Shown here piece after piece: positions 1-64,000 of a stretch of DNA of 64,000 nt. How positions within the stretch are numbered: position 1 is the stretch's first letter; every line of letters begins with the position of its first letter. The DNA lies in the sequence record MT478991.1; one strand, written 5' to 3'. The stretch comes from Escherichia phage vB_EcoM_011D4. A program made the position numbers and the translations under genes. The notes under the pieces were generated by a model. It worked only from the letters and a program-made list of their open reading frames with translations. It did no database searches and had not been told where the DNA came from.

Positions 1-46
1 GCGGTCAACTTTATTAGCCTTTCCCTCTTCGGACGTCTTTAGAAAA

Positions 47-349
47 TCACTGAATTTCATGTTCTCGATTCTCCATATTATGCAACAGAACAAATTGTTG
101 TGCGGCATATCCCCCCATAATAAAACACTGCTTAGAATCCATACATTTACTACGAGCATACATCTTCATAATATGGGCATGAAATTTCTGGCTGGTTTCA
201 ATGGAAGGAGATATTTTGTTTACATATACTATCATTGCACCGTCGAAATAATCAGTAAAGTCACCAGTTGGATCATATTGATCAGCACTGACACTTCCGA
301 CCGCAGTCAAGCATATTGCCGCTGTTAGAGTTTTACGAATAAATGACAT
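47..349 (-). CDS. hypothetical secreted protein (N-terminal signal peptide)
   Basis: ORF 100 aa; hydrophobic N-terminus MSFIRKTLTAAICLTAVGSVSA typical of a Sec signal peptide; no recognisable catalytic motif. Confidence 0.45.
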   Translation of the reverse strand: MSFIRKTLTAAICLTAVGSVSADQYDPTGDFTDYFDGAMIVYVNKISPSIETSQKFHAHIMKMYARSKCMDSKQCFIMGGYAAQQFVLLHNMENREHEIQ

Positions 350-382
350 AAGTCATTCCCCCAGATTGAAAATATTCAGTTA

Positions 383-390
383 TATTTATA
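383..390 (-). promoter_or_regulatory. T4-type late promoter-like box (TATAAATA on minus strand)
   Basis: plus strand reads tatttata, about 34 nt upstream of the minus-strand ORF starting at 349. Confidence 0.3.
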
Positions 391-417
391 ATCTGGGGCT
401 TTATTTATGATTAACTC

Positions 418-1014
418 TTATTTGGTAGTACCGTCAATAAAATGTTTACGGCACACAGAAACATATTTATCCTCTGCACCAACTTCGATTTGAGCACCAT
501 CGCGAATAACATTACCATCTTTATCTACGCGAAGGACCATAGTCGCTTTCTTGCCACAATGACAAATACCCTTCATTTCGACCAGTTTATCAGAAAATGC
601 CATTAATGCCGCAGATCCTTCAAATAGATTGCCCTGAAAGTCAGTGCGAAGGCCATAGCACAGTACAGGGATATTTGCATCATCAACAAGCGCACACAAG
701 CCTAAAACATGCTCTTTAGTCATAAATTGGGCTTCGTCTACAAAAACTGCATCTGGACGCCATCGATCCGGTCTACGCTTACCTAACGATTCACGATAAA
801 CCAAGTCGAAAAGATCATCCGATTTAGTGAAGGTGATCGCTGGAGCACTTAGGCCAATTCGGGAAACAACTTCATTTTCTGAATCTCGATTATCAATCGC
901 TGGCTTAAGAATTAATACTCGCATATCACGTTCGGTATAGTTATAAGCACTTTGTAATAGGGAAGTTGATTTGCCAGCGTTCATAGATGCATAGTAGAAA
1001 TATAATTGCGCCAT
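418..1014 (-). CDS. tk: thymidine kinase
   Basis: 198 aa; P-loop YYASMNAGKST near N-terminus, C-terminal zinc ribbon (CHCGKKAT ... VCRKHF) typical of type II thymidine kinases; size matches T4 Tk. Confidence 0.9.
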   Translation of the reverse strand: MAQLYFYYASMNAGKSTSLLQSAYNYTERDMRVLILKPAIDNRDSENEVVSRIGLSAPAITFTKSDDLFDLVYRESLGKRRPDRWRPDAVFVDEAQFMTKEHVLGLCALVDDANIPVLCYGLRTDFQGNLFEGSAALMAFSDKLVEMKGICHCGKKATMVLRVDKDGNVIRDGAQIEVGAEDKYVSVCRKHFIDGTTK

Positions 1015-1307
1015 TAATTAATCTCCAAAAATCCAGCAAGACCTAAACCGATATAAGTCCAGATACCAATAAAAAAGATGTTAATGCTCATGGCAAGGAT
1101 AAACCCTTTCAGCGTTTTGGGATACCCAACCCAATATTCCCGACCATCTTCTAACCGGATCAGTTTATTTCCTTGAGAGTCCATATCAACTACAACATGT
1201 TTATTTCGAGATTGCAATAGATATTGTTTTACAATCTCAATACCCGCCATAATAACAATAACGAAAATAAAAGTCCACACAACAAGATTAATGATAGTCT
1301 CAAGCAT
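1014..1307 (-). CDS. small membrane protein, hypothetical
   Basis: 97 aa ORF with several hydrophobic segments; start overlaps upstream ORF, stop abuts tk. Confidence 0.45.
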   Translation of the reverse strand: MLETIINLVVWTFIFVIVIMAGIEIVKQYLLQSRNKHVVVDMDSQGNKLIRLEDGREYWVGYPKTLKGFILAMSINIFFIGIWTYIGLGLAGFLEIN

Positions 1308-1542
1308 TTTCTATCACCTCCACCCAATCAGGTGTTTCCTGAAAGACTCCTTCACCTTCATGATGGTCGCAACCTTTATTGCTGCAATACATCCACCAAT
1401 CCCACATTCCCCACGGTAAACGCTGCATATCGTCGTTACAGCAAGTGAAGATGATAGGCCAACCACATCTAACACATCGGCAGTTTTCCTTCATGTGAGC
1501 GGTATTAGGCTTCTTCATAGATGACTCCAATATAATCGACAT
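1300..1542 (-). CDS. Cys-rich small protein, hypothetical (possible metal-binding)
   Basis: 80 aa with CRCVRC and CC/CSNKGC clusters; overlapping ORF chain typical of T4 tk.x region. Confidence 0.4.
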   Translation of the reverse strand: MSIILESSMKKPNTAHMKENCRCVRCGWPIIFTCCNDDMQRLPWGMWDWWMYCSNKGCDHHEGEGVFQETPDWVEVIENA

Positions 1543-1745
1543 TTACATTTAGGGCAATGCGGTTCTTTAATATAATACCCGTCTGTCTTTGGAACACTAA
1601 CAGGAGCGGTTTTTATATTGTATTCAGTGAAACAACGAAAACAAGTTACGTTTTCTACAGACTGACGTTTCACCCAATCACCGGAATAGAGATCATTTTT
1701 ATTTGTCATATTCAACCACCACAATATTGATATCTGGAGTAGCAA
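1515..1745 (-). CDS. zinc-ribbon-like small protein, hypothetical
   Basis: 76 aa with CFRC ... CPKCKC paired cysteine motifs. Confidence 0.4.
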   Translation of the reverse strand: MLLQISILWWLNMTNKNDLYSGDWVKRQSVENVTCFRCFTEYNIKTAPVSVPKTDGYYIKEPHCPKCKCRLYWSHL

Positions 1746-2154
1746 TATTAATGATTTCTTCTACACATTCCCACTCAAGGCCACCGATACCGCAACCGAT
1801 TTTAGGAATATAGAAAGGCTGTATAGCACCCTCAAAAACATCATTAAGAGACTCAAATCCTTTCAGGATAGCACCATATTCAGCATTTGGACCCGGTCGG
1901 AATTGGGTATAGAGATTCACCCCGCACCAGTTATAACCATTAACTTGATGCGTCCAGATACTAAACCCACCCAGCTTTTCTACCTTACCGCGAGAAGTTT
2001 GCTTGTCAATCTCTAACGCTTGCGGGAACTCTTTTGCGATATCCGCAGCAATACCAGCGCCCATAGTATGAAAACAATTACAACCATGAATTAAATGACC
2101 GTTTCCTTGTTTAAACAGGGCGATGAGATCGCCCTTTACAGTATCAATAATCAT
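1699..2154 (-). CDS. macrodomain protein, TARG1/OARD1-like (putative ADP-ribose hydrolase)
   Basis: 151 aa; motifs VKGDL ... HGCNCFHTMGAGIA ... F and PKIGCGIGGLEWE resemble the TARG1/C6orf130 macrodomain signature as recalled from memory. Confidence 0.6.
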   Translation of the reverse strand: MIIDTVKGDLIALFKQGNGHLIHGCNCFHTMGAGIAADIAKEFPQALEIDKQTSRGKVEKLGGFSIWTHQVNGYNWCGVNLYTQFRPGPNAEYGAILKGFESLNDVFEGAIQPFYIPKIGCGIGGLEWECVEEIINIATPDINIVVVEYDK

Positions 2155-2169
2155 AATATAAACCTCTCA

Positions 2170-2529
2170 TTAGTCACGGGAAGACAACCCAGCCATAAAA
2201 CGGCTTAACAGTGTGTCGCGATAAGCAAAGCATAATTGCTTATCAGGGGCAGTATCACACAGGTTGCGTTTTGTTTTAGCAAAGCTGGCAATACTCAGAT
2301 CCCATGCTCGATTTTTTCGTTTTTCGTCTCGACCTTGTTTGTATGCTTCATCAAGTTCGAGCGCGATAAAATCACTACACATGTTATCATCATCACAGAA
2401 AGTTTTAATGATCTTTTTGTTGATCTCAAATCCTTTGTATTCAAACTTTGGATAAGGGCGCTCATTACTAGCAAGCGCACCAGCCGAGAACATCATAGCA
2501 ATCATAGCAATTATTGTCAACTTTTTCAT
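2170..2529 (-). CDS. hypothetical secreted protein
   Basis: 119 aa; signal peptide MKKLTIIAMIAMMFSAGALA; several Cys residues. Confidence 0.45.
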   Translation of the reverse strand: MKKLTIIAMIAMMFSAGALASNERPYPKFEYKGFEINKKIIKTFCDDDNMCSDFIALELDEAYKQGRDEKRKNRAWDLSIASFAKTKRNLCDTAPDKQLCFAYRDTLLSRFMAGLSSRD

Positions 2530-2536
2530 ATATTCC

Positions 2537-3127
2537 TCAATAGCGTTTAGTCTTAAGAATGCCTTTACTCTTTAGATGGTTAGCCTTTTTTAGTACGTCA
2601 TCAGCATAACCTAATCCGGCTTTATAGTTCCATCCAGCATTGTAAGAAGCTAGCGCGAGTCGGATATTACCGTTTCGAACATCCAGCCAGTATGCTAACT
2701 CATCCATCGCGTAGAATGCAGAAACCTCGCGATTCATGATAAAGTTGATAGTCTGGCGATCACTCATTTTAACACCGCGCTTTGCATTTTTCGCTTTCAC
2801 CGTTTTAAGGTAATTTTGAAATAATCCATAAGCATGATGATTTTTCTTTGGTGCTAAGTTTGCACCCGCGCTTGATTCTTGCCATGCGATACCCGCCAGG
2901 ATGTGGCCTAAACCCTTTCCGTTATAGCGAATATTCGGATGGTACTTTTTCAACTTACCGCTTTTCTCAAATTGCTCGCCGTATTGATAGGCGAAATGTA
3001 AATTATCTAGTTGGTGTGCTGTAAAGTTGTCTATCGGCGCTTTTTTGATCGGTGCGCTAGTCGATGCGTGTGTAGCACCAACGGCTAGTGACAGACTCAA
3101 TACTATCGCTTTTAGAACTTTTAACAT
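2537..3127 (-). CDS. secreted lytic transglycosylase (SLT domain)
   Basis: 196 aa; signal peptide; SLT-type motifs AWQESS ... YGLFQ ... YNAG. Confidence 0.65.
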   Translation of the reverse strand: MLKVLKAIVLSLSLAVGATHASTSAPIKKAPIDNFTAHQLDNLHFAYQYGEQFEKSGKLKKYHPNIRYNGKGLGHILAGIAWQESSAGANLAPKKNHHAYGLFQNYLKTVKAKNAKRGVKMSDRQTINFIMNREVSAFYAMDELAYWLDVRNGNIRLALASYNAGWNYKAGLGYADDVLKKANHLKSKGILKTKRY

Positions 3128-3212
3128 TAATTTCTCCTGTTTGGCTTAACTTTCTGATTCCATAATATAGCCCTATCACCAGAAAGTCAAGCATTATTTT
3201 AACCAATTTCCA

Positions 3213-3635
3213 TTATTGGTCTACTTTCAAAACAACCGCCGACATTTTACCCGCCAGTCGTTTTGGATTCTCTATAATCATTCGGCAGCATAGACCGTGA
3301 TACGGCTTACCCTCTTCGATTAGATCTACTGTCATCCCGATCCACATGTTACCGTCAGTAATTTCTAATCGATTAGGTCTGTCTTCCATTTTCAGGAAGT
3401 CGAAGATCTCCGGCAAACGAGTTTCTATCTTATTGAATAGTTCCATTGTCTTATGTTCATCGATATGACGATCGGTTAGACGGTCGATCATATGCGGACT
3501 AAAGCGAATGAAAATATACTCACCATAACCATCATTCAAGCACTTTTCTTTGATCTGTGCATTGGTTTTGCGCATTTCGGTTTCGAAGAATCTACGCAGC
3601 TTACTACGGCGAACATGTACGTTAATTGTTTCCAT
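3213..3635 (-). CDS. hypothetical early protein (regB position by synteny; assignment tentative)
   Basis: ORF track gives 3213..3677; an internal Met (METINVHVRRSKLRR) preceded by AAGGA is the likelier start; size and position relative to tk resemble T4 regB but the sequence could not be verified. Confidence 0.4.
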   Translation of the reverse strand: METINVHVRRSKLRRFFETEMRKTNAQIKEKCLNDGYGEYIFIRFSPHMIDRLTDRHIDEHKTMELFNKIETRLPEIFDFLKMEDRPNRLEITDGNMWIGMTVDLIEEGKPYHGLCCRMIIENPKRLAGKMSAVVLKVDQ

Positions 3636-3639
3636 TTTA

Positions 3640-3975
3640 TTATCCTTTCTTAAACAAATTGCGAAGCCAGTATACAAACGGGATTTCTTTAAACTTGAAT
3701 TTCTCGATAGTTAATTCTTTAGTAGCAAGATGAATACCATAAGCATCATGTGTCACGATATGCCATTTTCTATAGTCCAAATGTGAACAACCGTCTGGAT
3801 CTAGGTTAATAAGAGTTTCTCGCTCACTAGGATTATTTTTCCACAATTTTGTAATAGGATCGCACATAATTCGACCTAGCGTACCATGAATAATCTCACA
3901 ACGGTAAAGTTTTCCAGCAGTGAGATAGGCGCACCCGTCATAGTCGGTATAAACAAACACTTCTTTAACACTCAT
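3640..3975 (-). CDS. hypothetical protein, member of tandem paralog family (DGCSHL motif)
   Basis: 111 aa; shares (D/G)GCSHL and aromatic-rich motifs with the next two ORFs; own early promoter upstream. Confidence 0.5.
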   Translation of the reverse strand: MSVKEVFVYTDYDGCAYLTAGKLYRCEIIHGTLGRIMCDPITKLWKNNPSERETLINLDPDGCSHLDYRKWHIVTHDAYGIHLATKELTIEKFKFKEIPFVYWLRNLFKKG

Positions 3976-4003
3976 TTTAATACTCCTTTGTTGTTTCGAT
4001 GGG

Positions 4004-4037
4004 GGTGTATATTACTACCCCCGTTTTGTTGTGTCAA
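4004..4037 (-). promoter_or_regulatory. early sigma70-type promoter with stem-loop (PeSL-like)
   Basis: minus strand reads TTGACA-17 nt-TAATAT; inverted repeat GGGGGT/ACCCCC spans the -10; followed by leader and AGGAG. Confidence 0.5.
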
Positions 4038-4298
4038 CTACTTTTTCAAGATTTTTTTGAGTGCATTCCAAAGACCTTTATTCTCAGGTTGTTTTGGTTC
4101 TTCGATCAGTGTCCACGGACGGTCGTCTAAGTATGCACAGCTTTTCAGAGAAATAAAAAGTTTATATCCTTGATCATCTTTGATGTAACCGTAGGTAGAC
4201 ATTCTTTCATCTGGCGTAAACTTATACAGTTTATTTGGGGTGATGTAAGATCTACTACTATAAGGTGTCATCACATACATCATGGTACTAACTCCCAT
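4038..4298 (-). CDS. hypothetical protein, tandem paralog family
   Basis: 86 aa; motif TPxKLYKFTP ... GYIxDD ... paralogous to 4280..4474. Confidence 0.45.
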   Translation of the reverse strand: MGVSTMMYVMTPYSSRSYITPNKLYKFTPDERMSTYGYIKDDQGYKLFISLKSCAYLDDRPWTLIEEPKQPENKGLWNALKKILKK

Positions 4299-4474
4299 TT
4301 ATCACCGCGAAGATGAGAACATCCACCATCAAGAAGGATCGTAATACGAAACCCCACATCATCTTCAATATACCCGATAGTCGGTGGATGTTCGTCGTCT
4401 CGTGCCGGGGTAAAATCATACATCTTTCCCGGTGTGATATCATTGCCTTTATTGCTATTGGTATAAACTTGCAT
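4280..4474 (-). CDS. hypothetical protein, tandem paralog family
   Basis: 64 aa; motifs TPGKMYDFTP, GYIEDD, GGCSHL shared with neighbours. Confidence 0.45.
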   Translation of the reverse strand: MQVYTNSNKGNDITPGKMYDFTPARDDEHPPTIGYIEDDVGFRITILLDGGCSHLRGDKWELVP

Positions 4475-4495
4475 TTTCTTAATCTCCTATATTAA

Positions 4496-5194
4496 CTAAC
4501 CACGGGTATAGTGTTCCAGAACAACTGTCAGATGAATATATTCTAATAGATCTTTCCAAAAGTCAACATCTGGTTCTTCCGGCATACCGTTTTTCTTTGC
4601 CTCTTCACGCGCGAGTTTAACACGCTCGTAGAGATCTTTCAATTCTTCCCGCACATTATCAAAGGTTCTTTCTCCTAACTTACACGCTAAAATAGAAGAA
4701 CGTCGCGCGAGCGGGAATTGTAGATCACCAGTTTGATAGATTTCAAGTAGCTGATAACCAACACGCAGAGCATGAGAAAGATCTTTCCAGTTACTGAAAT
4801 ACTTTTCAGATTTTGTTACCTGTTTCTTGAGATAACCAGACAAACCCCACATACCAACATGATAGAATTTATCGCGATGTGTTCGGATGTATTCCCATTC
4901 TCTGGAGGATTCAACCAACATGTTACTAGGCGCGTGCACCATGTCAATAGCGCCGATATCGCCTTTACATGCCAGATTGATAAACCGTTTTAGACTGAAC
5001 ATATTAACATCAATATCGTCTTTGGTGTTCTTGATACCTTGACCGCTAGTGCTTTGGTCATAGTGTTCTTTCATCGATCCTAAGATAATTTCTTTAGCAG
5101 TCGGAACAAAGATACCACGATAATCTTTATCTGAATTTTCAGTATCAAGGCCGTACAAGTGAGATCCGAAGACCATTTTAACCATTGTATGCAT
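4496..5194 (-). CDS. predicted nucleotidyltransferase (minimal pol-beta-like fold)
   Basis: 232 aa; N-terminal GSHLYGLDTENSDKDYRGIF matches the GS ... D.D nucleotidyltransferase motif. Confidence 0.5.
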   Translation of the reverse strand: MHTMVKMVFGSHLYGLDTENSDKDYRGIFVPTAKEIILGSMKEHYDQSTSGQGIKNTKDDIDVNMFSLKRFINLACKGDIGAIDMVHAPSNMLVESSREWEYIRTHRDKFYHVGMWGLSGYLKKQVTKSEKYFSNWKDLSHALRVGYQLLEIYQTGDLQFPLARRSSILACKLGERTFDNVREELKDLYERVKLAREEAKKNGMPEEPDVDFWKDLLEYIHLTVVLEHYTRG

Positions 5195-5207
5195 AATTAA
5201 ACCCTCA

Positions 5208-5738
5208 TTAGTATTTTACGTTACGTCGAACGCCTTTTCGAATCTGACAAATAGCAGACGGTGAAACATTATATTTTCTTGCAAGTTCTACACCCTTCAT
5301 ATGGGGAGAAGATAAAATCTCTTCCACTTGGTCGTCGGTAAGTTTTGCGTTTCCGTGGTTCTCTCCCCAATTGTTGTTTAATCCTTCTTCCTTCGCATGA
5401 ACAAGATTTCGGGTATCTGTCGTCCATTCAAGATTATAAAGGTCATAGTTTTGTTTGTTTCCATCCTTATGATTAACTACACGGTAGTTATTTGGATTCG
5501 GAATAAACGCAACCGCCATAGCTTTATGCATGTTCACGGTTTTTCTAAATCCATCCGGCTTATAACATACTGTAAATTTAGAATAACCAGTTTTACCATA
5601 AACACTAATATAATTTCCGGTCTCTGTATTTCTAACCCTACCATGAGAGCTAATCTCAAATTGAGTGTAGGGCAACAGCGCATCAATCACTTTCCATTCT
5701 TCGACAGGATGGTCATCACAATATCTTTTAATCATCAT
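5208..5738 (-). CDS. HNH homing endonuclease (NUMOD4 + HNH + C-terminal HTH)
   Basis: 176 aa; FEISSHGRVRN (NUMOD4-like), NHKDGNKQNYDLYNLEW (HNH), C-terminal ARKYNVSPSAICQIRKG HTH. Confidence 0.8.
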   Translation of the reverse strand: MMIKRYCDDHPVEEWKVIDALLPYTQFEISSHGRVRNTETGNYISVYGKTGYSKFTVCYKPDGFRKTVNMHKAMAVAFIPNPNNYRVVNHKDGNKQNYDLYNLEWTTDTRNLVHAKEEGLNNNWGENHGNAKLTDDQVEEILSSPHMKGVELARKYNVSPSAICQIRKGVRRNVKY

Positions 5739-5754
5739 ATCACCTCATAAAAAT

Positions 5755-5785
5755 AAAGCCAACCCTTTCGGATTGGCTTAAAAAA
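5755..5785 (-). terminator. hairpin terminator downstream of GrcA-like gene
   Basis: inverted repeat aagccaa / ttggctt followed on the minus strand by a U-run. Confidence 0.45.
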
Positions 5786-6202
5786 TTACATTGCTTCCGT
5801 AAAGGTGCGCGAAATAACGTCACGTTGTTGGTCTGGAGTCAGACTATTGAATCTTACGGCATATCCGCTAACGCGAATGGTTAGTTGCGGATACTTATCA
5901 GGATTAGCAACCGCATCAAGAAGAAGATCGCGACTCATCACATTGATATTCGCGTGCTGACCACCTTCGACAACCGGAGCACCATTATCTACAATGACAG
6001 GACGGAAGCTAGTTGTGTGTAGTGCCAGCGAATCGACGTCTTCTGCGGTGATCACATGGTCTTCTGCGAAAGTTTTACTAACAATTACTTTAGCGCCGAT
6101 CAGTGCTTTCGGTTCGGATACCAGAATCATAGGCGCGAAGTGTCCACCAATAATAGTACCTTTATGCTCACCTTTCATGATTTGAATTGCTTTAAATTCC
6201 AT
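5786..6202 (-). CDS. autonomous glycyl radical cofactor (GrcA/YfiD-like)
   Basis: 138 aa; C-terminus [32 protein letters not shown] carries the glycyl-radical signature RVSGYA and closely resembles E. coli GrcA as recalled. Confidence 0.8.
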
Positions 6203-6337
6203 AATTCACCTCTTATAGATCAGGACGTTCGTCATTAATTTTACCAACCAAAACACCATAGAGTTTATCAGGTTGGACTTTGCGATTCTTTTTAATTGTA
6301 GCACGGAATCGACGTGCTACGCTATCTTTATTTTTCA

Positions 6338-6823
6338 TCAGTTGATACCTAAGCCAATGAAAATAGGTTGGTCTTCTACATTACCCATCCCAACACTAAG
6401 TCGATTTACTTCTAAAAACTGCAATACGCTGTCAGTAAATCCGCGCATGGTAGTATCTAGGATAAAAATTGTTTTGTCAAGACTACGACCTCGCCATGTG
6501 ATCGGATTCAGGAAAGTTCGGATAGACGTACAATCTACATTTGAAATATTTACATTTTCACCGCGACCGCGATCTCGGATCGTTTTGGCATGTTCCCGCG
6601 TCGTTGAAACGATAAAGACACTATAGCCTTTTCGCGTATAATGGTCATATAACTTGATTGTAGCGTCTGTATGCCCTGTCTGACGGCCTAAATTGATTGA
6701 GACGATGGAATCTAGGTCATCAGCAAAATTGCGTCGTTTACGGCGTTCTATGATGCCATTTACGGCAGAAATACACGCAGCATAAATCAAATCTTTACTT
6801 TCTAATTTTACATCAATATTCAT
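6338..6823 (-). CDS. hypothetical protein
   Basis: 161 aa; no confident motif (GRQTGHTD is not a canonical Walker A). Confidence 0.45.
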   Translation of the reverse strand: MNIDVKLESKDLIYAACISAVNGIIERRKRRNFADDLDSIVSINLGRQTGHTDATIKLYDHYTRKGYSVFIVSTTREHAKTIRDRGRGENVNISNVDCTSIRTFLNPITWRGRSLDKTIFILDTTMRGFTDSVLQFLEVNRLSVGMGNVEDQPIFIGLGIN

Positions 6824-6885
6824 GGTAAAGTCTCCAGTGAACGGGGAGAGATCCTTAGATTGTCTCCCCGTTGATGGTTAATATT

Positions 6886-7275
6886 TTATTTTGGATCTTG
6901 GTATTTGCTGTGTGGTAATTGTAGATGAGGACCATCTTTAAAACTAGTCCAATCCCCACCCCATTCAACAGGAACACCCAATTCTCGGCCAGCTTGTTTA
7001 AATGCATCAGCGATCATGCGGTAATATTTCATATTCCATGTATCCTTATCTTTCGGATACGCTACAACGTCAACCGCGAAACCGTGAAGATGACGAGATT
7101 TCATAGTCTTAGATTTACCTTCCGCAACATATTTCTTTTGCGTTGCGAGACTACGCACACCTTCTGTAATACCAAAATCGACCGGAGTCAGTTCTAACGC
7201 ACGATGAACGACTTTTACCAGGTCAGGATGCACACCAACAAGCCGATCTTTGCTTCTTTGAGATAATTTAAACAT
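6886..7275 (-). CDS. endolysin, peptidase M15 (VanY/L-Ala-D-Glu peptidase-like)
   Basis: 129 aa; zinc-ligand motifs SRHLHGFAVD and WGGDW ... DGPHLQL typical of M15 peptidoglycan peptidases; sits at the T4 e position. Confidence 0.75.
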   Translation of the reverse strand: MFKLSQRSKDRLVGVHPDLVKVVHRALELTPVDFGITEGVRSLATQKKYVAEGKSKTMKSRHLHGFAVDVVAYPKDKDTWNMKYYRMIADAFKQAGRELGVPVEWGGDWTSFKDGPHLQLPHSKYQDPK

Positions 7276-7303
7276 TATTCACCCCCTTTGTGAGTGATAA
7301 TAT

Positions 7304-7495
7304 TTAGATTCCGGTGATCCTGCATAGAGTTCTTGTATTAGCACCAATCAGGATCGCATTAACTACAACCATTCCCCAATCAACCCACGGATTATTATAA
7401 ATGCTAAATCCGTTTGAAAGACCAAATACAAGCATTCCGGTACACATACTCAGAGCAATAATCAACATCACGGTAAAACCAAATGCAAATCTCAT
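7304..7495 (-). CDS. small hydrophobic membrane protein
   Basis: 63 aa, predominantly hydrophobic. Confidence 0.4.
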   Translation of the reverse strand: MRFAFGFTVMLIIALSMCTGMLVFGLSNGFSIYNNPWVDWGMVVVNAILIGANTRTLCRITGI

Positions 7496-7496
7496 G

Positions 7497-7763
7497 TTAT
7501 TTTCCTTTTCTCTGTTTACGTTTATAAAAGTAATACATTACCTCATCGCGTCCGGTGATCCAACATGCTAGGGCGGTAAACAGGTTTACAATTCCCAACA
7601 CTCCTACTGACGCGGCGCTGTCAACAGACATAGGAACAGTAAAGGCCATAGCTAACATAGCAACGCCACAAATGACATTAAGCACCATTATAATAAGACC
7701 GAAGAAAACCATTGTCAATCCTCCCAAATAAGAAAACCAACAATCACGCCAGTGATAAGACAT
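7497..7763 (-). CDS. small hydrophobic membrane protein
   Basis: 88 aa, two hydrophobic segments, basic C-terminus. Confidence 0.4.
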   Translation of the reverse strand: MSYHWRDCWFSYLGGLTMVFFGLIIMVLNVICGVAMLAMAFTVPMSVDSAASVGVLGIVNLFTALACWITGRDEVMYYFYKRKQRKGK

Positions 7764-7906
7764 GATGCGCCGCTAATAAGACAACCCGCGCCAAGTGATT
7801 CCCACCAGATCAGGGAAGCGACAATAACACAGAATCCCCAGACTACCGCAATCACAACATAGGCAAGGGTCGCCCAAAACATATATTTGTTCATAATAAA
7901 CCACAT
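7715..7906 (-). CDS. small hydrophobic membrane protein
   Basis: 63 aa; hydrophobic; overlaps neighbours in a tight chain. Confidence 0.35.
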   Translation of the reverse strand: MWFIMNKYMFWATLAYVVIAVVWGFCVIVASLIWWESLGAGCLISGASCLITGVIVGFLIWED

Positions 7907-8079
7907 TCACCAAACAAATAAGAAAAAAGCCATATCAACAGAAACGAGGCAATTGATCCGGCAAGCAAAATGATATTAGAGAATCCACCGTCTATCCAGG
8001 CAACAAAACAGAATACGCTAGTATAGAAGCATAAACCCATTACAAAGCATACTATAAGCAACCATAGATAAAACGCCAT
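7891..8079 (-). CDS. small hydrophobic membrane protein
   Basis: 62 aa; hydrophobic. Confidence 0.35.
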   Translation of the reverse strand: MAFYLWLLIVCFVMGLCFYTSVFCFVAWIDGGFSNIILLAGSIASFLLIWLFSYLFGECGLL

Positions 8080-8140
8080 AGAAAGCCCTCCAGCGAGATA
8101 AATTAGTGCGGGTAGTACATTACCCTACCCGCATTGTTAA

Positions 8141-8299
8141 TCATCGCAGAGCGTGTTCTAGAACGATTCCAAACCATCCACAAACAACGCCCACACAGAC
8201 AGCGACCAGCAGATTCATTCTCTCTTTAGGGATCACAGCAATCATAACAACAACCATACAGAAAGCCATCACCATTGAAGTTAACATTTGTTCAACCAT
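8141..8299 (-). CDS. small hydrophobic membrane protein (52 aa, below ORF-track cutoff)
   Basis: hand translation MVEQMLTSMVMAFCMVVVMIAVIPKERMNLLVAVCVGVVCGWFGIVLEHALR; AAAGGTG upstream of ATG; preferred over opposite-strand ORF 8106..8321. Confidence 0.35.
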   Translation of the reverse strand: MVEQMLTSMVMAFCMVVVMIAVIPKERMNLLVAVCVGVVCGWFGIVLEHALR

Positions 8300-8301
8300 T
8301 A

Positions 8302-8640
8302 TCACACCTTTAAAGTCATAGACGCATAAACATTAATGCCAGGCCAGTTAGGATCGCAATTATACTCAACATCCCACAAATAAAGCGGTTTAGATGTATC
8401 AGCCAAGTTTTTAAAATCTTCTACCCACATTTCAATGCTATATGATGGATAAACTAGGCTGTCATATCCTCCGTAACGTTGGCCTACTGGTCGGTCAGTA
8501 AAAACTACATCAAGATCCGGTAATTCTTTTTCAAGGATAACCGCCAGCGCATAAATCAGACGGTCTTCCTTGTTACGCTGCCGAAGGACCGTTGTCAGTT
8601 GGTTTTTCCGGTTCACTAGCAAGCACCTCCACATTTTCAC
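8302..8640 (-). CDS. hypothetical protein
   Basis: 112 aa ORF; 68-nt overlap with upstream ORF, true start uncertain. Confidence 0.4.
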   Translation of the reverse strand: MKMWRCLLVNRKNQLTTVLRQRNKEDRLIYALAVILEKELPDLDVVFTDRPVGQRYGGYDSLVYPSYSIEMWVEDFKNLADTSKPLYLWDVEYNCDPNWPGINVYASMTLKV

Positions 8641-8893
8641 AGAATGAAATTTTCACAGACACAATTTTACCATAAGTGAAGAATGAATATACGTTATCGA
8701 TATATTCAACGTCACCTACAATCACATCAAACTGCGGATCAGCAACCGCCGCAACATATTCTACCAGTTCATCAAGAGAATGCAACTTAATTTCATCAAT
8801 TCGGCTGTATTTGGTTGCATCTTTGATTTTAAAACCACGTTGTTTCAGCTTATCAATTAGAATTTCACGCGGAGTTTCAAACAGTTTGCTCAT
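8573..8893 (-). CDS. hypothetical protein
   Basis: 106 aa ORF. Confidence 0.4.
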   Translation of the reverse strand: MSKLFETPREILIDKLKQRGFKIKDATKYSRIDEIKLHSLDELVEYVAAVADPQFDVIVGDVEYIDNVYSFFTYGKIVSVKISFCENVEVLASEPEKPTDNGPSAA

Positions 8894-8914
8894 AATATAA
8901 TCCTCACATTAAAT

Positions 8915-9115
8915 CTAAAATTTGTTAACGACGAATTGCATAATTAGACTAATCACAAACATTGCAAACCAAGTATAAATGCAACAGATAAAAGCTACAT
9001 ACAATTCAATCTGGTCAGAGAATACACCGGGTAAAAGCATTAGCAAAATAACAACAGTAAAGAAGCTAGCGATACCCGCAACAAAACCAATATCATTTTT
9101 ACTAATCGTCATCAA
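8915..9115 (-). CDS. small membrane protein
   Basis: 66 aa, two hydrophobic helices. Confidence 0.4.
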   Translation of the reverse strand: MMTISKNDIGFVAGIASFFTVVILLMLLPGVFSDQIELYVAFICCIYTWFAMFVISLIMQFVVNKF

Positions 9116-9309
9116 GTCACCGTTTTGTAAAGAAACACAATAAAATCCAAGACAAGAAAGACAGTGTAAATGATCATCGTCAAGACAGTAAACACTGTCA
9201 AATTTTCATCGTTAGTTAATTCATAGTCACCCATCCATACAATCACAAGATATAGCATTGAAAGAATGGAAGCACCTACGAAGTTAAAAACATATTCTTG
9301 AGCGTCATA

Positions 9310-9492
9310 TTAACAACCATCGCGGCTTAAGTCAACAGCAATTGCATACAGCATAATGAATATGCTAGCAGATCCAAGAATCAATACACCCTCACATTTT
9401 GAAACTCGCTCATCAAAATGTAACATTATCCATCCGAGGATGTTAAAGGCGCAGACCGCGCCTATGTTCGCTAACCAATTAATCTTTTTCAT
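9310..9492 (-). CDS. small membrane protein
   Basis: 60 aa, hydrophobic. Confidence 0.35.
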   Translation of the reverse strand: MKKINWLANIGAVCAFNILGWIMLHFDERVSKCEGVLILGSASIFIMLYAIAVDLSRDGC

Positions 9493-9500
9493 AATATACC

Positions 9501-9827
9501 TTAGAAAGAAACAGTTTTCAAGAAATCCAGATTTTCAGTACCGAAAACAGAAAAGTAGTGTTTTCCTTTTTCGGTTTTAGAGAAAGCGATTGTCTTCTCT
9601 ACATGGTGACGGAAGCCAGACAGACGATCACCCAGGTCAAGGCGGCAAGCGTAAGTAGTGCCGTTTTCGAAAGTAACCTCGATTTGAGTTTTGTCATATT
9701 CGCTTTCATAGGCTTTTTCTGCCGCTTCCAGTGCTTTACGCTCGAAGTCTTCGAAGTGGAATACTTCGTTTGCGTTAGCGAATACAGAAGATTCAGAGAA
9801 GATAACTTTAACAGATACTGGTTTCAT
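9501..9827 (-). CDS. hypothetical early protein
   Basis: 108 aa; AAGGAG 8 nt upstream of ATG and an early promoter immediately upstream. Confidence 0.5.
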   Translation of the reverse strand: MKPVSVKVIFSESSVFANANEVFHFEDFERKALEAAEKAYESEYDKTQIEVTFENGTTYACRLDLGDRLSGFRHHVEKTIAFSKTEKGKHYFSVFGTENLDFLKTVSF

Positions 9828-9864
9828 TTTGATACTCCTTAGTAGTTCGTGTTTCGTTTCGATG

Positions 9865-9898
9865 GGTGTATTATGCTATACACCCTCTCTCGTGTCAA
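9865..9898 (-). promoter_or_regulatory. early sigma70-type promoter with stem-loop (PeSL-like)
   Basis: minus strand TTGACA-17-CATAAT; inverted repeat GGGTGTA/TACACCC around the -10; conserved leader CCATCGAAACGAAACAC. Confidence 0.5.
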
Positions 9899-9906
9899 CA
9901 ACTTTT

Positions 9907-10095
9907 TTAGTCTTTTTTCATAATTTCTAGAGCAGTTTCTACCGCACCTTTCCAACCTTCCCACATAATGGACATAGTGATGAAGGTAAAGCACCCGCAG
10001 GAATCAGCCTTTTTAGAAATAAACCATTCTACAAACTCTTCGCTAATACCATGCTCTTTAGCGGATTCGCGTAATTGTTCAATTTTGTCTTCCAT
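9907..10095 (-). CDS. hypothetical small protein
   Basis: 62 aa ORF in ORFan cassette array. Confidence 0.4.
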   Translation of the reverse strand: MEDKIEQLRESAKEHGISEEFVEWFISKKADSCGCFTFITMSIMWEGWKGAVETALEIMKKD

Positions 10096-10104
10096 AGTAT
10101 CACC

Positions 10105-10305
10105 TCAACACTTAACGTTATTCAAACGATTTTGAAAGTACATATAGCAAGCATAATTTTGCTTTGGCTGTACCGTATCAGATAGACACGCTTTTGCAGC
10201 CTCGCGGTCCGATGGATCTACACCCTCAGCTTTAAGTAATGCTAAAATCTGGTTATAGCGTACTCTTAGCTGTACTAATGGTTTCTCTCCCATAAAACCC
10301 TCCAA
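10105..10305 (-). CDS. hypothetical small protein
   Basis: 66 aa ORF. Confidence 0.4.
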   Translation of the reverse strand: MEGFMGEKPLVQLRVRYNQILALLKAEGVDPSDREAAKACLSDTVQPKQNYACYMYFQNRLNNVKC

Positions 10306-10533
10306 TTAAAGTTGTTCTGCAATGTATGCGGTGCATTTGCGGAGTTTAGCCATAGCACCACCTTTCATGTCGCTTGCGCCTACAATGTTCATGATCTCTA
10401 AGCGATCAGCCGGATTCAGTCTAGTAGCCCAGATCTGGTTAGCCAGTTCCATTTTACCCATCTGCGGTTCCATCTCAAATAGTTCACGCTCAAAGTCGAT
10501 AATTTCTTTTGCTGCGTCTTTAAAGTTAATCAT
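10306..10533 (-). CDS. hypothetical small protein
   Basis: 75 aa; GGAG upstream; own early promoter. Confidence 0.45.
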   Translation of the reverse strand: MINFKDAAKEIIDFERELFEMEPQMGKMELANQIWATRLNPADRLEIMNIVGASDMKGGAMAKLRKCTAYIAEQL

Positions 10534-10557
10534 TTTGATTCTCCCGTTTCGTTGATG

Positions 10558-10591
10558 GTTGTATTGTAGGGGAGTTATCCTCCCCTGTCAA
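10558..10591 (-). promoter_or_regulatory. early sigma70-type promoter with stem-loop (PeSL-like)
   Basis: minus strand TTGACA-GGGGAGgataaCTCCCC-TACAAT; hairpin lies in the spacer. Confidence 0.5.
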
Positions 10592-10599
10592 CACTTTTA

Positions 10600-10785
10600 T
10601 CAGAAATATGCAATATAGTTTGCCAGTCCCACAGAGTCATCATTCGGCATTGCTTTTACTGCCAGTTCAAACCCTGCTTCAACTTTCTGTTTAGCGGATT
10701 CTTCGTTATAACCCCAGATTACCAGAATAGCTACTACGTTTTCTTTGCTTACTGCTTTCAGTGCTTTAGTGATGCGACGTGCCAT
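10600..10785 (-). CDS. hypothetical small protein
   Basis: 61 aa; GGAG upstream; own early promoter. Confidence 0.45.
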   Translation of the reverse strand: MARRITKALKAVSKENVVAILVIWGYNEESAKQKVEAGFELAVKAMPNDDSVGLANYIAYF

Positions 10786-10826
10786 AATTTGATTCTCCGT
10801 TTAAGAAAGTGTGTTTCGTTTCGATG

Positions 10827-10860
10827 GGTGTATTATGCTATAGGCCGGATCTGGTGTCAA
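10827..10860 (-). promoter_or_regulatory. early sigma70-type promoter (PeSL family, degenerate stem)
   Basis: minus strand TTGACA-17-CATAAT and the same conserved leader as the 9865 copy. Confidence 0.5.
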
Positions 10861-10884
10861 CAACTTTTTTAAAAAAATTTTAGG

Positions 10885-10912
10885 CAATAAAAAAGCCACT
10901 CCGAAGAGTGGC
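10885..10912 (-). terminator. rho-independent terminator (UUCG-type loop)
   Basis: minus strand AAGCCACTCTTCGGAGTGGCTT followed by a U-run. Confidence 0.55.
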
Positions 10913-11058
10913 TTATAGGGAAGGTAGCGAATCTTCCTTGTCTCCAACCTGCTAGCGGCCTAGCAAGTGAATGCTTTAGCGTACCGGATAGCCCACATAC
11001 GCTGTAATAAATGCGGCTAGGTGACGTCCAAATCATTCTAACCGCGCTGTCTTTAGTT
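10886..11058 (-). ncRNA. candidate small non-coding RNA (unknown family)
   Basis: about 170 nt between a late-promoter-like box and a strong terminator; several local hairpins; only ORF lacks a ribosome-binding site and would read through the terminator. Confidence 0.25.
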
Positions 11059-11063
11059 CACTA

Positions 11064-11282
11064 TTATTTATATCGCTTTCTCTCGCGACGTTTTTGATCT
11101 TCTTCCTTGATAGAGTTAAATGCATCAAAAAGACACATGACACTGATAATAAACATAACCGTATTTTCTACGATATCCCACGGCTTCGCATCAGTACAGA
11201 TCCCCCAAACGGTAAGAAATGCAAATAATGCAGAAGAGATCACAAGCATGATACTTGCTAAGATATAAAAAGTCATTTTCAT
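11064..11282 (-). CDS. small membrane protein
   Basis: 72 aa, hydrophobic core, basic C-terminus. Confidence 0.4.
   Translation of the reverse strand: MKMTFYILASIMLVISSALFAFLTVWGICTDAKPWDIVENTVMFIISVMCLFDAFNSIKEEDQKRRERKRYK
11065..11072 (-). promoter_or_regulatory. T4-type late promoter-like box (TATAAATA on minus strand)
   Basis: plus strand tatttata directly at the stop of upstream gene; no coding gene downstream before the terminator. Confidence 0.3.
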
Positions 11283-11473
11283 GGTTTTACCTCAATTCTT
11301 CGATATTCATCACACATCCACGCAGTAAGCAAGAATCCCAACACATAAGCAACAAAATACGTTAATGCTTCTTCTGGTTCCGTGCTATGTATCATCAGTA
11401 AACCAGCGAGAACAGTCTTAATAATTACATTTAAAATAATTAGCCACGCAAATAGTTTCATCGTATACCCCAT
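11279..11473 (-). CDS. small membrane protein
   Basis: 64 aa, hydrophobic. Confidence 0.4.
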   Translation of the reverse strand: MGYTMKLFAWLIILNVIIKTVLAGLLMIHSTEPEEALTYFVAYVLGFLLTAWMCDEYRRIEVKP

Positions 11474-11700
11474 TTCGGTCGAGTCTTTTCAAACTTATAC
11501 ATTCCGTAACAATCTCGAATCATCCACGTAACAAGAGCACCAGTCAACACAGACAACACACAGAAGAAGTAAAACGGTCCGGTTGCATTATCAACATGAG
11601 CAAGCCATGTAAAGAATACACATGCTAAGAATGTAAAGAACATCATAAAACACAAGAAAGCAAAATATTTTATGCTACTCATAGCGCCACCATACAACAA
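11458..11700 (-). CDS. small membrane protein
   Basis: 80 aa, hydrophobic. Confidence 0.4.
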   Translation of the reverse strand: MLYGGAMSSIKYFAFLCFMMFFTFLACVFFTWLAHVDNATGPFYFFCVLSVLTGALVTWMIRDCYGMYKFEKTRPKWGIR

Positions 11701-11785
11701 ATCATAAGAAACCCAAACGCAATTAGAATTGCATCAAATTTAGTGAACTCAGGTCCACCTATCAACATCATTCGTTCTATTTCGT

Positions 11786-12028
11786 TCATAGCGTACAAAG
11801 CCATTTAAAAGCACCACATAAAGCGAGCAGAATACTAGGTATAAACGAGACCATAACAAGTTTGCAAAAATCATCTAAGGTAACACCGGAATAGCTACCT
11901 ACTGTAACAACACCGATCATCAGACACAGAAAGAAAACAAATGCAATCATAAACAAAGTATTGCTAAACAGTTTAGTGATCATTAGACACCCCACGACGA
12001 TCAATTTCAAAAACTTTTTTACCATCAA
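11786..12028 (-). CDS. small membrane protein
   Basis: 80 aa, hydrophobic. Confidence 0.4.
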   Translation of the reverse strand: MMVKKFLKLIVVGCLMITKLFSNTLFMIAFVFFLCLMIGVVTVGSYSGVTLDDFCKLVMVSFIPSILLALCGAFKWLCTL

Positions 12029-12176
12029 CGAAGCATGTCACAACTGCCTCGTTGACTTCCGCAAATTGTTGTGTTACCCACTTAAGGTCAGAGCGAAACA
12101 ATGTTCTATTAATAACAAATGTTTTACCGCTCTTATCCTTACCCATAAATTTTGCTTTAACCATATCAAATTCCAT
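11973..12176 (-). CDS. hypothetical small protein
   Basis: 67 aa soluble ORF. Confidence 0.4.
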   Translation of the reverse strand: MEFDMVKAKFMGKDKSGKTFVINRTLFRSDLKWVTQQFAEVNEAVVTCFVDGKKVFEIDRRGVSNDH

Positions 12177-12185
12177 ATTATCACC

Positions 12186-12344
12186 TTATTTGCTAATCGC
12201 TAAACCCAATCCGAAGAGAGCACCCGACGCTACAGTATACCCGAAAGTTTCAAAGGCAGTAAAGATATCCAACCCACCAGCTAACAGAGTTGCAGTAAAC
12301 AGAGTACCAGCTACGAACATAAAAGTTTTACCGATAAATTTCAT
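12186..12344 (-). CDS. small hydrophobic peptide (52 aa, below ORF-track cutoff)
   Basis: hand translation MKFIGKTFMFVAGTLFTATLLAGGLDIFTAFETFGYTVASGALFGLGLAISK; GGAG upstream; early promoter just upstream. Confidence 0.35.
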   Translation of the reverse strand: MKFIGKTFMFVAGTLFTATLLAGGLDIFTAFETFGYTVASGALFGLGLAISK

Positions 12345-12370
12345 CTTGATTCTCCTTTCGTTTGTTTGTG

Positions 12371-12404
12371 GGGGTATCTTACTACCCCCGTTTCATGTTG
12401 TCAA
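12371..12404 (-). promoter_or_regulatory. early sigma70-type promoter with stem-loop (PeSL-like)
   Basis: minus strand TTGACA-17-TAAGAT; inverted repeat GGGGGTA/TACCCCC. Confidence 0.5.
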
Positions 12405-12410
12405 CTATTT

Positions 12411-12785
12411 TTAAGAATATTTTACTTCGTCTACAATGTCTTTCATGACATTGATTTCCATTCCGGTCAGAACACGTTGGAACATGTGCTGCACATACGC
12501 TTTCAGGTATTCATTTGATGGCTTGCTATCGAAAGTCTTTTTAGTGTAGTAGTCATCACCGAAAGCTACTGTAATTACATTTTCGTCGTCGTTCCAAGCG
12601 ATATAAGCAAATTTGCCGTTATCCCAGAAGCGAGCACTAATTGCTACTTTTGTTGAATCGAATCCTACTTCGCTGTGAGATTCAAGAACTACTTGCGTGC
12701 CAGTTTCTTTATGAATGTAGTAGCGGGATACTAAGTCAAAGTTACGGGTGTAGTGACATTCGAATTTATCTTTAAACATCATCAT
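12411..12785 (-). CDS. hypothetical early protein
   Basis: ORF track 12411..12854; start trimmed to the MMMFKD Met at 12785, which has GGAG upstream; the longer form would overlap its own promoter. Confidence 0.45.
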   Translation of the reverse strand: MMMFKDKFECHYTRNFDLVSRYYIHKETGTQVVLESHSEVGFDSTKVAISARFWDNGKFAYIAWNDDENVITVAFGDDYYTKKTFDSKPSNEYLKAYVQHMFQRVLTGMEINVMKDIVDEVKYS

Positions 12786-12817
12786 TTTGATTCTCCTAAG
12801 TGTGTTTCGTTTCGATA

Positions 12818-12851
12818 TGTGCATTATGCTATAGTCGTTTATGGTTGTCAA
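12818..12851 (-). promoter_or_regulatory. early sigma70-type promoter (PeSL family)
   Basis: minus strand TTGACA-17-CATAAT plus conserved leader. Confidence 0.5.
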
Positions 12852-12859
12852 CACATAAA

Positions 12860-12887
12860 AACAAAAAACCCCGAAAAATTTTCGGGG
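12860..12887 (-). terminator. rho-independent terminator
   Basis: hairpin ccccgaaaaattttcgggg followed on the minus strand by a U-run. Confidence 0.5.
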
Positions 12888-12894
12888 TATAAAA

Positions 12895-13365
12895 TTACAG
12901 TTTGGTCGTCCACTCCAGGTCTAGATCTTCGACATACTCATGAGATCGGACAATCTCTAAATCGAACTCTAGGTCAGTGCCAAATTTACGCGCACCAACA
13001 TCATAAGAAAGCGTGATATGCGGTACATATTCAGGATAATCCCACGTCGCACCTAAAGCAGTGCCGATATCGTGTCTGAATTGCATGTAGTCGCTTTCAA
13101 ATGCCAACACAAGCGCATTAGTACCGGATTGAGTTTCAAACACTTTCAGATGGCATAGAGAGCCTAAGAACTTCTCCCCTTCTTCTGGGATAAACGGAAC
13201 ATAGACACGAGAATATAAGATAGTGCTATGCAGTTTATCACGAGGAACAGCATTAGGCAGATCGTAGAACTCCTGCAATTTTTCAATGCGGTCTAGTGTA
13301 TCCTCAGTGAATTTAACCGCCGCATATGTACCTTTAACGGATTCTCGAAACGGGGTCATAATCAA
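12895..13365 (-). CDS. 2H phosphoesterase family protein (LigT-like; T4 57B position)
   Basis: 156 aa; two H-x-T/S-x motifs (HSTI and HITL) with spacing typical of 2H phosphoesterases. Confidence 0.5.
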   Translation of the reverse strand: MIMTPFRESVKGTYAAVKFTEDTLDRIEKLQEFYDLPNAVPRDKLHSTILYSRVYVPFIPEEGEKFLGSLCHLKVFETQSGTNALVLAFESDYMQFRHDIGTALGATWDYPEYVPHITLSYDVGARKFGTDLEFDLEIVRSHEYVEDLDLEWTTKL

Positions 13366-13628
13366 GCCTCCGTGATCAGTTCTACTTCCTCTTTAGCGTC
13401 TTCCGCTGCTTCGTCTTTAGGGAGAAGTGCTTTCACTTCTTCGACAATAGCATCAAGGGAAACAGTGCCGTTTTCGTCTGGCTGAATACCCAGAATGCGT
13501 ACCAGTTCCATCAATACACGCTCACGATCTTTCAGTTGGCCTTCTAAGAATGCGGCCTTTTCTTGAGTGTCAAACAGACGTACTTTCAGGACATTAATCA
13601 TTTGTTCATGCTGATTGGACATATTCAC
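13362..13628 (-). CDS. small acidic coiled-coil protein (T4 57A position, possible tail-fibre chaperone)
   Basis: 88 aa; assignment by size and position upstream of gene 1 only. Confidence 0.4.
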   Translation of the reverse strand: MNMSNQHEQMINVLKVRLFDTQEKAAFLEGQLKDRERVLMELVRILGIQPDENGTVSLDAIVEEVKALLPKDEAAEDAKEEVELITEA

Positions 13629-13654
13629 ATCTCCTACTTGTTGATAACTTTTTA

Positions 13655-14311
13655 TTAAATGTTCGCGAGAATCGCGCTTTCAAATTCTTCTAATGTACCA
13701 TTATTTATGATAATGGTTTCACCGTCAATAGGCAAAATTCCTTTTTCGGTGGAGTGAGTCGATACAATACCAGTATCACGCTGAATATGCAACACCTTAG
13801 CACCCATAGCACGCATGAGAGCAATTTCAATAGGCTGACGCACATCAACCACTACAAAATACCCTTCTTCATTTTTGCGCTTCATAAACTCATTCACGAA
13901 GAGATTACACCAATAAAGCGGATTGATCAAGTTAACCATTATATCAGTACCGAGAGTGGTTAACATGAGACGAATAGACCAGACGTTATTATGTTTTTCG
14001 CCAATCTCATTAACGACCTTGTAAATCTCAGCCAGACGATCACAAGTAAAGGAACTACCGCCATACTTCGAATCTAGCATAAGCAGACACTGAATAAACC
14101 ACTTATGCGCGGTATAGGTATCAATACCTAGATCGGATTCTCTGTCACGCCCTAACCCGTCAAAGTCAAGATAAGTCAGACCTAAGTCTGGTTGACATTC
14201 GCACAATATTTCTTTGATCGGTGCTGCCAGTTGATAACTATGTCCATCAATGATTAACGCGGCAGTGTCTTTTCCTACTCGCTTTTTACCACAAAGTGCA
14301 ATCAATTTCAT
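13655..14311 (-). CDS. 1: deoxynucleoside monophosphate kinase
   Basis: 218 aa; P-loop LCGKKRVGKDT and a C-terminal half closely resembling T4 gp1 as recalled. Confidence 0.85.
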   Translation of the reverse strand: MKLIALCGKKRVGKDTAALIIDGHSYQLAAPIKEILCECQPDLGLTYLDFDGLGRDRESDLGIDTYTAHKWFIQCLLMLDSKYGGSSFTCDRLAEIYKVVNEIGEKHNNVWSIRLMLTTLGTDIMVNLINPLYWCNLFVNEFMKRKNEEGYFVVVDVRQPIEIALMRAMGAKVLHIQRDTGIVSTHSTEKGILPIDGETIIINNGTLEEFESAILANI

Positions 14312-14326
14312 TATATAATCCTCTTA

Positions 14327-14917
14327 TTACTTTCTAAAAGCAGGGTGCATAGCTTTAATACCTTCCACCCTCTGACGATCCGCCGCCTGAATTGCAGGGC
14401 GAGGAACGATCAGCTGACCATCACGTTCAATGCTCATCGTTTTAAATGGAAGAATTGCAGTACATACCAGAGATTCATGCATATCATCGGTGTATGTTAA
14501 CTCAAGTTCCCCCAATTGTGAACACCAACAACCATAAAAGTTAAAAGTGCACACAATGTTACGGCGTTCGTTGTCCATCATGTGAACTTGAACGGCTTCC
14601 GGCATTGAATCCTTCCACGCTGTGGAGTTACCGTTATTGTAGTCTACTATAGAAAGCATCCATGTGTAAAGGTTTAGATAGCTTTCCAAATGCTCATCGA
14701 CAATAAACCGGACTACCAACGGGTCAAACTCCACATGACTAGACGGATAATCAGCGACCGCCAAACCATATTGACCAGCAACTTGCTTAGTCGGTGGAAT
14801 GGTTATAGCCGGAAGTGTAACACCTTGAGCATTTAAAGTAAAGCCTTTTGTTAGTTGACCATCTGGAATATTGATCTGCCAGTTGCTAGGGTTAGCATAG
14901 TTAAAGAGATTAGACAT
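14327..14917 (-). CDS. 3: tail completion / tail tube terminator protein (gp3-like, by synteny)
   Basis: 196 aa; sits between gene 1 and gene 2 as in T4; no independent motif. Confidence 0.5.
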   Translation of the reverse strand: MSNLFNYANPSNWQINIPDGQLTKGFTLNAQGVTLPAITIPPTKQVAGQYGLAVADYPSSHVEFDPLVVRFIVDEHLESYLNLYTWMLSIVDYNNGNSTAWKDSMPEAVQVHMMDNERRNIVCTFNFYGCWCSQLGELELTYTDDMHESLVCTAILPFKTMSIERDGQLIVPRPAIQAADRQRVEGIKAMHPAFRK

Positions 14918-15003
14918 TACTGATTCCTCAAATGAAAATATTTATTAACAATTGTCGCTTTGCGACGTGCCGGAGGCACTGACTATTTTTTAACCGAAAC
15001 AAA

Positions 15004-15050
15004 TTTTCTATATTCTAAAGATCTTTCTTCGTTTTGGTTATATTTTAACC
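15004..15050. repeat. 45-nt conserved intergenic repeat, copy A
   Basis: ttctaaagatctttcttcgttttggt core identical to copy B near 49.8 kb; contains a 10-nt palindrome aaagatcttt. Confidence 0.6.
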
Positions 15051-15106
15051 AATAACTATATTTTTATACAGTAATAAATAAAACGGGTACTATACGAGGA
15101 CTTCTT

Positions 15107-15361
15107 ATGACAGAAGACATTTTGTTAAAACTCTATGATCGTTTGGACAACGAATTGGCAACATTGCGGGGTGAAGTTCTCTATTTGTCTAAATGCAATA
15201 CAGATCTGCTTAAGCAGATTGCAGAAAGGGATGACCAAATAAAATCCCTTTCAGGTGCATTACGTGATCGCGACAAGGCATTAGAGATTTTACAGCGTGT
15301 AACCAATAAAGAAGAATTAAAAGACTTCTTACATGGTTATGCTCATGCCATCGATCTATAA
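15107..15361 (+). CDS. hypothetical coiled-coil protein
   Basis: 84 aa; GAGGA upstream; only plus-strand ORF between minus-strand genes 3 and 2. Confidence 0.4.
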   Translation: MTEDILLKLYDRLDNELATLRGEVLYLSKCNTDLLKQIAERDDQIKSLSGALRDRDKALEILQRVTNKEELKDFLHGYAHAIDL

Positions 15362-15363
15362 TA

Positions 15364-15390
15364 AAAAAGCCCGTCATTGACGGGCTTAAT
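15364..15390. terminator. hairpin terminator between convergent genes
   Basis: aagcccgtcattgacgggctt hairpin, A-run on one side; lies between the stops of 15107..15361 (+) and gene 2 (-). Confidence 0.5.
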
Positions 15391-15391
15391 G

Positions 15392-16213
15392 TTATGCATC
15401 CTTCCAAACTTTCCTTGCGTCGTATTTCTTGCCTTTTGACATAAACTGATATGTCGGCATATAGATAATATTGCTCCAGTCTTTCGGGCTAATTTCAACA
15501 AGTTTTGTTTTAATGTGTCCCGGTAGATATGCTTTGATCATGTGATCACTTCCACGCATACCTTTTACATCGCTCCATTTGATTTTTAAGCGTGTTTTAT
15601 TACTCAAGGTAGGAGTAGATGCATATTGCTTTAAAAGTGCCTCTAAAAACTGCTGACGGGCTTTAGGCGTTACATAGTGTAAGTTAAGACCCAGCATTAC
15701 AGTATTACCCGCCTTTGTCTTAGAATCACCCAGACAAATGATCAGCGGGAAAACATCCCAATATGGCAAAGTGTCTTTATACTTCGCATCATACATAAAG
15801 GTATAGATTCGCCCTACTTGCGGTTTTACAATCTGGTGTCCCTTTATTCCCGCTTTTATTGTTTTAGTAAACCACTCCTGTGATTTTTCTTTAGGACGAC
15901 TCTTTGATACAGCACGCATAGACGCACGAAAATCATTAATCATCATCATTGCGCGTTGCTGCTTATTGAGACCCTTTGCGCCTTTCCCTTTTAGTTTTTC
16001 AACTTCTATTGCTGTTTTAATTTCGCTGGCATAACGAGACATACTTTTAGTGAAAGTCGCATAGGCTATTCCCTTAGAATCTGCAAATGCTTTAGCTGTC
16101 ATGCCTTTGGCTTTTGCTTTCGCAAATTCTACACCCAATTCGACCCACTGTTTAGACTTTCGTTTTTGGGGAGACGGCTTTTCGTCTTCTGTGATTATTT
16201 CAAATACGCTCAT
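15392..16213 (-). CDS. 2: DNA end protector protein (gp2-like)
   Basis: 273 aa, Lys-rich; size and position match T4 gp2. Confidence 0.6.
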   Translation of the reverse strand: MSVFEIITEDEKPSPQKRKSKQWVELGVEFAKAKAKGMTAKAFADSKGIAYATFTKSMSRYASEIKTAIEVEKLKGKGAKGLNKQQRAMMMINDFRASMRAVSKSRPKEKSQEWFTKTIKAGIKGHQIVKPQVGRIYTFMYDAKYKDTLPYWDVFPLIICLGDSKTKAGNTVMLGLNLHYVTPKARQQFLEALLKQYASTPTLSNKTRLKIKWSDVKGMRGSDHMIKAYLPGHIKTKLVEISPKDWSNIIYMPTYQFMSKGKKYDARKVWKDA

Positions 16214-16224
16214 AATATTATCCT

Positions 16225-16698
16225 CTATTTGTTAAGCCCTTTAAAGCCAAACACTTTCTTTAATGCATGTTCGGTGATGATCTTAAACTCCATGTTATGC
16301 TTTTGGCATAATTTCACGGCAGCTAACCATTTTTCAGTATTTTTTGTGTATGTCCATACTTCATGCATATATCGTTGCTTTGTCTTCGCGGTCATTCTTT
16401 TTGGCTTTTCCGGTGGCCTTGTCTCTTTAGCTGGTTTAACTTCCCATAAATGCTCCTTGCCATCATCAAACTTAACGTAAAAATCCATAAAGTATCTGTG
16501 TCTTTTCCCGTCTGTCGATGACTCATAAGGAATTACTACGGTCTCAGATCCCCATTTTGCAACTCTAGGATTGCGGTCTAGCCACTGCATGATCCATCTT
16601 TCCCAGCTTGAACGGTATGTGATCTTACGTATATCCCCTTTATACTTTTCCTTATTCTCAGGAACATACTTGCCCTTATAAGTGTTAGATCCTCCCAT
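16225..16698 (-). CDS. 4: head completion protein (gp4-like)
   Basis: 157 aa; divergent from gene 53 as in T4. Confidence 0.6.
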   Translation of the reverse strand: MGGSNTYKGKYVPENKEKYKGDIRKITYRSSWERWIMQWLDRNPRVAKWGSETVVIPYESSTDGKRHRYFMDFYVKFDDGKEHLWEVKPAKETRPPEKPKRMTAKTKQRYMHEVWTYTKNTEKWLAAVKLCQKHNMEFKIITEHALKKVFGFKGLNK

Positions 16699-16713
16699 TT
16701 TAGCACCCTTTAT

Positions 16714-16721
16714 TATAAATA
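16714..16721 (+). promoter_or_regulatory. T4-type late promoter TATAAATA
   Basis: exact TATAAATA about 33 nt upstream of gene 53 start; flanked by inverted repeat tagcaccct/agggtgcta. Confidence 0.55.
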
Positions 16722-16753
16722 CATAATACTATTTATCAATTGAGGGTGCTAAA

Positions 16754-17308
16754 ATGCTCTTTTCTTTCTTCCCTGCCATTGAATACAATGGCAAGATGAT
16801 TACTGACATTGTGCGCAATTACCGCGCATATTTCAATGCAATAATTTCTGATTATAACATACAAACATATTACATTCAAGGTAGTCCACGACCGGAACAG
16901 GTTGCATATGAAGTATACGGAAACCAGCAACTTTATTGGATCTTGCTGATGCTTAATGACGTATACGATCCGTTTCATGACTGGATCACCGATCAAGAGA
17001 CAGCATATGAATCAGCCGAACAACGATATGCAAATGTAGGAGGAAATCAAGTATTATACCACGTTGATATTGACGGAAACAAGTATTGGAATCTTACCGA
17101 ATATCCGAAAGGATCAAGCAACTGGTATGATAAAGGGGATATTCATCACCGTTATTTGCAGTTTCATGGTGCACTGTCGGCAGTAGACACACTGGAAGAT
17201 GCGATCCTCCGTAATGAGGAACGACGCAAGATCAAGATCATAGATCCTACACAAATTAAACAATTTATTAACGCATTCATTCGAGAAATGGAAAAGGCTG
17301 ATGTGTAA
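16754..17308 (+). CDS. 53: baseplate wedge protein gp53
   Basis: 184 aa; N-terminal MLFSFF and YYIQGSPRPEQ ... LYW ... DPFHDWIT resemble T4 gp53. Confidence 0.8.
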   Translation: MLFSFFPAIEYNGKMITDIVRNYRAYFNAIISDYNIQTYYIQGSPRPEQVAYEVYGNQQLYWILLMLNDVYDPFHDWITDQETAYESAEQRYANVGGNQVLYHVDIDGNKYWNLTEYPKGSSNWYDKGDIHHRYLQFHGALSAVDTLEDAILRNEERRKIKIIDPTQIKQFINAFIREMEKADV

Positions 17309-17319
17309 GGTGATTAATT

Positions 17320-19119
17320 ATGCTAATGTTTAATAACTCCGTTAAATGGTTTACCGGAATTGTAGAAAACAGGGAAGACCCATTAATGCTGGGGCGTGTT
17401 CAGGTTAGGATTCATGGTATACATCCCTCGCTATCCGCACACGGTGACATTCAAGGTCTTCCAACCGAAGATCTATTATGGATTACGCCAGTACAAGATA
17501 TTACAAGCGCGGCGATCTCCGGTATAGGTCAAAGCCCTACTGGTATTGTTGAAGGTTCAATGGTATTTGGTTTGGCTTTAGATGAACGTTATTTAAACTG
17601 CGTTATTCTTGGTACTATTGCCGGACAATATACAGAGAAACCACTCACTACAGAAGGTTTTTGCGACCCTTCTGGTGCATATCCTCGTTATATTGGTAAT
17701 GATGTTAATATTCTTGCTCGTGGCGGTATTAACCCAGAAACCGGACAAACAACAAAACCTGATAGTGTCTATATTCGAGATGAAAACACTGGAGTTGCAG
17801 TAAATCCAGACGACGAGCCATTAGACCAAATTCCGGTTGATGATAATCCTGATTTTACAATAGAAAAAATGCTGCGGGGCGATGAGGGATATCGCGAGAA
17901 ATGGTATCTTGATTCAGAAGGATATCCGACAATAGGCATCGGGCATTTGATCATTTATAAGAAAACCAGTGATCTTGGTATTATCAATAATGAACTTTCT
18001 AAGCTGGTTGGGCGTGAAGTTACAAACGGAAGACTTACCGCCGAAGAAGTTAGTAAAGTATTTGCCGACGATATAGAAAAGACTCGTCGTGATATGCGCA
18101 AACATCCACGAATTGCACCTGTCTATAATAAATGTAATGCCTCACGTCGTATGGCATTAGAAAATATGGCGTTTCAAATGGGTGTTGGTGGATTGGGTAA
18201 ATTTAAGAATAGTCTTGCTGCGATGTTAGCGGAAGAATGGAAACAAGCCTATGATGGATTACGTCAATCGGTATGGGCTAACCAAACTCCAGGACGCTCC
18301 AGCCGTGTTTCTAAAATTATTTTAACTGGTAACTTAGAATCATATGGCGTAATTGCTCCAAAGAAAGAGGAATCAATTTCTGATGATCCGCGAGCACGTT
18401 TGAGAAATGCCCGTATTGCTGCCTATAAGACGCAGAGAGCAGAAGAAGACCCAGAAGCACCGTTTACCCCACAAGACACACGAATCATGTTTAAAGAGCC
18501 TAAGAGTTCGTATTCTGCTAGGTATCCTTATAACCATGTGTACGAGTCAGAGAGCGGTCATATTATCGAGATTGATGATACTCCTTCTCATGAGCGATAT
18601 CATCGTAAACATCCTTCGGGTACATTTGAAGAAACCAGACCGGACGGAACGAGGGTAGAAAAGATTGAAGGTGATGATTATCTGATCGTTAAACAAGGCC
18701 GGAAAGTAAACGTTAAGGGTAATTTGCAAGTTGTTGTTGAAGGTGACGCGCAAGTTTATTATATGGGTAATGTGATGCAAACCGTTGATGGTAACGTCAC
18801 TGAATTTATTCGTGGTAATGTTAATCAGACCGTTGAAGGTACTGCTAACATGCATGTTGTAGGTGATGTTACCGCTCAGCTTGACGCTAATTTGACGGCT
18901 AACGTCAAGGGTAATGCTGAATTAATGATCGAGGGTAACACGACCGAAACAATTAAAGGTAACTATGATTTAACCGTTGAGGGTAATTTTAATATGACCG
19001 TCAATGGCACTAAATCAGATCAGGTTAATGGTGACTGGTCCCGTAATTGTGGTGCAAGCGTTAAAGATATTGCATCTGGTACAGTTAAAATTGATGGTAG
19101 CCGTATTGATCTTGGGTGA
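17320..19119 (+). CDS. 5: baseplate hub / cell-puncturing protein gp5 with lysozyme domain
   Basis: 599 aa; central T4-lysozyme-like motif GYPTIGIGHL; C-terminal VxGxxxxxx repeats (beta-helix needle). Confidence 0.9.
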   Translation: MLMFNNSVKWFTGIVENREDPLMLGRVQVRIHGIHPSLSAHGDIQGLPTEDLLWITPVQDITSAAISGIGQSPTGIVEGSMVFGLALDERYLNCVILGTIAGQYTEKPLTTEGFCDPSGAYPRYIGNDVNILARGGINPETGQTTKPDSVYIRDENTGVAVNPDDEPLDQIPVDDNPDFTIEKMLRGDEGYREKWYLDSEGYPTIGIGHLIIYKKTSDLGIINNELSKLVGREVTNGRLTAEEVSKVFADDIEKTRRDMRKHPRIAPVYNKCNASRRMALENMAFQMGVGGLGKFKNSLAAMLAEEWKQAYDGLRQSVWANQTPGRSSRVSKIILTGNLESYGVIAPKKEESISDDPRARLRNARIAAYKTQRAEEDPEAPFTPQDTRIMFKEPKSSYSARYPYNHVYESESGHIIEIDDTPSHERYHRKHPSGTFEETRPDGTRVEKIEGDDYLIVKQGRKVNVKGNLQVVVEGDAQVYYMGNVMQTVDGNVTEFIRGNVNQTVEGTANMHVVGDVTAQLDANLTANVKGNAELMIEGNTTETIKGNYDLTVEGNFNMTVNGTKSDQVNGDWSRNCGASVKDIASGTVKIDGSRIDLG

Positions 19120-19127
19120 GGTAACTA

Positions 19128-19694
19128 ATGGTTGAAATTCTTCCGATGAGTTCAAAATTGGAGGATATCAGCGAGCGAGAAATCTTTGAGGTGGTGTTCT
19201 CTTATAAAGCAACGCCACCGGATGCAAATACCACATACACGATTAAAGAGTTTAAGATCAGCGAGTATCGCCCTAATAAGGGCGTTACCGTTGAAGAAAC
19301 TAAAATATCTGGTGAGTATCGGGATAGTTTTTCGCTTGGCGCGGATTCTCTTAAATATATAACGAAAGATAGAATTAAAAAATCTGCCGGAAGTTTTGAT
19401 GATTTACCAGATCCAACTACCGCAGATCTATATTATTTTAACGCTCCTACACGTCTACAGGAGGTTTATACTTATAAAGTAACCCTAACCTATATCCAAT
19501 CTGTTTCAGAGTCTTCTGGTGGTTCTGGTGAAGGAAATAGTGGTGGTTCCAATAGCCGAGAGGGTGCTGGTGAAACTAATCCTCCTCCGGTAGTAACCGA
19601 GCACACAATAGAGAAAGTTTATACTCAAACCGTTTTTGGAAATTGGGATGTGTGGGCGCAGCAACTAAGAGATTATGTACATAGGGGTGTTTAA
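19128..19694 (+). CDS. hypothetical protein (gp5.1 position)
   Basis: 188 aa ORF between gene 5 and the PAAR gene; Gly/Ser-rich segment. Confidence 0.45.
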
Positions 19695-19987
19695 TGGCTG
19701 GATTATCCTACGATAAAGCTAAAACTACAGGGCACGGAAACTACCCACCTACGGTAATTAATGCAACTCAATCTAAGGTATTTGTTGAGGGTATCCCTGT
19801 ATTAGTCGAAGGAGACCCAATTACACCACACACAAAAACAACAAAGCCTTATGATACACACGGGGGAACTACGGTCGCCAGTACCCCGAAAGTATTTGTT
19901 ACCGGAAAGAAAGCAATTCAAATGGCAGATCGTATTAGCTGTGGCGATACCGTCGCTATGGCATCACCGAAGGTATTCATAAAATGA
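19694..19987 (+). CDS. 5.4: PAAR-repeat spike tip protein (gp5.4-like)
   Basis: 97 aa; three PAAR-like segments (VFVEG, PKVFVTG, SPKVFI); same size as T4 gp5.4. Confidence 0.7.
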
Positions 19988-21888
19988 CAAAGCAAAAGAT
20001 TACACAAATTCCTGATATTTTTAATGCTGCTACATTCGATGAAATTAAAAGCGCATTAACAGACTGGATGAGAAACCAGGAAGAATTTAAAGATTTTGAT
20101 TTTAATGGTGCTGGTATTAACGTATTGATGGACTTGCTCGCATATAACACTCTGTATATTCAGCAATTCGCTAACGCCGCGCTATATGAATCTTTTATCA
20201 GAACGGCAATTAAGCGTAGTTCAGTTGTTCAAGCCGCGCAAGATTTAGGATATTTGCCAGCGAGTAAAACTAGTGCATCAACTACTATTATGTTGCACGT
20301 ATCACATCCACGAAATCCGGCAAGTATTCGAATCCCACGAGGAACTAAATTTATTGCAAGTGTGGATCGCCAGACTTCTTACCCGTTTGTTACTACCGAG
20401 GATGTTGTAAGCGTTTTGGGTTCAAATGGTTTATATACGCCTATGCTTAAAGTCGCACAAGGTCGTATCGTTCGTACAGAGATGTTATTTAATCCGAAGA
20501 AACAAATTCTGATCCGCGATCCTGATATTGACCGCGCTCAGGTTAAGTTGTGGGTGGACGGTGCTGAATGGAAAGACTGGACGCGAGAAAGTATTGTTAA
20601 TGCAACTGGTGCAAGCAATATTTTCTATATGCGTGAAACCGTAGACGGACATACTGAAATTTTCTTTGGTGAGGGTGAATCAACTTTATCTGCTGCTGGC
20701 GGTGCACTGGAAGCAAATTATATCGGTGGACTTAAGCCGTCAACTGGTGCTAATATTGTTATCGAATATATCAGCACTAAGGGCGCGGAAGCAAACGGTT
20801 CAGTTAATTTCACATACGCGGATACCCTTGCATCTATCTCTATTGTTAAAATTATTGAGAATCCGACAAATGATCGTGATTATGTCGGTGCAGATGGTGG
20901 TGGTGATCCTGAATCAATCGAACGTATCCGTGAACTTGCTCCGGTAATGCGTGAATCTCAGCGTCGTTGTGTAACTGCTTCCGACTATGAGGCTTTTGTA
21001 TCTAGCCGTTTTGGTAGTATTGTTCAGGCGGTACAATGTTTCACCGACCGAGAAAAGCCAGGTTATGCTTTTGTTGCTGTTAAGCCGAAATCTGGCTTGC
21101 GCTTGACAACTGTTCAAAAAGAAGATATGCGGGATTATCTGGCAAAATATAATCTTGCCCCTATCACACCGAGCATCATTGACCCTAACTATCTGTATAT
21201 TAAACAGAATATTAAAGTTTCATATTCAATCAATGACTTGTCTGAATCAGAACAGTGGCTGCGCGGTGCGGTTATTGATCAGATTGATGCATATTATAAC
21301 GACGAAGTGGAAATTTTTAACCAGACCTTTAGTAAGTCTAAAATGCTTGCGCGTATTGACAAAGCTGATGTATCTGTGATAGGTTCTAGTGCAGAAATCG
21401 AGATGGTGCGAGAGATCGACAACTTCTATAAAGCACCGATGGCTGGAATCAAGTTTTTAAACCAGTATAAGAGCGGAATCAAGTCTAGTTCATTCAACTT
21501 CGAAAAGGACGACAAGCAATATCCGATCCATTATGTAAGTACAGAAATGAACAAAGAATCCGGTTTAGCTAAATTGCTGGTTGGACCTTTCCCTGTTGAT
21601 TCTACAATCGCTTTACCGCACTATTCCGGCACTGATTTTGATAAAGAGGTTATCGACGGTGCGGACCTATACTTTGAGGTTGGAGAGGTTAAGCATTATG
21701 ACGACCTTATTTCATGGGATCTGGGTAAACTGAATATCAATAGCGATCGCTTTACTGGTTCATATATTGAGTTGACAGCTAAACCGATTGCTGATAACAT
21801 CTTTACTAAAGACGGTTCTTTGATCGTGTTTGAAAACGATCTCCGTCCTCAGTACACAACTATTAGTCTGGAGGCAATTGCTCAATGA
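19984..21888 (+). CDS. 6: baseplate wedge protein gp6
   Basis: 634 aa; position and size match T4 gp6; overlapping start/stop with neighbours. Confidence 0.8.
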
Positions 21889-24800
21889 TTAAAGCGCCTA
21901 GTGTAACTAGCTTGACAATAGAAAAATTGTCTGCTAATCAGGCGTATATCACATGGGATGACGTAGGCGAAAACTTCTTTTATTTTGTGGAGTTAGCCGA
22001 AACCAGAACACGAGACGGGGAGATCATCCCCGTCGATGAGTTAAGCTGGGTAAACCTGGGATATACTGCCGAACAAAACTGGTTTGAGGATAAAAACCTT
22101 TTTCCAGAATATTATTACAAGTTTCGTGTAGCAGTAGCCGCAGAAGGATTTGAACAAAGTAAATGGGTTGAAACAGAAGAGTTTCAGACATTTAAAACAA
22201 ACGCATATAATTTTTCTATGATGCGAGAGTTCAACCTTGCAAATGAGTTTATAAAGGAAAAATTTACATACGATAATCGAGAGTATGTCAAGTTTAATAC
22301 TGACCTGATTCAAGCATCATTGATGAAGGAAGATTTTGTCTTTAGTCCTGAATATGCAAACATGACAAATATCTCAAACTACATTGTAGTTGATGAGAAC
22401 TTTCATGAAATACAGGATCACATAGAAAAAGTTTGTATTGATATAAACCGCACTATGTTAGCGGAAATGAACGGTGTTTTGTACCTTTTCGAACGGTTCC
22501 AGCCGATCGTGAAAGTGTCAAATGATAAAGGTCAATCATGGAAAGCATACAAGGCTTTTAATGACCGTGTAGGCAATCCGGTTTCCCGTACATGCGTTTA
22601 TCAGTCTAAAACAACTACTTACGTTTTAGGTTATGACCGAATCTTTTACGGACGACAAGCGAGCGATACTCGATGGAGCGCGGACGATGTTCGATTTAGT
22701 GATGATACGATCACTTTTGCAAAGGTTGGTGACGAGAACGATTTAGGGTTTGACGTTGAGGTATTTGGCGTATTTTCCCGATTAACAGGCGACACCACAA
22801 AATACGCCGAAGCGATGGCGTGTAGTGACGATTATTTGTGGGTTGGTGCTAAGGATGTTATTCGCAGGATTCGCCTTAAGAATACTCCGGTCGATACCGT
22901 ACAGGGTTCGCCTACGTTTGGAGAAAAAATATTCGATCCTGATGTTATCCGAGTAACAGGAAATGATAAAGCTGTCATTCAGAAAATGGATGTGATCGAC
23001 GGTAAATTGCTTGTATTTGTTACGGGTGAAGTTAAACAGCGTTATCAAGATCCAACTAAACCAGAAAACGTTGTTCCGTCAGATGATGCGGGTGTATACT
23101 TAATAGGGAGTGATGGTCTGTCTTTTCAGAGAGTATTTGGCAACACTCCGCAGGAAAGGGAATATATTCAGCATGGGTTCAGTAATATGTCAACCAATGG
23201 TGATGAGGTGTTCATAAGCCATTATAATCATCACTTCGAAAGCATTTTACCTGATCCAGAAACTGCCGCGAAATATGAATTAGGCGAAGCTGTGAAATAT
23301 TCTCAGGAGCCAACTTATCTAACTGATAAGAAAATACATCAAACTACTTTCAGAGCAAGTTATGATGATTTGCGTATTTGGGAGTTGGGACCGCAAGCGT
23401 ATTATAATGAGGCTGATTATACATGGATGCGTCGAAACGGTGTCCGTGTGTGGATCACAAATGATAATCGCCCGTTGGTTGTTTATCCAGAGGTTATCTA
23501 TACTCAAGAAGTTGATACGTCCGGCATTCTTGATCAAAATAGGGTCAACCGAGAAGTTTATGATAAAGGGACCGTGACCTGTTATCTTAACAATGTTAAA
23601 TTTGAAGGATTCAAACAATATGCATCCGGTGTAATGTTCCATAAAAACACGGGAGAGATCATAGGATTCTATCAATTTAACTATCGCGTTCGTGATCAGG
23701 TTGGTGTATATTGGAAACCTACAAATGTAGCATTTGTTGCTGAATTGCAAAATCAGGTTCGAGAGGTTCCCTGGGTTCCGGTTCACTACGATCGAGAGCA
23801 AGATCCAGATTTGCGACCTTTACTGAATAAGATGACACCTGATAGCTTTTTACTTGAGAACGAAAATTTCAGAAAATTCTCTGAATATTATCTGCAATTC
23901 TTAAGTGATGGTTCAGGAACATATTATAATAAACTAAAAAATCTGATTAAAAACAAATATCCACGCGAGCAAGATGCATATGAGTATCTTTGGTCAGAGA
24001 TGAACAAACGAAACATCTATGCAGATAAAAACAAGCGAGATGCGGTAGTAAGATTCTTTGAATCCCGCAAATCAGATTTTTATTCCACTAAGGGCGTGGA
24101 GGCTTCTTATAAGTTCTTGTTTAAGTTACTTTATAATGAAGATGTGGAAATTGAGGTTGAATCACAAGCCGGACTAGAGTATGATATTGTTGTTAGTTCA
24201 ACGAACATTGACGAGGATATCGTAGGTCGCACGATTTATACTCCAACCGGACGGGCTAACGTGACGTATCTTGAAAGGGAATATGAAGGTGGTCGCCTAC
24301 GCTGGCGAGTAACCATTCATAACCTGATCGGGCGGTTCGAAGAAGGTCAAGTGATCAAATCAGAGAAAACAGCGTTTGAAGGGATGATCCTTGTTGGTGT
24401 ACGTGGTAAAGAGTTGTTGAGTAGTTCAATCGACTATATCAACCGCTCACGAAGCCAATACACCATGAAGATTAAAAGTGCATTGCCAGTTTCTCGCTAT
24501 GCAAATGATGTAATGCGATTCGTTCATCCTGTCGGCTTTGGGTTTATCGGTGTTACCCTGCTTACGATGTTCATTAACAGCGGGTTAAGCATGAAACACA
24601 CAGAGACGATAATTCAATCTCTAAAAAATTATAAGTTTGACAGCGGATTGCCTAGCGTGTATCCTGATCGGGTGGCAGACCTTGACGTTGACGGAAACAT
24701 TAAGAAAGACCCGCTTACCGGAAAAGCATTATACTTAACGTCACCGACAATGGGCGAAGAGTTCCCCGTTCCTCCTGAATATGATCAGGAGAACAGCGAA

Positions 24801-24971
24801 TTGTTCCACGGACTTAAAGCAAGCGAACGAAGATTTGCAATGAGTCCACTGTTTGACCAGTCGGCGGTAACATTCTCTATGTTCCGTGAACTTGTAGATA
24901 AACGGTTGAAGGATAATATAGGGAATCCACGCGATCCGAAGAATCCGACACAGAGGAAAATTAATGGCTAA
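21885..24971 (+). CDS. 7: baseplate wedge protein gp7
   Basis: 1028 aa, matching T4 gp7 size and order. Confidence 0.8.
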   Translation: MIKAPSVTSLTIEKLSANQAYITWDDVGENFFYFVELAETRTRDGEIIPVDELSWVNLGYTAEQNWFEDKNLFPEYYYKFRVAVAAEGFEQSKWVETEEFQTFKTNAYNFSMMREFNLANEFIKEKFTYDNREYVKFNTDLIQASLMKEDFVFSPEYANMTNISNYIVVDENFHEIQDHIEKVCIDINRTMLAEMNGVLYLFERFQPIVKVSNDKGQSWKAYKAFNDRVGNPVSRTCVYQSKTTTYVLGYDRIFYGRQASDTRWSADDVRFSDDTITFAKVGDENDLGFDVEVFGVFSRLTGDTTKYAEAMACSDDYLWVGAKDVIRRIRLKNTPVDTVQGSPTFGEKIFDPDVIRVTGNDKAVIQKMDVIDGKLLVFVTGEVKQRYQDPTKPENVVPSDDAGVYLIGSDGLSFQRVFGNTPQEREYIQHGFSNMSTNGDEVFISHYNHHFESILPDPETAAKYELGEAVKYSQEPTYLTDKKIHQTTFRASYDDLRIWELGPQAYYNEADYTWMRRNGVRVWITNDNRPLVVYPEVIYTQEVDTSGILDQNRVNREVYDKGTVTCYLNNVKFEGFKQYASGVMFHKNTGEIIGFYQFNYRVRDQVGVYWKPTNVAFVAELQNQVREVPWVPVHYDREQDPDLRPLLNKMTPDSFLLENENFRKFSEYYLQFLSDGSGTYYNKLKNLIKNKYPREQDAYEYLWSEMNKRNIYADKNKRDAVVRFFESRKSDFYSTKGVEASYKFLFKLLYNEDVEIEVESQAGLEYDIVVSSTNIDEDIVGRTIYTPTGRANVTYLEREYEGGRLRWRVTIHNLIGRFEEGQVIKSEKTAFEGMILVGVRGKELLSSSIDYINRSRSQYTMKIKSALPVSRYANDVMRFVHPVGFGFIGVTLLTMFINSGLSMKHTETIIQSLKNYKFDSGLPSVYPDRVADLDVDGNIKKDPLTGKALYLTSPTMGEEFPVPPEYDQENSELFHGLKASERRFAMSPLFDQSAVTFSMFRELVDKRLKDNIGNPRDPKNPTQRKING

Positions 24972-25959
24972 TGAAAATAGTGTGATCTATCGCTCAATAA
25001 TTACTAGTAAATTTAGAACGGAAAAACTTCTGAATTTCTATAATTCTGTAGGCGATGAGGCAAATCAAATTACAATTTATGGAACGTTTGGACGTTCGGA
25101 GCCGTGGTCAGAAAACGAAAAAGAGGTGGGCTTTGCCCCACCTTATCCGACCGATTCAACGGCTGGTGTTGTTGACATGTGGACCCATATGATGGGGGCG
25201 GTTAAGATTAACAAATCACTTCTTGATGCGGTTATCCCTCGTAAAGATTGGGGTGATACCGGACAGGATAACCCGCGCACATTCTTTATCAATGACATTG
25301 TTGTTGTAAACTCAGCACCATATAACCGTACAGATGTTGGTAGCGGCTGGATGGTGTATCGCGTAACCGATGTTCCTGATCGCGGTTACTGCTCGATTTC
25401 AAGCATTGATGCTAAAGTAGAGTGTTTGAAGTTGGGCGGAAAGTGGACCCCCACTCATGAATCAATTGCGCCACCTGTAGGAAAGGGCGATTCTATTGAT
25501 ATGGGTGATGGGTATCGTTGGGAATATCTGTACACAATTCCACCTGATGCGGCGATCAACCGTTGCACCAATGAACATATTGTTGTACCGTTCCCCGATG
25601 AACTGCGACAAGATCCGGCGCGTTGGGGCTATGACAATGTGATCACCTGGTATAATGACTATAATCTGCTTTATCGGCTGAAAGTAGTAACTTTGCGTTT
25701 TCAGGCTTATATGGACTCTGCGCAATTCCCAACTACCGCGTTAGTGGGTAATACTGGTTTCCGTCAGTTAAGCATTATCCTTAACCCATTGGAAAAGAAA
25801 GCACGCCCTAGCGATCCAGACGTTAAAGCGGTTAACGATAAGTACCGACCGCAAGACTTAGAGCCACACTCAGGAGAAATGATCTACATGGAAAACCGAC
25901 AACCTATCGTTCGGTCATTAGATCAAACAGAACTTGTTTCTGTATTGTTTGAGTTCTAA
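24964..25959 (+). CDS. 8: baseplate wedge protein gp8
   Basis: 331 aa; position and size match T4 gp8. Confidence 0.8.
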   Translation: MANENSVIYRSIITSKFRTEKLLNFYNSVGDEANQITIYGTFGRSEPWSENEKEVGFAPPYPTDSTAGVVDMWTHMMGAVKINKSLLDAVIPRKDWGDTGQDNPRTFFINDIVVVNSAPYNRTDVGSGWMVYRVTDVPDRGYCSISSIDAKVECLKLGGKWTPTHESIAPPVGKGDSIDMGDGYRWEYLYTIPPDAAINRCTNEHIVVPFPDELRQDPARWGYDNVITWYNDYNLLYRLKVVTLRFQAYMDSAQFPTTALVGNTGFRQLSIILNPLEKKARPSDPDVKAVNDKYRPQDLEPHSGEMIYMENRQPIVRSLDQTELVSVLFEF

Positions 25960-25971
25960 GTGTATGATTTA

Positions 25972-26000
25972 AAAGCCAATTCGAGAGAGTTGGCTTTTTC
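25972..26000 (+). terminator. rho-independent terminator after gene 8
   Basis: hairpin aaagccaa-10 nt loop-ttggcttt followed by a T-run. Confidence 0.55.
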
Positions 26001-26011
26001 TATTTTGGGTG

Positions 26012-26040
26012 TTGACAGTCTTGTCTGGTAAAGGTATAAT
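26012..26040 (+). promoter_or_regulatory. consensus sigma70 promoter (TTGACA-17-TATAAT)
   Basis: exact TTGACA at 26012-26017, 17-nt spacer, exact TATAAT at 26035-26040; about 30 nt upstream of the ORF at 26070. Confidence 0.7.
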
Positions 26041-26069
26041 GCTCACATCTAAACAACGGAGGATAAATT

Positions 26070-26327
26070 ATGGCACGTCGTAAATTTACAGATAATTGTG
26101 AAGCAATTCAGGTATCCCCTTGCGGTTGGGATGTGATCGCGAACGGTGAAAAGATCGGCGAGATCATCGATCATACTCATTCATCACTAGCCGATTACAC
26201 CGATGAACTATGGGAGGGTATCAACTTCATGAATGACACTAAACGATTCAAGACTATCGACGAAGCTATCTATTTTGTGTATAATCCAACTTTCGGTATG
26301 TGGGGAACTAGAAAATGGCACGCGTAA
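26070..26327 (+). CDS. hypothetical protein (first gene of inserted cassette)
   Basis: 85 aa; GGAGG upstream; no recognisable motif. Confidence 0.5.
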   Translation: MARRKFTDNCEAIQVSPCGWDVIANGEKIGEIIDHTHSSLADYTDELWEGINFMNDTKRFKTIDEAIYFVYNPTFGMWGTRKWHA

Positions 26328-26647
26328 ATATTAAATTGCATTACACAATGAATAAAGCTAAGTTCCCAATGCAAAAGCATTACTATGGTCTACGTGCACA
26401 AGATCCTAAACTCTATGGTACTCATTGGTTTTGTAAACATGATAACCAATGGCACACATACGAAGAAATGCACGAGATGATGAAACAGGGTATTGAATTT
26501 AGTTATTCTAATTATGACCATCGTATAACTTGCATTCGAAAATTGAAACGATGGATTCGTAAGAATCCGCAATTTAAAAACTTTGTGTTCTTTATGTCTC
26601 ATGTTTATTTGGGGCATAGCGTTACCGTCACAGCAAAGGTTAAATAA
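26315..26647 (+). CDS. hypothetical protein (second gene of cassette)
   Basis: 110 aa, His/Tyr/Trp-rich; overlaps upstream gene by 13 nt and downstream gene by 1 nt. Confidence 0.5.
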   Translation: MARVNIKLHYTMNKAKFPMQKHYYGLRAQDPKLYGTHWFCKHDNQWHTYEEMHEMMKQGIEFSYSNYDHRITCIRKLKRWIRKNPQFKNFVFFMSHVYLGHSVTVTAKVK

Positions 26648-27486
26648 TGGCACGACTTTCTAAACAAGAACAAAAATTACACGACCGAGCAATGGAGTTG
26701 ATTAATTCAGATCGCCCATTGACATATGAAGAAAAAGAATTTTGCTATAATAACTATCATGGCGATGGGCTAGGTGGTTCCGGTGCATTCTTTACCCCAG
26801 AAGGGCTTGCATGGGATTTTACCATCGATGCACATTGCACAGGAAAAGTATTGGATCTTTGTGCTGGGATCGGTCGCTTATCTTTTTGTATGTTACATCG
26901 TTGTAAGCCAGAAAAGATCGTATGCGTCGAACTCAATCCAGAATTTGCGCGGATTGGCAAGCGACTATTACCGGAAGCAGAATGGATCACCAGCGATGTA
27001 TTCGAATTTGAGTCAAACGAAAAATTCGATGTTGTAATTAGCAATCCACCTTTCGGGAAAATCAATACAACCGACACAAAGGATGTATTTGAGTACACTG
27101 GCGGCGAATTTGAATTTAAGGTTATGACGCTAGGGCAAAAGTTTGCCGATGTTGGCTATTTTATTGTTCCTGTGGGTTCCGCTGGTTTTGCTTATTCCGG
27201 CAGACCTTATTATGACGGGACCATGAAGTCTAATAAATATCTAAAATGGAGCAAACAAACTGGTTTGGTGACTTATGCCGGATGTGGGATCGATACATCA
27301 ATCTATCGCGATGAATGGCACAGTACCAACGTTTTAACAGAAGTGGTTGAGGTTCGGTATTACGAGAAAGAAGCCGTAGAAGCGCCTAAATCGCGTCCTA
27401 ACGAACAAATAGAAGAAAGTAAGGAGATTACCTTACCGAAACAGGAAAGCGAGTCTGGGACGCTCTCAGATTTGTTTGACATTTAA
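26647..27486 (+). CDS. putative N6-adenine DNA methyltransferase (gamma-class amino-MTase motifs)
   Basis: 279 aa; motif X GAFFTPEGL, motif I VLDLCAGIGRL, motif IV VISNPPFGK in N-to-C order. Confidence 0.6.
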   Translation: MARLSKQEQKLHDRAMELINSDRPLTYEEKEFCYNNYHGDGLGGSGAFFTPEGLAWDFTIDAHCTGKVLDLCAGIGRLSFCMLHRCKPEKIVCVELNPEFARIGKRLLPEAEWITSDVFEFESNEKFDVVISNPPFGKINTTDTKDVFEYTGGEFEFKVMTLGQKFADVGYFIVPVGSAGFAYSGRPYYDGTMKSNKYLKWSKQTGLVTYAGCGIDTSIYRDEWHSTNVLTEVVEVRYYEKEAVEAPKSRPNEQIEESKEITLPKQESESGTLSDLFDI

Positions 27487-27489
27487 TTA

Positions 27490-27518
27490 TAAGCCGTCCT
27501 TGTGGGCGGCTTTTTTGT
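27490..27518 (+). terminator. rho-independent terminator after methyltransferase cassette
   Basis: hairpin aagccgtccttgtgggcggctt followed by tttttt. Confidence 0.6.
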
Positions 27519-27526
27519 ATGTATTT

Positions 27527-27534
27527 TATAAATA
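27527..27534 (+). promoter_or_regulatory. T4-type late promoter TATAAATA
   Basis: exact TATAAATA about 28 nt upstream of gene 9 start. Confidence 0.55.
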
Positions 27535-27561
27535 ATACATCATAACATGAGGAATTAAACA

Positions 27562-28416
27562 ATGGCACAAGTTCCAAAGAAAAGAATAGACACAGGTACT
27601 GTCGGCAATCCATCGACTGGCGATATCTTATATGATGGCGGCAATAAAATTAACGATAACTTTGATTCAATATATGACGCATTTGCTGATCAGCGGTTTA
27701 AAGACGTAGACCACGGTGTGGGAAGAATGGTTATTCATGCAACCGGATACTATCAGAAGCATCCACGTCAAAGCTACGCGGGTTCCGCTGTTGAGATTGG
27801 GAGTCTACACGATATCGATACAACTCAAGGCGCACTTATTGCTATTCTACCTAAAGCAAAGGTCGGCGAGGGTGTTGTATTCATAAATAGTAACGGTAGC
27901 CTTTCAACGACGACACCGCTCAATATTCGAACTCAAGCAGGTGATTCTATTAGCGGTTATTCCGGTGATGCTACAATAACACAACCATTTTCAAAAGTCA
28001 CTGTTTGGTGTACTGCCGTTGAAGGTAGTCGCGTAACGTGGCGATTGGGTATCGAAAGTATGTTTACCGATACAACAACGCCATTAGATAAAACAGTTAA
28101 CGTAACTGGAGTAGCAACAAACGTTGCTATTGCCGCAAAAACAGAATACGTTTCCATCAAATTATTAACTACCGCTAGCAATACATCCGGTTCAAAAATG
28201 CGTTCAAGTGAAACGCTACTGATGATTGATTCTAAAGCCGGAAAAGTTTATGCGACGGAATATGCAGTTTTACAGAAGACAGAAGATGAACTATACACGG
28301 TTCGTTATTTCATCGGTTCCGGCGATAAAGTATATGCAGAGTATAAGGCTACTGGCGAAAATATTCGTTTAGCAGTTAAAGCCGTAGACACTATTAAAAT
28401 CGGGGTTGCTACATGA
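27562..28416 (+). CDS. 9: baseplate wedge tail-fibre connector gp9
   Basis: 284 aa; position and size match T4 gp9. Confidence 0.8.
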   Translation: MAQVPKKRIDTGTVGNPSTGDILYDGGNKINDNFDSIYDAFADQRFKDVDHGVGRMVIHATGYYQKHPRQSYAGSAVEIGSLHDIDTTQGALIAILPKAKVGEGVVFINSNGSLSTTTPLNIRTQAGDSISGYSGDATITQPFSKVTVWCTAVEGSRVTWRLGIESMFTDTTTPLDKTVNVTGVATNVAIAAKTEYVSIKLLTTASNTSGSKMRSSETLLMIDSKAGKVYATEYAVLQKTEDELYTVRYFIGSGDKVYAEYKATGENIRLAVKAVDTIKIGVAT

Positions 28417-30215
28417 AACAATTAATTAATATCGGTAACGTTGTTGATGACGGTACAGGTGATTATCTAAGAAAAGGCGGTCAAAAGATTAATGACAACT
28501 TTTCTGAACTTTATACTAAGCTGGGGGATGGTGATATCCCTCATGCATCCGGCGCGTGGAAAACTCACACACAACCAGTATTAAAACCAAATTTTGGTGA
28601 TGCATGGGCGATTAATACAACGAACAACGCTGTTTCTGTTGAATTGCCTAAAGGAAGCGTGAGCGATTATAATAAAACAATTAAACTTCGTGATGTTTGG
28701 CGCTCATGGGCTGCACATAACGTAACGTTGAAGCCAGCACAAGGTGATACCATTAAGGGATCTCCAATCGACCGTGAGTTGTATAAAGATTTCATGGATG
28801 TTGAATTGGTTTATTGTGCGCCTGGACGTTGGGAATATGTCGAAAATAAACGAGTAGATACTATCACCACTTCCGATTTAAGCACAGTTGCCAAAGAAGT
28901 TTATATTGCAACCGAAGGACAAACAGACTTCCCTAATGTGTTTGGTTCCAATACTTACAATATTCGAAATGTTGAAGTGTATTATCGCGGTAACTTGCTT
29001 TATTATGGCAAGGATTTAACCGATGATTCTAACTATGGATCAATCGGTGAAAACGGTGATATTGTTCCGCTGGACGGTAAAAGCATTAAATTACGCTTCC
29101 CTTGTTCGGCTGGTGATACCATTCAAATCATCACTTATATGGACGGTATCGCATCTTTCCGGTCAAGCTATATTACTCATACAATCCGCGTTTATGAAAC
29201 AGGAATGACCACTTTGGAATCCATCCCTGGTGAAGTTTGGGTCGGTGAACTAGCTAATAAGAAAGAATTTACTAATGCTGAATTAGGCGTAAGTAAGCGA
29301 GATCTTATTAATCCAAATTCATTTGAATTGCTGATCAACGGCACACAAATGATTAAAGCGGGTGATGCGGATTTACCTTCCTTTATTTGTGAAGGCGCTG
29401 ACGGTGAAACGGAAGAAACCTGCGTACTTGCTGGCGGTCAATGGGTGGAATCTGGGGAAGATTATTCATTGATGTTCGACGAAAACAGCGTGGTGACTGG
29501 TATTAAATTATCTAAAGCACTAGATAACCGAGATACTATCACAATTCGCTGGTTTAATAATGATATCGGAACATTAATGGAATGGGACGGTGTAGGCGGT
29601 ATTAAAGAAAAAGCAGATAAAATCTATCTTAATAACGAAGATGAAGTTACTCTGACAAATCGAATTGAATATACCGATTTCCAGAATCCAAGCCAAGCAA
29701 CTAAACGCCCAATGGAAGATTATACAGGTCGTGTGATGGATATCTATTCCATATTCGATATTTTCTATCCTATAGGCACAATTTATGAAAATGCGCATAA
29801 CCCAGCTAACCCAGCGACATATATGGGATTTGGTACATGGGTACGTTATGCAGAAAAAGAATTTTTAGTTGGTTGGTCTTCTGACGCAAGCGATCAAAAC
29901 TTCGCACTAAACAACAACGATCTTGATACACATGGTCAACCTACACACACCGCAGGGGGTAACGGTGGTGATGTTGCATACCAGATCAAGAAAAATATGA
30001 TTCCTGAATTACAGAGCGACGATCGAGTTCTTGTAAAAGATGATAACGGAAATATTATTATCGGTGGTTGTCAGGTAGATCCTGATGCAGTAGGTCCAGC
30101 GTTTACCAAATATCGCGAAGATAATGTTAAAGTTAATCAGGGAAATACCGACCCGTCAATGATTGGTATTCTTCCTCCATACAGAACTGTCTATCGTTGG
30201 CTAAGGGTAGGTTAA
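28413..30215 (+). CDS. 10: baseplate wedge protein gp10
   Basis: 600 aa; N-terminus shares motif with gp9 N-terminus (G..TGD....GG.KINDNF) as expected for gp9/gp10. Confidence 0.8.
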   Translation: MKQLINIGNVVDDGTGDYLRKGGQKINDNFSELYTKLGDGDIPHASGAWKTHTQPVLKPNFGDAWAINTTNNAVSVELPKGSVSDYNKTIKLRDVWRSWAAHNVTLKPAQGDTIKGSPIDRELYKDFMDVELVYCAPGRWEYVENKRVDTITTSDLSTVAKEVYIATEGQTDFPNVFGSNTYNIRNVEVYYRGNLLYYGKDLTDDSNYGSIGENGDIVPLDGKSIKLRFPCSAGDTIQIITYMDGIASFRSSYITHTIRVYETGMTTLESIPGEVWVGELANKKEFTNAELGVSKRDLINPNSFELLINGTQMIKAGDADLPSFICEGADGETEETCVLAGGQWVESGEDYSLMFDENSVVTGIKLSKALDNRDTITIRWFNNDIGTLMEWDGVGGIKEKADKIYLNNEDEVTLTNRIEYTDFQNPSQATKRPMEDYTGRVMDIYSIFDIFYPIGTIYENAHNPANPATYMGFGTWVRYAEKEFLVGWSSDASDQNFALNNNDLDTHGQPTHTAGGNGGDVAYQIKKNMIPELQSDDRVLVKDDNGNIIIGGCQVDPDAVGPAFTKYREDNVKVNQGNTDPSMIGILPPYRTVYRWLRVG

Positions 30216-30216
30216 T

Positions 30217-30861
30217 ATGATTTCGAAAACACGTTCAAAAGCTAGTGTATTTTCCAGCGATGCGGCGTTTATTTCATACGATCCAGGATCGAAAGATCCT
30301 GTTATCGGTGGTTCTCGTCCTATCGGTGGTGTTAATGTCGATCAATCAAGAAAAGGTTCCTATGTAAGCAACGTTCAATCTGCAATTGATGACCTTTATT
30401 CATTGTCAATGATCCGAATTGGTGATGTGTTGGTTACAACCAACTCAACTCCACCACAAGCCGCAGGACAGATTGAAACTCTGTCATTTTCTGGTTCTGT
30501 TAACAATCAGCATAATCCAGACGCAAACAAAGTATTAATTGATGTTTTGGGTTATCCATTTATTGTTGATGTTGGGTCTTCCGGCGTTTCTCTATGTGAG
30601 AAAGTAACGGAAAAATTTACCGAACTAATGAATAAAAACATTATGTTCAAAGAAGTAAAAAGAAAAGGAAGTAGCAACGACCAATTAGAAATTCATTATA
30701 TCGATTCTCTTGAACATCCACCAACCGATATTAACAAGTACGGAATTACAATCACAGGAAATGTTGATTCTCCTGCTCGTGTTGGTTATGGTTCATGGTC
30801 TCGAATGGGTACAGAAGAGAAATTTGGAACTACCCTATATTATTTCAAACGTATTGCATAA
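30217..30861 (+). CDS. 11: baseplate wedge protein gp11
   Basis: 214 aa; position and size match T4 gp11. Confidence 0.75.
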   Translation: MISKTRSKASVFSSDAAFISYDPGSKDPVIGGSRPIGGVNVDQSRKGSYVSNVQSAIDDLYSLSMIRIGDVLVTTNSTPPQAAGQIETLSFSGSVNNQHNPDANKVLIDVLGYPFIVDVGSSGVSLCEKVTEKFTELMNKNIMFKEVKRKGSSNDQLEIHYIDSLEHPPTDINKYGITITGNVDSPARVGYGSWSRMGTEEKFGTTLYYFKRIA

Positions 30862-30872
30862 GGTGATGTATA

Positions 30873-32273
30873 ATGGCAAACAATACTATTAACCATGTAA
30901 AAGACGATGCTCAATACGTCAAGTTTAACCCTGTAAATGATTGGCCTCAAAGCATTACCAACGTACAAGCGGCTTTAGCCGCTATTAATGGCTTTGCCGT
31001 AAATGGATTACCGGACGCTACGGAAGATACAGCCGGGATCGCTGCAATCGCAACTCAGGAAGAAGTAAACGACGGGACAGTAGACAATAAGATCGTGACT
31101 CCAAAAACACTGGCTGTTAAAATGTCACGTCCAGATGCCACAAAAGAAGTAAAAGGCATTACCCGATTTGCCACGATGGAAGAATCGCTGCAAGAGAGCA
31201 ACGAGAACATAGCAATCGGTCCAGACACACTAAACCATTACTTCACCACTAAAAAGGCGTCAGAGAGCGTTCAGGGGACTATTAAGATATGTTCTCTTGA
31301 GGCGGCAAAGATTGGCAGTGATGACACAATGGCAGTAACACCGAAAAAGATGCACACTGCCATTGCACAGATTGTACCTGGATTAATTCCAGATCAAAAC
31401 ACAGCAACCGAAAGCGCACAGGGTTTAGTTCAGTTAGCAACCAGTGCGCAAGTTTTACAAGGCCAGATTCGAGAAGGTTTTGCAATTAGTCCTTATGCAT
31501 TTGCAAATGCTCGCGCCAATGAGAATCAGGCGGGTACTGTTAAGATCGCCAGTCAGTCACAGATGAATGCTGGTTCAGATGATACTGTAGTTGTTTCTGC
31601 TAAGAAGTTTGCAAGCACTAAGGCAACAACGTCTCAATACGGTATTGTTAAACTACGAGACACCGTAGGAAGTGAGGCTAACGCTGCATTATCAGCAAAT
31701 GCTAAGGTTCTTCCTAGCACTGGCGGTACGGTAAGCGGAAACGTCTATAAAGGTTCAAACTCAGACGGCAACCAGTTTGTTACTAAAAATGAATTAGCGA
31801 ATCACGCAATGCCAATTGGTGGTATTATCCTTTCTGGATTCAATGCCGATCGAGGTGACTTTCTGATCTGTAATGGTCGTTCGCTGAATAAAAATCAATA
31901 TCCGCAATTATTTTCTGCGATTGGTTATACCTTTGGTGGTTCAGGTGACAATTTTAACATTCCTGATATGCGCGGTTTAGTTGCTCGTGGTTGCGATCAT
32001 GGAAGAAACCTTGATCCAGGTCGTCGATTTGGTTCTTATCAAGAAGACGCAATGCAGAGAATTACTGGTAAATTCCCTGTAGCTGACCGCTGGCGCGGTT
32101 GGTATGGTGGAGCATTTACTGCACAGCGCGGTCAATGGAGCACGAACTATAAAAACGGTGGTGGTGATGATTGGGGTACTACTGTTAACTTTGACTCAGG
32201 AAGATCCGTAAGAACGGCTAACGAGACTCGCGTCAAGAGTCTGGCATTAAACTATATCATAAGGGTGCGCTAA
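30873..32273 (+). CDS. 12: short tail fibre protein gp12
   Basis: 466 aa; repetitive segments (IAIGPDTLNHY, FAISPYAFANA) and position after gene 11. Confidence 0.75.
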   Translation: MANNTINHVKDDAQYVKFNPVNDWPQSITNVQAALAAINGFAVNGLPDATEDTAGIAAIATQEEVNDGTVDNKIVTPKTLAVKMSRPDATKEVKGITRFATMEESLQESNENIAIGPDTLNHYFTTKKASESVQGTIKICSLEAAKIGSDDTMAVTPKKMHTAIAQIVPGLIPDQNTATESAQGLVQLATSAQVLQGQIREGFAISPYAFANARANENQAGTVKIASQSQMNAGSDDTVVVSAKKFASTKATTSQYGIVKLRDTVGSEANAALSANAKVLPSTGGTVSGNVYKGSNSDGNQFVTKNELANHAMPIGGIILSGFNADRGDFLICNGRSLNKNQYPQLFSAIGYTFGGSGDNFNIPDMRGLVARGCDHGRNLDPGRRFGSYQEDAMQRITGKFPVADRWRGWYGGAFTAQRGQWSTNYKNGGGDDWGTTVNFDSGRSVRTANETRVKSLALNYIIRVR

Positions 32274-34042
32274 TGATTGAACAATTAAACATCCACGAGA
32301 TCCCACATGTTGACGGTGTACCAAGCGAAGGACAGCACCGTATTAACTGGATCAAGAATGGCGAATGTTTAAGCGCAGCAACGACACAGACTGGCAATGA
32401 CGGGACGCTTAACCGCGCCCCTGTTGCAATTCAAGAAAACGTTGCACGCGTAAACGAAAACGCAAAATCAACCGTCGCTAAAGTTAACGAGGTTGTAACG
32501 GCGGTTAACGATATTAAAACAACTTTAGGGGTAATTTCTGACGGAAGTATCATTGATGTGGTTAACCAGACTGTCGCAAAAGTTGAATCCGTCGAAGAGA
32601 ACTTAGGAGAAACAGCAAGAACTCTGCAAACAACGGTAGACGCTGTATCAGAACTTAACATCAAGATTGGTGATCGCCCCGCTGCCGATCCTAGCACAAG
32701 AACAATCTATGATGACATTTCTTTCATCAAACAAGAAATGGGTTCTTATCCTAACTTTAATATCAATGGTTCCCCTGATGCTGGCAGTTCCGGTTCTGGC
32801 ATCAAATACCGAGTTATTCAGAATACCGCAGCATTAAATGACCACGGTCGCCGAATCGTTCAGCTTGAAAACGACTGGCAAGATTCTGACGTAGGCGAGT
32901 TAACAAGACAAGTTAACAAAATGCGCAGTGAGATCGGCGACACGTCTCTTGCAACACAAGAAAATGTGTATGTTCGTCTCCGCACCAACGCAAGAAACAT
33001 TGCTAACTTATCAAACGAAGTTCTAGAAGTCAAGAAAGCAATTTTGTTTGATTCAATCCCTGATATCGGGACTAAAGTCACTACGCTGGGAACTAATTAT
33101 GAACGTCTAAACAATGATGTTAATGGTGTAGATTCCGGTATTCGTCCTCGTCTTCTGGCTGTCGAGAATAAGATCGGAACGCCTCAATCGGCTGGAAGCA
33201 TTGATTATCGATTAACCAACACAGAGCGAGAATTTTTAGATCTTAAACAGGTTGTTGGTGTAAGCGGTGCTGACGGTTTGCGCGGTGAAGTTGTTCGACT
33301 TTCCAATGAGATTGGCACTGACAGCGATCGACATACTCTAGCCGGACGTATTAAAGTTGTAGAAAACACTCAGGGTCGGTTAGAAGCAAGCGTACAGGAC
33401 ATGGAACAGCTTGTAGGTGATCGCGAATCAGGTTTGACCGCTGGCGTTATTAAACTATCAAGTGATATCTATGGCGATGATGGTTCAGAAGATCCATTTA
33501 CTCAGAAAGGCGTGATTAAAATCGTCAAAGAGCTACAAACATCTAACGGAAACAAAGTAGATGATGTACCTGATGACGGTTTTCATTATCTGCGTAAGCA
33601 CGGCGAATGGGTGCAAGTTGCATATGCTGCTGGAGCATTTAAAAATACCGCAGATATTACGGTTGAACTTGACGAACAGGATGTTTATAAACCGATTCCG
33701 CTAAACGATATGACCGAAGAAGTTCCTGCGCGTGGAATGGTTAAGAGCGAATCTCTTGTTACGGTTAACGACAAAGGCTTATTCCGTTGTGATTTCCGTT
33801 GTTCTGTAAATGCGGCACATAACGCTACTTTCGTAGTCGGTATTGCTAAAAATGGTCTGATTGTACATGAGGTACGAAATGGTCATTATGGAGCTGATGA
33901 TTTAATTAGCTATTCTACCAGTGCTTTCCTAAATATTGAAAAGGGCGACCGGATCGATATTCGCATTAAGGGCGTATCCGAAGAAGCATTAGCGCAACAG
34001 CTACAAATTAAAGAGTTCCTCTTTGGAATTTCTCCGGTATAA
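32273..34042 (+). CDS. wac: fibritin (neck whiskers)
   Basis: 589 aa, long coiled-coil-like repeats; position between gene 12 and gene 13. Confidence 0.7.
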   Translation: MIEQLNIHEIPHVDGVPSEGQHRINWIKNGECLSAATTQTGNDGTLNRAPVAIQENVARVNENAKSTVAKVNEVVTAVNDIKTTLGVISDGSIIDVVNQTVAKVESVEENLGETARTLQTTVDAVSELNIKIGDRPAADPSTRTIYDDISFIKQEMGSYPNFNINGSPDAGSSGSGIKYRVIQNTAALNDHGRRIVQLENDWQDSDVGELTRQVNKMRSEIGDTSLATQENVYVRLRTNARNIANLSNEVLEVKKAILFDSIPDIGTKVTTLGTNYERLNNDVNGVDSGIRPRLLAVENKIGTPQSAGSIDYRLTNTEREFLDLKQVVGVSGADGLRGEVVRLSNEIGTDSDRHTLAGRIKVVENTQGRLEASVQDMEQLVGDRESGLTAGVIKLSSDIYGDDGSEDPFTQKGVIKIVKELQTSNGNKVDDVPDDGFHYLRKHGEWVQVAYAAGAFKNTADITVELDEQDVYKPIPLNDMTEEVPARGMVKSESLVTVNDKGLFRCDFRCSVNAAHNATFVVGIAKNGLIVHEVRNGHYGADDLISYSTSAFLNIEKGDRIDIRIKGVSEEALAQQLQIKEFLFGISPV

Positions 34043-34044
34043 GA

Positions 34045-34075
34045 AATTAAAGGGGCGTTAAGCCCCTTTTTCGTT
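34045..34075 (+). terminator. rho-independent terminator after wac
   Basis: hairpin aggggcgttaagcccct followed by ttttt. Confidence 0.55.
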
Positions 34076-34088
34076 TATAGGTGATATT

Positions 34089-35021
34089 ATGTCAGGATAT
34101 GTAACAAATAACCCAAGAGAATTAAAAGACGCTATTCTGCGTCGTTTAGGCGCACCAGTAATTAACGTAGAAGTAACAGAAGACCAGATTTACGATTGTA
34201 TTCAGAGAGCATTAGAACTCTATGGGGAATATCATTTCGATGGTGTGAATAAAGGATATAAAGTATTTCGTGTTAGTGCAGAGCAAGCGCAACACGGGGT
34301 ATTTGATTTAAGCGATTCTGGGGTATTCGCAGTAACTAAAATAATTAGAACAAACGTAGGTAGCGCGGCTACGATGGATGGCACTGCCGTTTATCCGTGG
34401 TTTACTGACTTTCTGTTGGGTTTAGCTGGTGTAAATGGCGGTTTAGGATCTGGATGTAGTAAATTTTATGGTCCAAATGCAATGGGCGGTGATCTAGGAT
34501 ATTTCGAACAGCTTATGAGCTATCGAGCCACTATGCAAAATATGCTTAATCCACTGCCAGACTATTGGTATAATAGCGCAAACGGACAACTTAAGATTAC
34601 AGGAAACTTCCGAGAAGGTGATCTCATTGTTGTTGAATTATATGTTAAAAGCTATGTAGACGTTCCTGATATGATCGGCGCGGTTGCTGGTTATGCTCAT
34701 GCTGGAGGATGTTCTACCGCTGGCGGGATTAGCGCCGTTTATGATAATCCAACTGCTGGTTTAAGCGGGATTGTTGCTGGCATGGGACCGATCAGTGAGA
34801 ACAAGCAGGGCGCATATAATAACCGTTGGGTTAAAGACATGGCAACCGCTTTCACTAAGGAGGTGTGGGGGTCCATCATGGCTAAACATCAAGGTCTGCA
34901 ATTACCCGGCGGTGTCACTGTTGATGGTATCCGAATCATTGAAGAAGCACGCGCCGACATTGAGAAATTGCGACAAGAACTAGAATTATTAGATCCTCCG
35001 TTCGGCATCCTCATGATTTGA
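34089..35021 (+). CDS. 13: neck protein gp13
   Basis: 310 aa; position and size match T4 gp13. Confidence 0.8.
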
Positions 35022-35023
35022 TT

Positions 35024-35050
35024 TATTGGGGGAGTATTCCCCCATTTGGA
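35024..35050 (+). terminator. hairpin (weak terminator or attenuator) after gene 13
   Basis: gggggagtattccccc hairpin with a short T-run. Confidence 0.3.
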
Positions 35051-35057
35051 GTAACAT

Positions 35058-35798
35058 ATGTTTAACAACACTCTTTTTGCTCGCCTTGAATCGCAAAAGG
35101 ATTATGAGAATACACGACAAACAGAGATTCTTAATCCTTATGTGAACTTTCACAAATATACAAATACTCAGACGTTAGCCGACGTTATGGTCGCCGAAGC
35201 TATTCAGATGCGAGGTGTAGAATTATATTACATCCCTCGTGAATTTGTCAAACCAGATATGATCTTTGGTGAGGATGTTCAAAGCAAATTTACTAAAGCA
35301 TGGAAATTTGCGGCTTATATTAACTCATTTGATGGGTATGAAGGAGCGGGTAATTTCTTCTCTAGTTTCGGGTATCAAGCTAATGATGAACTAACTTTTA
35401 CGGTTAACCCCAACCTATTCAAGCATCAAGTAGATGATCAAGAGCCAAAATCAGGTGACTTAATTTATATTCCAATGAGTAATGATCTCTTTGAAATTAA
35501 TTACGTCGAGCCATATCAGCCGTTTTTTCAGGCTGGCAAAAATGCCATGCGTAAAATTATTGCAGAGAAATTCGTGTATAGCGGTGAGGAATTGCGACCA
35601 GAATTACAACGCAATGAGGGAATTAATGTTGATGAGTTTGCGGATCTGGATCTTGCACCGATCACTAATCTGGACGGGTTAACAGATATCAACTTAGATC
35701 AGTACAAAGAAGATAAGCAATTCAGAAGCGAAGGACAAGATTTTATTGATCCGTTTGATCCTATTAATGGCACTGGTTCACCTTTTGCTAATTTTTGA
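35058..35798 (+). CDS. 14: neck protein gp14
   Basis: 246 aa; position and size match T4 gp14. Confidence 0.8.
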
Positions 35799-36658
35799 TA
35801 AATACTCATAAACAAGGGGGTCAAATGTTTGGATGGCACTACAATTCGTCACTACGAAGATATATTGTATTGCTGGGTAATTTATTCTCCGGCGTACAAA
35901 TTAAAAGGGTGCGTAGTGACGGTGAGCGGTTTATTAAAGTTCCTATCACCTACGCAAAGAAAGAAAAATTCATGATGAGTCTGGACAAATATAACAATAT
36001 CTCAAGTGAGGAAGACGTAGCAAAGGTAGAAACTATTTTACCTCGTATGTGTCTTTCTTTGATTGATATGACATACGCCCAGAACTTTAAAACCAATATT
36101 GCAAATAAGACAGTACCAAAATATACAGCGGATGGAATCAGGAGCGTAACACAATATAATCCTGTACCATATAAGTTTACTTTCGAGTTAGGGATTTATA
36201 CGCGTAACGAAGATGATATGTTTCAGATAATTGAACAGATTCTTCCTTACTTCCAGCCTCATTTTAACTGTAAGATTAAAGAACTACACGGTAATGATGT
36301 ATGGATTGATCGAGATATTCAGGTCACAATTAGTTCTATTACTCCAGATGAACAGGTAGGCGAAGATAAGTTTTCTCGTCGTCGTCTTGAGTGGACCATT
36401 ATGTTTGAGTTCATCGGGTTTATCTATCCTCCAGCTACCGACGTTAAGGGGGAAATTAGAACGATTTATCTTGATTTTCATGCCAATTCTCGTGAATTGA
36501 ATCCTAGCGGTAATTTTGAATCTGTGGATCACGAGGTCGTTAAACGTGACGTCGAGCAAGAAGAATGGGACGGAACTATCAAAGAATCATATTCTAGTGA
36601 TATTCCAATACCAGTTGCACCGACTCCACCAGGTCCACGTATTGTAAGAGAATTTTAA
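35795..36658 (+). CDS. 15: tail sheath stabiliser / tail completion protein gp15
   Basis: 287 aa; position and size match T4 gp15. Confidence 0.8.
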
Positions 36659-36671
36659 GAGGTAATTTATT

Positions 36672-38992
<2,321 letters not shown>

Positions 38993-39023
38993 CGATAATG
39001 CATAAAAAGATGAGGAAATTCTA

Positions 39024-41024
39024 ATGACTCTATTATCACCGGGTTTCGAAACGAAAGAAACTACTCTCTCCACTACCATTGTGCAATCTGCGACTGGTCG
39101 CGCGGCACTGGTGGGTAAATTCCAATGGGGTCCAGCTTTCCAGATTATTCAAGTAACTAATGAAGTTGAATTAGTTAATAAATTTGGTCAGCCGGATAAT
39201 AACACCGCAGACTATTTCATGAGCGGGGCTAACTTCCTCCAGTACGGTAATGACCTGCGTGTTGTTCGTGTATTGAATAAAGAAAAAGCAAAAAACGCAA
39301 CTGCCCTAGCTGGTAACGTTGAGTTTGAAATCACAAACGAAGGTTCAAACTATGAAGTAGGCGATACCATCAAGATTAAACATAACCGTCAAGATATTGA
39401 AACGGCTGGTAAAGTAACTAAAGTTGATGGTGATGGTAAAGTTAAGGGCGTATTTATCCCAACTGGTAAAATTATCGCTCACGCTAAAGCAATCGGTGTA
39501 TATCCAGAACTTGATGGCGGTTGGACGGCAGAGTTCAATTCTTCGTCAGGTAACGGTAGTGCGGCGCTGTCAGTAACTAAAATTGTTACTGATTCCGGTC
39601 TTCTGTTAACGGATCTGGAAACTTCCCGCGCCAATATCACAAATCAAACTTTCTTGACTAAACTCCAGAAGTATGATATGCCAGCGGTAAGCGCGATCTA
39701 TGCTGGTGAGATTGGCAACTCGCTGGAAGTTGAAATTCTGGCACGTAGTGCGTTTAAGAACACTGCACCGGATCTGACCATGTATCCTTATGGTGGCGAG
39801 CGCACCGCAGCACGCAACCTGATTCCATATGCACCGCAGAATGATAATCAATATGCATTTATTGTTCGTCGCGATGGTGTTGTGGTAGAATCCTATGTAC
39901 TGTCTACTCTGAAAGGGGATAAAGACGTATACGGCAATTCTATCTACATGGACGACTTCTTTGCTCGTGGTTCTAGCCAGTACATCTATGCAACCGCTCA
40001 AGGGTGGGTAGATGGTTTCAGTGGTATTATCTCTCTTGCTGGTGGTGTTTCTGCTAACGAAGCAACGACTGCTGGTGTTGGTGCTGATCCGTTCATCGGT
40101 GCGATGATGCAAGGTTGGGATCTGTTTGCTGAACGAGAATCTATTCACGTAAACCTGTTGATCGCTGGTGCATGTGCTGGCGAAGGCGATGCGTTCTCTA
40201 CCGTACAGAAACATGCTGTTTCCATCGGTGATGAGCGTCAGGATTGCTTAGTAATGGTTTCTCCGCCGCGTAGCACTGTTGTTAATATTCCGGTGACTAC
40301 CGCAATTGATAACCTGATTGCATGGCGCGAAGGTTCAGGAAACTATAATGAAAACAACATGAACATTAATACCACTTACGCTGTTATTGATGGTAACTAC
40401 AAATATCAGTATGACAAATACAACGACGTAAACCGTTGGGTTCCGTTGGCTGCTGATATTGCTGGTTTGTGCGCTCGTACTGATGCTGTATCCCAGCCGT
40501 GGATGAGTCCGGCAGGTTATAACCGTGGTCAGATCATGAACGTGGTTAAACTGGCAATTGAGCCTCGCAAGGCGCACCGCGATCGTCTGTATCAGGCCGC
40601 AATTAACCCGGTAATCGGTGCTGGTGGTGAAGGGTTTATCCTGATGGGTGATAAAACCGCTACGACTGTTCCTAGCCCGTTTGACCGCATTAACGTTCGT
40701 CGTCTGTTTAACATGCTGAAAAAGAATATCGGCGATTCAAGCAAATACAAACTGTTTGAAAACAACGATAACTTTACTCGCGCTTCCTTCCGTATGGAGG
40801 TTTCGCAATATCTCAGCACGATTCGCTCTCTGGGTGGAATTTATGACTTCCGAGTACAATGCGACACCACGAATAACACGCCGGATGTAATTGATCGTAA
40901 CGAATTTGTTGCTAGTATGTTCATCAAACCAGCAAAATCGATCAACTATATCATGCTCAATTTCACTGCTGTTGCAACTGGTTCTGATTTTGACGAAATT
41001 ATCGGTCCAGCTAACCAGGCATAA
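39024..41024 (+). CDS. 18: tail sheath protein gp18
   Basis: 666 aa; position and size match T4 gp18. Confidence 0.9.
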   Translation: MTLLSPGFETKETTLSTTIVQSATGRAALVGKFQWGPAFQIIQVTNEVELVNKFGQPDNNTADYFMSGANFLQYGNDLRVVRVLNKEKAKNATALAGNVEFEITNEGSNYEVGDTIKIKHNRQDIETAGKVTKVDGDGKVKGVFIPTGKIIAHAKAIGVYPELDGGWTAEFNSSSGNGSAALSVTKIVTDSGLLLTDLETSRANITNQTFLTKLQKYDMPAVSAIYAGEIGNSLEVEILARSAFKNTAPDLTMYPYGGERTAARNLIPYAPQNDNQYAFIVRRDGVVVESYVLSTLKGDKDVYGNSIYMDDFFARGSSQYIYATAQGWVDGFSGIISLAGGVSANEATTAGVGADPFIGAMMQGWDLFAERESIHVNLLIAGACAGEGDAFSTVQKHAVSIGDERQDCLVMVSPPRSTVVNIPVTTAIDNLIAWREGSGNYNENNMNINTTYAVIDGNYKYQYDKYNDVNRWVPLAADIAGLCARTDAVSQPWMSPAGYNRGQIMNVVKLAIEPRKAHRDRLYQAAINPVIGAGGEGFILMGDKTATTVPSPFDRINVRRLFNMLKKNIGDSSKYKLFENNDNFTRASFRMEVSQYLSTIRSLGGIYDFRVQCDTTNNTPDVIDRNEFVASMFIKPAKSINYIMLNFTAVATGSDFDEIIGPANQA

Positions 41025-41049
41025 TCAGTAAATTAGCATAGATTAAAAG

Positions 41050-41080
41050 TTAAATCAAGCGGGGAGAAAATCCCCGCTCT
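41050..41080 (+). terminator. hairpin terminator after gene 18
   Basis: agcggggag-aaaa-tccccgct hairpin. Confidence 0.4.
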
Positions 41081-41097
41081 ATTAAGGAATATCAATT

Positions 41098-41592
41098 ATG
41101 GCACTCGATTTGAATGATATTACACGCGGTTTCGAGTCTGGCGATTTTGCTCGTCCTAACCTGTTTGAAGTTGAGATCCCGTATCTGGGGCAAAACTTTA
41201 AGCTGATGTGTAAGGCTGCGACTGTCCCGGCTGCTACCGTAGAAAAAATTGCTATAGGCTATCAAAACCGTAAAATTAACATCGCTGGCGACCGTGTATA
41301 CGACGACTGGACCATCACTGTATTCAACGATGACGCACACAAGATCCGTGATGCTATCGTTGCATGGAGCGATCAGACACACGGCACTGGTTCGGCGATC
41401 ACTGGTGCAACTCCTGCACAATATAAGAAACAAGCTATTGTTCGTCAACTTAACCGTAACACCGAATCAACTAGCGAAAAAACATTGTACGGTATTTTCC
41501 CTACCAACGTTGGTGAAGTAACCCTCGATTGGGAACAAAACAACGAAGTTGAAACGTTTGAAGTTACTTTTGCTATCGATTGGGTAGAATAA
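41098..41592 (+). CDS. 19: tail tube protein gp19
   Basis: 164 aa; FESGDFARPNLFEVEI and QTFEVT motifs closely match T4 gp19 as recalled. Confidence 0.9.
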   Translation: MALDLNDITRGFESGDFARPNLFEVEIPYLGQNFKLMCKAATVPAATVEKIAIGYQNRKINIAGDRVYDDWTITVFNDDAHKIRDAIVAWSDQTHGTGSAITGATPAQYKKQAIVRQLNRNTESTSEKTLYGIFPTNVGEVTLDWEQNNEVETFEVTFAIDWVE

Positions 41593-41599
41593 ATATATT

Positions 41600-41625
41600 A
41601 TCATGCGGGGAGAAGTTCCCCGCCT
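41600..41625 (+). terminator. hairpin terminator after gene 19
   Basis: gcggggagaagttccccgc hairpin followed by a T-rich stretch. Confidence 0.4.
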
Positions 41626-41650
41626 AATTTCTCCCAATTCGAGGTGAATA

Positions 41651-43216
41651 ATGTTTAGTAGATTAAAAATGCTTGCGCGTTGGGCTGATTTTGACAACGA
41701 CAAATACGAAGAACAAATTAAAGATAAAGCAGAGTCTATCGCCGCACCTAAAAACAATGATGGTGCTACGGAAGTAGAAATTAACGATAATTTACCTGCT
41801 AGCGCGTGGAACTCTCTTACCCAGCAATTTTACAGCACCGACCAGAAAATCAGCACAACTAAGCAATTAGTTAACACATATCGCGGTTTGATGAATAACC
41901 ATGAAGTCGAAAACGCTGTACAAAATATCGTTAACGATGCGATTGTATTTGAAGAAGGTCATGAAGTTGTTTCATTAAATCTTGAGGCGACTGGCTTTAG
42001 TGAATCTGTAAAAGAGCGCATTCATGAAGAATTTAAAGATCTTTTAAACACTATCCAGTTTGATAGGCGCGGTCAGGATATGTTCCGTCGCTGGTATGTC
42101 GATTCGCGTATTTTCTTCCATAAAATCATCGGCAAAAATCCAAAAGATGGTATCGTAGAATTACGCCAGCTTGACCCACGAAATCTTGAATATGTTCGCG
42201 AGATCATTACAGAAGACACACCGGAAGGTAAAATTTATAAAGCAACGAAAGAATATTTCATTTACACTGTAGGCAATAGCTCTTATTGCGCAGGTGGTCA
42301 AGTATTCTCTCCTAACAGTCGCGTTAAAATCCCGCGTAGTGCTATTACATACGCTCACAGCGGCTTGATGGATTGCGATGATAAATATATCATTGGTTAT
42401 TTGCATCGGGCGGTTAAGCCAGCAAACCAGCTTAAATTGTTGGAAGACGCAATGGTCGTTTATCGTATCACGCGTGCACCGGAACGCCGAGTGTTCTTTA
42501 TTGATACCGGAAACATGAACAACCGCAAGGCTGCACAGCACATGAACTCAGTGGCACAGTCTTTTAAAAACCGCGTTGTTTATGATGCATCGACTGGTAA
42601 ACTTAAAAACCAGCAAGCAAATCTATCAATGACAGAGGACTACTGGTTACAGCGTCGAGATGGTAAAGCAATCACCGACGTTACTACTTTACCCGGTGCA
42701 TCCGGTATGAGTGATATCGATGATATTCGCTACTTTAACCGTAAATTGTATGAAGCGTTGCGTGTGCCATTGTCACGCAGCAATCTCTCCGATGCTAATA
42801 TGGTGATCGGTGGTGACGGTTCAGAAATTACTCGCGATGAGTTGGAATTTTCGAAATTCATTAGAACTCTGCAATCACAGTTTTCGGAAGTATTGCGCGA
42901 TCCTCTGAAATATAATCTGATTCTCAAAAATGTAATTACGGAAGACGATTGGGATCGTGAAATAAATAATATCAAGGTGGTTTTCCATCGGGACTCTTAC
43001 TATACAGAAGTTAAAGACGCGGAAATTTTAGAACGTCGAATCGGTCTAATCGAACGTATTACACCTTACATTGGTAAATATTTCTCTAACCAGACAGTGA
43101 TGCGTGACATTCTGAAATATACCGATGACCAGATGGACACCGAGAAGAAACAGATCGAAGAAGAAGCGAACGATCCGCGCTTTAAACAAACTCCCGATGA
43201 AATAGAGGATTTTTAA
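41651..43216 (+). CDS. 20: portal vertex protein gp20
   Basis: 521 aa; position and size match T4 gp20. Confidence 0.9.
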   Translation: MFSRLKMLARWADFDNDKYEEQIKDKAESIAAPKNNDGATEVEINDNLPASAWNSLTQQFYSTDQKISTTKQLVNTYRGLMNNHEVENAVQNIVNDAIVFEEGHEVVSLNLEATGFSESVKERIHEEFKDLLNTIQFDRRGQDMFRRWYVDSRIFFHKIIGKNPKDGIVELRQLDPRNLEYVREIITEDTPEGKIYKATKEYFIYTVGNSSYCAGGQVFSPNSRVKIPRSAITYAHSGLMDCDDKYIIGYLHRAVKPANQLKLLEDAMVVYRITRAPERRVFFIDTGNMNNRKAAQHMNSVAQSFKNRVVYDASTGKLKNQQANLSMTEDYWLQRRDGKAITDVTTLPGASGMSDIDDIRYFNRKLYEALRVPLSRSNLSDANMVIGGDGSEITRDELEFSKFIRTLQSQFSEVLRDPLKYNLILKNVITEDDWDREINNIKVVFHRDSYYTEVKDAEILERRIGLIERITPYIGKYFSNQTVMRDILKYTDDQMDTEKKQIEEEANDPRFKQTPDEIEDF

Positions 43217-43459
43217 ATGAAACAATTTATCGAAGCAATTAAAACTCGCGATCTAACGCTGATCGAAAAAGAATTTGATAAGATCATGGAGGCTAAAAAA
43301 GCCCAGATCATCGAATCCCAGCGTGTCGAAATCGCATCCAGTATCATGATCGAAGGTGAAGAAGAAAAAGACCGCGATGATGAAGAAGATATGGAAGATG
43401 AGGACGACGAAGACGAAGATCGCAAAGACGATAAAAAAGACAAAGAAGACGACGAATAA
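43217..43459 (+). CDS. 67: prohead core protein gp67
   Basis: 80 aa with highly acidic C-terminus, same size and position as T4 gp67. Confidence 0.7.
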   Translation: MKQFIEAIKTRDLTLIEKEFDKIMEAKKAQIIESQRVEIASSIMIEGEEEKDRDDEEDMEDEDDEDEDRKDDKKDKEDDE

Positions 43460-43471
43460 TAGGAAGCCAAC

Positions 43472-43879
43472 ATGATTAAAGATTTTACTCCTAAAGCTGA
43501 CTTAGAAACTTTTCTGCCGGAAGCACAGGAAAAATTGGACATGTTGGCTATGTTTGAGTCAGAAGAACTATTGAAAATCGTTGAAGGTATCTCCGAGGAT
43601 GAGCCGGAACTGGCGGTAGCAATGCTGTCTATCATCGACGGAATTACTGTAAATGAAGCAATGGTTAAACATGTAAACGCACGCGGGGAAGTTGCACGTA
43701 AGAAAGATCGCAAAACCCGTGAGCGTAATGCTTACATGACTACTGGCCTAAGCAAAGCTAAACGCCGTCAAATTGCCCGTCGTGCTGCAAAAACCAAACG
43801 TGCAAATCCATCTATCGAACGTCATGCGGAACGTAAGCGCAAAAAAGCAATGCGTAAACGTAAGGCGTTAGGATTATAA
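43472..43879 (+). CDS. 68: prohead core protein gp68
   Basis: 135 aa, basic C-terminus; position between 67 and 21. Confidence 0.7.
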   Translation: MIKDFTPKADLETFLPEAQEKLDMLAMFESEELLKIVEGISEDEPELAVAMLSIIDGITVNEAMVKHVNARGEVARKKDRKTRERNAYMTTGLSKAKRRQIARRAAKTKRANPSIERHAERKRKKAMRKRKALGL

Positions 43880-43890
43880 CAGGAAACAAC

Positions 43891-44586
43891 ATGGAAAAGA
43901 ACGAATTACTGATCGAACAATGGGGCGTTCCTTGTGCTCGCGGTAGTTCGTCATTGCTTGAATCATTTGATGATAAGGCTACAGGAAATCTCTATATTCA
44001 AGGGATTTTCCTGCAAGCCGAAACAGTAAACCGCAATAAACGCTGGTATCCTCGCAGTGTTCTAGAAAATGCGGTTACTAAATACATACATGAACAAGTT
44101 GAGACACATCAAGCTCTAGGCGAACTTAATCACCCAACAAGAGCAATGCCAGATCCATCTAATGCTTGCATCATAATTGAAAAATTATGGTGGGAAGGTA
44201 ATAACGTGATGGGTAAAGCCCGTGTTATTGAAGGGGATAAAGGCGCAGGTGATAAACTTGCTGCACTGATTCGCGCTGGCTGGATTCCTGGCGTTTCCTC
44301 CCGTGGGTTGGGTCGGTTGAAAGACTCTGGTCGCGGATACAATATTGTACAGGAAGGTTTTGTGTTGACGGTTGGTGTTGATGTTGTTTGGGGTCCGAGC
44401 GCACCAGATGCGTGGGTAACTCCTGTGGTTGAGTCAACGGATAGCGATTCTAGCGCGTCAGACGCACCAGAAAGCGATAAAACCGAAAAAGTGACTAACC
44501 CTACAGCCCCACAACAAAACATCGTAGAATCGAATAATAGCGCGTTTATGGCGCTCGCAGAAGCGTTATCTAAACGCTATAAATAA
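43891..44586 (+). CDS. 21: prohead core protease gp21
   Basis: 231 aa; LLIEQWG, GELNHP, ARVIEGD, IRAGWIPGVSSRGLG, VWGPSAPDAWVTP resemble T4 gp21 as recalled. Confidence 0.85.
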   Translation: MEKNELLIEQWGVPCARGSSSLLESFDDKATGNLYIQGIFLQAETVNRNKRWYPRSVLENAVTKYIHEQVETHQALGELNHPTRAMPDPSNACIIIEKLWWEGNNVMGKARVIEGDKGAGDKLAALIRAGWIPGVSSRGLGRLKDSGRGYNIVQEGFVLTVGVDVVWGPSAPDAWVTPVVESTDSDSSASDAPESDKTEKVTNPTAPQQNIVESNNSAFMALAEALSKRYK

Positions 44587-44617
44587 TAACGTCGTTATCA
44601 ACAAGAAGGTTATAACC

Positions 44618-45412
44618 ATGCTTAAAGAAATGCTGCTCGAAGAAGCAAAACAGATCACCGTAGACGTTGCTCTCGATGACCTGTTTGAATCCGTCGAACT
44701 GTCGCCGGAAGTAAAAGAAAATTTTGGTGCTATCTACGCTCAGGCGGTAAAAGCTAATGCTGTTGCTCTGGCAGAAAGCCACATTGAAAAAATCGCCGCT
44801 AAAGCCGATGAACTGGTAGAATCAAAGGTCGAAGAAGCACGCACCGAGATTGAAACCAAACTGTACGAAGATGCAGATAAATTCCTGAATCACTTAGGCG
44901 CTAAATGGCTGGCAGAAAATAAAGAAGCCGTCACCCGTAATATTAAAGCGGATCTGTGTGAATCCCTGATTGGTTCTCTGAAAGATGTTTTCGTTACTCA
45001 CAATGTTGTAGTACCGGAAGAATCTGTAGACGTTGTTGCTGAACTTGACGAAGCACTCAAAGAAGAAAAAGAAAAAACCTCTGAACTCTTTGATGCCAAA
45101 CTGCAACTTGAAAGCGAAATTCGTGGCATGAAGCGCGAACAAGCGATCAATGAAAGCACTCGTGATCTTTCCGATACTCAGAAAGAAAAAGTAACCGCGC
45201 TGATTGAAGGTCTGGAATATAGCGAAACTTTCGATAAGAAATTAACTGCAATTGTCGAAATGGTTGCTAAGAAAGAAGACAAACAAGCGAAGATTGAAGA
45301 ATCACTAAATACTGATGCCGACAAGCTGAATGTTATTGCAGAAAATGTCGAAAAATCAGATAAAAAGGCAACTGTAGATTCCGGCGTATCCCGCTACCTG
45401 AATTTCATCTAA
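44618..45412 (+). CDS. 22: prohead scaffolding core protein gp22
   Basis: 264 aa, acidic alpha-helical; position between 21 and 23. Confidence 0.8.
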   Translation: MLKEMLLEEAKQITVDVALDDLFESVELSPEVKENFGAIYAQAVKANAVALAESHIEKIAAKADELVESKVEEARTEIETKLYEDADKFLNHLGAKWLAENKEAVTRNIKADLCESLIGSLKDVFVTHNVVVPEESVDVVAELDEALKEEKEKTSELFDAKLQLESEIRGMKREQAINESTRDLSDTQKEKVTALIEGLEYSETFDKKLTAIVEMVAKKEDKQAKIEESLNTDADKLNVIAENVEKSDKKATVDSGVSRYLNFI

Positions 45413-45430
45413 TGTAATTCAAATCTACTT

Positions 45431-45438
45431 TATAAATA
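45431..45438 (+). promoter_or_regulatory. T4-type late promoter TATAAATA
   Basis: exact TATAAATA about 34 nt upstream of gene 23. Confidence 0.6.
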
Positions 45439-45471
45439 CTTTAGGTTAACAACAAACAAGGTTTAAAGAAC

Positions 45472-47055
45472 ATGAAAACTACCAAAGAACTGATGGAAAA
45501 ATGGTCCCCGCTGCTGGAGAACGAAAAACTGCCGGAAATCGCAACTGCGTCTAAGCAGAAACTGGTTGCTAAAATTCTGGAATCTCAGGAAGCGGATTTT
45601 GCTGTAGACCCGATCTATAAGGATGAAAAAGTTGTTGAAGCATTCGGTGGCTTTATCGCAGAAGCCGAAGTTGCTGGCGACCACGGTTATGACGCATCTA
45701 ATATCGCGGCTGGTCAGACTACCGGTGCAATCACCAACGTAGGTCCGGCTGTTATCGGTATGGTTCGCCGTGCTATCCCTAACCTGATCGCATTTGATAT
45801 TTGTGGTGTTCAGCCGATGAGCACTCCGACTAGCCAGATCTTTGCAATCCGTTCTGTATACGGTGGCGACCCGCTGGCAAGTAATGCTCGTGAAGCATTC
45901 CATCCGATGTATGCGCCTGATGCTTTCCATAGCTCTCTTGCTGCTAAAGGTGCAACCACAAGCTCTCCGGCTGGTACTCCGTTTAGCAAACTGACTGCTA
46001 GCCAGGCTATCAATACGGGTGATATCGTATATCACGTATTCGAACAGACTGGTATTGCATATCTGCAAAACGTAACATCTGGCACTGTAACTCCTACTCA
46101 GGATGGCGATACCCTCGATGAATGCGTAATGAAACTGATCGAAAAAGGTGATCTGGCAGAAATCGCAGAAGGTATGGCTACTTCCATCGCTGAATTGCAG
46201 CAAGGGTTTAATGGTTCTCAGAATAACCCGTGGAACGAAATGTCAATGCGTATTGACAAACAGGTTGTTGAAGCGAAATCTCGCCAATTGAAAGCCCGTT
46301 ACTCTATCGAAGTTGCGCAGGATCTGCGTGCTGTACACGGTATGGACGCTGACGCTGAACTGAATGCGATCCTGGCTAACGAAGTTCTGCTTGAAATCAA
46401 CCGTGAAATCGTTGATGTAATCAACTTTACCGCTCAGGTTGGTAAAACTGGTATGACTCAGACCGTTGGTTCTAAAGCTGGTGTATTTGACCTGCAAGAC
46501 CCGATCGATACTCGCGGTGCTCGTTGGGCTGGTGAATCCTTCAAATCTCTGATCTACCAGATCGACAAAGAAGCTGCGGAAATCGCTCGTCAGACTGGTC
46601 GCGGTGCTGGTAACTTTATTATCGCTTCCCGTAACGTTGTAAACATTCTGGCTTCTGCTGATCAGGGTATCAGTCTTGCTATGCAGGGTGCTGCACAGGG
46701 TCTGAATACCGACACCACTAAAGCTGTTTTCGCTGGTGTTCTGGCTGGTAAGTACAAAGTATTCATCGACCAGTATGCTCGTCAGGACTACTTCACCGTA
46801 GGTTACAAAGGCGACAACGAAATGGATGCTGGTATCTACTATGCTCCGTATGTTGCTCTGACTCCGCTGCGTGCAACTGATCCGCAGTCTTTCCACCCGG
46901 TTCTGGGCTTCAAGACTCGCTACGGCATCGGTATTAACCCGTTTGCAGACAGCAAATCCCAGGCACCGTCCGCTCGCATCACCTCCGGTATGTTGAGCAA
47001 AGACAGCGTAGGTAAAAACGCATACTTCCGTCGTGTATGGGTTAAAGGTTGCTAA
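45472..47055 (+). CDS. 23: major capsid protein gp23
   Basis: 527 aa; near-identical blocks to T4 gp23 as recalled (PLLE ... LPEIA, GGDHGY ... NIAAGQT, RRAIPNLIAFDICGVQPM, DAGIYYAPYVALTPLR). Confidence 0.95.
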   Translation: MKTTKELMEKWSPLLENEKLPEIATASKQKLVAKILESQEADFAVDPIYKDEKVVEAFGGFIAEAEVAGDHGYDASNIAAGQTTGAITNVGPAVIGMVRRAIPNLIAFDICGVQPMSTPTSQIFAIRSVYGGDPLASNAREAFHPMYAPDAFHSSLAAKGATTSSPAGTPFSKLTASQAINTGDIVYHVFEQTGIAYLQNVTSGTVTPTQDGDTLDECVMKLIEKGDLAEIAEGMATSIAELQQGFNGSQNNPWNEMSMRIDKQVVEAKSRQLKARYSIEVAQDLRAVHGMDADAELNAILANEVLLEINREIVDVINFTAQVGKTGMTQTVGSKAGVFDLQDPIDTRGARWAGESFKSLIYQIDKEAAEIARQTGRGAGNFIIASRNVVNILASADQGISLAMQGAAQGLNTDTTKAVFAGVLAGKYKVFIDQYARQDYFTVGYKGDNEMDAGIYYAPYVALTPLRATDPQSFHPVLGFKTRYGIGINPFADSKSQAPSARITSGMLSKDSVGKNAYFRRVWVKGC

Positions 47056-47139
47056 TATAAGCCATTCCTGAAAACTCCTGTCGGGTGCAATGCCCGACTT
47101 ATCATAAACCTTATGACAGTGTAAAGTGTTAATTCCAAA

Positions 47140-47168
47140 GGGAAGACTCGAAAGGGTCTTCCCTTTTT
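47140..47168 (+). terminator. rho-independent terminator after gene 23
   Basis: hairpin gggaagac-tcgaaag-gtcttccc followed by ttttt. Confidence 0.6.
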
Positions 47169-47445
47169 GCGTATTATATCAAGTTATAAATAGGGTTGCA
47201 AGCCTATATTCTATTGGGAGCGAAAATAGATACACACAACAAACATTTCCACCAATTTTCGTAGTAACTGCATGACAAAGGGACCAATGAATGAAATGAG
47301 CGTTCATGTTGATATTGGGTCGGATAGATTTGGTAGATATACAGATCTGCCTTGTTATGACATTCCAGCGTGACGCTAGCGGTAATTTTTGGTTTTGGTA
47401 CGCTGTTCCCTGAATTAACCCAAAATTCTCCATAAGGAGGAATGC

Positions 47446-47598
47446 ATGAGTAAGAAAGAAAACAGCTATGTTATGACTCGTAAGGAATACAACGAATTGA
47501 TGTTAGCATTAGCTTATGCAATTATTCGTTCTGATCATGCAATTAATCTGGTAAACAAAGTTAACCGTAGCGTTGATAATGTTTCTAGGAAGAAGTAA
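47446..47598 (+). CDS. hypothetical small protein (50 aa, below ORF-track cutoff)
   Basis: AAGGAGG 6 nt upstream of ATG; followed by a hairpin terminator; occupies the T4 segD position. Confidence 0.35.
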   Translation: MSKKENSYVMTRKEYNELMLALAYAIIRSDHAINLVNKVNRSVDNVSRKK

Positions 47599-47603
47599 GT
47601 TTA

Positions 47604-47632
47604 TTTTTGGAATCCTTCGGATTCCTTTTTCT
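47604..47632 (+). terminator. hairpin terminator (UUCG loop)
   Basis: ggaatcc-ttcg-ggattcc followed by a T-run. Confidence 0.5.
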
Positions 47633-47637
47633 TTTTG

Positions 47638-47645
47638 TATAAATA
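47638..47645 (+). promoter_or_regulatory. T4-type late promoter TATAAATA
   Basis: exact TATAAATA about 38 nt upstream of the likely gene 24 start. Confidence 0.55.
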
Positions 47646-47682
47646 TGATATATCCATTAAGGCAAATACAGGATTCATAAAC

Positions 47683-48924
47683 ATGACTCATATTTTTACT
47701 GAACTGTTGCGGGAATCTACTTCCTCAGTAGCTAACCAGACAGCGCGACCGCAACTATTATCATTAACTCGCGCGGTAAACAACCTGATTTTCTCTGATC
47801 TGGTAGCAATCCAGCCAACGGATCAACCAGTATCTGCATTGTACGGCCTACGTTATCTTAATCGTGATGGTCAGATGACTTTCCGAACTGCTACAACCTA
47901 CGGTGGCGCGGCTGGTGATCGCACAGAGATTGAAGAGTTTTCAAAAGAAAAATCTTATGACGAAGGCGCACTGTTCAAATCAGACAATGTTGTATACGAA
48001 GTTGTGACCGCTGGTACAGTCGGTGCAGATGCCGAAACTCCAGAAGCTGCAATCTTTAAAGGCGTAATGACAAACAAAATTCGTTTCTATAGCGATTGTG
48101 CATCGGTAGAATACTTTGAAGATAAAAACACCGAAATTTCGTCTACCTCTATGCAGTTTGATAAATGGCAGGTTAATGTAGGTTCTCGTAAACTGAAAAC
48201 CTCATTCACGACCGAATTAATGCAGGATCTTGAGGCAAGCCAAATCAACTCTGAAAACTCTGTAATTGATCTTCTGGCTACTGTTGCTTCCGAAGAGATC
48301 AACAAAGATATTATTCAGAAGTTGATCACTGTATCATCTCGCTATAAAATTAAAGGGATCACCCCTGATGGCGTACTTTCTCTCGTTAGCGTTCAGGATG
48401 CACCAACACAAGCGCGTGAACTTTACCGCTATGCTTGCGAAATGAGCAATCAAATGTTGCGGACTTCCTCCTTTGCTGGTACATACGTTTTGGCGTCTTC
48501 TCGCGTGGTTGGCCTCCTGCAATCTACCGGTTGGATGGAAGAAACCGACAATGCTCTAAGTGAAGGTCGTCTGCGTTGCGGTCTGGAAGTGTACGCAGAC
48601 ACGACGACACCTTTCGATTATATGCTCGTTGGTTGTAAGCACATGATCGGTGATATGGAGAGTGTAGGTTCTCTGTTCTACTCCCCATATACAGAAGCCG
48701 ACGGCGCTGGCGCGTATAAGAGCGTAATTGACCCTAATAGCTTCCAGCATCATGTAGCTATTATGAATCGTTATTCACTCTCTGTCAACCCATACACATC
48801 AAAAGTTGATCAGGAAGAACACCAGGTCATCAAGGGTGACGATTGGGGTAAAATGGCTGGACGTTCAGAAATGTCCTACATTTTAGGAATCGAACTGCCA
48901 CCGCTTGAGATTGACAACGCTTAA
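47683..48924 (+). CDS. 24: capsid vertex protein gp24
   Basis: ORF track starts at 47635; the Met of MTHIFTELLRESTSS at 47683 is the likelier start because T4 gp24 begins similarly (ELLRES) and the late promoter lies inside the longer form. Confidence 0.85.
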   Translation: MTHIFTELLRESTSSVANQTARPQLLSLTRAVNNLIFSDLVAIQPTDQPVSALYGLRYLNRDGQMTFRTATTYGGAAGDRTEIEEFSKEKSYDEGALFKSDNVVYEVVTAGTVGADAETPEAAIFKGVMTNKIRFYSDCASVEYFEDKNTEISSTSMQFDKWQVNVGSRKLKTSFTTELMQDLEASQINSENSVIDLLATVASEEINKDIIQKLITVSSRYKIKGITPDGVLSLVSVQDAPTQARELYRYACEMSNQMLRTSSFAGTYVLASSRVVGLLQSTGWMEETDNALSEGRLRCGLEVYADTTTPFDYMLVGCKHMIGDMESVGSLFYSPYTEADGAGAYKSVIDPNSFQHHVAIMNRYSLSVNPYTSKVDQEEHQVIKGDDWGKMAGRSEMSYILGIELPPLEIDNA

Positions 48925-49512
48925 CTAAATATCTAACCAAGACAAGTCAGATCCGCCCAAGATTTTTTCGACGGCGGATCTATTTTCTTGATGATATAAG
49001 TTAAAACATGGTATCCCATGTCTACGGGCAACATAAACAGCAATTCGAGTTCCTCCAGAAACAATCCCATTAACTTCTTTCGCCCAAAATAACACACAAT
49101 CTACAGGATCATCAAGTGTCTCACCTAAGACTTGAGCAACATTTCTAGAAAACAGATTTTGCATGTATAACGGTATAGAACGAGGATTATCATAAACGTG
49201 TTCTAATTCATCCATCGCCAGATTTTTTTGTTCTAAGGTTTGCCATGCAATCACATCATGACCGTTATGCTTGTGGTCATAAAACTTCCAATTTGGAATG
49301 AAAATTTTTCTATAATCTGGATCGTAATACTTCATGAAAGCATTGTCCATACCGTAAGCCCCTCCAGAATGCGCTACAACGCGATTTTCTGACAATACCC
49401 TCCCAATGGTACTAGCCATTATCAAAATGTCGCTAGGCGCTTTTCTAGAGCCGATTAAAGCACATCTACGAAGTGGTTTTACTCCAAATAGATCTTGTAA
49501 CTGGTCAAACAT
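48925..49512 (-). CDS. DprA/SLOG-like Rossmann-fold protein (putative)
   Basis: 195 aa; IGSRKAPSD ... VVAHSGGAYGMDNAF resembles the DprA/Smf GSR ... SG.A.G.D motif; GGAGG upstream. Confidence 0.45.
   Translation of the reverse strand: MFDQLQDLFGVKPLRRCALIGSRKAPSDILIMASTIGRVLSENRVVAHSGGAYGMDNAFMKYYDPDYRKIFIPNWKFYDHKHNGHDVIAWQTLEQKNLAMDELEHVYDNPRSIPLYMQNLFSRNVAQVLGETLDDPVDCVLFWAKEVNGIVSGGTRIAVYVARRHGIPCFNLYHQENRSAVEKILGGSDLSWLDI
48949..48986 (+). terminator. hairpin terminator after gene 24 (overlaps the 3' end of the convergent minus-strand gene)
   Basis: agatccgcc-15 nt loop-ggcggatct followed by a T-rich stretch. Confidence 0.4.
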
Positions 49513-49648
49513 AATATTTCCTCCATAGAAAGCAATATCATACTACAAGTTAATAACAAATACAAGTATCCGCGTAGCGGAAGCGAGCACAGCGAGCAAT
49601 AAAAACACTTCCAGTAATTGATTAATAAATGTTCGAAACAAATTTTTA

Positions 49649-49690
49649 TTATTCTATAAGATAAGTCTTCGTTTTGATCATAATTTAATC
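49649..49690. repeat. conserved intergenic repeat, copy C (degenerate)
   Basis: ttctataagataagtcttcgttttgatcataatttaatc aligns to copies A and B. Confidence 0.5.
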
Positions 49691-49792
49691 ATACATGTAA
49701 AAACTACACAAAAGGATATCGCTTCGCGAACTCCTACGGAGTATAACATTTGTGTTACAATATGTAGTGATTAATAATTAACCAAAGATACA

Positions 49793-49839
49793 TTTTCTAT
49801 GTTCTAAAGATCTTTCTTCGTTTTGGTCATAATTTAATC
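49793..49839. repeat. conserved intergenic repeat, copy B
   Basis: ttttctatgttctaaagatctttcttcgttttggtcataatttaatc; about 41 of 45 positions identical to copy A. Confidence 0.6.
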
Positions 49840-49890
49840 AAACAGTATTAATATTGTGCACATGTAAACTAAAATTATGTTAATAACAGA

Positions 49891-49920
49891 TACAAAAAAG
49901 CCGCCCAGAAGGACGGCTAA
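49891..49920 (-). terminator. rho-independent terminator
   Basis: hairpin agccg-cccagaagga-cggct with a minus-strand U-run. Confidence 0.5.
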
Positions 49921-49926
49921 TGTTAA

Positions 49927-50364
49927 TTATTTGTTGATAACGATCTGATTTCGGCGAATGGTAACATTACTCTTAGAGATGATCAGATCATCCGGCACTA
50001 CGTTAGTTTTGTATGGCTGGAAGCGAACAAGCATCTGATTGCGTTTAGACCCTTCCTTAATCTTGATTTCCATCTGGATATTGTTGCCTACGTGAGCAAC
50101 CGCAATTTCACCTTTATTCTCATAGACCCACTTGCTGGTAACGTCTCCAGCAAAAGCCTTAATAACTTGCAATGCTTCGTCATATGCGGTAGAGCTGTGA
50201 ACTTTCAGAAGACCAGCCGTAGCAAGACGGGAGCAGGTGATCGCCGGAGATTGCCAAACATCAACATTAATTTGCTCAATCAGAGTAACACCGCCCTGAT
50301 CAACTGCTTTGAATGCTTCGAACATTGCCTTTTTCATTGCTACGTGGTTTTTACGGAATTTCAT
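49927..50364 (-). CDS. hypothetical protein
   Basis: 145 aa ORF, no recognisable motif. Confidence 0.45.
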   Translation of the reverse strand: MKFRKNHVAMKKAMFEAFKAVDQGGVTLIEQINVDVWQSPAITCSRLATAGLLKVHSSTAYDEALQVIKAFAGDVTSKWVYENKGEIAVAHVGNNIQMEIKIKEGSKRNQMLVRFQPYKTNVVPDDLIISKSNVTIRRNQIVINK

Positions 50365-50410
50365 AATTATTCACCTCTATTGATTAGTTATTCAGAATAT
50401 TAATTACAAA

Positions 50411-50686
50411 TCAGGACATTGCCCGTTTGAATGCGTCCATTATAACAGTGTTATTTGGCTTGTCAACACGTTTTTGAACTTTATTTTTAAATTTTTTGTT
50501 GATGTGGTGTTTACGATAAACAACCTTTTCACGGCTGGCGTAAGCCTCGCGTGCATCTTTTACCATCAACCATGCCTTAGCCGCATCTTGTCCGCTGATC
50601 CCGCCAATCTTCTTAGCAATATCAACAAAATTAAGACCGTGGTCTTCGCGTAGCATGTAAACCATTAACGCTGTTTTCTTGTCCAT
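50411..50686 (-). CDS. hypothetical small basic protein (possible DNA-binding)
   Basis: ORF track 50411..50794; trimmed to the internal Met (MDKKTAL) whose ATG overlaps the stop of the upstream ORF by 1 nt; weak HTH-like segment and Lys-rich C-terminus. Confidence 0.35.
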   Translation of the reverse strand: MDKKTALMVYMLREDHGLNFVDIAKKIGGISGQDAAKAWLMVKDAREAYASREKVVYRKHHINKKFKNKVQKRVDKPNNTVIMDAFKRAMS

Positions 50687-50883
50687 CACTTCGCCCCATT
50701 GACGATTAACAGGATAGTGATCAGTACCGGAAACTGGATCATGACAGTACCAATAAACCGGATAAACGCATTTTCTGACTTCCACACATGACATGCGACT
50801 AGCTGATAGACCATTGTTGCAACCAAAGCCAGAAAATACATCTCGATAGGTGCTTCTTTGATCAATCGTACAATCTCATTCAT
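50686..50883 (-). CDS. small membrane protein
   Basis: 65 aa, two hydrophobic helices; GAGGTGA upstream. Confidence 0.4.
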   Translation of the reverse strand: MNEIVRLIKEAPIEMYFLALVATMVYQLVACHVWKSENAFIRFIGTVMIQFPVLITILLIVNGAK

Positions 50884-51010
50884 ACTTCACCTCATACATT
50901 CATAAACACAACAACGAATAGGACAGTAACAGTTATTAAAGCCATTTTCAACCCCATATTCATAATATTTTCTTCGCCTCACTATGACAGTAGCATGTCG
51001 ATGCGTGCCA

Positions 51011-51037
51011 TTATAGGCATCTAAATCGCTCTGTCAA
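51011..51037 (-). promoter_or_regulatory. sigma70-type early promoter (TTGACA-15-TATAAT)
   Basis: minus strand exact TTGACA and TATAAT with a short 15-nt spacer, upstream of the 50883 gene block. Confidence 0.4.
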
Positions 51038-51041
51038 GCAC

Positions 51042-51073
51042 TAAAAACAAAAAAGCCACCCCGAAGGATGGCT
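51042..51073 (-). terminator. rho-independent terminator after hoc
   Basis: hairpin agccaccccgaaggatggct with a minus-strand U-run. Confidence 0.5.
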
Positions 51074-51084
51074 GATAGATTTCA

Positions 51085-52299
51085 TTAAGCAGGATGCGTT
51101 TCACGAATGCGTAGAACTCGCTCTAACGTATCTCGGTCCAGTTTATGTAACTCTTTGGAATGATACATGAAACCATTGCGAGATTCCATGCAAGTGCAAT
51201 CACTATATTTTTCTTCCGCTGCCGCGATCGTCTCCAGATCTTTGGCGTACTTGCTGGTAGAATAAACTTCTCGGTCACGCCACTCTAACCCAGCCTCATT
51301 GAATTTAACAATCTCGTCAAATACCCACCATCCAATGTAGATAAATGAAGTTTTGCGCCACGGGATCGGGTGTACGTAACGAAACATTTTAACAACTTCA
51401 ATGGAACATTTTCTGCTTGTACTTGCTGCAACTTCTACTGTTTCATCTTCGATCTGTTGATATAGTTTAGCAACACACCAGAATTTGGCTGTGTCATCGT
51501 AAGTAGCACTCTCTTTGAACAGATGACCGTCTGGCATGATAGAAAATCCTTCCAGTGCTTCGCCGTCCTCACTACCGATTAGAGTCGGTGACGGTTGCCC
51601 TTCGCGCTGCAAATACCAGTTATGTTTGATCGTCAATTCAGGCATACCGCTAGAATCGCCTACAATGTCCTCTGATACAACATAATTAAGTAAGATCTCA
51701 TTACCTAGTGCCACGGTCTTTGATTCCACCACATCCTGATCTACGTTCATTGTTGCCAGCATGATTTTAGTCGATGCGCTATTGGCTGAATTTTCCGACT
51801 CACCCCACACTTTTACAGTATACACGCCGTTTTTATCTGCTGTAAATTCTTGGATTGTAATATCCTGTTTTGTGTCTATAACTTCTTCGCCCTTACTCCA
51901 ACTATAATGTAGTTCATAGTTGTCTGCTGGAGTCTTCCCACCCGAAAATTTTACTGTTGCATGTAATTCTACGTCTTTTTGTGATGATACGTAGAAATGC
52001 GGCGGTTCGGTGATGTTTACGATTAATTCCGCTTCTTCCATGAGGAAAACTTCAGATTCTACTGATGCCATCGTATCGGTATCTTGTACCGTGACTTTAT
52101 AGCTACCAGCATTTTCACTTGTTGCGTCTGCTACAGTTAGCGTAGCTGTGTTATTTTCATGCTGTTGGTCGTCTTTTGTCCATGTATATGTCAAATTGCT
52201 GGGTAATGGTTCGTCACCCGTTACAGTCGCCGTTAAGGTGAAACCATCGCCAGCAAGAAAACATCTTTTGTCAGATTTAATTGATACTGTGAAAGCCAT
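51085..52299 (-). CDS. hoc: highly immunogenic outer capsid protein Hoc
   Basis: 404 aa; N-terminal MAFTVSI, Ig-like repeats, C-terminal YVHPIPWR ... GWWVFDEI ... ESRNGFMYH matching the T4 Hoc capsid-binding region as recalled. Confidence 0.85.
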   Translation of the reverse strand: MAFTVSIKSDKRCFLAGDGFTLTATVTGDEPLPSNLTYTWTKDDQQHENNTATLTVADATSENAGSYKVTVQDTDTMASVESEVFLMEEAELIVNITEPPHFYVSSQKDVELHATVKFSGGKTPADNYELHYSWSKGEEVIDTKQDITIQEFTADKNGVYTVKVWGESENSANSASTKIMLATMNVDQDVVESKTVALGNEILLNYVVSEDIVGDSSGMPELTIKHNWYLQREGQPSPTLIGSEDGEALEGFSIMPDGHLFKESATYDDTAKFWCVAKLYQQIEDETVEVAASTSRKCSIEVVKMFRYVHPIPWRKTSFIYIGWWVFDEIVKFNEAGLEWRDREVYSTSKYAKDLETIAAAEEKYSDCTCMESRNGFMYHSKELHKLDRDTLERVLRIRETHPA

Positions 52300-52468
52300 A
52301 TAAAGCCACTCCCATAGAAAATCCGAATTTAATTAATTGAAATAGTTGATTGTCATCAACCAGATAACCATTGCGAGATTCCAATATATGAGTATTAGAA
52401 TAGTGATGCAACGAGGCCGAAATAGTATCGATCTCGTCTGGGTATTTGTTCTGTTTGATGTAATACAT
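52277..52468 (-). CDS. small protein resembling the Hoc C-terminal segment
   Basis: 63 aa; KYPDEIDTISASLHHYSNTHILESRNGYLV aligns with Hoc KYAKDLETIAAAEEKYSDCTCMESRNGFMYH; overlaps the hoc start by 23 nt. Confidence 0.4.
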   Translation of the reverse strand: MYYIKQNKYPDEIDTISASLHHYSNTHILESRNGYLVDDNQLFQLIKFGFSMGVALYGFHSIN

Positions 52469-52564
52469 TGATTTTGTTAGACATGTAGTATCCTCTTTTT
52501 AATTGCATAACGGAACTACAATTAAAATTATAACAAATATTTCACAACTTTTATCACCCAAAAA

Positions 52565-53290
52565 TTACTTGAGTGTGTGGAATTGGCTATGTTTAGTCTC
52601 TCGCACCTTGACAGACCCATCGCGTTTGATATAATAGATCAGTGACTTGAGGGTGTCGTGTACATACGCGTGCGGGAAACGCTCTGGATACTTCTTCCAA
52701 TCTGGAGTATTAACGATCCAGTCGAAAATCCACCACGGGCAGGAGTAGTAACCACGACCGCCACCGATCAAGCAAATGGTCGGACGGAAGCCAGTAAGAT
52801 CGCAAAATGAATCAGTGTCATGTGCTGGGGAACGATGCTCTGCTTCGTTAGAGAAAATGTTGGCTACCGGAGATTCCACTTTAACTTCCGGTGCTTCTTC
52901 AACATCTGACTTAACTTCTTCGACCACTGGTTCAACTGCTGGAGATTCTTCTTTTGTTTCTTCAATGACGATCTCAGGTTCTTTCATTGCTTCAACCAGA
53001 GACGGATCAACTTCGTCGAATACCACTTTATCATCTGCGGTGTCTGCTGCCAGAATAAGATCGTTAATACTGGTTCCTTCTGCCGGAGTTTCTTCTTCCA
53101 TTTCGGAAGCCAGTTTAGTTAATTCGGTTTCTACGAACTCGATCATGTTCTCTAGGGATAAAGTCTTTTTGACCTTAATATCAAATTGTTTTGCGTAGTC
53201 AGCTAATTCTGTTTTAGCTGTTTTCTGTGCTTCTTTGTCGTCGGACGCCGCAATAGCGCGGAGTTCTTCGAAATATTCTTTATCAAACAT
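52565..53290 (-). CDS. Inh-like capsid-associated protein (putative; T4 inh position)
   Basis: 241 aa; acidic middle; C-terminus carries WWIFDWIV and PHAYVHD motifs resembling Hoc. Confidence 0.4.
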   Translation of the reverse strand: MFDKEYFEELRAIAASDDKEAQKTAKTELADYAKQFDIKVKKTLSLENMIEFVETELTKLASEMEEETPAEGTSINDLILAADTADDKVVFDEVDPSLVEAMKEPEIVIEETKEESPAVEPVVEEVKSDVEEAPEVKVESPVANIFSNEAEHRSPAHDTDSFCDLTGFRPTICLIGGGRGYYSCPWWIFDWIVNTPDWKKYPERFPHAYVHDTLKSLIYYIKRDGSVKVRETKHSQFHTLK

Positions 53291-53317
53291 GTTATTCTCC
53301 TGATTGGGGGGTGTTTG

Positions 53318-53325
53318 TATAAATA
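53318..53325 (+). promoter_or_regulatory. T4-type late promoter TATAAATA
   Basis: exact TATAAATA about 22 nt upstream of uvsW. Confidence 0.5.
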
Positions 53326-53346
53326 TTTGTATACTGTATTTATTGA

Positions 53347-54864
53347 GTGAGGCTATTCGCTATGCAAGATATTAAAATTCACTTTCTGAACTACTCCCAT
53401 GTTCAAATTGAATGTAGCGATTCAATTTTATTAGAAATGCGAGATTATTTTAGTTTTGAAGTCGAGGGAGCGCGGTTTCAAAAAAGATTTAAGTATGGTG
53501 GATGGGATGGGCGTATTCGTCTTTTAGATTACAACGGAAAGCTGCCAATCGGCCTAACTAAAACCGTGGGAATCTTCGCTAAAAATATGGGCTATAGCGT
53601 ATGGGTAGATCCTCGCTTATTCGAAAAAGAACAAGTTACAGAAGAAGAAATTACAAAATGGTGTAATGACTTAGAATTATATTCCGGTGCTAACAGGATC
53701 ACCCCGCATTGGTATCAATCAAAGGCCGTCTTTGAAGGTATTCATCATAAACGCCGTATGTTAGTTTTGCCTACGTCCGCTGGTAAATCTGCGATTGCTT
53801 GTATGTTGTCTCGCTGGTACTTAGAGAACTACGAAGGGAAAGTGCTGATCATCGTTCCTACCACGTCGCTAGTGCTGCAAATGCGTGATGACTTTGTTGA
53901 TTATCGCCAGTTTCCTTATGAAGCAATTCATACTATCATGAGCGGTACTAGTAAACACGTAGGTGATCGCCTGATCGTTGTTAGTACGTGGCAATCAGCA
54001 TGTAAACAGCCTCGTGAGTGGTTCCAACAATTCGGGATGGTTATTGTTGACGAATGTCACAAAGCCACTGCTAAAAACCTGCTAAACATCGTTACTGATA
54101 TGGATCATTGCCAATTTAAGATCGGCATGACTGGTTCACCTCGTGACGGGAAAGCTAACATGATGCAGTATGTCGGGCTTTTCGGTGATATTTCTAAGAT
54201 CGTGAGTATTGACCGCCTGATGGAAGAAGGGCAGGTGACAAAACTGAAAATTAACTGTCTTTTCCTTCGTTATACCGATGAGGAATGTAGCGCGGTTAAG
54301 GGTAGAGAATATGCGGAAGAGATCAAGTATATTACGTCTAACCCACGACGAAATAAGTTTGCTTGTAATTTGGCGCTAAAACTCGCTAAGAAGGGCGAAA
54401 ACGTATTCCTTATGTTCCGCAATACTAAGCACGGAAAACTTATGTATGACGCGTTACAGAAGGTACACGACAAGGTTTATTATATTGACGGTGGAGTTAA
54501 GACAGAAGAACGTGATGAATTTAAGAAAATGGCGGAGGGTGACACCGGGATCATTTGTGTTGCGTCTTATGGTGTATTCTCTACTGGTGTTTCAATTAAG
54601 AATTTGCATCATGTTATTTTCGGTCATCCAGTGAAGGAATCAACTATCGTTCGTCAGAGTATCGGTCGTGCATTGCGTAAACATGGTTCGAAAGACATTG
54701 CAACGGTCTGGGATCTTATAGATCATCTGGCGGTGAAGACAAAGAGCAAGAATGCTAAGAAACAGTTTAGCCACCTTAATTATGCTCTTAAACACGCGCT
54801 TGAAAGAATAAAAATTTACAACACCGATCGATTCGAATATGTCACGAAAACAATCGAGATCTAA
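53347..54864 (+). CDS. uvsW: UvsW DNA/RNA helicase (SF2)
   Basis: 505 aa; N-terminus IKIHFLNYSHVQIECS ... FSFEVEGARF ... WDGRIRLLDYNGKLP resembles T4 UvsW; Walker A PTSAGKS, DEAH-like VIVDECH. Confidence 0.85.
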   Translation: MRLFAMQDIKIHFLNYSHVQIECSDSILLEMRDYFSFEVEGARFQKRFKYGGWDGRIRLLDYNGKLPIGLTKTVGIFAKNMGYSVWVDPRLFEKEQVTEEEITKWCNDLELYSGANRITPHWYQSKAVFEGIHHKRRMLVLPTSAGKSAIACMLSRWYLENYEGKVLIIVPTTSLVLQMRDDFVDYRQFPYEAIHTIMSGTSKHVGDRLIVVSTWQSACKQPREWFQQFGMVIVDECHKATAKNLLNIVTDMDHCQFKIGMTGSPRDGKANMMQYVGLFGDISKIVSIDRLMEEGQVTKLKINCLFLRYTDEECSAVKGREYAEEIKYITSNPRRNKFACNLALKLAKKGENVFLMFRNTKHGKLMYDALQKVHDKVYYIDGGVKTEERDEFKKMAEGDTGIICVASYGVFSTGVSIKNLHHVIFGHPVKESTIVRQSIGRALRKHGSKDIATVWDLIDHLAVKTKSKNAKKQFSHLNYALKHALERIKIYNTDRFEYVTKTIEI

Positions 54865-54869
54865 TAAAT

Positions 54870-54893
54870 AGGGGCTTTAATGCCCCTTTATTC
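54870..54893 (+). terminator. rho-independent terminator after uvsW
   Basis: hairpin aggggc-tttaat-gcccct followed by a T-rich stretch. Confidence 0.5.
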
Positions 54894-54907
54894 TACGGAG
54901 ATTAAAA

Positions 54908-55144
54908 ATGATTAGCTTTAAACGTTTTTTGGTTGAGGCCGCTATTGACGGTTTCATGCGTAAGATTTATTCTTGTAATACTATCGAGGGATTAAATGAA
55001 CTTGAGGCATATTATGAGAAGCGCAAGAAAGAAACAGAATTGAAACCTGCTGATGATATTTCGATCCGTGATGCCATCGCTGGACGCCGTAAGCAATTGG
55101 AAGCGGACAACGAGCCAGAAGAGGAGCCGGAAGAGGATTTTTAA
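54908..55144 (+). CDS. UvsW.1-like small protein
   Basis: 78 aa acidic ORF immediately after uvsW as in T4. Confidence 0.5.
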   Translation: MISFKRFLVEAAIDGFMRKIYSCNTIEGLNELEAYYEKRKKETELKPADDISIRDAIAGRRKQLEADNEPEEEPEEDF

Positions 55145-55150
55145 GATATA

Positions 55151-55176
55151 AAAAAGCCCCATCATTGATGGGGCAA
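55151..55176 (-). terminator. hairpin terminator (minus-strand U-run)
   Basis: gccccatcattgatggggc hairpin with A-run on the plus side. Confidence 0.45.
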
Positions 55177-55207
55177 AATAAACCAATTAAAATCGGTTAT
55201 CAACAAA

Positions 55208-55384
55208 TTACATTAACAGCATTGTTTGCTCTACGAGTTGTTCTTGTTCTTCGCCGTTCGCATCTTCACTAATCGAACGTTCTGTTACTAGCTGTAAGCA
55301 GTAGCCAGTGTGAACAACGCCGTTTTCTGTCTGGACGGCTAACGCATCCTCGACAGGTTGTTTACAACAAATACAGATTTTCAT
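55208..55384 (-). CDS. small Cys-containing protein (58 aa, below ORF-track cutoff)
   Basis: hand translation MKICICCKQPVEDALAVQTENGVVHTGYCLQL...; AGGAGG 8 nt upstream; T4 uvsY.-1/-2 position. Confidence 0.35.
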   Translation of the reverse strand: MKICICCKQPVEDALAVQTENGVVHTGYCLQLVTERSISEDANGEEQEQLVEQTMLLM

Positions 55385-55405
55385 AAAAATTCCTCCTGCA
55401 TGTAT

Positions 55406-55813
55406 TTAGCGACCAGATTCCAGCATACGCAATTCTATAGCATTCTTGATCGCAAAGCCACGAGATTTAACGATATCAAGTGCGCGACCAGCGAAATCCA
55501 TTACCATCTGGTAATATGCAATTTTCGTATCAAGTGGCAAGATCTCGTCGTCTGCTGCCATGACAACTTTCAATTCTGATTTCTCGTACTCTGCGCGACA
55601 CCAGTCATCACTACGGTTAGTATAAAAATCAAGACGATTTTTCATAGCCTTTTTCTTTTTAGCCTCAAGTGCAATCGTCTCTCGCTTCGCCTCGCTGTAA
55701 ATCCTTAACCACTTTGAGTATACTACCGGATTATTCAGCGCCTCCCATTGCAACTTAGTCGCATCGATCTTCATGTCAGCTTCTAATTGTTCTTTCAAAT
55801 CGTTTAGGTCCAT
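55406..55813 (-). CDS. uvsY: UvsY recombination mediator
   Basis: 135 aa; KLQWEALNNP ... YSKWL ... YEKSELK ... KSRGFAIKN resembles T4 UvsY as recalled. Confidence 0.85.
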   Translation of the reverse strand: MDLNDLKEQLEADMKIDATKLQWEALNNPVVYSKWLRIYSEAKRETIALEAKKKKAMKNRLDFYTNRSDDWCRAEYEKSELKVVMAADDEILPLDTKIAYYQMVMDFAGRALDIVKSRGFAIKNAIELRMLESGR

Positions 55814-55860
55814 AATATCCCCTTATTCACACTAAGACCTATATCATATCACACACAAAA

Positions 55861-56259
55861 TCACTTTGCAAGTCTTATGCGTAGTTGTTCAAGATCATCT
55901 GGGTTATCTATTACTGAAAAGTAGATTGATACTATGATTGAGTTATCGTCGTACTGCGGAGTTACTTCTACTGTCAGGTTTCGGACCCGTGGTTCATAGT
56001 TTCGGATCGCCTCATTAATGTTTTTTGATAAGGTATCCACTGTCAGTGGGTTCATGTTCTCAAACAGTGATTTATTGAGATCGCATCCAAACAGTGGATC
56101 AAATGGACGAGATCCCTTGCGAGTAGTAACGATCAGTAGAATCGAATCCTTAACCGCTTTAATTCCTATGTTCTTTTTAACGTCGTTATTCCATGATCTG
56201 GATATATTGAGATCCAAATCAGTATACATCTGATTAATAGTTGCCATGTTATACCTCAA
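55861..56259 (-). CDS. 25: baseplate wedge protein gp25 (gpW/lysozyme-like)
   Basis: 132 aa; identical size and position to T4 gp25. Confidence 0.8.
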   Translation of the reverse strand: MRYNMATINQMYTDLDLNISRSWNNDVKKNIGIKAVKDSILLIVTTRKGSRPFDPLFGCDLNKSLFENMNPLTVDTLSKNINEAIRNYEPRVRNLTVEVTPQYDDNSIIVSIYFSVIDNPDDLEQLRIRLAK

Positions 56260-56885
56260 AGAATTTTAAGGAAACTGGATAGACCTGATAATGAATATAC
56301 ACCAGATTCCCCGCATTCGCATTTGATCGGTACTGCCAGCGTGATTTGATTTCTTGTTAGCTCGTCGATCACTTCTTCCACTTTATCCGTGGTAAGCATA
56401 TCCAGCACGCGGTCAAAGTCCTGTGCGTTCAGGTCGTCTATATTGAATTGCTGATCGCCGATCACGATATATTCGATACATGCAATTACCATCTGCATAA
56501 TATCAACATCTTCTGTAAACTTAGGTTGACGAAACTTGATTTTTACTTGTCCTAAGTCCAGAATATACGGTTCAACTTCTGGTATCTGTGTGCGTGAAAC
56601 ATCAAGAGAATATACTTTCTCTTTATTGCATACACCGCATACCCAAGTAGCATCAATTTTCATCTTATTGAGGCTGTGACACCATAAGAGAAGAAAAATA
56701 TATTCTGCTTCGCATTTCTCTAGCTCTAATGCATTGATCCCCGTACATTCATGTATGATCTCTATAACAACCTCTGACAGCTTGCCAGTCTCTTTTGCTG
56801 CTACCAGTTTTTGAAATTCGCCGAAGGTGAAAGCACGGGCGTGTATCAACTTTTCGCCTAATTGGATCTTGAAAAAGTATTGCAT
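56256..56885 (-). CDS. 26: baseplate hub protein gp26
   Basis: 209 aa; position and size match T4 gp26; start overlaps gp25 stop. Confidence 0.7.
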   Translation of the reverse strand: MQYFFKIQLGEKLIHARAFTFGEFQKLVAAKETGKLSEVVIEIIHECTGINALELEKCEAEYIFLLLWCHSLNKMKIDATWVCGVCNKEKVYSLDVSRTQIPEVEPYILDLGQVKIKFRQPKFTEDVDIMQMVIACIEYIVIGDQQFNIDDLNAQDFDRVLDMLTTDKVEEVIDELTRNQITLAVPIKCECGESGVYSLSGLSSFLKIL

Positions 56886-56927
56886 AATAAAACACCCTTT
56901 ATAAACACATAGAATTATTTAGTATTT

Positions 56928-56935
56928 TATAAATA
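56928..56935 (+). promoter_or_regulatory. T4-type late promoter TATAAATA
   Basis: exact TATAAATA about 21 nt upstream of gene 51 in the divergent 26/51 intergenic region. Confidence 0.5.
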
Positions 56936-56955
56936 CCCGAAAGGGGGATTATACC

Positions 56956-57726
56956 ATGAATATTATCCGAATAAAACTACCGGAAGGTGTGCAGAGATTT
57001 AAACCATTCACGGTAAAAGATTATAGAGATTTCCTTCTGGTGTCAACTGAAATTAAGATGAATCCAGAAGAAGAACAAACGATTCTTGATGAGCTATTAG
57101 AAGAAATATATCCAGAAGTAGATCCTGCATTTCGTGAATATATTTTCCTGAATGTCTTTACTAGTTCAATTGGTAAAACTAAGATACCGCTTTGTTTTAC
57201 TTGCCCGACTTGCAACAAAGAAAGAAAAATGTTGCTTAACTTACAGATTGAAGCACTAAAACCAATCGTTCTGGAGGCCGCAGGGCTTAAAATAACTTTC
57301 CGGTATGTGAAACCATCAACCGACTATGCAAAAACGTTTCTAGATGCGATAGAGCGTGTATCTGATGGTATTAATGATTATCTATGGACTGAATTACCGG
57401 AAGAAGTTAGAGAACAGGTTATCGATTCAATCTCATTTGCTGAATTTGAAGAAGTTGTTAAGCAGATGCACACGATCAAGATCGAACAAAAGATATCTTG
57501 TTGTGAAAGTCATGATCTAAAATACATAGGTCTTCTTCCATTATTCAAATTGTTGTTGAATCCAGATGAGTTATTCATCTTTTATCGAATAAACCATCTA
57601 TTGGCAAAATCAAATTATTCTATCAGTGATCTTATGGATATGTTACCGATTGAGAGAAACATTGCATTGACACTGGTCGAGAAAGACGTAAAAGAGGCAA
57701 ACAATGCAAAGAACGGGGTTTCCTAA
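56956..57726 (+). CDS. 51: baseplate hub assembly catalyst gp51
   Basis: 256 aa; position and size match T4 gp51. Confidence 0.7.
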   Translation: MNIIRIKLPEGVQRFKPFTVKDYRDFLLVSTEIKMNPEEEQTILDELLEEIYPEVDPAFREYIFLNVFTSSIGKTKIPLCFTCPTCNKERKMLLNLQIEALKPIVLEAAGLKITFRYVKPSTDYAKTFLDAIERVSDGINDYLWTELPEEVREQVIDSISFAEFEEVVKQMHTIKIEQKISCCESHDLKYIGLLPLFKLLLNPDELFIFYRINHLLAKSNYSISDLMDMLPIERNIALTLVEKDVKEANNAKNGVS

Positions 57727-58813
57727 TGTCTCAATAAAACTTTATCAGGATTATGAGGCGTTTCTAAATCATCGCTTTATAGAGTTGGGTGCTACCTTTG
57801 TTACAATGACTCTGCGTGATTCGATCCGTGGGGTCAATGAAGGATTGTTGCAATTCTATGATAATAAAGCGATGCATACAAAATTAAACGGACGAGAGAT
57901 TATTCAGATTTCGCTATCCACTGCCAACACAGATGAAGTGTTCAACCGAATCTATGGGATCTCTCATAGTAATGTAACTATTGACCAAAAATCTGACAAC
58001 ATTTTAACATTCCAGTTAAAGAGCTATCACGAAACACTAAACCTTAAATTTTCTCGCGCATTGACAAATAACGCTGTTAATAACGTAACCAGTATGATTG
58101 ATGCCATCTATAAGGAAGTTCCTTTATGGAAACCTACTATAAAGGGCGATAACGTTGTTATTCCTCGTTGCCCGTGGGTTAGTACCATAAATGACTATAT
58201 GGATTTTGTTAGGGCATACGGGCAAAGCGTAGAAACCGAGTCTTTCGTGTATTGCTGGGAAGATTTTGATGGTATAACGATCGCTGGACACGATACAATA
58301 TTAAAAAATGAGCCAATACCAGCTATAATCTGTGAGCCTAGACTCATGGGGCAATTTATTGATATGTCGCCTAATCTGATGGTTTTTAATTTCGAGTGGC
58401 AGACTAAGAGCAATGCTAAAGTTAAAAATTCATTTAGCAATGTGACATACACAACTATTGATTTTGTTACTAAGCAGTATAATAAAATTGTTGTTGGTAA
58501 TGGGGATAATATTGCACACTTTGCTCATGGTGGCGCTTATGGTAATTTAACTTATAAGAATGCGTTTTTGGAAGGTTCTAAACTTGCCACAATAGAACAA
58601 TATGATTCATATGCTACCGCCGTGTGTCACGGTAATTTTTCGTTGCGCCCCGGTATGGTTATTCGATTCTTTGATGAGAAACAACAAGCACGCAATGATT
58701 TTATTGTTGACGAAGTTGTGCATGAAATTAGCCGAGAGCAATCATTAACTCACCTGTATATGATCGGTAACAGCGAAGAATTACAGGAAGTCAAATTTGA
58801 AGGTAAGATATAA
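57704..58813 (+). CDS. 27: baseplate hub protein gp27
   Basis: 369 aa; position and size match T4 gp27. Confidence 0.8.
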   Translation: MQRTGFPNVSIKLYQDYEAFLNHRFIELGATFVTMTLRDSIRGVNEGLLQFYDNKAMHTKLNGREIIQISLSTANTDEVFNRIYGISHSNVTIDQKSDNILTFQLKSYHETLNLKFSRALTNNAVNNVTSMIDAIYKEVPLWKPTIKGDNVVIPRCPWVSTINDYMDFVRAYGQSVETESFVYCWEDFDGITIAGHDTILKNEPIPAIICEPRLMGQFIDMSPNLMVFNFEWQTKSNAKVKNSFSNVTYTTIDFVTKQYNKIVVGNGDNIAHFAHGGAYGNLTYKNAFLEGSKLATIEQYDSYATAVCHGNFSLRPGMVIRFFDEKQQARNDFIVDEVVHEISREQSLTHLYMIGNSEELQEVKFEGKI

Positions 58814-59331
58814 TGACAGAAACTAAACCTATGTTAAAATTTGTTGTTCCTGTAAAAAAATTAGAGATAAACGGGAAACATATTAAGATCCCAAAAATGG
58901 GGATTAAGCAACATCGATTATTAAAAGATGTTCGTAGCTGTGATGAAACATTAAAGATTCTTCTTGATTCAATCTGTCCTGGGTTAAACGCTGCCGAGTC
59001 TGAATTGGTTATGCTTAACCTTTGTGCGTTTAATGGTAAGTGTCTGGAAGAAAAAGATGGTCTTAAGCTGTCTGATGTGTATATTTGTACAGAGACCGAA
59101 TTTACTTTAAATGGTAAAGTCTTTAAATTTAAAAATCCAATGTATACTTCTGACCCCATTATCGATGACGCTGATTTCTTGAGTCATCATTATCACGATC
59201 CTAGCGTAGACTTCCATGATTTCCCAGCTTTTATTATGGATTGGGCTACAGGATTAAGAAAAACTATTGCACTGGATACACCGGAAGGTACTATCTATGG
59301 TGGAATTAACATATTGGATCGCCTATCATGA
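58813..59331 (+). CDS. 28: baseplate hub distal subunit gp28
   Basis: 172 aa; position and size match T4 gp28. Confidence 0.7.
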   Translation: MTETKPMLKFVVPVKKLEINGKHIKIPKMGIKQHRLLKDVRSCDETLKILLDSICPGLNAAESELVMLNLCAFNGKCLEEKDGLKLSDVYICTETEFTLNGKVFKFKNPMYTSDPIIDDADFLSHHYHDPSVDFHDFPAFIMDWATGLRKTIALDTPEGTIYGGINILDRLS

Positions 59332-61061
59332 ATGACGCATTAACATCATTTCGCGGGATGCGCAAGGAAGCGGAAGAAAACCCGATTGATAAACTTAACA
59401 AGTTAGATAAACTTGATTCTATTGATAATTTGCAAGCCGCTACCGAATTGGTGGCAGAGACAGTAGAACAAAAATCTAATGAAGTTGTTGGTGCGGTAGA
59501 GGATAACACCGCAGCCAATGAATTGACGGCAGAGAATACCCAATCTACCGCTGGCAATACCCAAAAAACTTATGAAGAATTGCAAAAACTCAATAATTTC
59601 TCTTCTCAGATGAATGAGAAATTACGTGGTTTTGGTGTTATGATGGAACGTAGATTTGGTGTTGTCAGTAAAATGGCTAGCGGTATTGGTGCGATTGAAG
59701 AAGCACTGAAAAAACCGGAACAACCGCAAACAATGCCATCACCTCAGCCAGTTTTGCCTACTGTACCGGAACAGCCTAATAATGACAACTATCAAGGTCT
59801 TCCAAAGAAAAAACCAGATGTTGAGGAACGGAAGAAAAAGAACGCCGCAGATAAGCGTAATGCGGATTCTATGGAAAATCTTCTTAAAGTTGTTCGTGGA
59901 GGATTTAAAGAAACCATAGGCATCTCTAATAAGGTCTTAGGGATGTTATTTAAGATCACCTTGACCGCTATGGCAGAAGCCGCAAAATGGGGCGCTATTT
60001 TGATGGGTATTGTTTTTGCCATCGATACCCTTATGATTCATTTCAGATATTGGAGTGATTTATTCGAAACACAATTCGATGAATTTATGGATAAGGCCGG
60101 AGAATGGGCTGGACCAATTAGTGATATTCTAACAACTATTCGTCAAGTTCGAGATTATTGGTCTAAAGGTGAATATGGAGAATTAATTAAATCGCTGGTT
60201 ATGGGTATTGGTGATGCATTCTATAAAACCTTTATCCAACTTGATCGAATTATCACTACTGGTATTGCTAAAATTCTTCGCATGATCCCTGGTATGGGTG
60301 ATTATGCCGATAAGTTAGAATATGGTGCTTTAAAATCTGCTGTCGCTCAAGGCTATACGCCAAATGAAAGAGAACTCGAATTAATGGATAAGGTCGAGTC
60401 TGAACACGAAGAGGACAAATACGGGGAGCGCACAGGGTGGACCGGAAAAGCCCGTGATATTGGCGAAGCTATTGGGGATTCTATTAAGGATAAAGTTAAC
60501 GAAGGTCTTGTTAGTCTGGGTTGGAGAGATCAAAAGGATGTTGACGCAGAGAAACGACAAGAAGAGTTAAAGCGCGGGGAATACAAGTCTGTTTCTGCTG
60601 AACAACGATCTGCTAGTCGTAAACTTAAAATTAAAAGCGAGGGAGCGATCAATAATATTAATGAAGTTATGGAGAATTTGAGCGGTGACTATGACAAAGA
60701 AAGAATGGGAGAGTTGAAAAAGGATATTGATGTTTACCGTGAGAAAGTTCAAGATCCTACATTAGTTGAAAGTGATCGTTCTCAGTTAGAGCGTCTTATT
60801 GAAAAATTTGATGAGATGTATGCTGATAAAACTAAGGGTGTTGTGCAAACACAGCCAGTTCCGGCAACTGAAACGGAAACAGCAAAACAAGCGGAGCGTA
60901 CTGAACAAATGCAGAAACAAGCTGCAATCCAGCAACAAACGACAAATCAGACCTCAAACGTAAATAATACACAAATTGTAACAAACAATAGAACTATTAA
61001 ACAGGGTGCACCAACAACTAGAATTGATGCCCCCGGTACAATTAATATGGGGAACTTTTAA
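59328..61061 (+). CDS. 29: baseplate hub / tail length determinator gp29
   Basis: 577 aa, long alpha-helical with hydrophobic segment; position and size match T4 gp29. Confidence 0.75.
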   Translation: MNDALTSFRGMRKEAEENPIDKLNKLDKLDSIDNLQAATELVAETVEQKSNEVVGAVEDNTAANELTAENTQSTAGNTQKTYEELQKLNNFSSQMNEKLRGFGVMMERRFGVVSKMASGIGAIEEALKKPEQPQTMPSPQPVLPTVPEQPNNDNYQGLPKKKPDVEERKKKNAADKRNADSMENLLKVVRGGFKETIGISNKVLGMLFKITLTAMAEAAKWGAILMGIVFAIDTLMIHFRYWSDLFETQFDEFMDKAGEWAGPISDILTTIRQVRDYWSKGEYGELIKSLVMGIGDAFYKTFIQLDRIITTGIAKILRMIPGMGDYADKLEYGALKSAVAQGYTPNERELELMDKVESEHEEDKYGERTGWTGKARDIGEAIGDSIKDKVNEGLVSLGWRDQKDVDAEKRQEELKRGEYKSVSAEQRSASRKLKIKSEGAINNINEVMENLSGDYDKERMGELKKDIDVYREKVQDPTLVESDRSQLERLIEKFDEMYADKTKGVVQTQPVPATETETAKQAERTEQMQKQAAIQQQTTNQTSNVNNTQIVTNNRTIKQGAPTTRIDAPGTINMGNF

Positions 61062-62119
61062 TGAAAATTAGTGTTATCAATGATGCCGTTGATAGCTTTA
61101 AAGCGGGGGTTAAAACCTCCGCTGGTTTTACCTCAAAAAATAAAGGGAAAACATTAACCGCTCAATTCCCCGCTGAACGTGCTAGCGGTAATGATGCTAG
61201 CGGTTATTATATCAACGACTTATATAATAATGGTCTGTTATTCACTGCATACGATTATACATCTCGTACTACTGGATCGTTGCGTGATTTCAGGAAAAAG
61301 AAAAATGTTGCTAGCGGTTTTGGCGGTAGCGTTAATATCGCTGGTTTTGATTTAAATTTGGGTGGGAGAAATGCTGCATTTGACCGAGAGGCAATTGCTA
61401 ATATTCTTCTTCCTCGTAGTCAATCTGACGTTGACGCTGCTAGCCATAAGTTTAATGATGTTGGTGAATCTGTCATTTCTCGCGGCGGTGGTACTTTAGG
61501 CGGTGCTCTTTCTAATATGGCATCTACTGCCGTTTTTGGTGGTATCGAAAGTATTACTGGTGGATACCTTGCCGATCACGGTGAACAGATTTATAATACT
61601 GCGCGAAGCATGTATGCGGGTGCTGACGCACGAACTAAAAACTACGTATGGCATCTAACCCCACGTAGTATTGAAGACCTTCGCAATATTCTGATCATAT
61701 ACGAAACGTTTTTAGAATTGTCTTATGGTTCTAGTGGTATTTCCAGCACCGCAAAAGAATTAAAAGCGGAAGTTGATGCGTGGTATAAAAAAACACTATT
61801 GAGAAAATCCACCCCAGAGGAAGCGAAGAGAAATGATACTCTGTTTGAAGGGATCACCGATTTTCTATCAAACGCAATTACTGTATCTAACCCGACAATA
61901 TGGATGATCTCTAACTTCGGTAAGCGTACATCGTTTGAAGGGCGTAGCGATGCATTTGGTCCCGCTCAGATCTCAAGTGTACGTCTGGACAAGTCGCCTG
62001 ATGGTAAGTTTAATGGCCTTGCTATTTCTCCTAACTTGCCGAGTACCTTTGTTCTGGAAGTATCATTTAGAGAGATCTTGACACTTTCCCGTGGTACTAT
62101 ATTTGGGAGTGCGGCATAA
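61061..62119 (+). CDS. 48: baseplate-tail tube junction protein gp48
   Basis: 352 aa; position and size match T4 gp48. Confidence 0.75.
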   Translation: MKISVINDAVDSFKAGVKTSAGFTSKNKGKTLTAQFPAERASGNDASGYYINDLYNNGLLFTAYDYTSRTTGSLRDFRKKKNVASGFGGSVNIAGFDLNLGGRNAAFDREAIANILLPRSQSDVDAASHKFNDVGESVISRGGGTLGGALSNMASTAVFGGIESITGGYLADHGEQIYNTARSMYAGADARTKNYVWHLTPRSIEDLRNILIIYETFLELSYGSSGISSTAKELKAEVDAWYKKTLLRKSTPEEAKRNDTLFEGITDFLSNAITVSNPTIWMISNFGKRTSFEGRSDAFGPAQISSVRLDKSPDGKFNGLAISPNLPSTFVLEVSFREILTLSRGTIFGSAA

Positions 62120-63051
62120 TGTTTGATTTAAATGACTTTAACGAACAAGCCGCTAACCTTGACTTTCAGCGATCTAACTTATTCAGCGTGGCATTTGCCA
62201 CCACTCCAAGTAATAAGACACAAGCGATCCTAGAAAGTATGGGCGGTGCGGTATATGATATTATACCAAATGCATTAAATGACTATTTCGGGATTACTCG
62301 TGGTGATTATACTGACGCATTAACAAATCTTGCTGTACAGGGTGTTAGGCGTGCTGTTGATTCATCCGGTGTCAAAAAGTATCTTTTAGGTGCAATGTCA
62401 TCCCGCGTAGTTCAATCTCTTCTGGGGCAATTTGATGTTGGTACGTATGCGCTTGACTGGTTCAATATGGCATATAAGACAAGCGGTCTTCTGGTGTATG
62501 CTGTTAAGGTTCCAGAAAACAGATTGAATTATGAAATGGACCGTAACCACAATGCGCCAAACATTCGAATTACCGGACGTGATTTTGATCCGCTTGTATT
62601 GAGCTTTAGAATGGACTCTAGCGCATCAAACTATAGAGCAATGCAGGATTGGGTTAACTCAGTAGAAGACCCCGTTACAGGGCTTCGTGCGCTTCCTGTT
62701 GACGTTGAAGCAGATATTCAGGTCAACTTACATAACCGAATGGGAGTTCCTCACACGATCATGATGTTTAATGGTTGTGTTCCTGTTGGTGTGAGTGCAC
62801 CGGAATTAAACTATGAAAACAACAACGAAATCACAACATTCGATGTTACTTTCGCATATCGTTCTATGCAAACTGGTGCTGTAGGAGAGCAAGCCGCGCG
62901 AGAATGGATTGAGGATAAGGCAATAAACGCAATAACAAACACGTTCGGCAATAATTTACTTGATAGTGGGTTATCTGCTGCTGGTAATGCTTTATCGCGT
63001 CTAAATGGCGTTGGTGGGCGTGTGGTGAATACTGTCACTAACTGGTTCTGA
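62119..63051 (+). CDS. 54: baseplate-tail tube initiator gp54
   Basis: 310 aa; position and size match T4 gp54. Confidence 0.75.
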   Translation: MFDLNDFNEQAANLDFQRSNLFSVAFATTPSNKTQAILESMGGAVYDIIPNALNDYFGITRGDYTDALTNLAVQGVRRAVDSSGVKKYLLGAMSSRVVQSLLGQFDVGTYALDWFNMAYKTSGLLVYAVKVPENRLNYEMDRNHNAPNIRITGRDFDPLVLSFRMDSSASNYRAMQDWVNSVEDPVTGLRALPVDVEADIQVNLHNRMGVPHTIMMFNGCVPVGVSAPELNYENNNEITTFDVTFAYRSMQTGAVGEQAAREWIEDKAINAITNTFGNNLLDSGLSAAGNALSRLNGVGGRVVNTVTNWF

Positions 63052-63057
63052 TAAGCG

Positions 63058-63084
63058 AAAGGCGGGGATAATCCCCGCCTTTTT
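63058..63084. terminator. bidirectional rho-independent terminator
   Basis: hairpin ggcgggg-ataa-tccccgcc with T-run on plus; lies between convergent gene 54 (+) and lipoprotein gene (-). Confidence 0.6.
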
Positions 63085-63598
63085 ATTTGATTAAATCATC
63101 ACATTGTTTGCGTAGTTTATAGCGATACTGTTTTGATTGTAGCAATTGAAGTTTTTCATAATCCCCTTCCTCATATGCAGCCGAAAGATCATCTTGATAT
63201 GCTGCTTCCGTCCCGATTACACATACTCCAAATTTTCTACGACGGTCGGCATCTTCCATTGCTTTGCGATTCATTTCTTCAATTGAATTTTCATGACCAT
63301 AATAATATTCGTAAATGCGTTTCTTCTCTGCTTCTTTATCTGCCTTAATCTTTGCGATCTGTTCTGCTGATTCCGGTTGACGACCTAAACGCTGTAATGA
63401 GGCGTCTTTCTTTTCAAGGTAGTCAATAACGCAATCTTCAACGCTATTAAATGGAAAACGTGACTCTTTCTGCCATCGTTCACATGACCGTACAAACTCG
63501 TGTGTATTCTTAGATGCAAGTGCCAGATCATGCACAGCGCACCCATTAAGCATAGCCACTAAAGCCGCAGCAAGACCAATCAGTTTAATCATTTTCAT
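63083..63598 (-). CDS. putative lipoprotein
   Basis: 171 aa; signal peptide with lipobox-like LNGC; Lys/Glu-rich helical body; start ATG overlaps the stop of the upstream ART gene. Confidence 0.5.
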   Translation of the reverse strand: MKMIKLIGLAAALVAMLNGCAVHDLALASKNTHEFVRSCERWQKESRFPFNSVEDCVIDYLEKKDASLQRLGRQPESAEQIAKIKADKEAEKKRIYEYYYGHENSIEEMNRKAMEDADRRRKFGVCVIGTEAAYQDDLSAAYEEGDYEKLQLLQSKQYRYKLRKQCDDLIK

Positions 63599-64000
63599 TT
63601 AGTCACCTCACCGAAAATTGTAAATTGTCTACGATTCTCATCACCGAAAGATTCTACTACGTCGTTTACCTTGACGCAAGTCCCGCGCGGTAAAATTACT
63701 TCACATTCGCAAGGATTCCATGCAATTGACCCAACAACAAAACCTTTATGATCTTTTACGTCAATTACCCACGATACATTACAAGAATGTTGCATCTTTC
63801 CGGTCATGGATTCATATCGATTCTCACAATAAAGGCTAGTGCTGTTTGATAGCCAGCCTCCAAAGATGATCGGTGTCATGCTGGTTGACACAAAGTTTTT
63901 AAAGGTAAATTCCTTATCTTCAATAATACGCTCTATTGTCTGAATGTCAAGATGTTGACCGCGATAAAGAGTACCGTTTAACTTTTCGGTTTTATCCATG
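63595..64000 (-). CDS. ADP-ribosyltransferase domain protein (R-S-E fold; possibly 5'-partial at window edge; T4 alt position)
   Basis: at least 134 aa; LYRG (Arg), STS and CECEV (E-x-E) in the order and spacing of the ART R-S-ExE catalytic triad; ATG at 63997-63999 but the ORF may continue beyond the window. Confidence 0.55.
   Translation of the reverse strand, partial: MDKTEKLNGTLYRGQHLDIQTIERIIEDKEFTFKNFVSTSMTPIIFGGWLSNSTSLYCENRYESMTGKMQHSCNVSWVIDVKDHKGFVVGSIAWNPCECEVILPRGTCVKVNDVVESFGDENRRQFTIFGEVTK

Follow-up and report, generated by a model that had tools for sequence, protein, structure and literature searches.

A conserved accessory segment between gene 24 and hoc of a Krischvirus, and its DprA-type protein as a candidate binder of single-stranded nucleic acid

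Using the 64,000-nt stretch of Escherichia phage vB_EcoM_011D4 (MT478991.1; hereafter the window, meaning the whole stretch analyzed), whose source is a Krischvirus (RB49/JSE/Phi1 type), we arrived at a tentative account of the segment between gene 24 and hoc, to which we give a little less than even chances. On this account, the interval is a conserved Krischvirus accessory segment made of two separate units; unit 1 would be a PeSL-type cassette, and the 195-aa protein encoded by unit 2 would bind single-stranded nucleic acid without catalysis and aid phage repair or counter-defence. We describe here the gene structure, regulatory signals, fold, motifs, synteny and domain fusions, and we infer nucleic-acid binding, the lack of catalysis and the biological role.

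The locus itself is ordinary: RB49-like genomes carry it in conserved form, and it has been annotated in them before. The segment at 48925-50883 was 98-99% identical across 58 published Krischvirus genomes, and the whole of it is already known, present and annotated in about 58 published phages. The useful part is the large family of the 195-aa protein, which counts 1,428 phage records as well as metagenomic clusters in the thousands and whose name implies recombination; as far as its sequence annotation goes, the family is known and its putative function is assigned by name only. If confirmed, our reading would bear on the purpose of phage Rnl2 and on the factors that assist phage NADAR enzymes in their action on DNA.

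Table 1. Features of the segment between gene 24 and hoc, in window coordinates
Feature	Coordinates	Strand	Details
195-aa single-domain DprA-type SLOG Rossmann protein, PHROG 768	48925..49512	-	converges on gene 24 (end 48924)
AT-rich spacer, 414 bp	49513..49926	-	G+C 0.30 vs 0.41 for window
Small stem-loop, then weak promoter-like sequence	49537..49581	-	predicted; stem-loop 49581-49569, then TTGTAT-17-TATGAT 49565-49537
Intrinsic terminator after 145-aa gene	49899..49918	-	8-bp stem, 6 GC pairs, then T-run
145-aa basic ORFan	49927..50364	-	phrog_15652, E 6.9e-102
Second consensus sigma70 promoter, P2	50439..50466	-	TTGACA-16-TATAAT, 12/12, TG just before
91-aa basic protein, T4 gp24.3 homologue (DUF2774)	50411..50686	-	PF11242, 100.3 bits vs cutoff 29.2
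65-aa hydrophobic ORFan	50686..50883	-	phrog_16558, E 2.9e-45
Consensus sigma70 (early-type) promoter P1, 5' of 65-aa gene	51010..51037	-	TTGACA-16-TATAAT, 12/12
Intrinsic terminator stem-loop after hoc	51054..51073	-	8-bp stem, 5 GC pairs, then T-run

Gene structure and regulatory signals between gene 24 and hoc

As summarized in Table 1, the ORF list contained the four minus-strand genes (195, 145, 91 and 65 aa) that the original prediction had placed at 48925-50883. The four ORFs are real genes; each matched a PHROG family of its own (E values from 3e-28 to 7e-102), and dN/dS values against L011, a divergent metagenomic relative, were 0.12 for the 195-aa gene, 0.04 for the strongly constrained 145-aa gene, 0.14 for the 91-aa gene and 0.31 for the 65-aa gene. 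The four had also been taken as one unit behind one promoter, and of this the consensus promoter upstream stood, while the terminator and the 414-bp spacer split off the 195-aa gene. A single operon was ruled out by the terminator, the spacer and a second promoter, which together divide the region, and the 195-aa gene lies outside the promoter-driven operon because the terminator and the spacer intervene.

Unit 1 (about 51073 to 49899) would be a PeSL-type early cassette, running from the hoc stem-loop through P1, the 65-aa gene, the coupled gp24.3 homologue, P2 and the 145-aa gene to a second copy of the stem-loop. In RB49 and phi1, a PeSL is a stem-loop plus a consensus promoter, and hoc has been named as PeSL-associated (Arbiol et al. 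2010, PMC2839356). Mini-circle formation has been demonstrated for PeSL192 and PeSL210. Judged from the sequence, the stem-loop at 51073-51054 together with P1 matches that description, with putative promoter and terminator activity. P1, which had been called a sigma70-type promoter ahead of the four genes, proved to match the consensus perfectly, and perfect TTGACA-N16-18-TATAAT matches occurred five times in the window versus 0.10 expected by chance. P2 is embedded in the 3' end of the 24.3-like gene and precedes the 145-aa gene. Both terminators are also marked in phage G2494 by ARNOLD (-16.2 kcal/mol after hoc and -17.0 kcal/mol for that at 49899-49918), and the stem-loop at 51054-51073 shares 87% identity over 30 nt with the terminator copy at 49892-49921, the two forming direct repeats 1155 bp apart.

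The 65-aa product, proposed earlier to be a membrane protein, probably is one, with two helices; its GRAVY is 1.03, and two segments have Kyte-Doolittle 19-residue means above 1.6. This ORFan is limited to Krischvirus, with tblastn matches in 58 Krischvirus records only (78-100% identity). Its stop codon overlaps the 91-aa start codon by a single base (TGATG), and the translational coupling suggested for this pair is therefore plausible. The 91-aa protein is basic, as stated earlier (pI 10.1), and is a homologue of T4 gp24.3 (BLASTP E 2e-12); its JSE orthologue is annotated gp24.3, and its position beside hoc matches the syntenic position of T4 gp24.3. The 145-aa ORFan was likewise found in 58 Krischvirus records only, with 53 of these showing an identity of 99% or more. 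Its product showed no similarity to RnlB (BLASTP E 6.2) or T4 24.2 (E 15), other family hints were at noise level (L19, E 0.006), and its single-sequence AlphaFold2 model was unusable (pLDDT 42.9).

The spacer between the two units contains two copies of a repeat of about 64 nt (49781-49844 and 49633-49695). Neither the T4 late promoter TATAAATA nor a MotA-box-like sequence was found in it, and its sole match in Rfam was to SorY, below threshold (21 bits versus 111). An rnlB remnant in the spacer was considered and rejected, the best E value of tblastn with six RnlB sequences being only 0.44. Close to the 195-aa gene, a small stem-loop is followed by a candidate promoter, whose TTGTAT-17-TATGAT hexamers fell below the threshold of the promoter scan and were read directly from the sequence. 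L011, 86% identical, keeps this layout of a stem-loop and TTGTTT-17-TATGAT, with the stem changed on both arms (TCCGC/GCGGA to TCGGC/GCCGA).

Fold and motifs of the 195-aa protein

The original prediction of a DprA/Smf-like Rossmann protein was borne out by profile search and structure comparison, both of which gave a DprA/SLOG fold, and the GSR (residues 21-23) and SGGAYGMD (residues 49-56) motifs are present. The PHROG 768 profile matched the protein with an E value of 2e-60, aligning residues 15-187 with positions 4-181 of 191; the family comprises 4,315 clusters at 50% identity. RefSeq and PHROGs annotate it as 'DprA-like DNA recombination-mediator protein', the orthologue being so named in JSE, Phi1 and KFS-EC, among others. 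This name, implying a recombination role, is a homology-transferred annotation of a putative function. The module is kept in relatives but has no known function there.

The Rossmann/SLOG fold superposes on solved DprA structures, and the Pfam and PDB sequence matches of the protein were to DprA only. The score of Pfam PF02481 was 22.3 bits versus a gathering threshold of 29.6 and covered only positions 45-90 of 212; the best E value with this model among 100 diverse family members was 8e-7, and none scored much better than the 195-aa protein. TIGR00732 (dprA) gave 14.4 bits against a cutoff of 191. All 195 residues form one Rossmann domain, without SAM or C-terminal winged-helix (DML1) domains, the overall pI is 6.4, and residues 60-115 are family-specific. 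The family is far from the viral YspA/DUF2493 SLOGs, with Foldseek E values of about 1e-3 as against 1e-12 inside the family.

DprA proteins that bind ssDNA carry two signatures, G-S/T/A-R, located in the loop that follows core strand 1, and F/L/Y-x-x-R-N/D in the pocket helix, which contrast with the PGGxGTxxE motif of LOG (Wang et al. 2014, PMC3950713). In the 195-aa protein, motif 1 is G21-S22-R23, in register in 96 of the 100 members with G and R invariant, and motif 2 is L120-F-S-R123-N124, in register in 89 with R invariant and N at 96%. The motif order is the same in E. coli Smf. R23, D56, R123, G153, G154 and T155 are invariant in the 100 members. None of them has the LOG motif, the matching segment reading S-G-G-T-R-I-A with Ala in 97% at the Glu position, and PF03641 (LOG/PpnN) matched neither the 195-aa protein nor the 100 members.

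RNA ligase 2 and other genomic partners

The gene order in T4 is 24 | rnlB - 24.2 - 24.3 - hoc, with rnlB ending 30 bp from gene 24. The absence of rnlB from the 24-hoc region, noted before, was upheld in that rnlB was found neither in the window nor in JSE bases 1-150,000. A DprA-type protein had been placed outside the T4 gene set; none occurs at the T4 syntenic locus, the only T4 region checked, and to that extent the statement stands. The 91-aa protein is the gp24.3 homologue, and the module is therefore not wholly foreign to T4. Replacement of rnlB by the DprA-like gene did not hold up: at 23 non-Krischvirus T4-type loci both genes occur, the DprA-like gene directly 3' of rnlB on the same strand, and in most of them at the same site beside gene 24. 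The overlap between rnlB and the DprA-like gene is 1 nt in EnA02 and 11 nt in CfP1. At 8 of the 23 loci the pair lies away from gene 24 and hoc; thus, the pair moves together. Each gene is also found alone (rnlB in T4, the DprA-like gene in Krischvirus), so they are not obligate partners.

The rnlB/24.2 position is roughly filled in Krischvirus by the spacer and the 145-aa ORFan. Krischvirus lost rnlB and 24.2 and kept an orphan DprA-like gene, and T4 lost the DprA-like gene at this locus; Karamvirus, Muldoonvirus and further T4-type phages have both genes, in what seems to be the fuller form. Our view of the locus is thereby corrected from a module swap to a partner gene retained after rnlB loss. 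A link of the viral SLOG/DprA-like family to RNA ligase 2 was not found in PMC9503650 or in the literature searched.

Among the top 150 family representatives, the domain was fused to NADAR in five, to DUF4326 in one and to RecJ in one, and a further DUF4326 fusion was found in L057. One contig carries a cluster of Macro, DUF4326 and NADAR::DprA-like genes. Macro, NADAR or NAMPT lay within 4 kb of the gene in 13 instances among 80 diverse loci, one Pakpunavirus order being PRPP synthase, NAMPT, macro, DprA-like; in phage flopper, the DprA-like gene adjoins an SSB gene. The protein is free-standing in Krischvirus, and in JSE the NADAR gene (30.3) and the macro gene (Tk.4) are about 28 kb and 50 kb distant, respectively. 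When the 1,131 ORFs of the 80 loci, which lie outside T4-type phages and represent a different clade of the family, were clustered by BLAST, even the most widespread cluster reached no more than 7 loci; there was no dominant neighbour, and rnlB was found at none of these loci. On sphingomonad elements, homologues occur alongside DUF1173, DUF1419 and pentapeptide genes, surroundings that we take to resemble accessory regions of conjugative elements, where DNA enters single-stranded. ORF calling at the bacterial loci was naive and noisy at high G+C, the gene itself being called in 27 of 75, and the neighbours kept were DUF1173, pentapeptide, NADAR and DUF4326 only.

Candidate functions and relation to known systems

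Unit 2 consists of the 195-aa gene behind its 414-bp spacer, with a product that is a minimal DprA-type SLOG Rossmann domain. Both motifs of the base-accepting ssDNA pocket of DprA are kept in it, and the catalytic motif of LOG is missing. This product would not be an enzyme but would grip single-stranded nucleic acid and so help the phage to repair nucleic acid or to counter host defence. In further T4-type phages, the DprA-like gene follows rnlB and would be coupled to it in translation, its product being a partner of RNA ligase 2; other elements carry this domain in fusion with NADAR DNA de-ADP-ribosylases, DUF4326 or RecJ. DarT, the opponent of phage NADAR, acts on ssDNA. Phage NADAR itself (T4 gp30.3, AdfN) strips ADP-ribose from DNA (PMC11825919). 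The contexts (rnlB coupling in several T4-type genera, the NADAR, DUF4326 and RecJ fusions, and the NAD-salvage and macro neighbours) point to reversal of nucleic-acid damage or counter-defence, not mainly recombination. A broader version, which we consider decidedly unlikely, would make the mini-DprA family a widespread counter-defence or repair factor for single-stranded nucleic-acid damage that directs Rnl2, NADAR/macro or RecJ to their substrates, such as ADP-ribosylated or nicked strands; in Krischvirus, the mini-DprA would then act in trans, together with the NADAR (gp30.3) that the phage itself encodes. If true, it would give phage Rnl2 a testable pathway.

Several observations go against binding of single-stranded nucleic acid, namely, the sub-threshold DprA match in Pfam, the missing SAM and winged-helix domains, the pI, the occurrence of rnlB and the DprA-like gene each without the other, and the clade whose 80 loci had no dominant neighbour and never rnlB; the NADAR, Macro, NAMPT and PRPP synthase contexts fit a small-molecule ligand equally well. 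In LOG, ThsA and YpsA, the ligands of this SLOG pocket are free nucleotides. Iyer, Burroughs, Anand, de Souza and Aravind (2022, PMC9503650) predicted that viral SLOG domains, which they noted in fusion with Macro, NADAR and DUF4326, process ADPr derivatives or sense them. Following the role proposed there, the 195-aa SLOG protein might bind, sequester or cleave a soluble NAD-derived nucleotide (ADP-ribose, a cADPR isomer or ADPr phosphate) and so blunt host NAD/ADPr immunity, be it Thoeris-type signalling or toxic ADPr metabolites. That those fusions and clusters were recovered here too, together with the 13 instances of Macro, NADAR or NAMPT nearby, the Pakpunavirus gene order and the NADAR and macro genes of the related JSE genome, speaks for this alternative, which we nevertheless judge unlikely. 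The LOG catalytic motif is missing from every one of the 100 members, which have a near-invariant Ala instead, and the conserved residues are those that DprA uses for ssDNA (PMC3950713). DarG-type NADAR/macro enzymes act on ADP-ribosylated ssDNA (PMC11825919), and the fusions therefore fit a DNA-targeting role just as well; the linkage to RNA ligase 2 and the RecJ fusion point to nucleic acids, and most viral SLOGs of PMC9503650 fall into a YpsA-like clade, whereas the PHROG 768 family is closest to DprA.

Two further possibilities start from DprA itself. The protein could be a true recombination mediator that loads UvsX or host RecA onto ssDNA and supplements UvsY, in keeping with its database name, the retained ssDNA motifs, uvsW and uvsY a few kb off, the homologues on sphingomonad elements and the suggestion that phage DprA is a possible extra single-strand binding protein (PMC7824862). 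We regard this as quite improbable: Krischvirus is already equipped with uvsX, uvsY and gene 32, the SAM and C-terminal winged-helix domains of bacterial DprA are missing, conserved linkage to recombination genes was not found in 80 + 31 phage loci, and the recurrent partners are rnlB, NADAR, DUF4326 and macro instead. It is more improbable still that the protein mimics ShosA/PsyrA as an orphan antitoxin and silences the PRTase toxins of ShosTA/PsyrTA abortive-infection systems. PADLOC did return weak matches to PsyrA (E 4e-5) and ShosA (E 4e-4), but these span only residues 15-61, a GSR...SGGAxGxD motif of about 45 residues common to all DprA-like proteins, and at 21 and 18 bits they are no better than the 22 bits of Pfam DprA. 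ShosA neutralises ShosT without binding it, by way of ssDNA binding, dimerisation and RecA (PMC12961424), a mechanism open in principle to a DprA domain on its own, and the phage orphan antitoxin AdfN, which copies DarG1, provides a precedent (PMC11825919). No report of a phage anti-ShosTA DprA homologue was found in the literature search, however, and both the coupling to rnlB and the fusions to NADAR are left unexplained by this idea.

Compared with known systems, the segment resembles the T4 region in its flanking genes, their orientation and the 24.3 homologue kept in Krischvirus, and differs from it in having no rnlB or 24.2 and in carrying the 65-aa and 145-aa ORFans and the DprA-like gene. 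Unit 1 is like a PeSL in that an intergenic stem-loop terminator is followed by a consensus sigma70 promoter, 5' of an ORFan, in an RB49-type phage and beside hoc, and like PeSL cassettes in that the 65-91-145 cassette is flanked by two near-identical stem-loops as direct repeats; unlike a PeSL, its downstream stem-loop has no consensus promoter after it, and the pair here is a sequence-based prediction. Relative to bacterial DprA/Smf (PF02481; H. pylori 4LJK/4LJR; R. palustris 3MAJ), the 195-aa protein matches the Pfam model with 45 N-terminal residues only, is a single domain, and is borne by phages and other mobile elements. It shares its superfamily and the recurrent NADAR, Macro and DUF4326 partners with the viral SLOGs of NAD/ADPr networks, but unlike those of PMC9503650 it has a DprA-like sequence and structure, lacks the LOG motif, and is coupled to RNA ligase 2 in T4-type phages. 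In contrast to ShosTA/PsyrTA, there is no adjacent PRTase toxin gene, the neighbours being gene 24 and the non-coding spacer; the PADLOC ShosA/PsyrA profiles (303-398 positions) exceed the protein by about 100-200 residues, and it resembles ordinary DprA at least as closely as ShosA.

Gene content and transcription layout between gene 24 and hoc

The 2.5-kb region matched 58 phage records over its full length with 98.0 to 99.4% identity, all of them RB49/JSE/Phi1-type coliphages of the genus Krischvirus, and the same four genes were found in JSE and Phi1 (Phi1 ORF164-167). In RefSeq, the product of the 195-aa ORF is already called 'DprA-like DNA recombination-mediator protein' and that of the 91-aa ORF 'gp24.3'; both the segment and the 195-aa family are in databases, and the feature is a known one. 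The four minus-strand ORFs lie exactly where the original prediction had placed them. Each matched its own PHROG family (E values from 3e-28 to 7e-102), and comparison with L011, a divergent metagenomic relative, gave dN/dS values of 0.12 (195-aa), 0.04 (145-aa), 0.14 (91-aa), and 0.31 (65-aa). Thus, all four ORFs are real genes.

Features of the region and related repeats
Feature	Coordinates	Strand	Remark
195-aa ORF	48925-49512	minus	
145-aa ORF	49927-50364	minus	
91-aa ORF	50411-50686	minus	
65-aa ORF	50686-50883	minus	
Promoter P1	51037-51010	minus	TTGACA-16-TATAAT, 12/12 match
Promoter P2	50466-50439	minus	perfect; within the 3' part of the 24.3-like gene
Terminator stem-loop after hoc	51073-51054	minus	P1 directly after
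Strong terminator after the 145-aa gene	49918-49899	minus	
~64-nt repeat	49781-49844	minus	
~64-nt repeat	49633-49695	minus	
~64-nt repeat	14993-15055	minus	

With a GRAVY of 1.03 and two hydrophobic segments, the 65-aa protein is strongly hydrophobic; its stop codon shares one base with the start of the 91-aa gene (TGATG). The latter encodes a basic protein (pI 10.1) that, judged by its matches to Pfam DUF2774 (100 bits) and T4 gp24.3 (BLASTP, 2e-12), is a gp24.3 homologue. The 65- and 145-aa proteins were confined to the 58 Krischvirus records and had no match at a meaningful level in Pfam, NCBIfam, or PADLOC, and structure prediction for the 145-aa protein yielded no usable model (pLDDT 42.9). 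T4 24.2 and RnlB were ruled out as relatives of the 145-aa protein, since comparison revealed no relationship. The ~120-nt leader from P1 to the 65-aa gene also holds a GTG-start ORF of 31 codons (50887-50982, minus), unannotated in JSE and Phi1.

P1, upstream of the 65-aa gene, is the sigma70-type promoter originally predicted, and P2 precedes the 145-aa gene. Perfect TTGACA-N16-18-TATAAT sites numbered five in the window, versus 0.10 expected from shuffles. The other three are at 26012-26040 (+), 35222-35251 (-), and 52608-52635 (+), the last lying within inh on the opposite strand and aimed at uvsW (start 53347). A single operon of four genes, as first proposed, did not hold up, because the terminator after the 145-aa gene, a 414-bp spacer, and P2 divide the region; both terminators were independently marked by the annotators of phage G2494.

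In the promoter-early stem-loop (PeSL) cassette of RB49 and phi1, a stem-loop is followed by a consensus early promoter, and hoc is among the PeSL-associated genes named (PMC2839356). In sequence, the stem-loop and P1 beside hoc match this arrangement. The two terminator stem-loops (51047-51076 and 49892-49921) form a direct repeat with 87% identity between the copies, which are separated by 1155 bp and flank the 65-91-145 unit. In L011, the 145-aa gene is followed by a stem-loop whose sequence is the one found after hoc in the window, which hints at exchange between the two copies. The pattern would fit PeSL-type recombination between them.

The 414-bp spacer (30% G+C) precedes the 195-aa gene, and no late promoter was found in it. 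Just upstream of the gene, a small stem-loop is accompanied by a weak site, TTGTAT-17-TATGAT, a layout kept in L011 with changes on both stem arms; the site is a possible, though not established, promoter of the gene's own. A ~64-nt dispersed repeat (core TGATTAAATTATGAYCAAAACGAAGAAAGATCTTTAGAA...AAAAT) occurs exactly three times in the window, twice in this spacer, 149 nt apart, and once upstream of gene 3 in a divergent intergenic region. All three copies are present in syntenic places in JSE, and the repeat matched nothing in Rfam and contained no obvious promoter. In L011, a different ~150-nt tandem duplication occupies the place of the spacer repeat.

Linkage of the DprA-like gene to rnlB

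The original prediction held that the module replaces rnlB. On the contrary, the two genes coexist in 23 non-Krischvirus T4-type loci of several genera (L006-L008, L012-L027, L030-L032, and L036), where rnlB is followed immediately, in the same orientation, by the DprA-like gene; Muldoonvirus PS2, Karamvirus EnA02, Pseudotevenvirus CfP1, and Erwinia phage Cronus are among them. The usual order is hoc, 24.3, (24.2), rnlB, DprA-like, and then gene 24 convergent, with the pair overlapping by 1 nt in EnA02 and 11 nt in CfP1. Since the pair is found away from the gene 24-hoc site in eight of these loci, rnlB and the DprA-like gene move together. The pair is conserved in several T4-type genera, and its two members often overlap.

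In T4, rnlB ends 30 bp from gene 24 and the locus has no DprA-like gene; in Krischvirus, the DprA-like gene abuts gene 24. rnlB was absent from the window and from JSE bases 1-150,000, and no remnant was found in the 414-bp spacer. The nearest non-Krischvirus relatives of the 195-aa protein (43 to 46% identity) are rnlB-linked. On the simplest interpretation, the layout that includes both genes is the fuller one; the DprA-like gene was lost from T4, and rnlB and 24.2 were lost from Krischvirus, where their position is now occupied by the spacer and the 145-aa ORFan. Our literature search found no publication tying rnlB to DprA/SLOG, and the accessible text of the Iyer et al. survey (PMC9503650) does not mention the link.

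In phage Skers (MW748999.1), one feature under the region match is labelled 'putative RNA ligase', although Krischvirus has no detectable rnlB; possibly the label was carried over from relatives with adjoining rnlB and DprA-like genes. Small ORFs also lie between genes 23 and 24 (47446-47598, plus, and the intergenic region), an interval with two annotated ORFs in JSE (52 and 50 aa) and the homing endonuclease segD in T4.

The DprA-like family and its possible role

The match of the 195-aa protein to PHROG 768 was full-length (E 2e-60); that to Pfam DprA was confined to the GSR...SGGAxGxD region and fell below threshold (22.3 versus 29.6 bits). An AlphaFold2 model from seven homologues was confident (pLDDT 83.7, pTM 0.84). 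The DprA-like fold originally predicted was borne out. The ssDNA-binding DprA domain carries two signatures, G-S/T/A-R and F/L/Y-x-x-R-N/D, which form a pocket taking one ssDNA base and are set apart from the LOG motif PGGxGTxxE (Wang et al., PMC3950713). The corresponding residues here are G21-S-R23 and L120-F-S-R123-N124; among 100 diverse family members, the signatures were in register in 96 and 89, respectively, and the LOG motif was found in none.

Relatives were detected by tblastn in 1,428 phage records of many groups (T4-type, Pakpunavirus, T5-like, N4-like, Chaseviridae, Phapecoctavirus, and jumbo phages), and a profile search gave 4,315 clusters at 50% identity. The typical member stands alone at about 180 aa; fusions among the top 150 were to NADAR (five), DUF4326 (one), and RecJ (one), and locus L057 has one more DUF4326 fusion. 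On a metagenomic contig (L124:2348-4440), Macro, DUF4326, and a NADAR::DprA-like fusion are consecutive, a putative compact cluster for ADP-ribose processing. Across 80 loci of a different clade, no neighbour dominated and rnlB was never seen; NADAR (n=4), macro (n=4), and NAMPT (n=5) occurred within 4 kb. In one Pakpunavirus the genes run PRPP synthase, NAMPT, macro, DprA-like; in a T5-like vibriophage the gene is flanked by the two NAD-ligase genes, and in phage flopper it adjoins an SSB gene. Bacterial copies are common in sphingomonads, where their neighbours are DUF1173, DUF1419, and pentapeptide genes, and sometimes NADAR or DUF4326. Dozens of Novosphingobium and Sphingobium genomes (L135-L196, high in G+C and noisy in ORF calling) show the DUF1173, DUF1419-like, and pentapeptide-repeat neighbourhood, presumably akin to a conjugative-element accessory region.

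The rnlB coupling offers a concrete lead to the function of this very large phage family. The conserved residues are those with which DprA holds ssDNA, the LOG catalytic motif is gone, and the recurrent partners (RNA ligase 2, RecJ, and NADAR) act on nucleic-acid strands; we therefore lean, tentatively, towards a non-catalytic single-stranded nucleic acid binder that would aid repair or damage-reversal enzymes. NADAR, as T4 gp30.3/AdfN, strips ADP-ribose from DNA that DarT1 modified on ssDNA (PMC11825919). Elsewhere in the genome, Krischvirus carries genes for NADAR (30.3; Pfam Phage_30_3, 132 bits) and macro (Tk.4) proteins, so that the 195-aa protein could possibly work in trans.

The NAD/ADPr-rich gene contexts fit equally well with the main alternative, proposed by Iyer et al. 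(PMC9503650), in which the ligands or substrates of viral SLOG domains are soluble ADPr-derived signals; we consider this less likely here. True UvsX/RecA loading is improbable, given that uvsX, uvsY, and gene 32 are already present and the gene is without linkage to recombination genes, and an orphan ShosA/PsyrA-like antitoxin, with motif-level PADLOC matches as its sole basis, is more improbable still. The 195-aa protein differs from bacterial DprA in being without the SAM and winged-helix domains, and it resembles E. coli Smf in following the same motif order, through the C-terminal SGS/GGT...G..hF segment.

Follow-up and report, generated by a model that had tools for sequence, protein, structure and literature searches.

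A conserved tandem pair of structured intergenic repeats between ORF165 and ORF164 of Krischvirus phages, possibly a PeSL-like boundary cassette

The stretch of DNA analysed here (64,000 nucleotides of Escherichia phage vB_EcoM_011D4, record MT478991.1; hereafter the window) comes from a Krischvirus, an RB49-like, T4-type coliphage. The 601 bases around the island studied here are 95-99.8% identical to 58 phage records, all of them Krischvirus (RB49, phi1, JSE, GEC-3S and relatives), with phage Whisky the closest at 99.8%. The island (49513-49926) lies between the early gene ORF165 and the DprA-like gene ORF164, near gene 24, within the accessory cluster that spans gene 24 to hoc in RB49 naming. 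The minus strand is the sense strand for both flanking genes, and along it one meets ORF165, a terminator, a spacer, repeat unit B, repeat unit C, a weak promoter with a ribosome-binding site, and ORF164. ORF165 (49927-50364, minus strand) encodes 145 amino acids (phrog_15652) and has its own promoter on the same strand, a near-consensus TTGACA-16-TATAAT with the -35 box at about 50466, which corresponds to the published prediction Pe:98401, the sole early promoter predicted for RB49 coordinates 73830 to 112338. ORF164 (48925-49512, minus strand) encodes a DprA-like/SLOG protein of 195 amino acids and is convergent with gene 24, which it abuts base to base with no terminator between the two. 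In Jiaodavirus and Karamvirus the DprA-like gene, again beside gene 24, directly follows RNA ligase 2 (rnlB).

At 414 bp, the island is the longest part of the window in which none of the six frames has an ORF of 50 or 60 amino acids or more, as the earlier note had it, and the next-longest gaps measure 201-278 bp. The third-longest gap (14918-15106) contains copy A of the repeat described below. The description of the island as non-coding also holds, the only internal ORF having 32 codons and a TTG start. A few submitters place a short 'hypothetical protein' in the island or give ORF164 an earlier start, which might be taken to signal a small protein gene that has been missed or frameshifted, but these annotations occur in a minority of records and differ among them. 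Single-base indels segregate at 49520, 49605, 49714 and 49900, and stops occur in all frames of the repeat at copies A and D and in a prophage homologue; no conserved coding gene was found in another frame, and we regard a hidden gene as barely credible.

Two tandem repeat copies had been reported in the island and are indeed present, C at 49658-49695 and B at 49807-49844, with a period of 149 bp and 87% identity over 38 nt, each followed by the related segment ACATGTAAA (49694-49702 and 49859-49867). A third copy of the 38-nt repeat, A, is found in the window at 15018-15055, and the 26-nt core TCTTCGTTTTGRTYATAWTTTAAYCA has three matches there against 0.00 expected from 100 shuffles. The repeat unit is much longer than this 38-nt view, with B and C being 67% identical over 149 nt and 78% over the core. 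The GC-rich, partly complementary segments that had been pointed out also exist and are local hairpins, namely, in plus-strand reading, TCCGC-GTA-GCGGA (49569-49581) in unit C, and TCGC-TTC-GCGA (49719-29) and ACTCC-TAC-GGAGT (49730-42) in unit B. They are complementary to one another since the hairpin of unit C lies inverted with respect to that of unit B.

The terminator described at the end of the island is real, but it lies on the minus strand (49918-49893) and belongs to ORF165. It reads AGCCGTCC-TTCT-GGGCGGCT followed by TTTTTTG, an 8-bp stem with six GC pairs and a T6 run, and is an intrinsic terminator by the definition used here, a GC-rich stem of at least 5 bp with a T run directly after it. 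On the plus strand, TAATGTTAATT follows the same site and no terminator score is obtained. The same structure was predicted by TransTerm as 'ORF164c<--ORF165c' at RB49 97821-97838 (Nolan et al. 2006), and it is also annotated in GEC-3S and G2248. The impression of a copy B that runs into a terminator with no intervening ORF was an artefact of reading the plus strand; on the gene-sense strand the terminator precedes the units. Within the units themselves, the hairpin of unit C at 49581-49569 is a marginal call as an intrinsic terminator, and none of those in unit B is called.

Between the terminator and unit B lies a fast-evolving spacer (49845-49892, minus strand), which holds the 17-mer TTGTATCTGTTATTAAC and the palindromic octamer TATTAATA. 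The 17-mer, which follows the ORF165 terminator, recurs as a direct repeat at 49549-49565, behind the unit C hairpin. The octamer (49846-49853) differs from the late-promoter consensus by one mismatch, at position 4, and is the only candidate in 49480-49960, where we found no T4-type late promoter of the form (T/A)ATAAATA, exact or varied at its first position, taking as the criterion a site 20-45 nt upstream of a start codon. Late promoters of most of the T4-like phages that have been studied, RB49 among them, commonly have A or T as their first base. After unit C there is a weak sigma70-like site on the minus strand, TTGTAT-17-TATGAT (49565-49537, 7.3 bits), followed on that strand by the ORF164 Shine-Dalgarno sequence GGAGG (49524-49520). 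Strong, PeSL-type promoters elsewhere in the window, that of ORF165 among them, score 12-15 bits with the sigma70 position-weight matrix, and none of this kind occurs in the island on either strand, the best plus-strand site reaching at most 6.0 bits. The same scan over both strands of all copies of the repeat found no conserved strong promoter, and no published RB49 early or late promoter prediction falls inside the island.

Alignment of copies A, B, C and D extends the homology to 105-130 nt on the minus strand and defines a unit, which we call E, with three parts. The first is an AT-rich imperfect hairpin of about 76 nt, with an outer stem TGATTAA/TTAATCA and a middle stem around ACCAAAACGAA/TTTGTTTCGGT; the second, after 0-25 nt, consists of two GC hairpins with 3-nt loops, the second of which is usually TCGC-GAA-GCGA; the third is a T-rich tract of the form TTTGT..GTTAAC behind every hairpin pair. 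Unit B (49716-49844, minus strand; covariance-model match of 133 bits, E=7.5e-25) is predicted to fold into an outer stem pairing 49834-49840 with 49768-49774, a middle stem pairing 49823-49829 with 49779-49785, a small AT hairpin and then the GC hairpins ACTCC-GTA-GGAGT (49742-49730) and TCGC-GAA-GCGA (49729-49719). Unit C (49566-49695, minus strand; 112.6 bits, E=1.5e-20) is predicted to form a long AT-rich hairpin whose outer stem pairs 49685-49691 with 49619-49625, followed on the same strand by a direct GC repeat, GCTCGCT-GT-GCTCGCT (49597-49582), and by the hairpin TCCGC-TAC-GCGGA (49581-49569), behind which comes TACTTGTATTTGTT.

The other two copies lie in late-gene regions. Copy A (14952-15055, minus strand; 97.4 bits) is found between gene 3 on the minus strand and ORF130 on the plus strand, with the late-promoter variant AATAAATA on both flanks. 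Copy D lies outside the window, between genes 35 and 36 (at 151.6 kb in Whisky). A and D are 92% identical, and their cores share 73-80% identity with those of B or C. The covariance model, trained on 22 sequences, finds exactly four matches to E in the Krischvirus genome of about 164 kb, at three intergenic sites, and BLAST finds the four places in at least 55 of the 58 Krischvirus records. Each copy is co-oriented with the gene downstream of it, and at three of the copies what follows the hairpins is a promoter of one kind or another: at D, TATAAATA 20 nt further on and then gene 36; at A, AATAAATA and then gene 3; at unit C, the weak sigma70 site and then ORF164. The late promoters at D and A lie 5-20 nt behind the hairpins. 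A 'distant' blastn search of 50,697 phages found E nowhere outside Krischvirus, a search of GTDB species genomes gave three chance matches only, and an Rfam scan of 49300-50100 returned a best score of 21 bits against a gathering score of 111. A literature search found no Krischvirus transcriptome.

Aligned to related phages, as had been suggested, both units prove to be present in all 58 Krischvirus records and in a deeper relative, L045 (IMG/VR contig UViG_3300005711_000029), whose ORF164 is 86% identical at the amino-acid level. A metagenome scan with ORF164 found two close relatives only. In L045, two tandem units again lie between ORF165 and ORF164 and carry the same two kinds of GC hairpin at their ends, and their AT-rich cores are strongly diverged and alike to each other. 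The covariance model, which had not been trained on L045, matches both units in the expected orientation (E = 2.5e-4 and 4.3e-3), and the tandem pair is therefore old and has been retained.

Analysis of folding and covariance, which had likewise been proposed, reveals stems kept through compensatory changes. The proposed stems are paired in 81.6% of alignment cells, compared with 29-52% when the partners are slid by one to three columns. At pair 17/65, copies A and D have A-U, B has G.U, C has G-C and the prophage homologue has C-G, and pair 19/63 is C-G, U.G or U-A across the copies. The latter pair can be followed within unit B alone (49826/49782), where, among 12 genomes otherwise 95-99% identical, C-G is seen in two, U.G in four, U-A in six and C.A in none. 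The stems of the GC hairpins have been wholly replaced and yet remain complementary (GTGCC/GGCAC, ACTCC/GGAGT, TCCGC/GCGGA, TCGGC/GCCGA, GCAACC/GGTTGC and GACGCTC/GAGCGTC), with the first GC hairpin having different complementary stems in A/D, B, C, L045 and the prophages. Where the A and D copies vary, the differences lie in loops of the predicted fold.

The same 12 genomes report on constraint. Variable columns make up 2-4% of the GC hairpins of the units, 7-9% of their cores and 6.4% of the units overall, compared with 4%, 0-1% and 16-21% of first, second and third codon positions of ORF164/165, respectively, and 28.6% of the spacer taken as 49845-49926. As the units vary less than third codon positions and the spacer, the units are constrained and the spacer is not, and the E family is, to judge from these patterns of substitution, under purifying selection. 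Given how tightly T4-type genomes are packed, 414 bp of conserved non-coding DNA would be costly and is probably functional. Not all of the conservation relates to pairing, as no variation is seen in the left arm, CAAAACGAAGA..ATCTT, not even in copy B, where pairing is impossible. On the minus strand, G.U pairs outnumber A.C mismatches; the fold z-scores are similar (-3.1 and -2.6), and folding energies do not separate the two strands for E.

The island had also been read as a decayed cassette. This reading finds no support, as the tandem units are kept in 58 of 58 Krischvirus and in L045, are constrained and show compensatory stem changes, and there is no trace of rnlB. A blastx comparison with Rnl2 of two related genera yielded matches at noise level only (E above 2), and the roughly 164 kb of Krischvirus genome examined contain no detectable rnlB. 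That E is not a dead or decayed gene is the best reading, and we hold it with moderate confidence; the island, non-coding as it is and with its two tandem copies of a dispersed repeat, is best labelled a dedicated regulatory or structured locus, close to the other label that had been offered, a dedicated regulatory or RNA locus.

A homologue of E was found outside the virulent phages. A degenerate pattern for the core detects it in about 24 IMG/VR prophage contigs, and BLAST detects it in a prophage of 57 of 5426 complete E. coli genomes. The prophage core shares 73-75% identity over about 80 nt with each of the phage copies (76-82% over 75-85 nt in local BLAST alignments), and, searched against a 2.3-Gb phage collection, the prophage element hits Krischvirus only, with best E-values of 3e-10 to 2e-5. 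In strain ETEC1703 it lies in a 1.4-kb stretch free of CDSs, bounded by a leftward operon whose last gene is of the Rha family and by about ten iterons, TTCAGGGGCAAAAAT, behind which are two strong rightward promoters; there is no gene nearby downstream of the element. Its two GC hairpins read GCAACC-GAA-GGTTGC and TCCC-GAA-GGGA, in one variant they read GACGCTC-CCT-GAGCGTC and GC-GAA-GC, and divergent prophage types keep the hairpins and have lost the AT-rich core. One prophage stem pair is seen in all four combinations, C.A included. An Rfam scan of the prophage region gave nothing significant. The same prophages and Krischvirus share an LprI-like gene over its 5' half, with 94-95% of nucleotides identical, which shows that DNA has recently passed between the two lineages. 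This accessory gene was the only shared gene found, and we found no trans-acting or DNA-binding protein common to phage and prophage.

The existence of this homologue keeps alive the idea that E acts as DNA, with an AT-rich palindrome that could be extruded and mini-hairpins with GNA/GAA loops serving as a replication-origin or priming signal or as a protein-binding site. The position of the prophage element beside the iterons in its CDS-free region is in line with this, as are the invariance of the left arm irrespective of pairing, the lack of clear strand asymmetry in the folds, and the inversion of hairpin loops between relatives, as template switching at quasi-palindromes would produce. 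The second hairpin of E we take to be of the GCGAAGC type, a very stable DNA mini-hairpin. The three E loci are presumably also within a few kb of genes 5, uvsY and 34, the places of oriE, oriF and oriG in T4, which is a weak argument. Set against these points, the phage copies contain no iterons, DnaA boxes or IHF consensus, in a cruciform the U.G combination that four of the 12 genomes have at 49826/49782 would count as a mismatch, origins of the T4 type depend on a promoter where the island has no strong one, and phage and prophage share no candidate DNA-binding protein. Taken together, we consider a role as DNA distinctly unlikely. A bolder version, which we also rate as improbable, would have E as a horizontally exchanged, structured non-coding module of virulent T4-type phages and temperate E. 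coli prophages, in the latter beside the iterons of a probable origin, whose CAAAACGAAGA..ATCTT arm and GAA-loop mini-hairpins would be recognised by a specific partner acting in trans. Such a module may signal priming or origin activity through its hairpins, or it may act, in conflict between phage and prophage, as a decoy or a target.

If E were instead a selfish or neutral repeat, similar to a MITE or ERIC element or left behind as a scar of cassette shuffling, and kept only by gene conversion, one might expect much of what is seen: imperfect palindromes, 105-130 nt long, at dispersed intergenic sites; A and D evolving in concert; a homologue in a prophage that is unrelated but has the same host, with recent exchange proven by the LprI-like gene; and, in related genera, rnlB occupying the slot. 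However, the units evolve about three times more slowly than synonymous sites next to a spacer that is unconstrained, and the tandem pair has been kept in every one of the 58 genomes and in L045 despite the highly recombinogenic nature of the phage. Whilst the outer stem TGATTAA/TTAATCA could pass as terminal repeats, no duplicated flank is found at A, B, C or D, there is no transposase, and no residual similarity to rnlB is left. This explanation therefore seems very unlikely to us.

The closest published relatives of E are the PeSL cassettes, which were defined in RB49/phi1 and other T4-like phages and combine a tract rich in A and T, a sigma70 promoter close to consensus, and a stem-loop by which transcription from upstream is terminated or attenuated (Arbiol et al. 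2010, PMC2839356; Comeau et al. 2014, PMC4122927). They are thought to mediate modular shuffling, with hoc named as an associated gene, and degraded forms without a -10 box have been published (PMC2839356; PMC4122927); in the original work, terminator and promoter activity were shown with lacZ reporters. E resembles them in coming from the same phage group as intergenic repeats of about 100 bp associated with accessory genes and recombination, and, for copies C, A and D, in its layout of stop or terminator, AT-rich DNA, stem-loops, promoter, Shine-Dalgarno sequence and next start. An AT-rich tract with a Shine-Dalgarno sequence and start immediately downstream is seen at C (ORF164), A (gene 3) and D (gene 36), whereas B leads into unit C. 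A stem-loop is present too, in the form of two GC hairpins per unit, but these are hairpins of 4-5 bp with 3-nt loops and not the Gn-loop-Cn of the canonical stems. The promoter is where the two part company: canonical RB49 PeSLs have a near-perfect TTGACA-N17-TATAAT, and E has no strong sigma70 promoter close to this form, being paired with late promoters at A and D. Furthermore, E contains a covarying 76-nt imperfect palindrome, has only four copies, lies in late-gene regions and has a homologue in a temperate prophage. With no such promoter, and with features that PeSLs lack, E is therefore filed as a PeSL-like variant and not as a member, a distinction drawn from the published description of PeSLs, of which the authors list 51 in RB49.

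E is a conserved family with a defined architecture and covarying stems, and it has neither coding capacity nor a strong promoter. The function of E as an attenuator or processing element, and the strand on which it would act, we infer from the layout of the genome. The reading that we tentatively prefer is that E is a PeSL-like boundary cassette between transcription units. Its hairpins would attenuate transcription leaking past the upstream terminator, and/or would give processed RNAs protected ends, with the promoter of the next gene placed at the 3' edge of E, a late one at A and D and a weak sigma70 one after C. At the island, B and C may insulate ORF165, an early gene under strong transcription, from ORF164 and the convergent capsid genes 23-24. 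As the ORF165 promoter is strong and ORF164 abuts gene 24 with no terminator, leakage would run antisense into the capsid genes; conversely, late transcripts that read through from gene 24 would be antisense to ORF165-hoc. Against both, a terminator followed by two hairpin-rich units would make a plausible buffer. The island itself is perhaps best seen, with similar reserve, as a stack of cis-acting boundary signals that contains no gene.

Support for the boundary reading comes from the placement of the units between ORF165 and ORF164, the co-orientation of the four copies with the genes that follow them, the covarying stems, the constraint on the units, the lack of a strong promoter, the late promoters behind A and D, the T-rich tract behind the hairpins, the terminator-like hairpin of unit C, the published PeSL concept, degraded forms included, and the signs of recombination given below. 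Other observations weigh against it. GC hairpins of only 4-5 bp followed by interrupted T tracts are weak as terminators, and with an efficient-looking terminator upstream of the units, and A and D placed upstream of late promoters, it may be that little sense RNA crosses E at all. The weak strand asymmetry, the C.A pair in the prophage and the lack of a nearby gene downstream of the prophage element also argue against a boundary role, and the invariance of the left arm regardless of pairing points to sequence-specific recognition, which lies outside the boundary model. The invariant left arm, the position of A and D upstream of late promoters and the role of E in prophages are left unaccounted for by that model.

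The main rival to the boundary cassette takes the plus strand as the active one and sees in E a promoter cassette that points away from the neighbouring genes, made up of two stem-loops on the upstream side, a UP-like block rich in A and T, a -35 box of the form TTGRTY and a -10 or late-like box of the form TATNNN. It would drive ORF130 at A, and at B, C and D would give short antisense or small RNAs ending at the next hairpins or at a bidirectional terminator. Copy A does have TTGGTT-17-TATATT (7.9 bits) 45 nt upstream of ORF130, both L045 units have TTGATT/TTGCTT-16-TATAAT at the homologous place, homologous boxes read TATAAA in D, TATTAA in B and TATGAA in the prophage, and the best-conserved block of E abuts the -35 box. 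No such plus-strand pair of boxes is found at unit C. A plus-strand late promoter, Pl:150021 (score 15.4), was predicted at the edge of copy D by Nolan et al., and PeSLs whose stem-loop precedes the AT-rich region have been published as a subclass. Against this, at B, C and D the -10 box lacks its final T, a critical base, and the sites score under 4-6 bits, and ORF130 has a late box of its own, AATAAATA. The DNA downstream of B, which would be transcribed, is the fastest-evolving part of the island, and the -35 positions covary with others some 45 nt distant, something not required of a promoter. On balance, we regard the plus-strand promoter as unlikely.

E may also be set beside better-known families. 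ERIC/IRU, Correia and other MITE-like elements are imperfect palindromes of 100-150 nt in transcribed intergenic DNA, which form long RNA hairpins that can alter the processing or stability of mRNA. E is likewise a dispersed imperfect palindrome, present in different replicons of one host range, but it occurs in a virulent phage in four copies and has an additional pair of GC mini-hairpins; no sequence similarity to families of the ERIC/IRU/Correia type was found, the Rfam scan being empty. The RNase III sites of T7-type phages form a family of similar hairpins with internal loops, located in the gaps between cistrons on the sense strand. E is also an intergenic hairpin family with internal loops, but its predicted stems are AU-rich, with about 20 bp and several mismatches, and it lies behind a terminator and not inside a polycistronic early mRNA. 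The T4 origins oriF (uvsY) and oriG (gene 34) combine a MotA-dependent middle promoter with an unwinding element; RB49 is said, in work from 2002 attributed to Desplats and colleagues, to have early and late promoter classes only. The likeness here lies in AT-rich non-coding or promoter-proximal DNA in late regions, and in a prophage homologue beside iterons, and the difference is that E has no strong promoter.

Several further candidates were rejected. E has no RYYYAAC/GTTRRRY cores and no integrase, as would be expected of an integron attC-like site, and its 149-nt period is far too long for a type III antitoxin of the ToxI kind. Comparison by eye with consensus sites for IHF, DnaA, FNR/CRP, LexA and TyrR and with the oriC 13-mer gave partial matches only.

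Beside the published PeSLs, E represents a second family of intergenic cassettes, one that occupies late-gene regions and has a covarying palindrome in place of a strong promoter, and it does not amount to a new kind of system unless a function is demonstrated. Together with the nearly identical accessory gene, its presence in a temperate prophage documents that virulent and temperate phages exchange non-coding modules. Units B and C and the pair 49826/49782 represent concrete targets in phages that are in therapeutic use. As a dispersed repeat whose copies are 75-92% identical, E may in addition serve as a substrate for recombination. Two observations look like signs of this: A and D of the same genome share the loop variants TCC/TAC, and in one genome copy A has a homing-endonuclease gene inserted precisely at the edge of its hairpin.

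Copy A of the structured non-coding repeat unit E (window 14952-15055), which lies between gene 3 and ORF130, was compared with copy D, which lies between genes 35 and 36 (L004 37622-37726 in Whisky, the closest relative), and with the equivalents in ECD7, RB49 and the IMG/VR UViG. The first GC hairpin has the loop TCC both in copy A of the window and in copy D of Whisky, and the loop TAC in copies A and D of the UViG, in both copies of RB49 and in copy D of ECD7. That A and D carry the same loop, be it TCC or TAC, suggests gene conversion between these copies, which lie ~87 kb apart. The 11-mer TTTTTATACAG beside the palindrome is in opposite orientation in A versus D.

In IMGVR_UViG_3300045988_033703, an ORF of 177 aa that is not found in the window (L007 2148-2681) has been inserted exactly between the copy A hairpins and the gene 3 late promoter, with its own promoter (TTGACA-17-TAGATT); read by eye, its sequence looks like that of a putative homing endonuclease of the HNH/AP2 type. 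At copy D, two published late-promoter predictions sit divergently on either side of the unit, on the minus strand at RB49 149979-150021 (L056 280-322; score 15.4) and on the plus strand at RB49 150089-150131 (L056 390-432). The minus-strand prediction has no gene to transcribe, and a transcript from it would run antisense into gene 35.

A homologue of E is also located in a prophage adjoining ghrA/tRNA-Ser in E. coli ETEC1703 (NZ_CP122923), within a 1.4-kb CDS-free region (L037 9124-10509) that is devoid of any annotation. Also present in this region are six or more GC mini-hairpins, each with a 3-nt loop, together with CTAG-rich repeats, ~10 iterons TTCAGGGGCAAAAAT (L037 9790-9990) and two strong rightward promoters (L037 10033 and 10061). 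The region probably serves to control replication or immunity. In L045, a more distant relative, ATCATCTAGTATGATCTAGTT comes after the second E unit (L045 2240-2300) and is similar to ATCTAGTATCATCTAGTT in the prophage non-coding region (L037 9580-9610), so the sharing of non-coding sequence may go beyond a single module. Krischvirus and the E-bearing prophage family also share an LprI-domain gene (252 aa, phrog_14799; L004 45897-46310, Whisky 159.9-160.3 kb, compared with L036 7763-8176 and L018 983-1369). Within the 5' half, the Krischvirus and prophage versions are 94-95% identical in nucleotide sequence, and their amino-acid sequences are 65% identical overall, which indicates a recent exchange of DNA between virulent and temperate phage. 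Two short stretches of the window match the prophage contigs: an identical 26-nt terminator-like hairpin (10887-10912) and a 56-nt segment with 86% identity (27368-27423).

In Jiaodavirus and Karamvirus (L054 991-2546; L055 1006-2555), a DprA-like/SLOG gene beside gene 24 overlaps the end of rnlB, which encodes RNA ligase 2. In Krischvirus that slot holds ORF165 together with a terminator and the tandem E units, and no rnlB homologue was found in the ~164 kb of Krischvirus examined.

The window also carries canonical PeSL-type (promoter-early stem-loop) repeats, all on the minus strand (3988-4048, 9849-9909, 10811-10871 and 12802-12862) and sited in the hyperplastic region on its left side. 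Their layout is GTTGACAC...CATAAT, with the stem GGGTGTAT/ATACACCC spanning the -10 box. A TTGACA-17-CATAAT site (48760-48788, minus strand; 12.3 bits) with the same hexamers as the family members at 9898, 10860 and 12851 lies just 3' of the ORF164 stop, inside and antisense to gene 24; this site could be an antisense promoter or could have arisen by chance.

Follow-up and report, generated by a model that had tools for sequence, protein, structure and literature searches.

Hoc capsid-binding motifs in three adjacent open reading frames of a Krischvirus: the remnant of a deleted hoc2 gene and a distant Hoc-type domain in Inh

Pieces of the capsid-binding region of the head decoration protein Hoc recur in three adjacent open reading frames of Escherichia phage vB_EcoM_011D4, and the recurrence has two unrelated causes. 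The 63-codon frame next to hoc (ORF63) is, on sequence comparison, the 3′ remnant of a deleted second hoc gene, hoc2, and not a new gene. Profile alignment and structural modelling show the last ~80 residues of Inh, in T4-like phages generally, to be distantly homologous to the capsid-binding domain of Hoc. The combined reading, in which a hoc2 pseudogene scar lies beside a protein carrying a true and ancient homologue of this domain, is held with high confidence. What is new here is that the end of the Inh family is read as a Hoc-type capsid-binding domain. The relation is apparently undescribed; no such link was found in the literature searched, and neither the reviews of the T4 head that were read nor the paper on the Hoc structure brings Inh together with a Hoc-type domain.

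The window (the whole stretch of DNA analysed, 64,000 nt of sequence record MT478991.1) comes from an RB49/JSE-like Krischvirus, a T4-type coliphage. All three frames exist at the coordinates given in the first-pass annotation, and lie on the minus strand. The gene hoc (51085..52299) encodes 404 aa and matches phrog_1149, ‘Hoc-like head decoration’ (E = 5e-82). Residues 1–304 match the crystal structure of RB49 Hoc (3shs_A, E = 2e-186), and residues 299–384 match T4 Hoc (5vf3_Z/8t1x, E = 3e-13). The capsid-binding domain (~residues 305–404; 51088..51387, minus strand) contains the motifs YVHPIPWR, GWWVFDEIV and ESRNG, and aligns with residues 284–367 of T4 Hoc. The protein thereby has the canonical Hoc build, shared with Krischvirus Hoc2: Ig-like domains strung together and, at the C-terminus, a capsid-binding domain with YVHP, WW and ESRNG. 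In T4 Hoc the contacts with gp23* are made by Tyr293, His295, Arg300, Trp309, Trp310 and Glu355–Gly359; the WW motif, the Asp…Arg pair and the ESRNG-type loop sit at the centre of the gp23* hexamer, where the ESRNG loop mediates the central capsomer contacts (PMC10385173). Beyond the 3′ end of hoc lies a terminator hairpin (51054..51073, minus strand) with an 8-bp stem, five G-C pairs and a T-run, and a terminator is annotated at the matching site after hoc in relatives. ORF63 (52277..52468, minus strand) overlaps the start of hoc by 23 nt. It is preceded by inh (52565..53290, minus strand), encoding 241 aa; the gene order uvsW–inh–hoc is common to T4, JSE and JK32.

ORF63 resembles the last segment of Hoc well above chance, as the first-pass annotation had noticed. 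Alignment with the Hoc C-terminus gives 14/39 identities and 26/39 positives (BLASTP, E = 3e-8), and the frame matches the C-terminal end of the phrog_1149 profile (positions 1107–1145 of 1150, E = 2.7e-6). The frame is chimeric. Codons 1–7 are the 5′ end of hoc2 and a junction, read out of frame. Codons 8–44 are the last 37 codons of hoc2, and codon 45 is the old hoc2 stop, changed from TAA to CAA. The last 18 codons (46–63) read through the old hoc2–hoc spacer, the hoc ribosome-binding site and the hoc start. The 3′ remnant, comprising KYPDEIDTISASLHHYSNTHILESRNGYLVDDNQLF and the old stop codon, occupies 52334..52447 on the minus strand, as located by blastn to JK32 and by comparison with JK32, G2248, Brandy and IMG L005. 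Of the Hoc2 capsid-binding domain it encodes the final helix and strands 3 and 4 with the ESRNG loop between them. The 5′ remnant (52449..52498, minus strand) retains the Shine-Dalgarno sequence AAGAGGA (52497–52491), an ATG at 52484 and the first 11–12 codons of hoc2, MSNKINVLHQT; Hoc2 of JK32 and Brandy begins MSDKINILHQT. A complete capsid-binding domain has strand 1 with YVHP.P.R, helix 1 with G-W-W-V-x-D-E-I, a three-helix bundle and the ESRNG loop. ORF63 covers only Hoc residues 349–387, with the YVHP and WW segments missing; in a product without strands 1–2 and helix 1, neither the four-stranded sheet nor the hydrophobic core reported for this domain can form. It has no Pfam match, and no Ig-like domain or other displayed payload.

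The intact gene is found in relatives. An 846-aa hoc2 is located between inh and hoc in six GenBank Krischviruses, including JK32, Brandy and G2248, in which three it is 2541 nt long. The alleles in the six records are 65–100% identical, so the gene is old. By blastn the window is equivalent to JK32 minus 2390 nt (positions 1612–4001 of locus L002), which is not a multiple of three; the two are 95.6% identical up to hoc2 nucleotide 32, and then 90.5% identical from 119 nt before the stop. Comparison with Brandy agrees, in that both ends of hoc2 are colinear and the middle is absent, as in a pseudogene remnant. The ends are joined out of frame, with the junction at a CAGAA repeat at about 52453–52449. 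The inh stop and the hoc ATG are separated by 265 nt in the window and in JSE, RB49, MIZ3 and seven others, by ~340 nt in Phi1, ECD7 and Makalu002, and by ~2668 nt in the intact genomes. MIZ3 has this 265-nt scar together with an inh of the G2248 type. Phi1 retains 25 more N-terminal hoc2 codons, with CAGAA repeats on both sides. Our census covers 14 deletion-type and four intact genomes; a scan of IMG/VR for the exact pattern of the remnant returned two contigs only. No description of hoc2 or its decay in Krischvirus was found in the literature searched. Side-by-side pairs of hoc genes are already known in other genera, Muldoon and PG7 each encoding two Hoc proteins (Fokine et al. 2023, PMC10385173); in the window the second gene is a 5′ stump with a 37-codon 3′ remnant.

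These comparisons suggest the following history. The ancestral Krischvirus order was inh–hoc2–hoc, Hoc2 being a Hoc paralogue of 846 aa in which several Ig-like domains are joined to a C-terminal capsid-binding domain, and the lineage of the window lost ~2.4 kb of hoc2. The first step was probably an out-of-frame deletion of ~2.3 kb, a state still present in Phi1 and ECD7, and the second a further deletion of 75 nt between CAGAA direct repeats. This left the hoc2 Shine-Dalgarno sequence and ATG, 11–12 codons, and then the last 37 codons in another frame. The hoc2 stop mutated from TAA to CAA, the hoc2 terminator hairpin was lost in part, and an ATG that happens to lie in the third frame, within the 5′ stump, opens the 63-codon frame. 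In the opposite direction of change the small ORF would have come first, and JK32, G2248 and Brandy would have gained their 846-aa hoc2 later, by insertion or duplication into it. This would agree with the occurrence of the long form in only six of roughly 60 sequenced Krischviruses, yet is so improbable that it can practically be set aside. The short form has both hoc2 ends out of frame and a truncated half-domain, the intact gene has diverged to 65% identity with its capsid-binding domain under strong purifying selection, and the 65–68% divergence of the alleles argues against nesting in a recent hoc duplication. The longer N-terminal stump of the Phi1-type intermediate also speaks against it.

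As a deletion scar, ORF63 is very probably not a functional protein. No Shine-Dalgarno sequence was found before its ATG, which the first-pass annotation had named as an observation that would count against translation. The AAGAGGA stands 6 nt before the hoc2 ATG, and the ORF63 ATG lies 16 nt inside another frame that has this strong signal. That frame starts at the genuine hoc2 ATG and comprises 29 codons (52395..52484, minus strand), reading MSNKINVLHQT and then EQIPRRDRYYFGLVASLF; judged from these start signals it is most likely the one translated. Ribosomes at the real hoc2 start would yield this 29-aa frameshifted peptide instead of the ORF63 product. It is annotated in JSE as EpJSE_00174, and the annotations of Phi1 (ORF168.1) and Makalu002 contain an equivalent of 54 aa; the Phi1 counterpart was treated as an ORFan (Arbiol et al. 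2010). Several annotators call ORF63 itself a gene. An expressed gene is expected to have its own ribosome-binding site and start, a conserved frame and purifying selection, and ORF63 does not present this combination. Four of the 14 deletion-type relatives (Phi1, ECD7, MIZ3 and Makalu002) lack an in-frame ATG in the remnant frame, and in MIZ3 this frame has a TAG at codon 6. Within the remnant the polymorphic sites among the 14 genomes are nonsynonymous and synonymous in a ratio of 8:2, a small sample of 10 sites, and in JSE the otherwise invariant ESRNG is changed to EYRNG. Over the equivalent 111 nt of intact hoc2, JK32 and G2248 differ at 21 nucleotides and at no amino acid.

The first-pass annotation had proposed a paralogous mini-gene whose product might compete with Hoc or regulate its decoration of the head. 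The retained ESRNG loop, a frame that is intact in 10 of the 14 deletion-type genomes, and the existence of a PHROG family of its own (phrog_32100) could all be taken in this sense. Such a translated and functional mini-protein, with half of a Hoc capsid-binding domain, is nonetheless highly unlikely, in view of the missing strands and helix, the read-through origin of the last 18 residues, the position of the ATG, the four relatives without one and the pattern of polymorphism, with its change in ESRNG. The frame is better described as the end of hoc2, lacking both a ribosome-binding site and constraint.

The scar might have been kept for a role in cis, where the hoc2 leader and the loss of terminator and stop would let transcription, and possibly ribosomes, run from inh into hoc. 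This adds to an origin as a scar, and is no alternative to it. Loss of the hoc2 stop codon is common to all 14 deletion-type genomes, and the hoc2 terminator hairpin is partly deleted in each of the six spacers examined. The inh–hoc interval of the window has no predicted terminator, and in a simple consensus scan of the minus strand all near-consensus late promoters lie upstream of inh. The argument is purely inferential and built on simple consensus scans, the common features could just as well go back to a deletion allele that arose once and recently, and hoc has a ribosome-binding site of its own (GGGAG). We therefore regard a role in cis as rather unlikely, though a good deal less so than a functional ORF63 protein.

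T4 Inh is annotated as a minor head protein that inhibits the gp21 prohead protease. Residues 1–241 of the window protein match (E = 8.6e-77) positions 1–229 of the 229 in phrog_1051, ‘minor head protein inhibitor of protease’, and so belong to this family, for which tblastn gives 1422 records among phages. The comparison with T4 Inh that the first-pass annotation had recommended gives 43% identity, with both genes between uvsW and hoc, and the window protein has no differences of its own. The layout is a conserved helical N-terminus, an acidic linker (31% Asp + Glu in residues 60–150 of the window protein) and a C-terminal domain. The last ~80 residues are the most conserved part of the family. 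The domain spans ~residues 143–226 in T4 Inh. In the window it comprises ~residues 160–241 (52568..52813, minus strand) and contains PWWIFDWI, DWK, TLKSL and VRETKHS, the last corresponding to the family consensus IRETRNS.

Two echoes of Hoc had been noted in this domain. The likeness of WWIFDWIV to WWVFDEIV of Hoc is marginal in pairwise BLASTP, which aligns only the 8-residue WW motif (E = 0.054), but is upheld by profiles. An alignment of 86 Inh C-terminal sequences compared by hhalign with one of 24 Hoc capsid-binding-domain sequences, built from 32 IMG/VR loci, gives a probability of 96.8% (E = 2.2e-10, score 54.9) over 62 columns. For 200 column-shuffled controls the mean score is 11.1 (sd 2.7, maximum 23.1), so that the real score is ~16 sd above the shuffles. 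With the T4 sequences as masters the probability is 97.1% (E = 6.8e-11) over 79 columns, and an independent pair of alignments (A2 versus A1) gives 84% (E = 7e-6). The matches are reciprocal: with the Hoc HMM the best Inh sequence reaches 39 bits, and with the Inh HMM the best Hoc sequence reaches 25.5 bits. When the Inh-family profile is compared with 177,635 PDB sequences, T4 Hoc is the sole match below E = 0.01 (E = 0.0013), the next having E = 0.25. Single sequences do not reach this far. A phmmer search of 1.84 billion representative proteins with a single Inh C-terminal domain gave 88 matches, all Inh, so the link to Hoc needs profiles. With a profile made from three sequences of the Hoc domain, no more than 18 short fragments were retrieved, and these were unsuited to an alignment.

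The second echo, between PHAYVHD of Inh and YVHPIPWR of Hoc, is a chance resemblance. YVHP precedes WW in Hoc, the string follows WW in Inh, and the profile alignment pairs PHAYVHD with ‘SKYAKDLE’ of the third helix of Hoc and not with strand 1. A likeness of KYPE in Inh to KYPDE in ORF63 was likewise rejected as chance (E = 7.2).

The domain was also modelled with AlphaFold2 (pLDDT 92.9), and the comparison of predicted structure with the Hoc domain, another check that had been suggested, points the same way. In the model the domain has the strand–helix–helix–strand–strand fold of Hoc, with the sheet as base and the helices on top. The top match of the model in the PDB by Foldseek is 8t1x_X, the C-domain of T4 Hoc (TM 0.59/0.57), with E = 0.36, which is not significant alone; all other PDB matches have a TM of 0.25 or less. 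The PDB has been reported to contain no structural relatives of the Hoc capsid-binding domain (PMC10385173). In BFVD the ranking for the model runs through Inh proteins and then directly to Hoc of many genera, with a probability of ~1.0. Conserved in Inh are the Trp-Trp with which helix 1 begins, the Asp…Arg pair, the equivalent of Asp313, and the loop E-[ST]-R-N-[SG], which connects the two final strands. The equivalents of Tyr293, His295 and Arg300 in strand 1 are not conserved.

Convergence, a short common motif or chance, with no homologous domain, is very unlikely as the source of the likeness between Inh and Hoc. It would account for the restriction of the pairwise match to eight residues, the weak Foldseek E-value in the PDB, and the failure of Pfam PF26097 and PF26098 (precomputed for Inh) to be reported on fragments that comprise only the Hoc C-terminal domain. 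It does not sit well with a colinear profile alignment of 62–79 columns at 97% probability, the score relative to the shuffles, the reciprocal HMM matches, the uniqueness of T4 Hoc among PDB sequences, and the dozens of Hoc models matched in BFVD. The homologous relation is an old one. Identity between the Inh and Hoc domains is only 15–16%, and the relation is seen equally in T4 itself, so the local modular duplication that the first-pass annotation had suggested does not apply to Inh. Its broader view, that three neighbouring genes carry pieces of the Hoc capsid-binding region by common ancestry rather than chance, holds, and ‘a family of capsid-targeted proteins’ fairly describes Hoc, Hoc2 and the Inh C-terminal domain.

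What Inh does with such a domain is a more tentative matter. Inh would dock onto the lattice of the major capsid protein through its C-terminal domain, placing its N-terminal and acidic part beside the prohead protease or the shell. It is possible, though on balance we would not presume it, that Inh is a capsid-lattice binder whose C-domain docks on gp23 hexamers and tethers the N-terminal and acidic part, so as to modulate the gp21 protease or compete with Hoc. The prohead might be the place of docking, or else the Hoc site on some of the capsomers. Inh is listed in secondary sources as a head-internal component and is regarded as part of the prohead, unlike the Hoc-type surface fibres; since Hoc binds the outside of expanded capsids, we infer, rather than assert, capsid binding by the Inh domain. 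Since Inh does not conserve the strand-1 YVHP motif, it may recognize another site or another state of the capsid than Hoc does. The N-terminal part was also considered as a decoy substrate of gp21. Among 85 members 303 [LI]xE sites are observed against 254 expected, and in window Inh two against 3.4 expected from shuffles, which is not compelling.

Hoc-type domains on other payloads are known. In PG7 a 511-aa protein has an N-terminal Hoc-type capsid-binding domain fused to a GDSL lipase, and phrog_14282, phrog_11091 and phrog_9703 are further examples of the domain as a portable anchor. If Inh is an anchor it would resemble the PG7 fusion in carrying a non-Ig payload, here the helical N-terminus and acidic linker. 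Its domain is far more diverged (15–16% identity) than those of the other portable anchors, and lacks the YVHP strand-1 motif.

For annotation of the genus, ORF63 can be labelled as a hoc2 pseudogene remnant. It currently appears inconsistently, as an RB49 gp168-like ‘hypothetical protein’, as ORFan 168.1 in Phi1, as an ORF of 30 codons in JSE, or not at all. Among therapeutic Krischviruses, variation of the capsid surface can be followed simply by the presence or absence of hoc2, an eight-Ig-domain fibre having been lost from most sequenced isolates and retained by few. The Hoc-type domain in Inh, a protein widely conserved among phages, provides a testable hypothesis for the targeting of Inh to the head, and the domain may give T4 display platforms another, orthogonal anchor. 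A common origin of the neighbouring genes inh and hoc is suggested as well. If Inh does bind the capsid lattice, Hoc and Inh would both derive from a single ancient capsid-anchor module, encoded in adjacent genes, and there would be a testable mechanism for Inh, long an obscure protein.

The inh (52565-53290), ORF63 (63 codons, 52277-52468) and hoc (51085-52299) genes are all located on the minus strand of the window, with uvsW running divergently on the plus strand. The order is that of T4, where hoc comes directly after inh. All three ORFs and the peptides quoted for them in the first-pass annotation are present. Over these 2.6 kb, ∼50 Krischvirus genomes (RB49, JSE, Phi1, GEC-3S and others) share 96-99% identity with the window.

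ORF63 had been described as a paralogue of the last segment of Hoc, the capsid decoration protein, and this similarity is borne out. BLASTP aligns it with the C-terminal segment of Hoc (14 identities in 39 positions, E = 3e-8), and it matches the extreme C-terminus of Hoc in the head decoration profile phrog_1149 (E = 2.7e-6). The pairwise comparison of Inh with ORF63 is not significant (E = 7.2). A tblastn search with ORF63 finds near-identical copies in Krischviruses, together with 73-80% matches in JK32 and G2248 that lie inside a gene annotated 'head outer capsid protein'. In JK32, G2248 and Brandy a gene of 2541 nt, named hoc2 here, is found between inh and hoc. It encodes 846 amino acids, with several Ig and PKD-like domains by Pfam, and at its C-terminal end, ...RYVHPIPWRRTSFQYQGYWVLDEI...KYPDEIETIAASLHHYSNTHVLESRNGYLVDGTQLF*, it has the Hoc capsid-binding domain in full. 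Just six GenBank phages retain hoc2 (JK32, Brandy, SSG23, SFHK24, G2248 and UPWr_E1). Divergence between these alleles reaches 35%, and hoc2 is therefore old and its deletion the derived state.

What remains of hoc2 in the window can be read at the nucleotide level. Aligned with JK32 by blastn, the window is colinear through hoc2 nucleotide 32, and the match resumes 119 nt ahead of the hoc2 stop, so that 2390 nt are absent, a number not divisible by three. The retained 5′ end (minus strand) comprises the Shine-Dalgarno sequence AAGAGGA, the ATG at 52484 and the codons MSNKINVLHQT; the retained 3′ end, on the same strand, comprises the last 37 codons in a different frame. The former stop has changed from TAA to CAA, and the hairpin terminator between hoc2 and hoc (GCCGACCTTCGGGTCGGC) is mostly lost. 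ORF63 is therefore a chimera, in which the two ends of hoc2 are joined in different frames with loss of the stop. Its ATG (52468) lies in the context ...ATC AATG TAT..., where the 5′ stump is read out of frame, and no purine-rich ribosome-binding site was found upstream. Residues 8-44 are the C-terminus of Hoc2; residues 46-63 (LIKFGFSMGVALYGFHSIN) come from translation of the spacer and of the ribosome-binding site and start of hoc. The genuine hoc2 start leads into a frameshifted peptide of 29 amino acids (52484-52395, minus strand), which is the ORF annotated in JSE. ORF63 is a recent pseudogene scar of hoc2, in itself an ordinary finding. The annotation of the scar differs between GenBank records, and this reading accounts for several inconsistent 'hypothetical protein' annotations. 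In Skers the scar ORF is annotated in a 76-codon version, and hoc is 1203, 1215 or 1227 nt long among close relatives (Skers, KFS-EC, Sf20, JEP8 and Makalu002 compared); indels are therefore still arising around the locus.

A longer spacer of ∼340 nt is found in Phi1, ECD7 and Makalu002, where 25 extra N-terminal hoc2 codons are kept (...EDPVYGSVGHPLLLKIVVSTADFIAE). The extra 75 nt are flanked by CAGAA direct repeats, and the 265-nt form of the window would most simply have arisen from the Phi1-type form by a second, microhomology-mediated deletion. This two-step history accounts for the 'ORFan168.1' reported in Phi1 (Arbiol et al. 2010, PMC2839356) as the N-terminus of Hoc2 continued by a tail in a shifted frame. 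Of 14 deletion-type genomes, 10 have an ATG in the remnant frame; it is lacking in Phi1, ECD7, Makalu002 and MIZ3, the last of which has TAG at codon 6. Across these 14 genomes the 111-nt remnant has eight nonsynonymous and two synonymous sites, roughly the neutral expectation, with changes such as ESRNG to EYRNG in JSE and KYP to KYQ in Makalu002. The matching 111 nt of intact hoc2 differ at 21 nt between JK32 and G2248, with no amino-acid change. In MIZ3 a G2248-like inh allele (89.7% identity to the window Inh) stands beside the same 265-nt scar as in the window, which suggests that the deletion allele has spread by recombination. Brandy has an intact hoc2 beside a window-type inh (99.2%), and the mosaic of the two phages suggests that recombination has occurred within this region.

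On the minus strand, T4-type late promoters close to the consensus (AATAAATA and TACAAATA, 53324-53344) lie only upstream of inh, and none was found on that strand between inh and hoc; hoc is thus probably co-transcribed with inh. An exact TATAAATA is located ahead of uvsW (53318-53325, plus strand). Immediately after the hoc terminator hairpin (51073-51054, minus strand) comes a sigma-70 promoter that matches the consensus perfectly (12/12), TTGACA-16-TATAAT (51037-51010, minus strand). This pairing of a terminator with an early promoter recalls the mobile PeSL cassettes, for which an association with hoc and further plastic loci has been described (Arbiol et al. 2010, PMC2839356). Another sigma-70 promoter with a perfect 12/12 match has an extended -10 TG and is directed toward uvsW (52608-52635, plus strand). 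It runs antisense to the last part of inh, where the conserved YYIKRDGSV is encoded, and might serve as an early antisense promoter or as a promoter of uvsW, or might simply result from codon choice.

The relationship of Inh to Hoc is more remote. The proposed correspondence of WWIFDWIV in Inh to WWVFDEIV in Hoc is the sole pairwise match and falls short by itself (E = 0.054), but profile-profile comparison supports the homology. A further proposed echo, of PHAYVHD with YVHPIPWR, was discarded as chance resemblance: it is in the wrong order relative to the WW motif, and the profile alignments pair it with another segment of Hoc. Inh occurs in 1422 phage records, and its last ∼80 residues are the best conserved part. 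Profiles built from 85 diverse Inh representatives and from 24 capsid-binding domains of Hoc, the latter taken from IMG/VR loci and Krischvirus genomes, align over 62 columns with 96.8% probability (E = 2.2e-10, score 54.9). The reversed Inh profile scores 5.9, and over 200 column shuffles the score averages 11.1 (sd 2.7, maximum 23.1). With the T4 proteins as masters the alignment extends to 79 columns, about the whole domain (97.1%, E = 6.8e-11), and a second, independently built pair of alignments gives 84% (E = 7e-6). Inh sequences score up to 39 bits with the Hoc HMM. In a search of the complete set of 177,635 distinct PDB sequences, the Inh-family HMM has T4 Hoc as its sole match below E = 0.01 (E = 0.0013), placing Inh ...PGYYTLPYWIYDWI...DWK...TLKSLLYYIKRDGSVTIRETRNS on Hoc residues 285-359. 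The remote homology is real and apparently undescribed so far; neither an Inh-Hoc link nor the Krischvirus hoc2 was found in Fokine et al. (2023), the T4 head review or full-text searches of a limited collection. PF26098 and PF26097 are listed by the protein database on every Inh homologue (P0001-P0120), and a local Pfam-A scan of the window Inh gave no match. Fragments with only the Hoc C-terminal domain have no Pfam entry in the protein database, and this domain seems to be without a Pfam model in the resources examined.

The predicted structure agrees with the profile evidence. The AlphaFold2 model of the C-terminal domain of the window Inh (pLDDT 92.9) has the order strand, helix, helix, strand, strand. 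Its top Foldseek match in the PDB is the T4 Hoc C-domain (8t1x_X, TM 0.59/0.57 over 84 columns), all others having TM ≤0.25. In BFVD the Inh models are followed at once by Hoc of Aeromonas, Klebsiella, Acinetobacter, Pseudomonas and Salmonella phages (probability ∼1.0). The Hoc domain places a four-stranded sheet, topped by a bundle of helices, in the groove of the capsomer; Trp309 and Trp310, which open helix 1, contact the major capsid protein gp23*, and the Glu355-Gly359 loop lies at the capsomer centre, contacting all six subunits, with Arg357 paired with Asp313 (Fokine et al. 2023, PMC10385173). In the T4-mastered alignment [WY]-W of the Inh family is equivalent to W309/W310, the Asp of WIxDWI to D313, DWK to D324-K326 and R-E-[ST]-R-N-S to Q354-G359. 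From the conservation of these elements we infer that the Inh C-terminal domain is a putative capsid-lattice anchor related to that of Hoc. The WW, Asp and loop elements are common to both, whereas the strand-1 contacts of Hoc (Tyr293, His295 and Arg300) are not conserved in the Inh family, and the site or the capsid state recognised may be different.

For the N-terminal helical segment and acidic linker of Inh the function stays as annotated, protease inhibition. A count of [LI]xE motifs of the type cleaved by gp21, the T4 prohead protease, gave no clear signal in Inh. The loop [LIV]x[LIV]-R-E-[ST]-R-N-S is nearly invariant (72 of 85 Inh representatives; 52568-52620, minus strand, in the window, where it reads VRETKHS). 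It includes an I-x-E motif that resembles the T4 gp21 cleavage consensus, and the loop could be a pseudo-substrate for the protease that Inh reportedly inhibits.

Phages with two hoc genes have been described, as have other payloads attached to the capsid-binding domain (Fokine et al. 2023, PMC10385173). The homology of Inh to Hoc carries a plausible mechanistic consequence, and what is novel is the addition of a diverged member to the Hoc-type capsid-binding domain family rather than a new kind of system.
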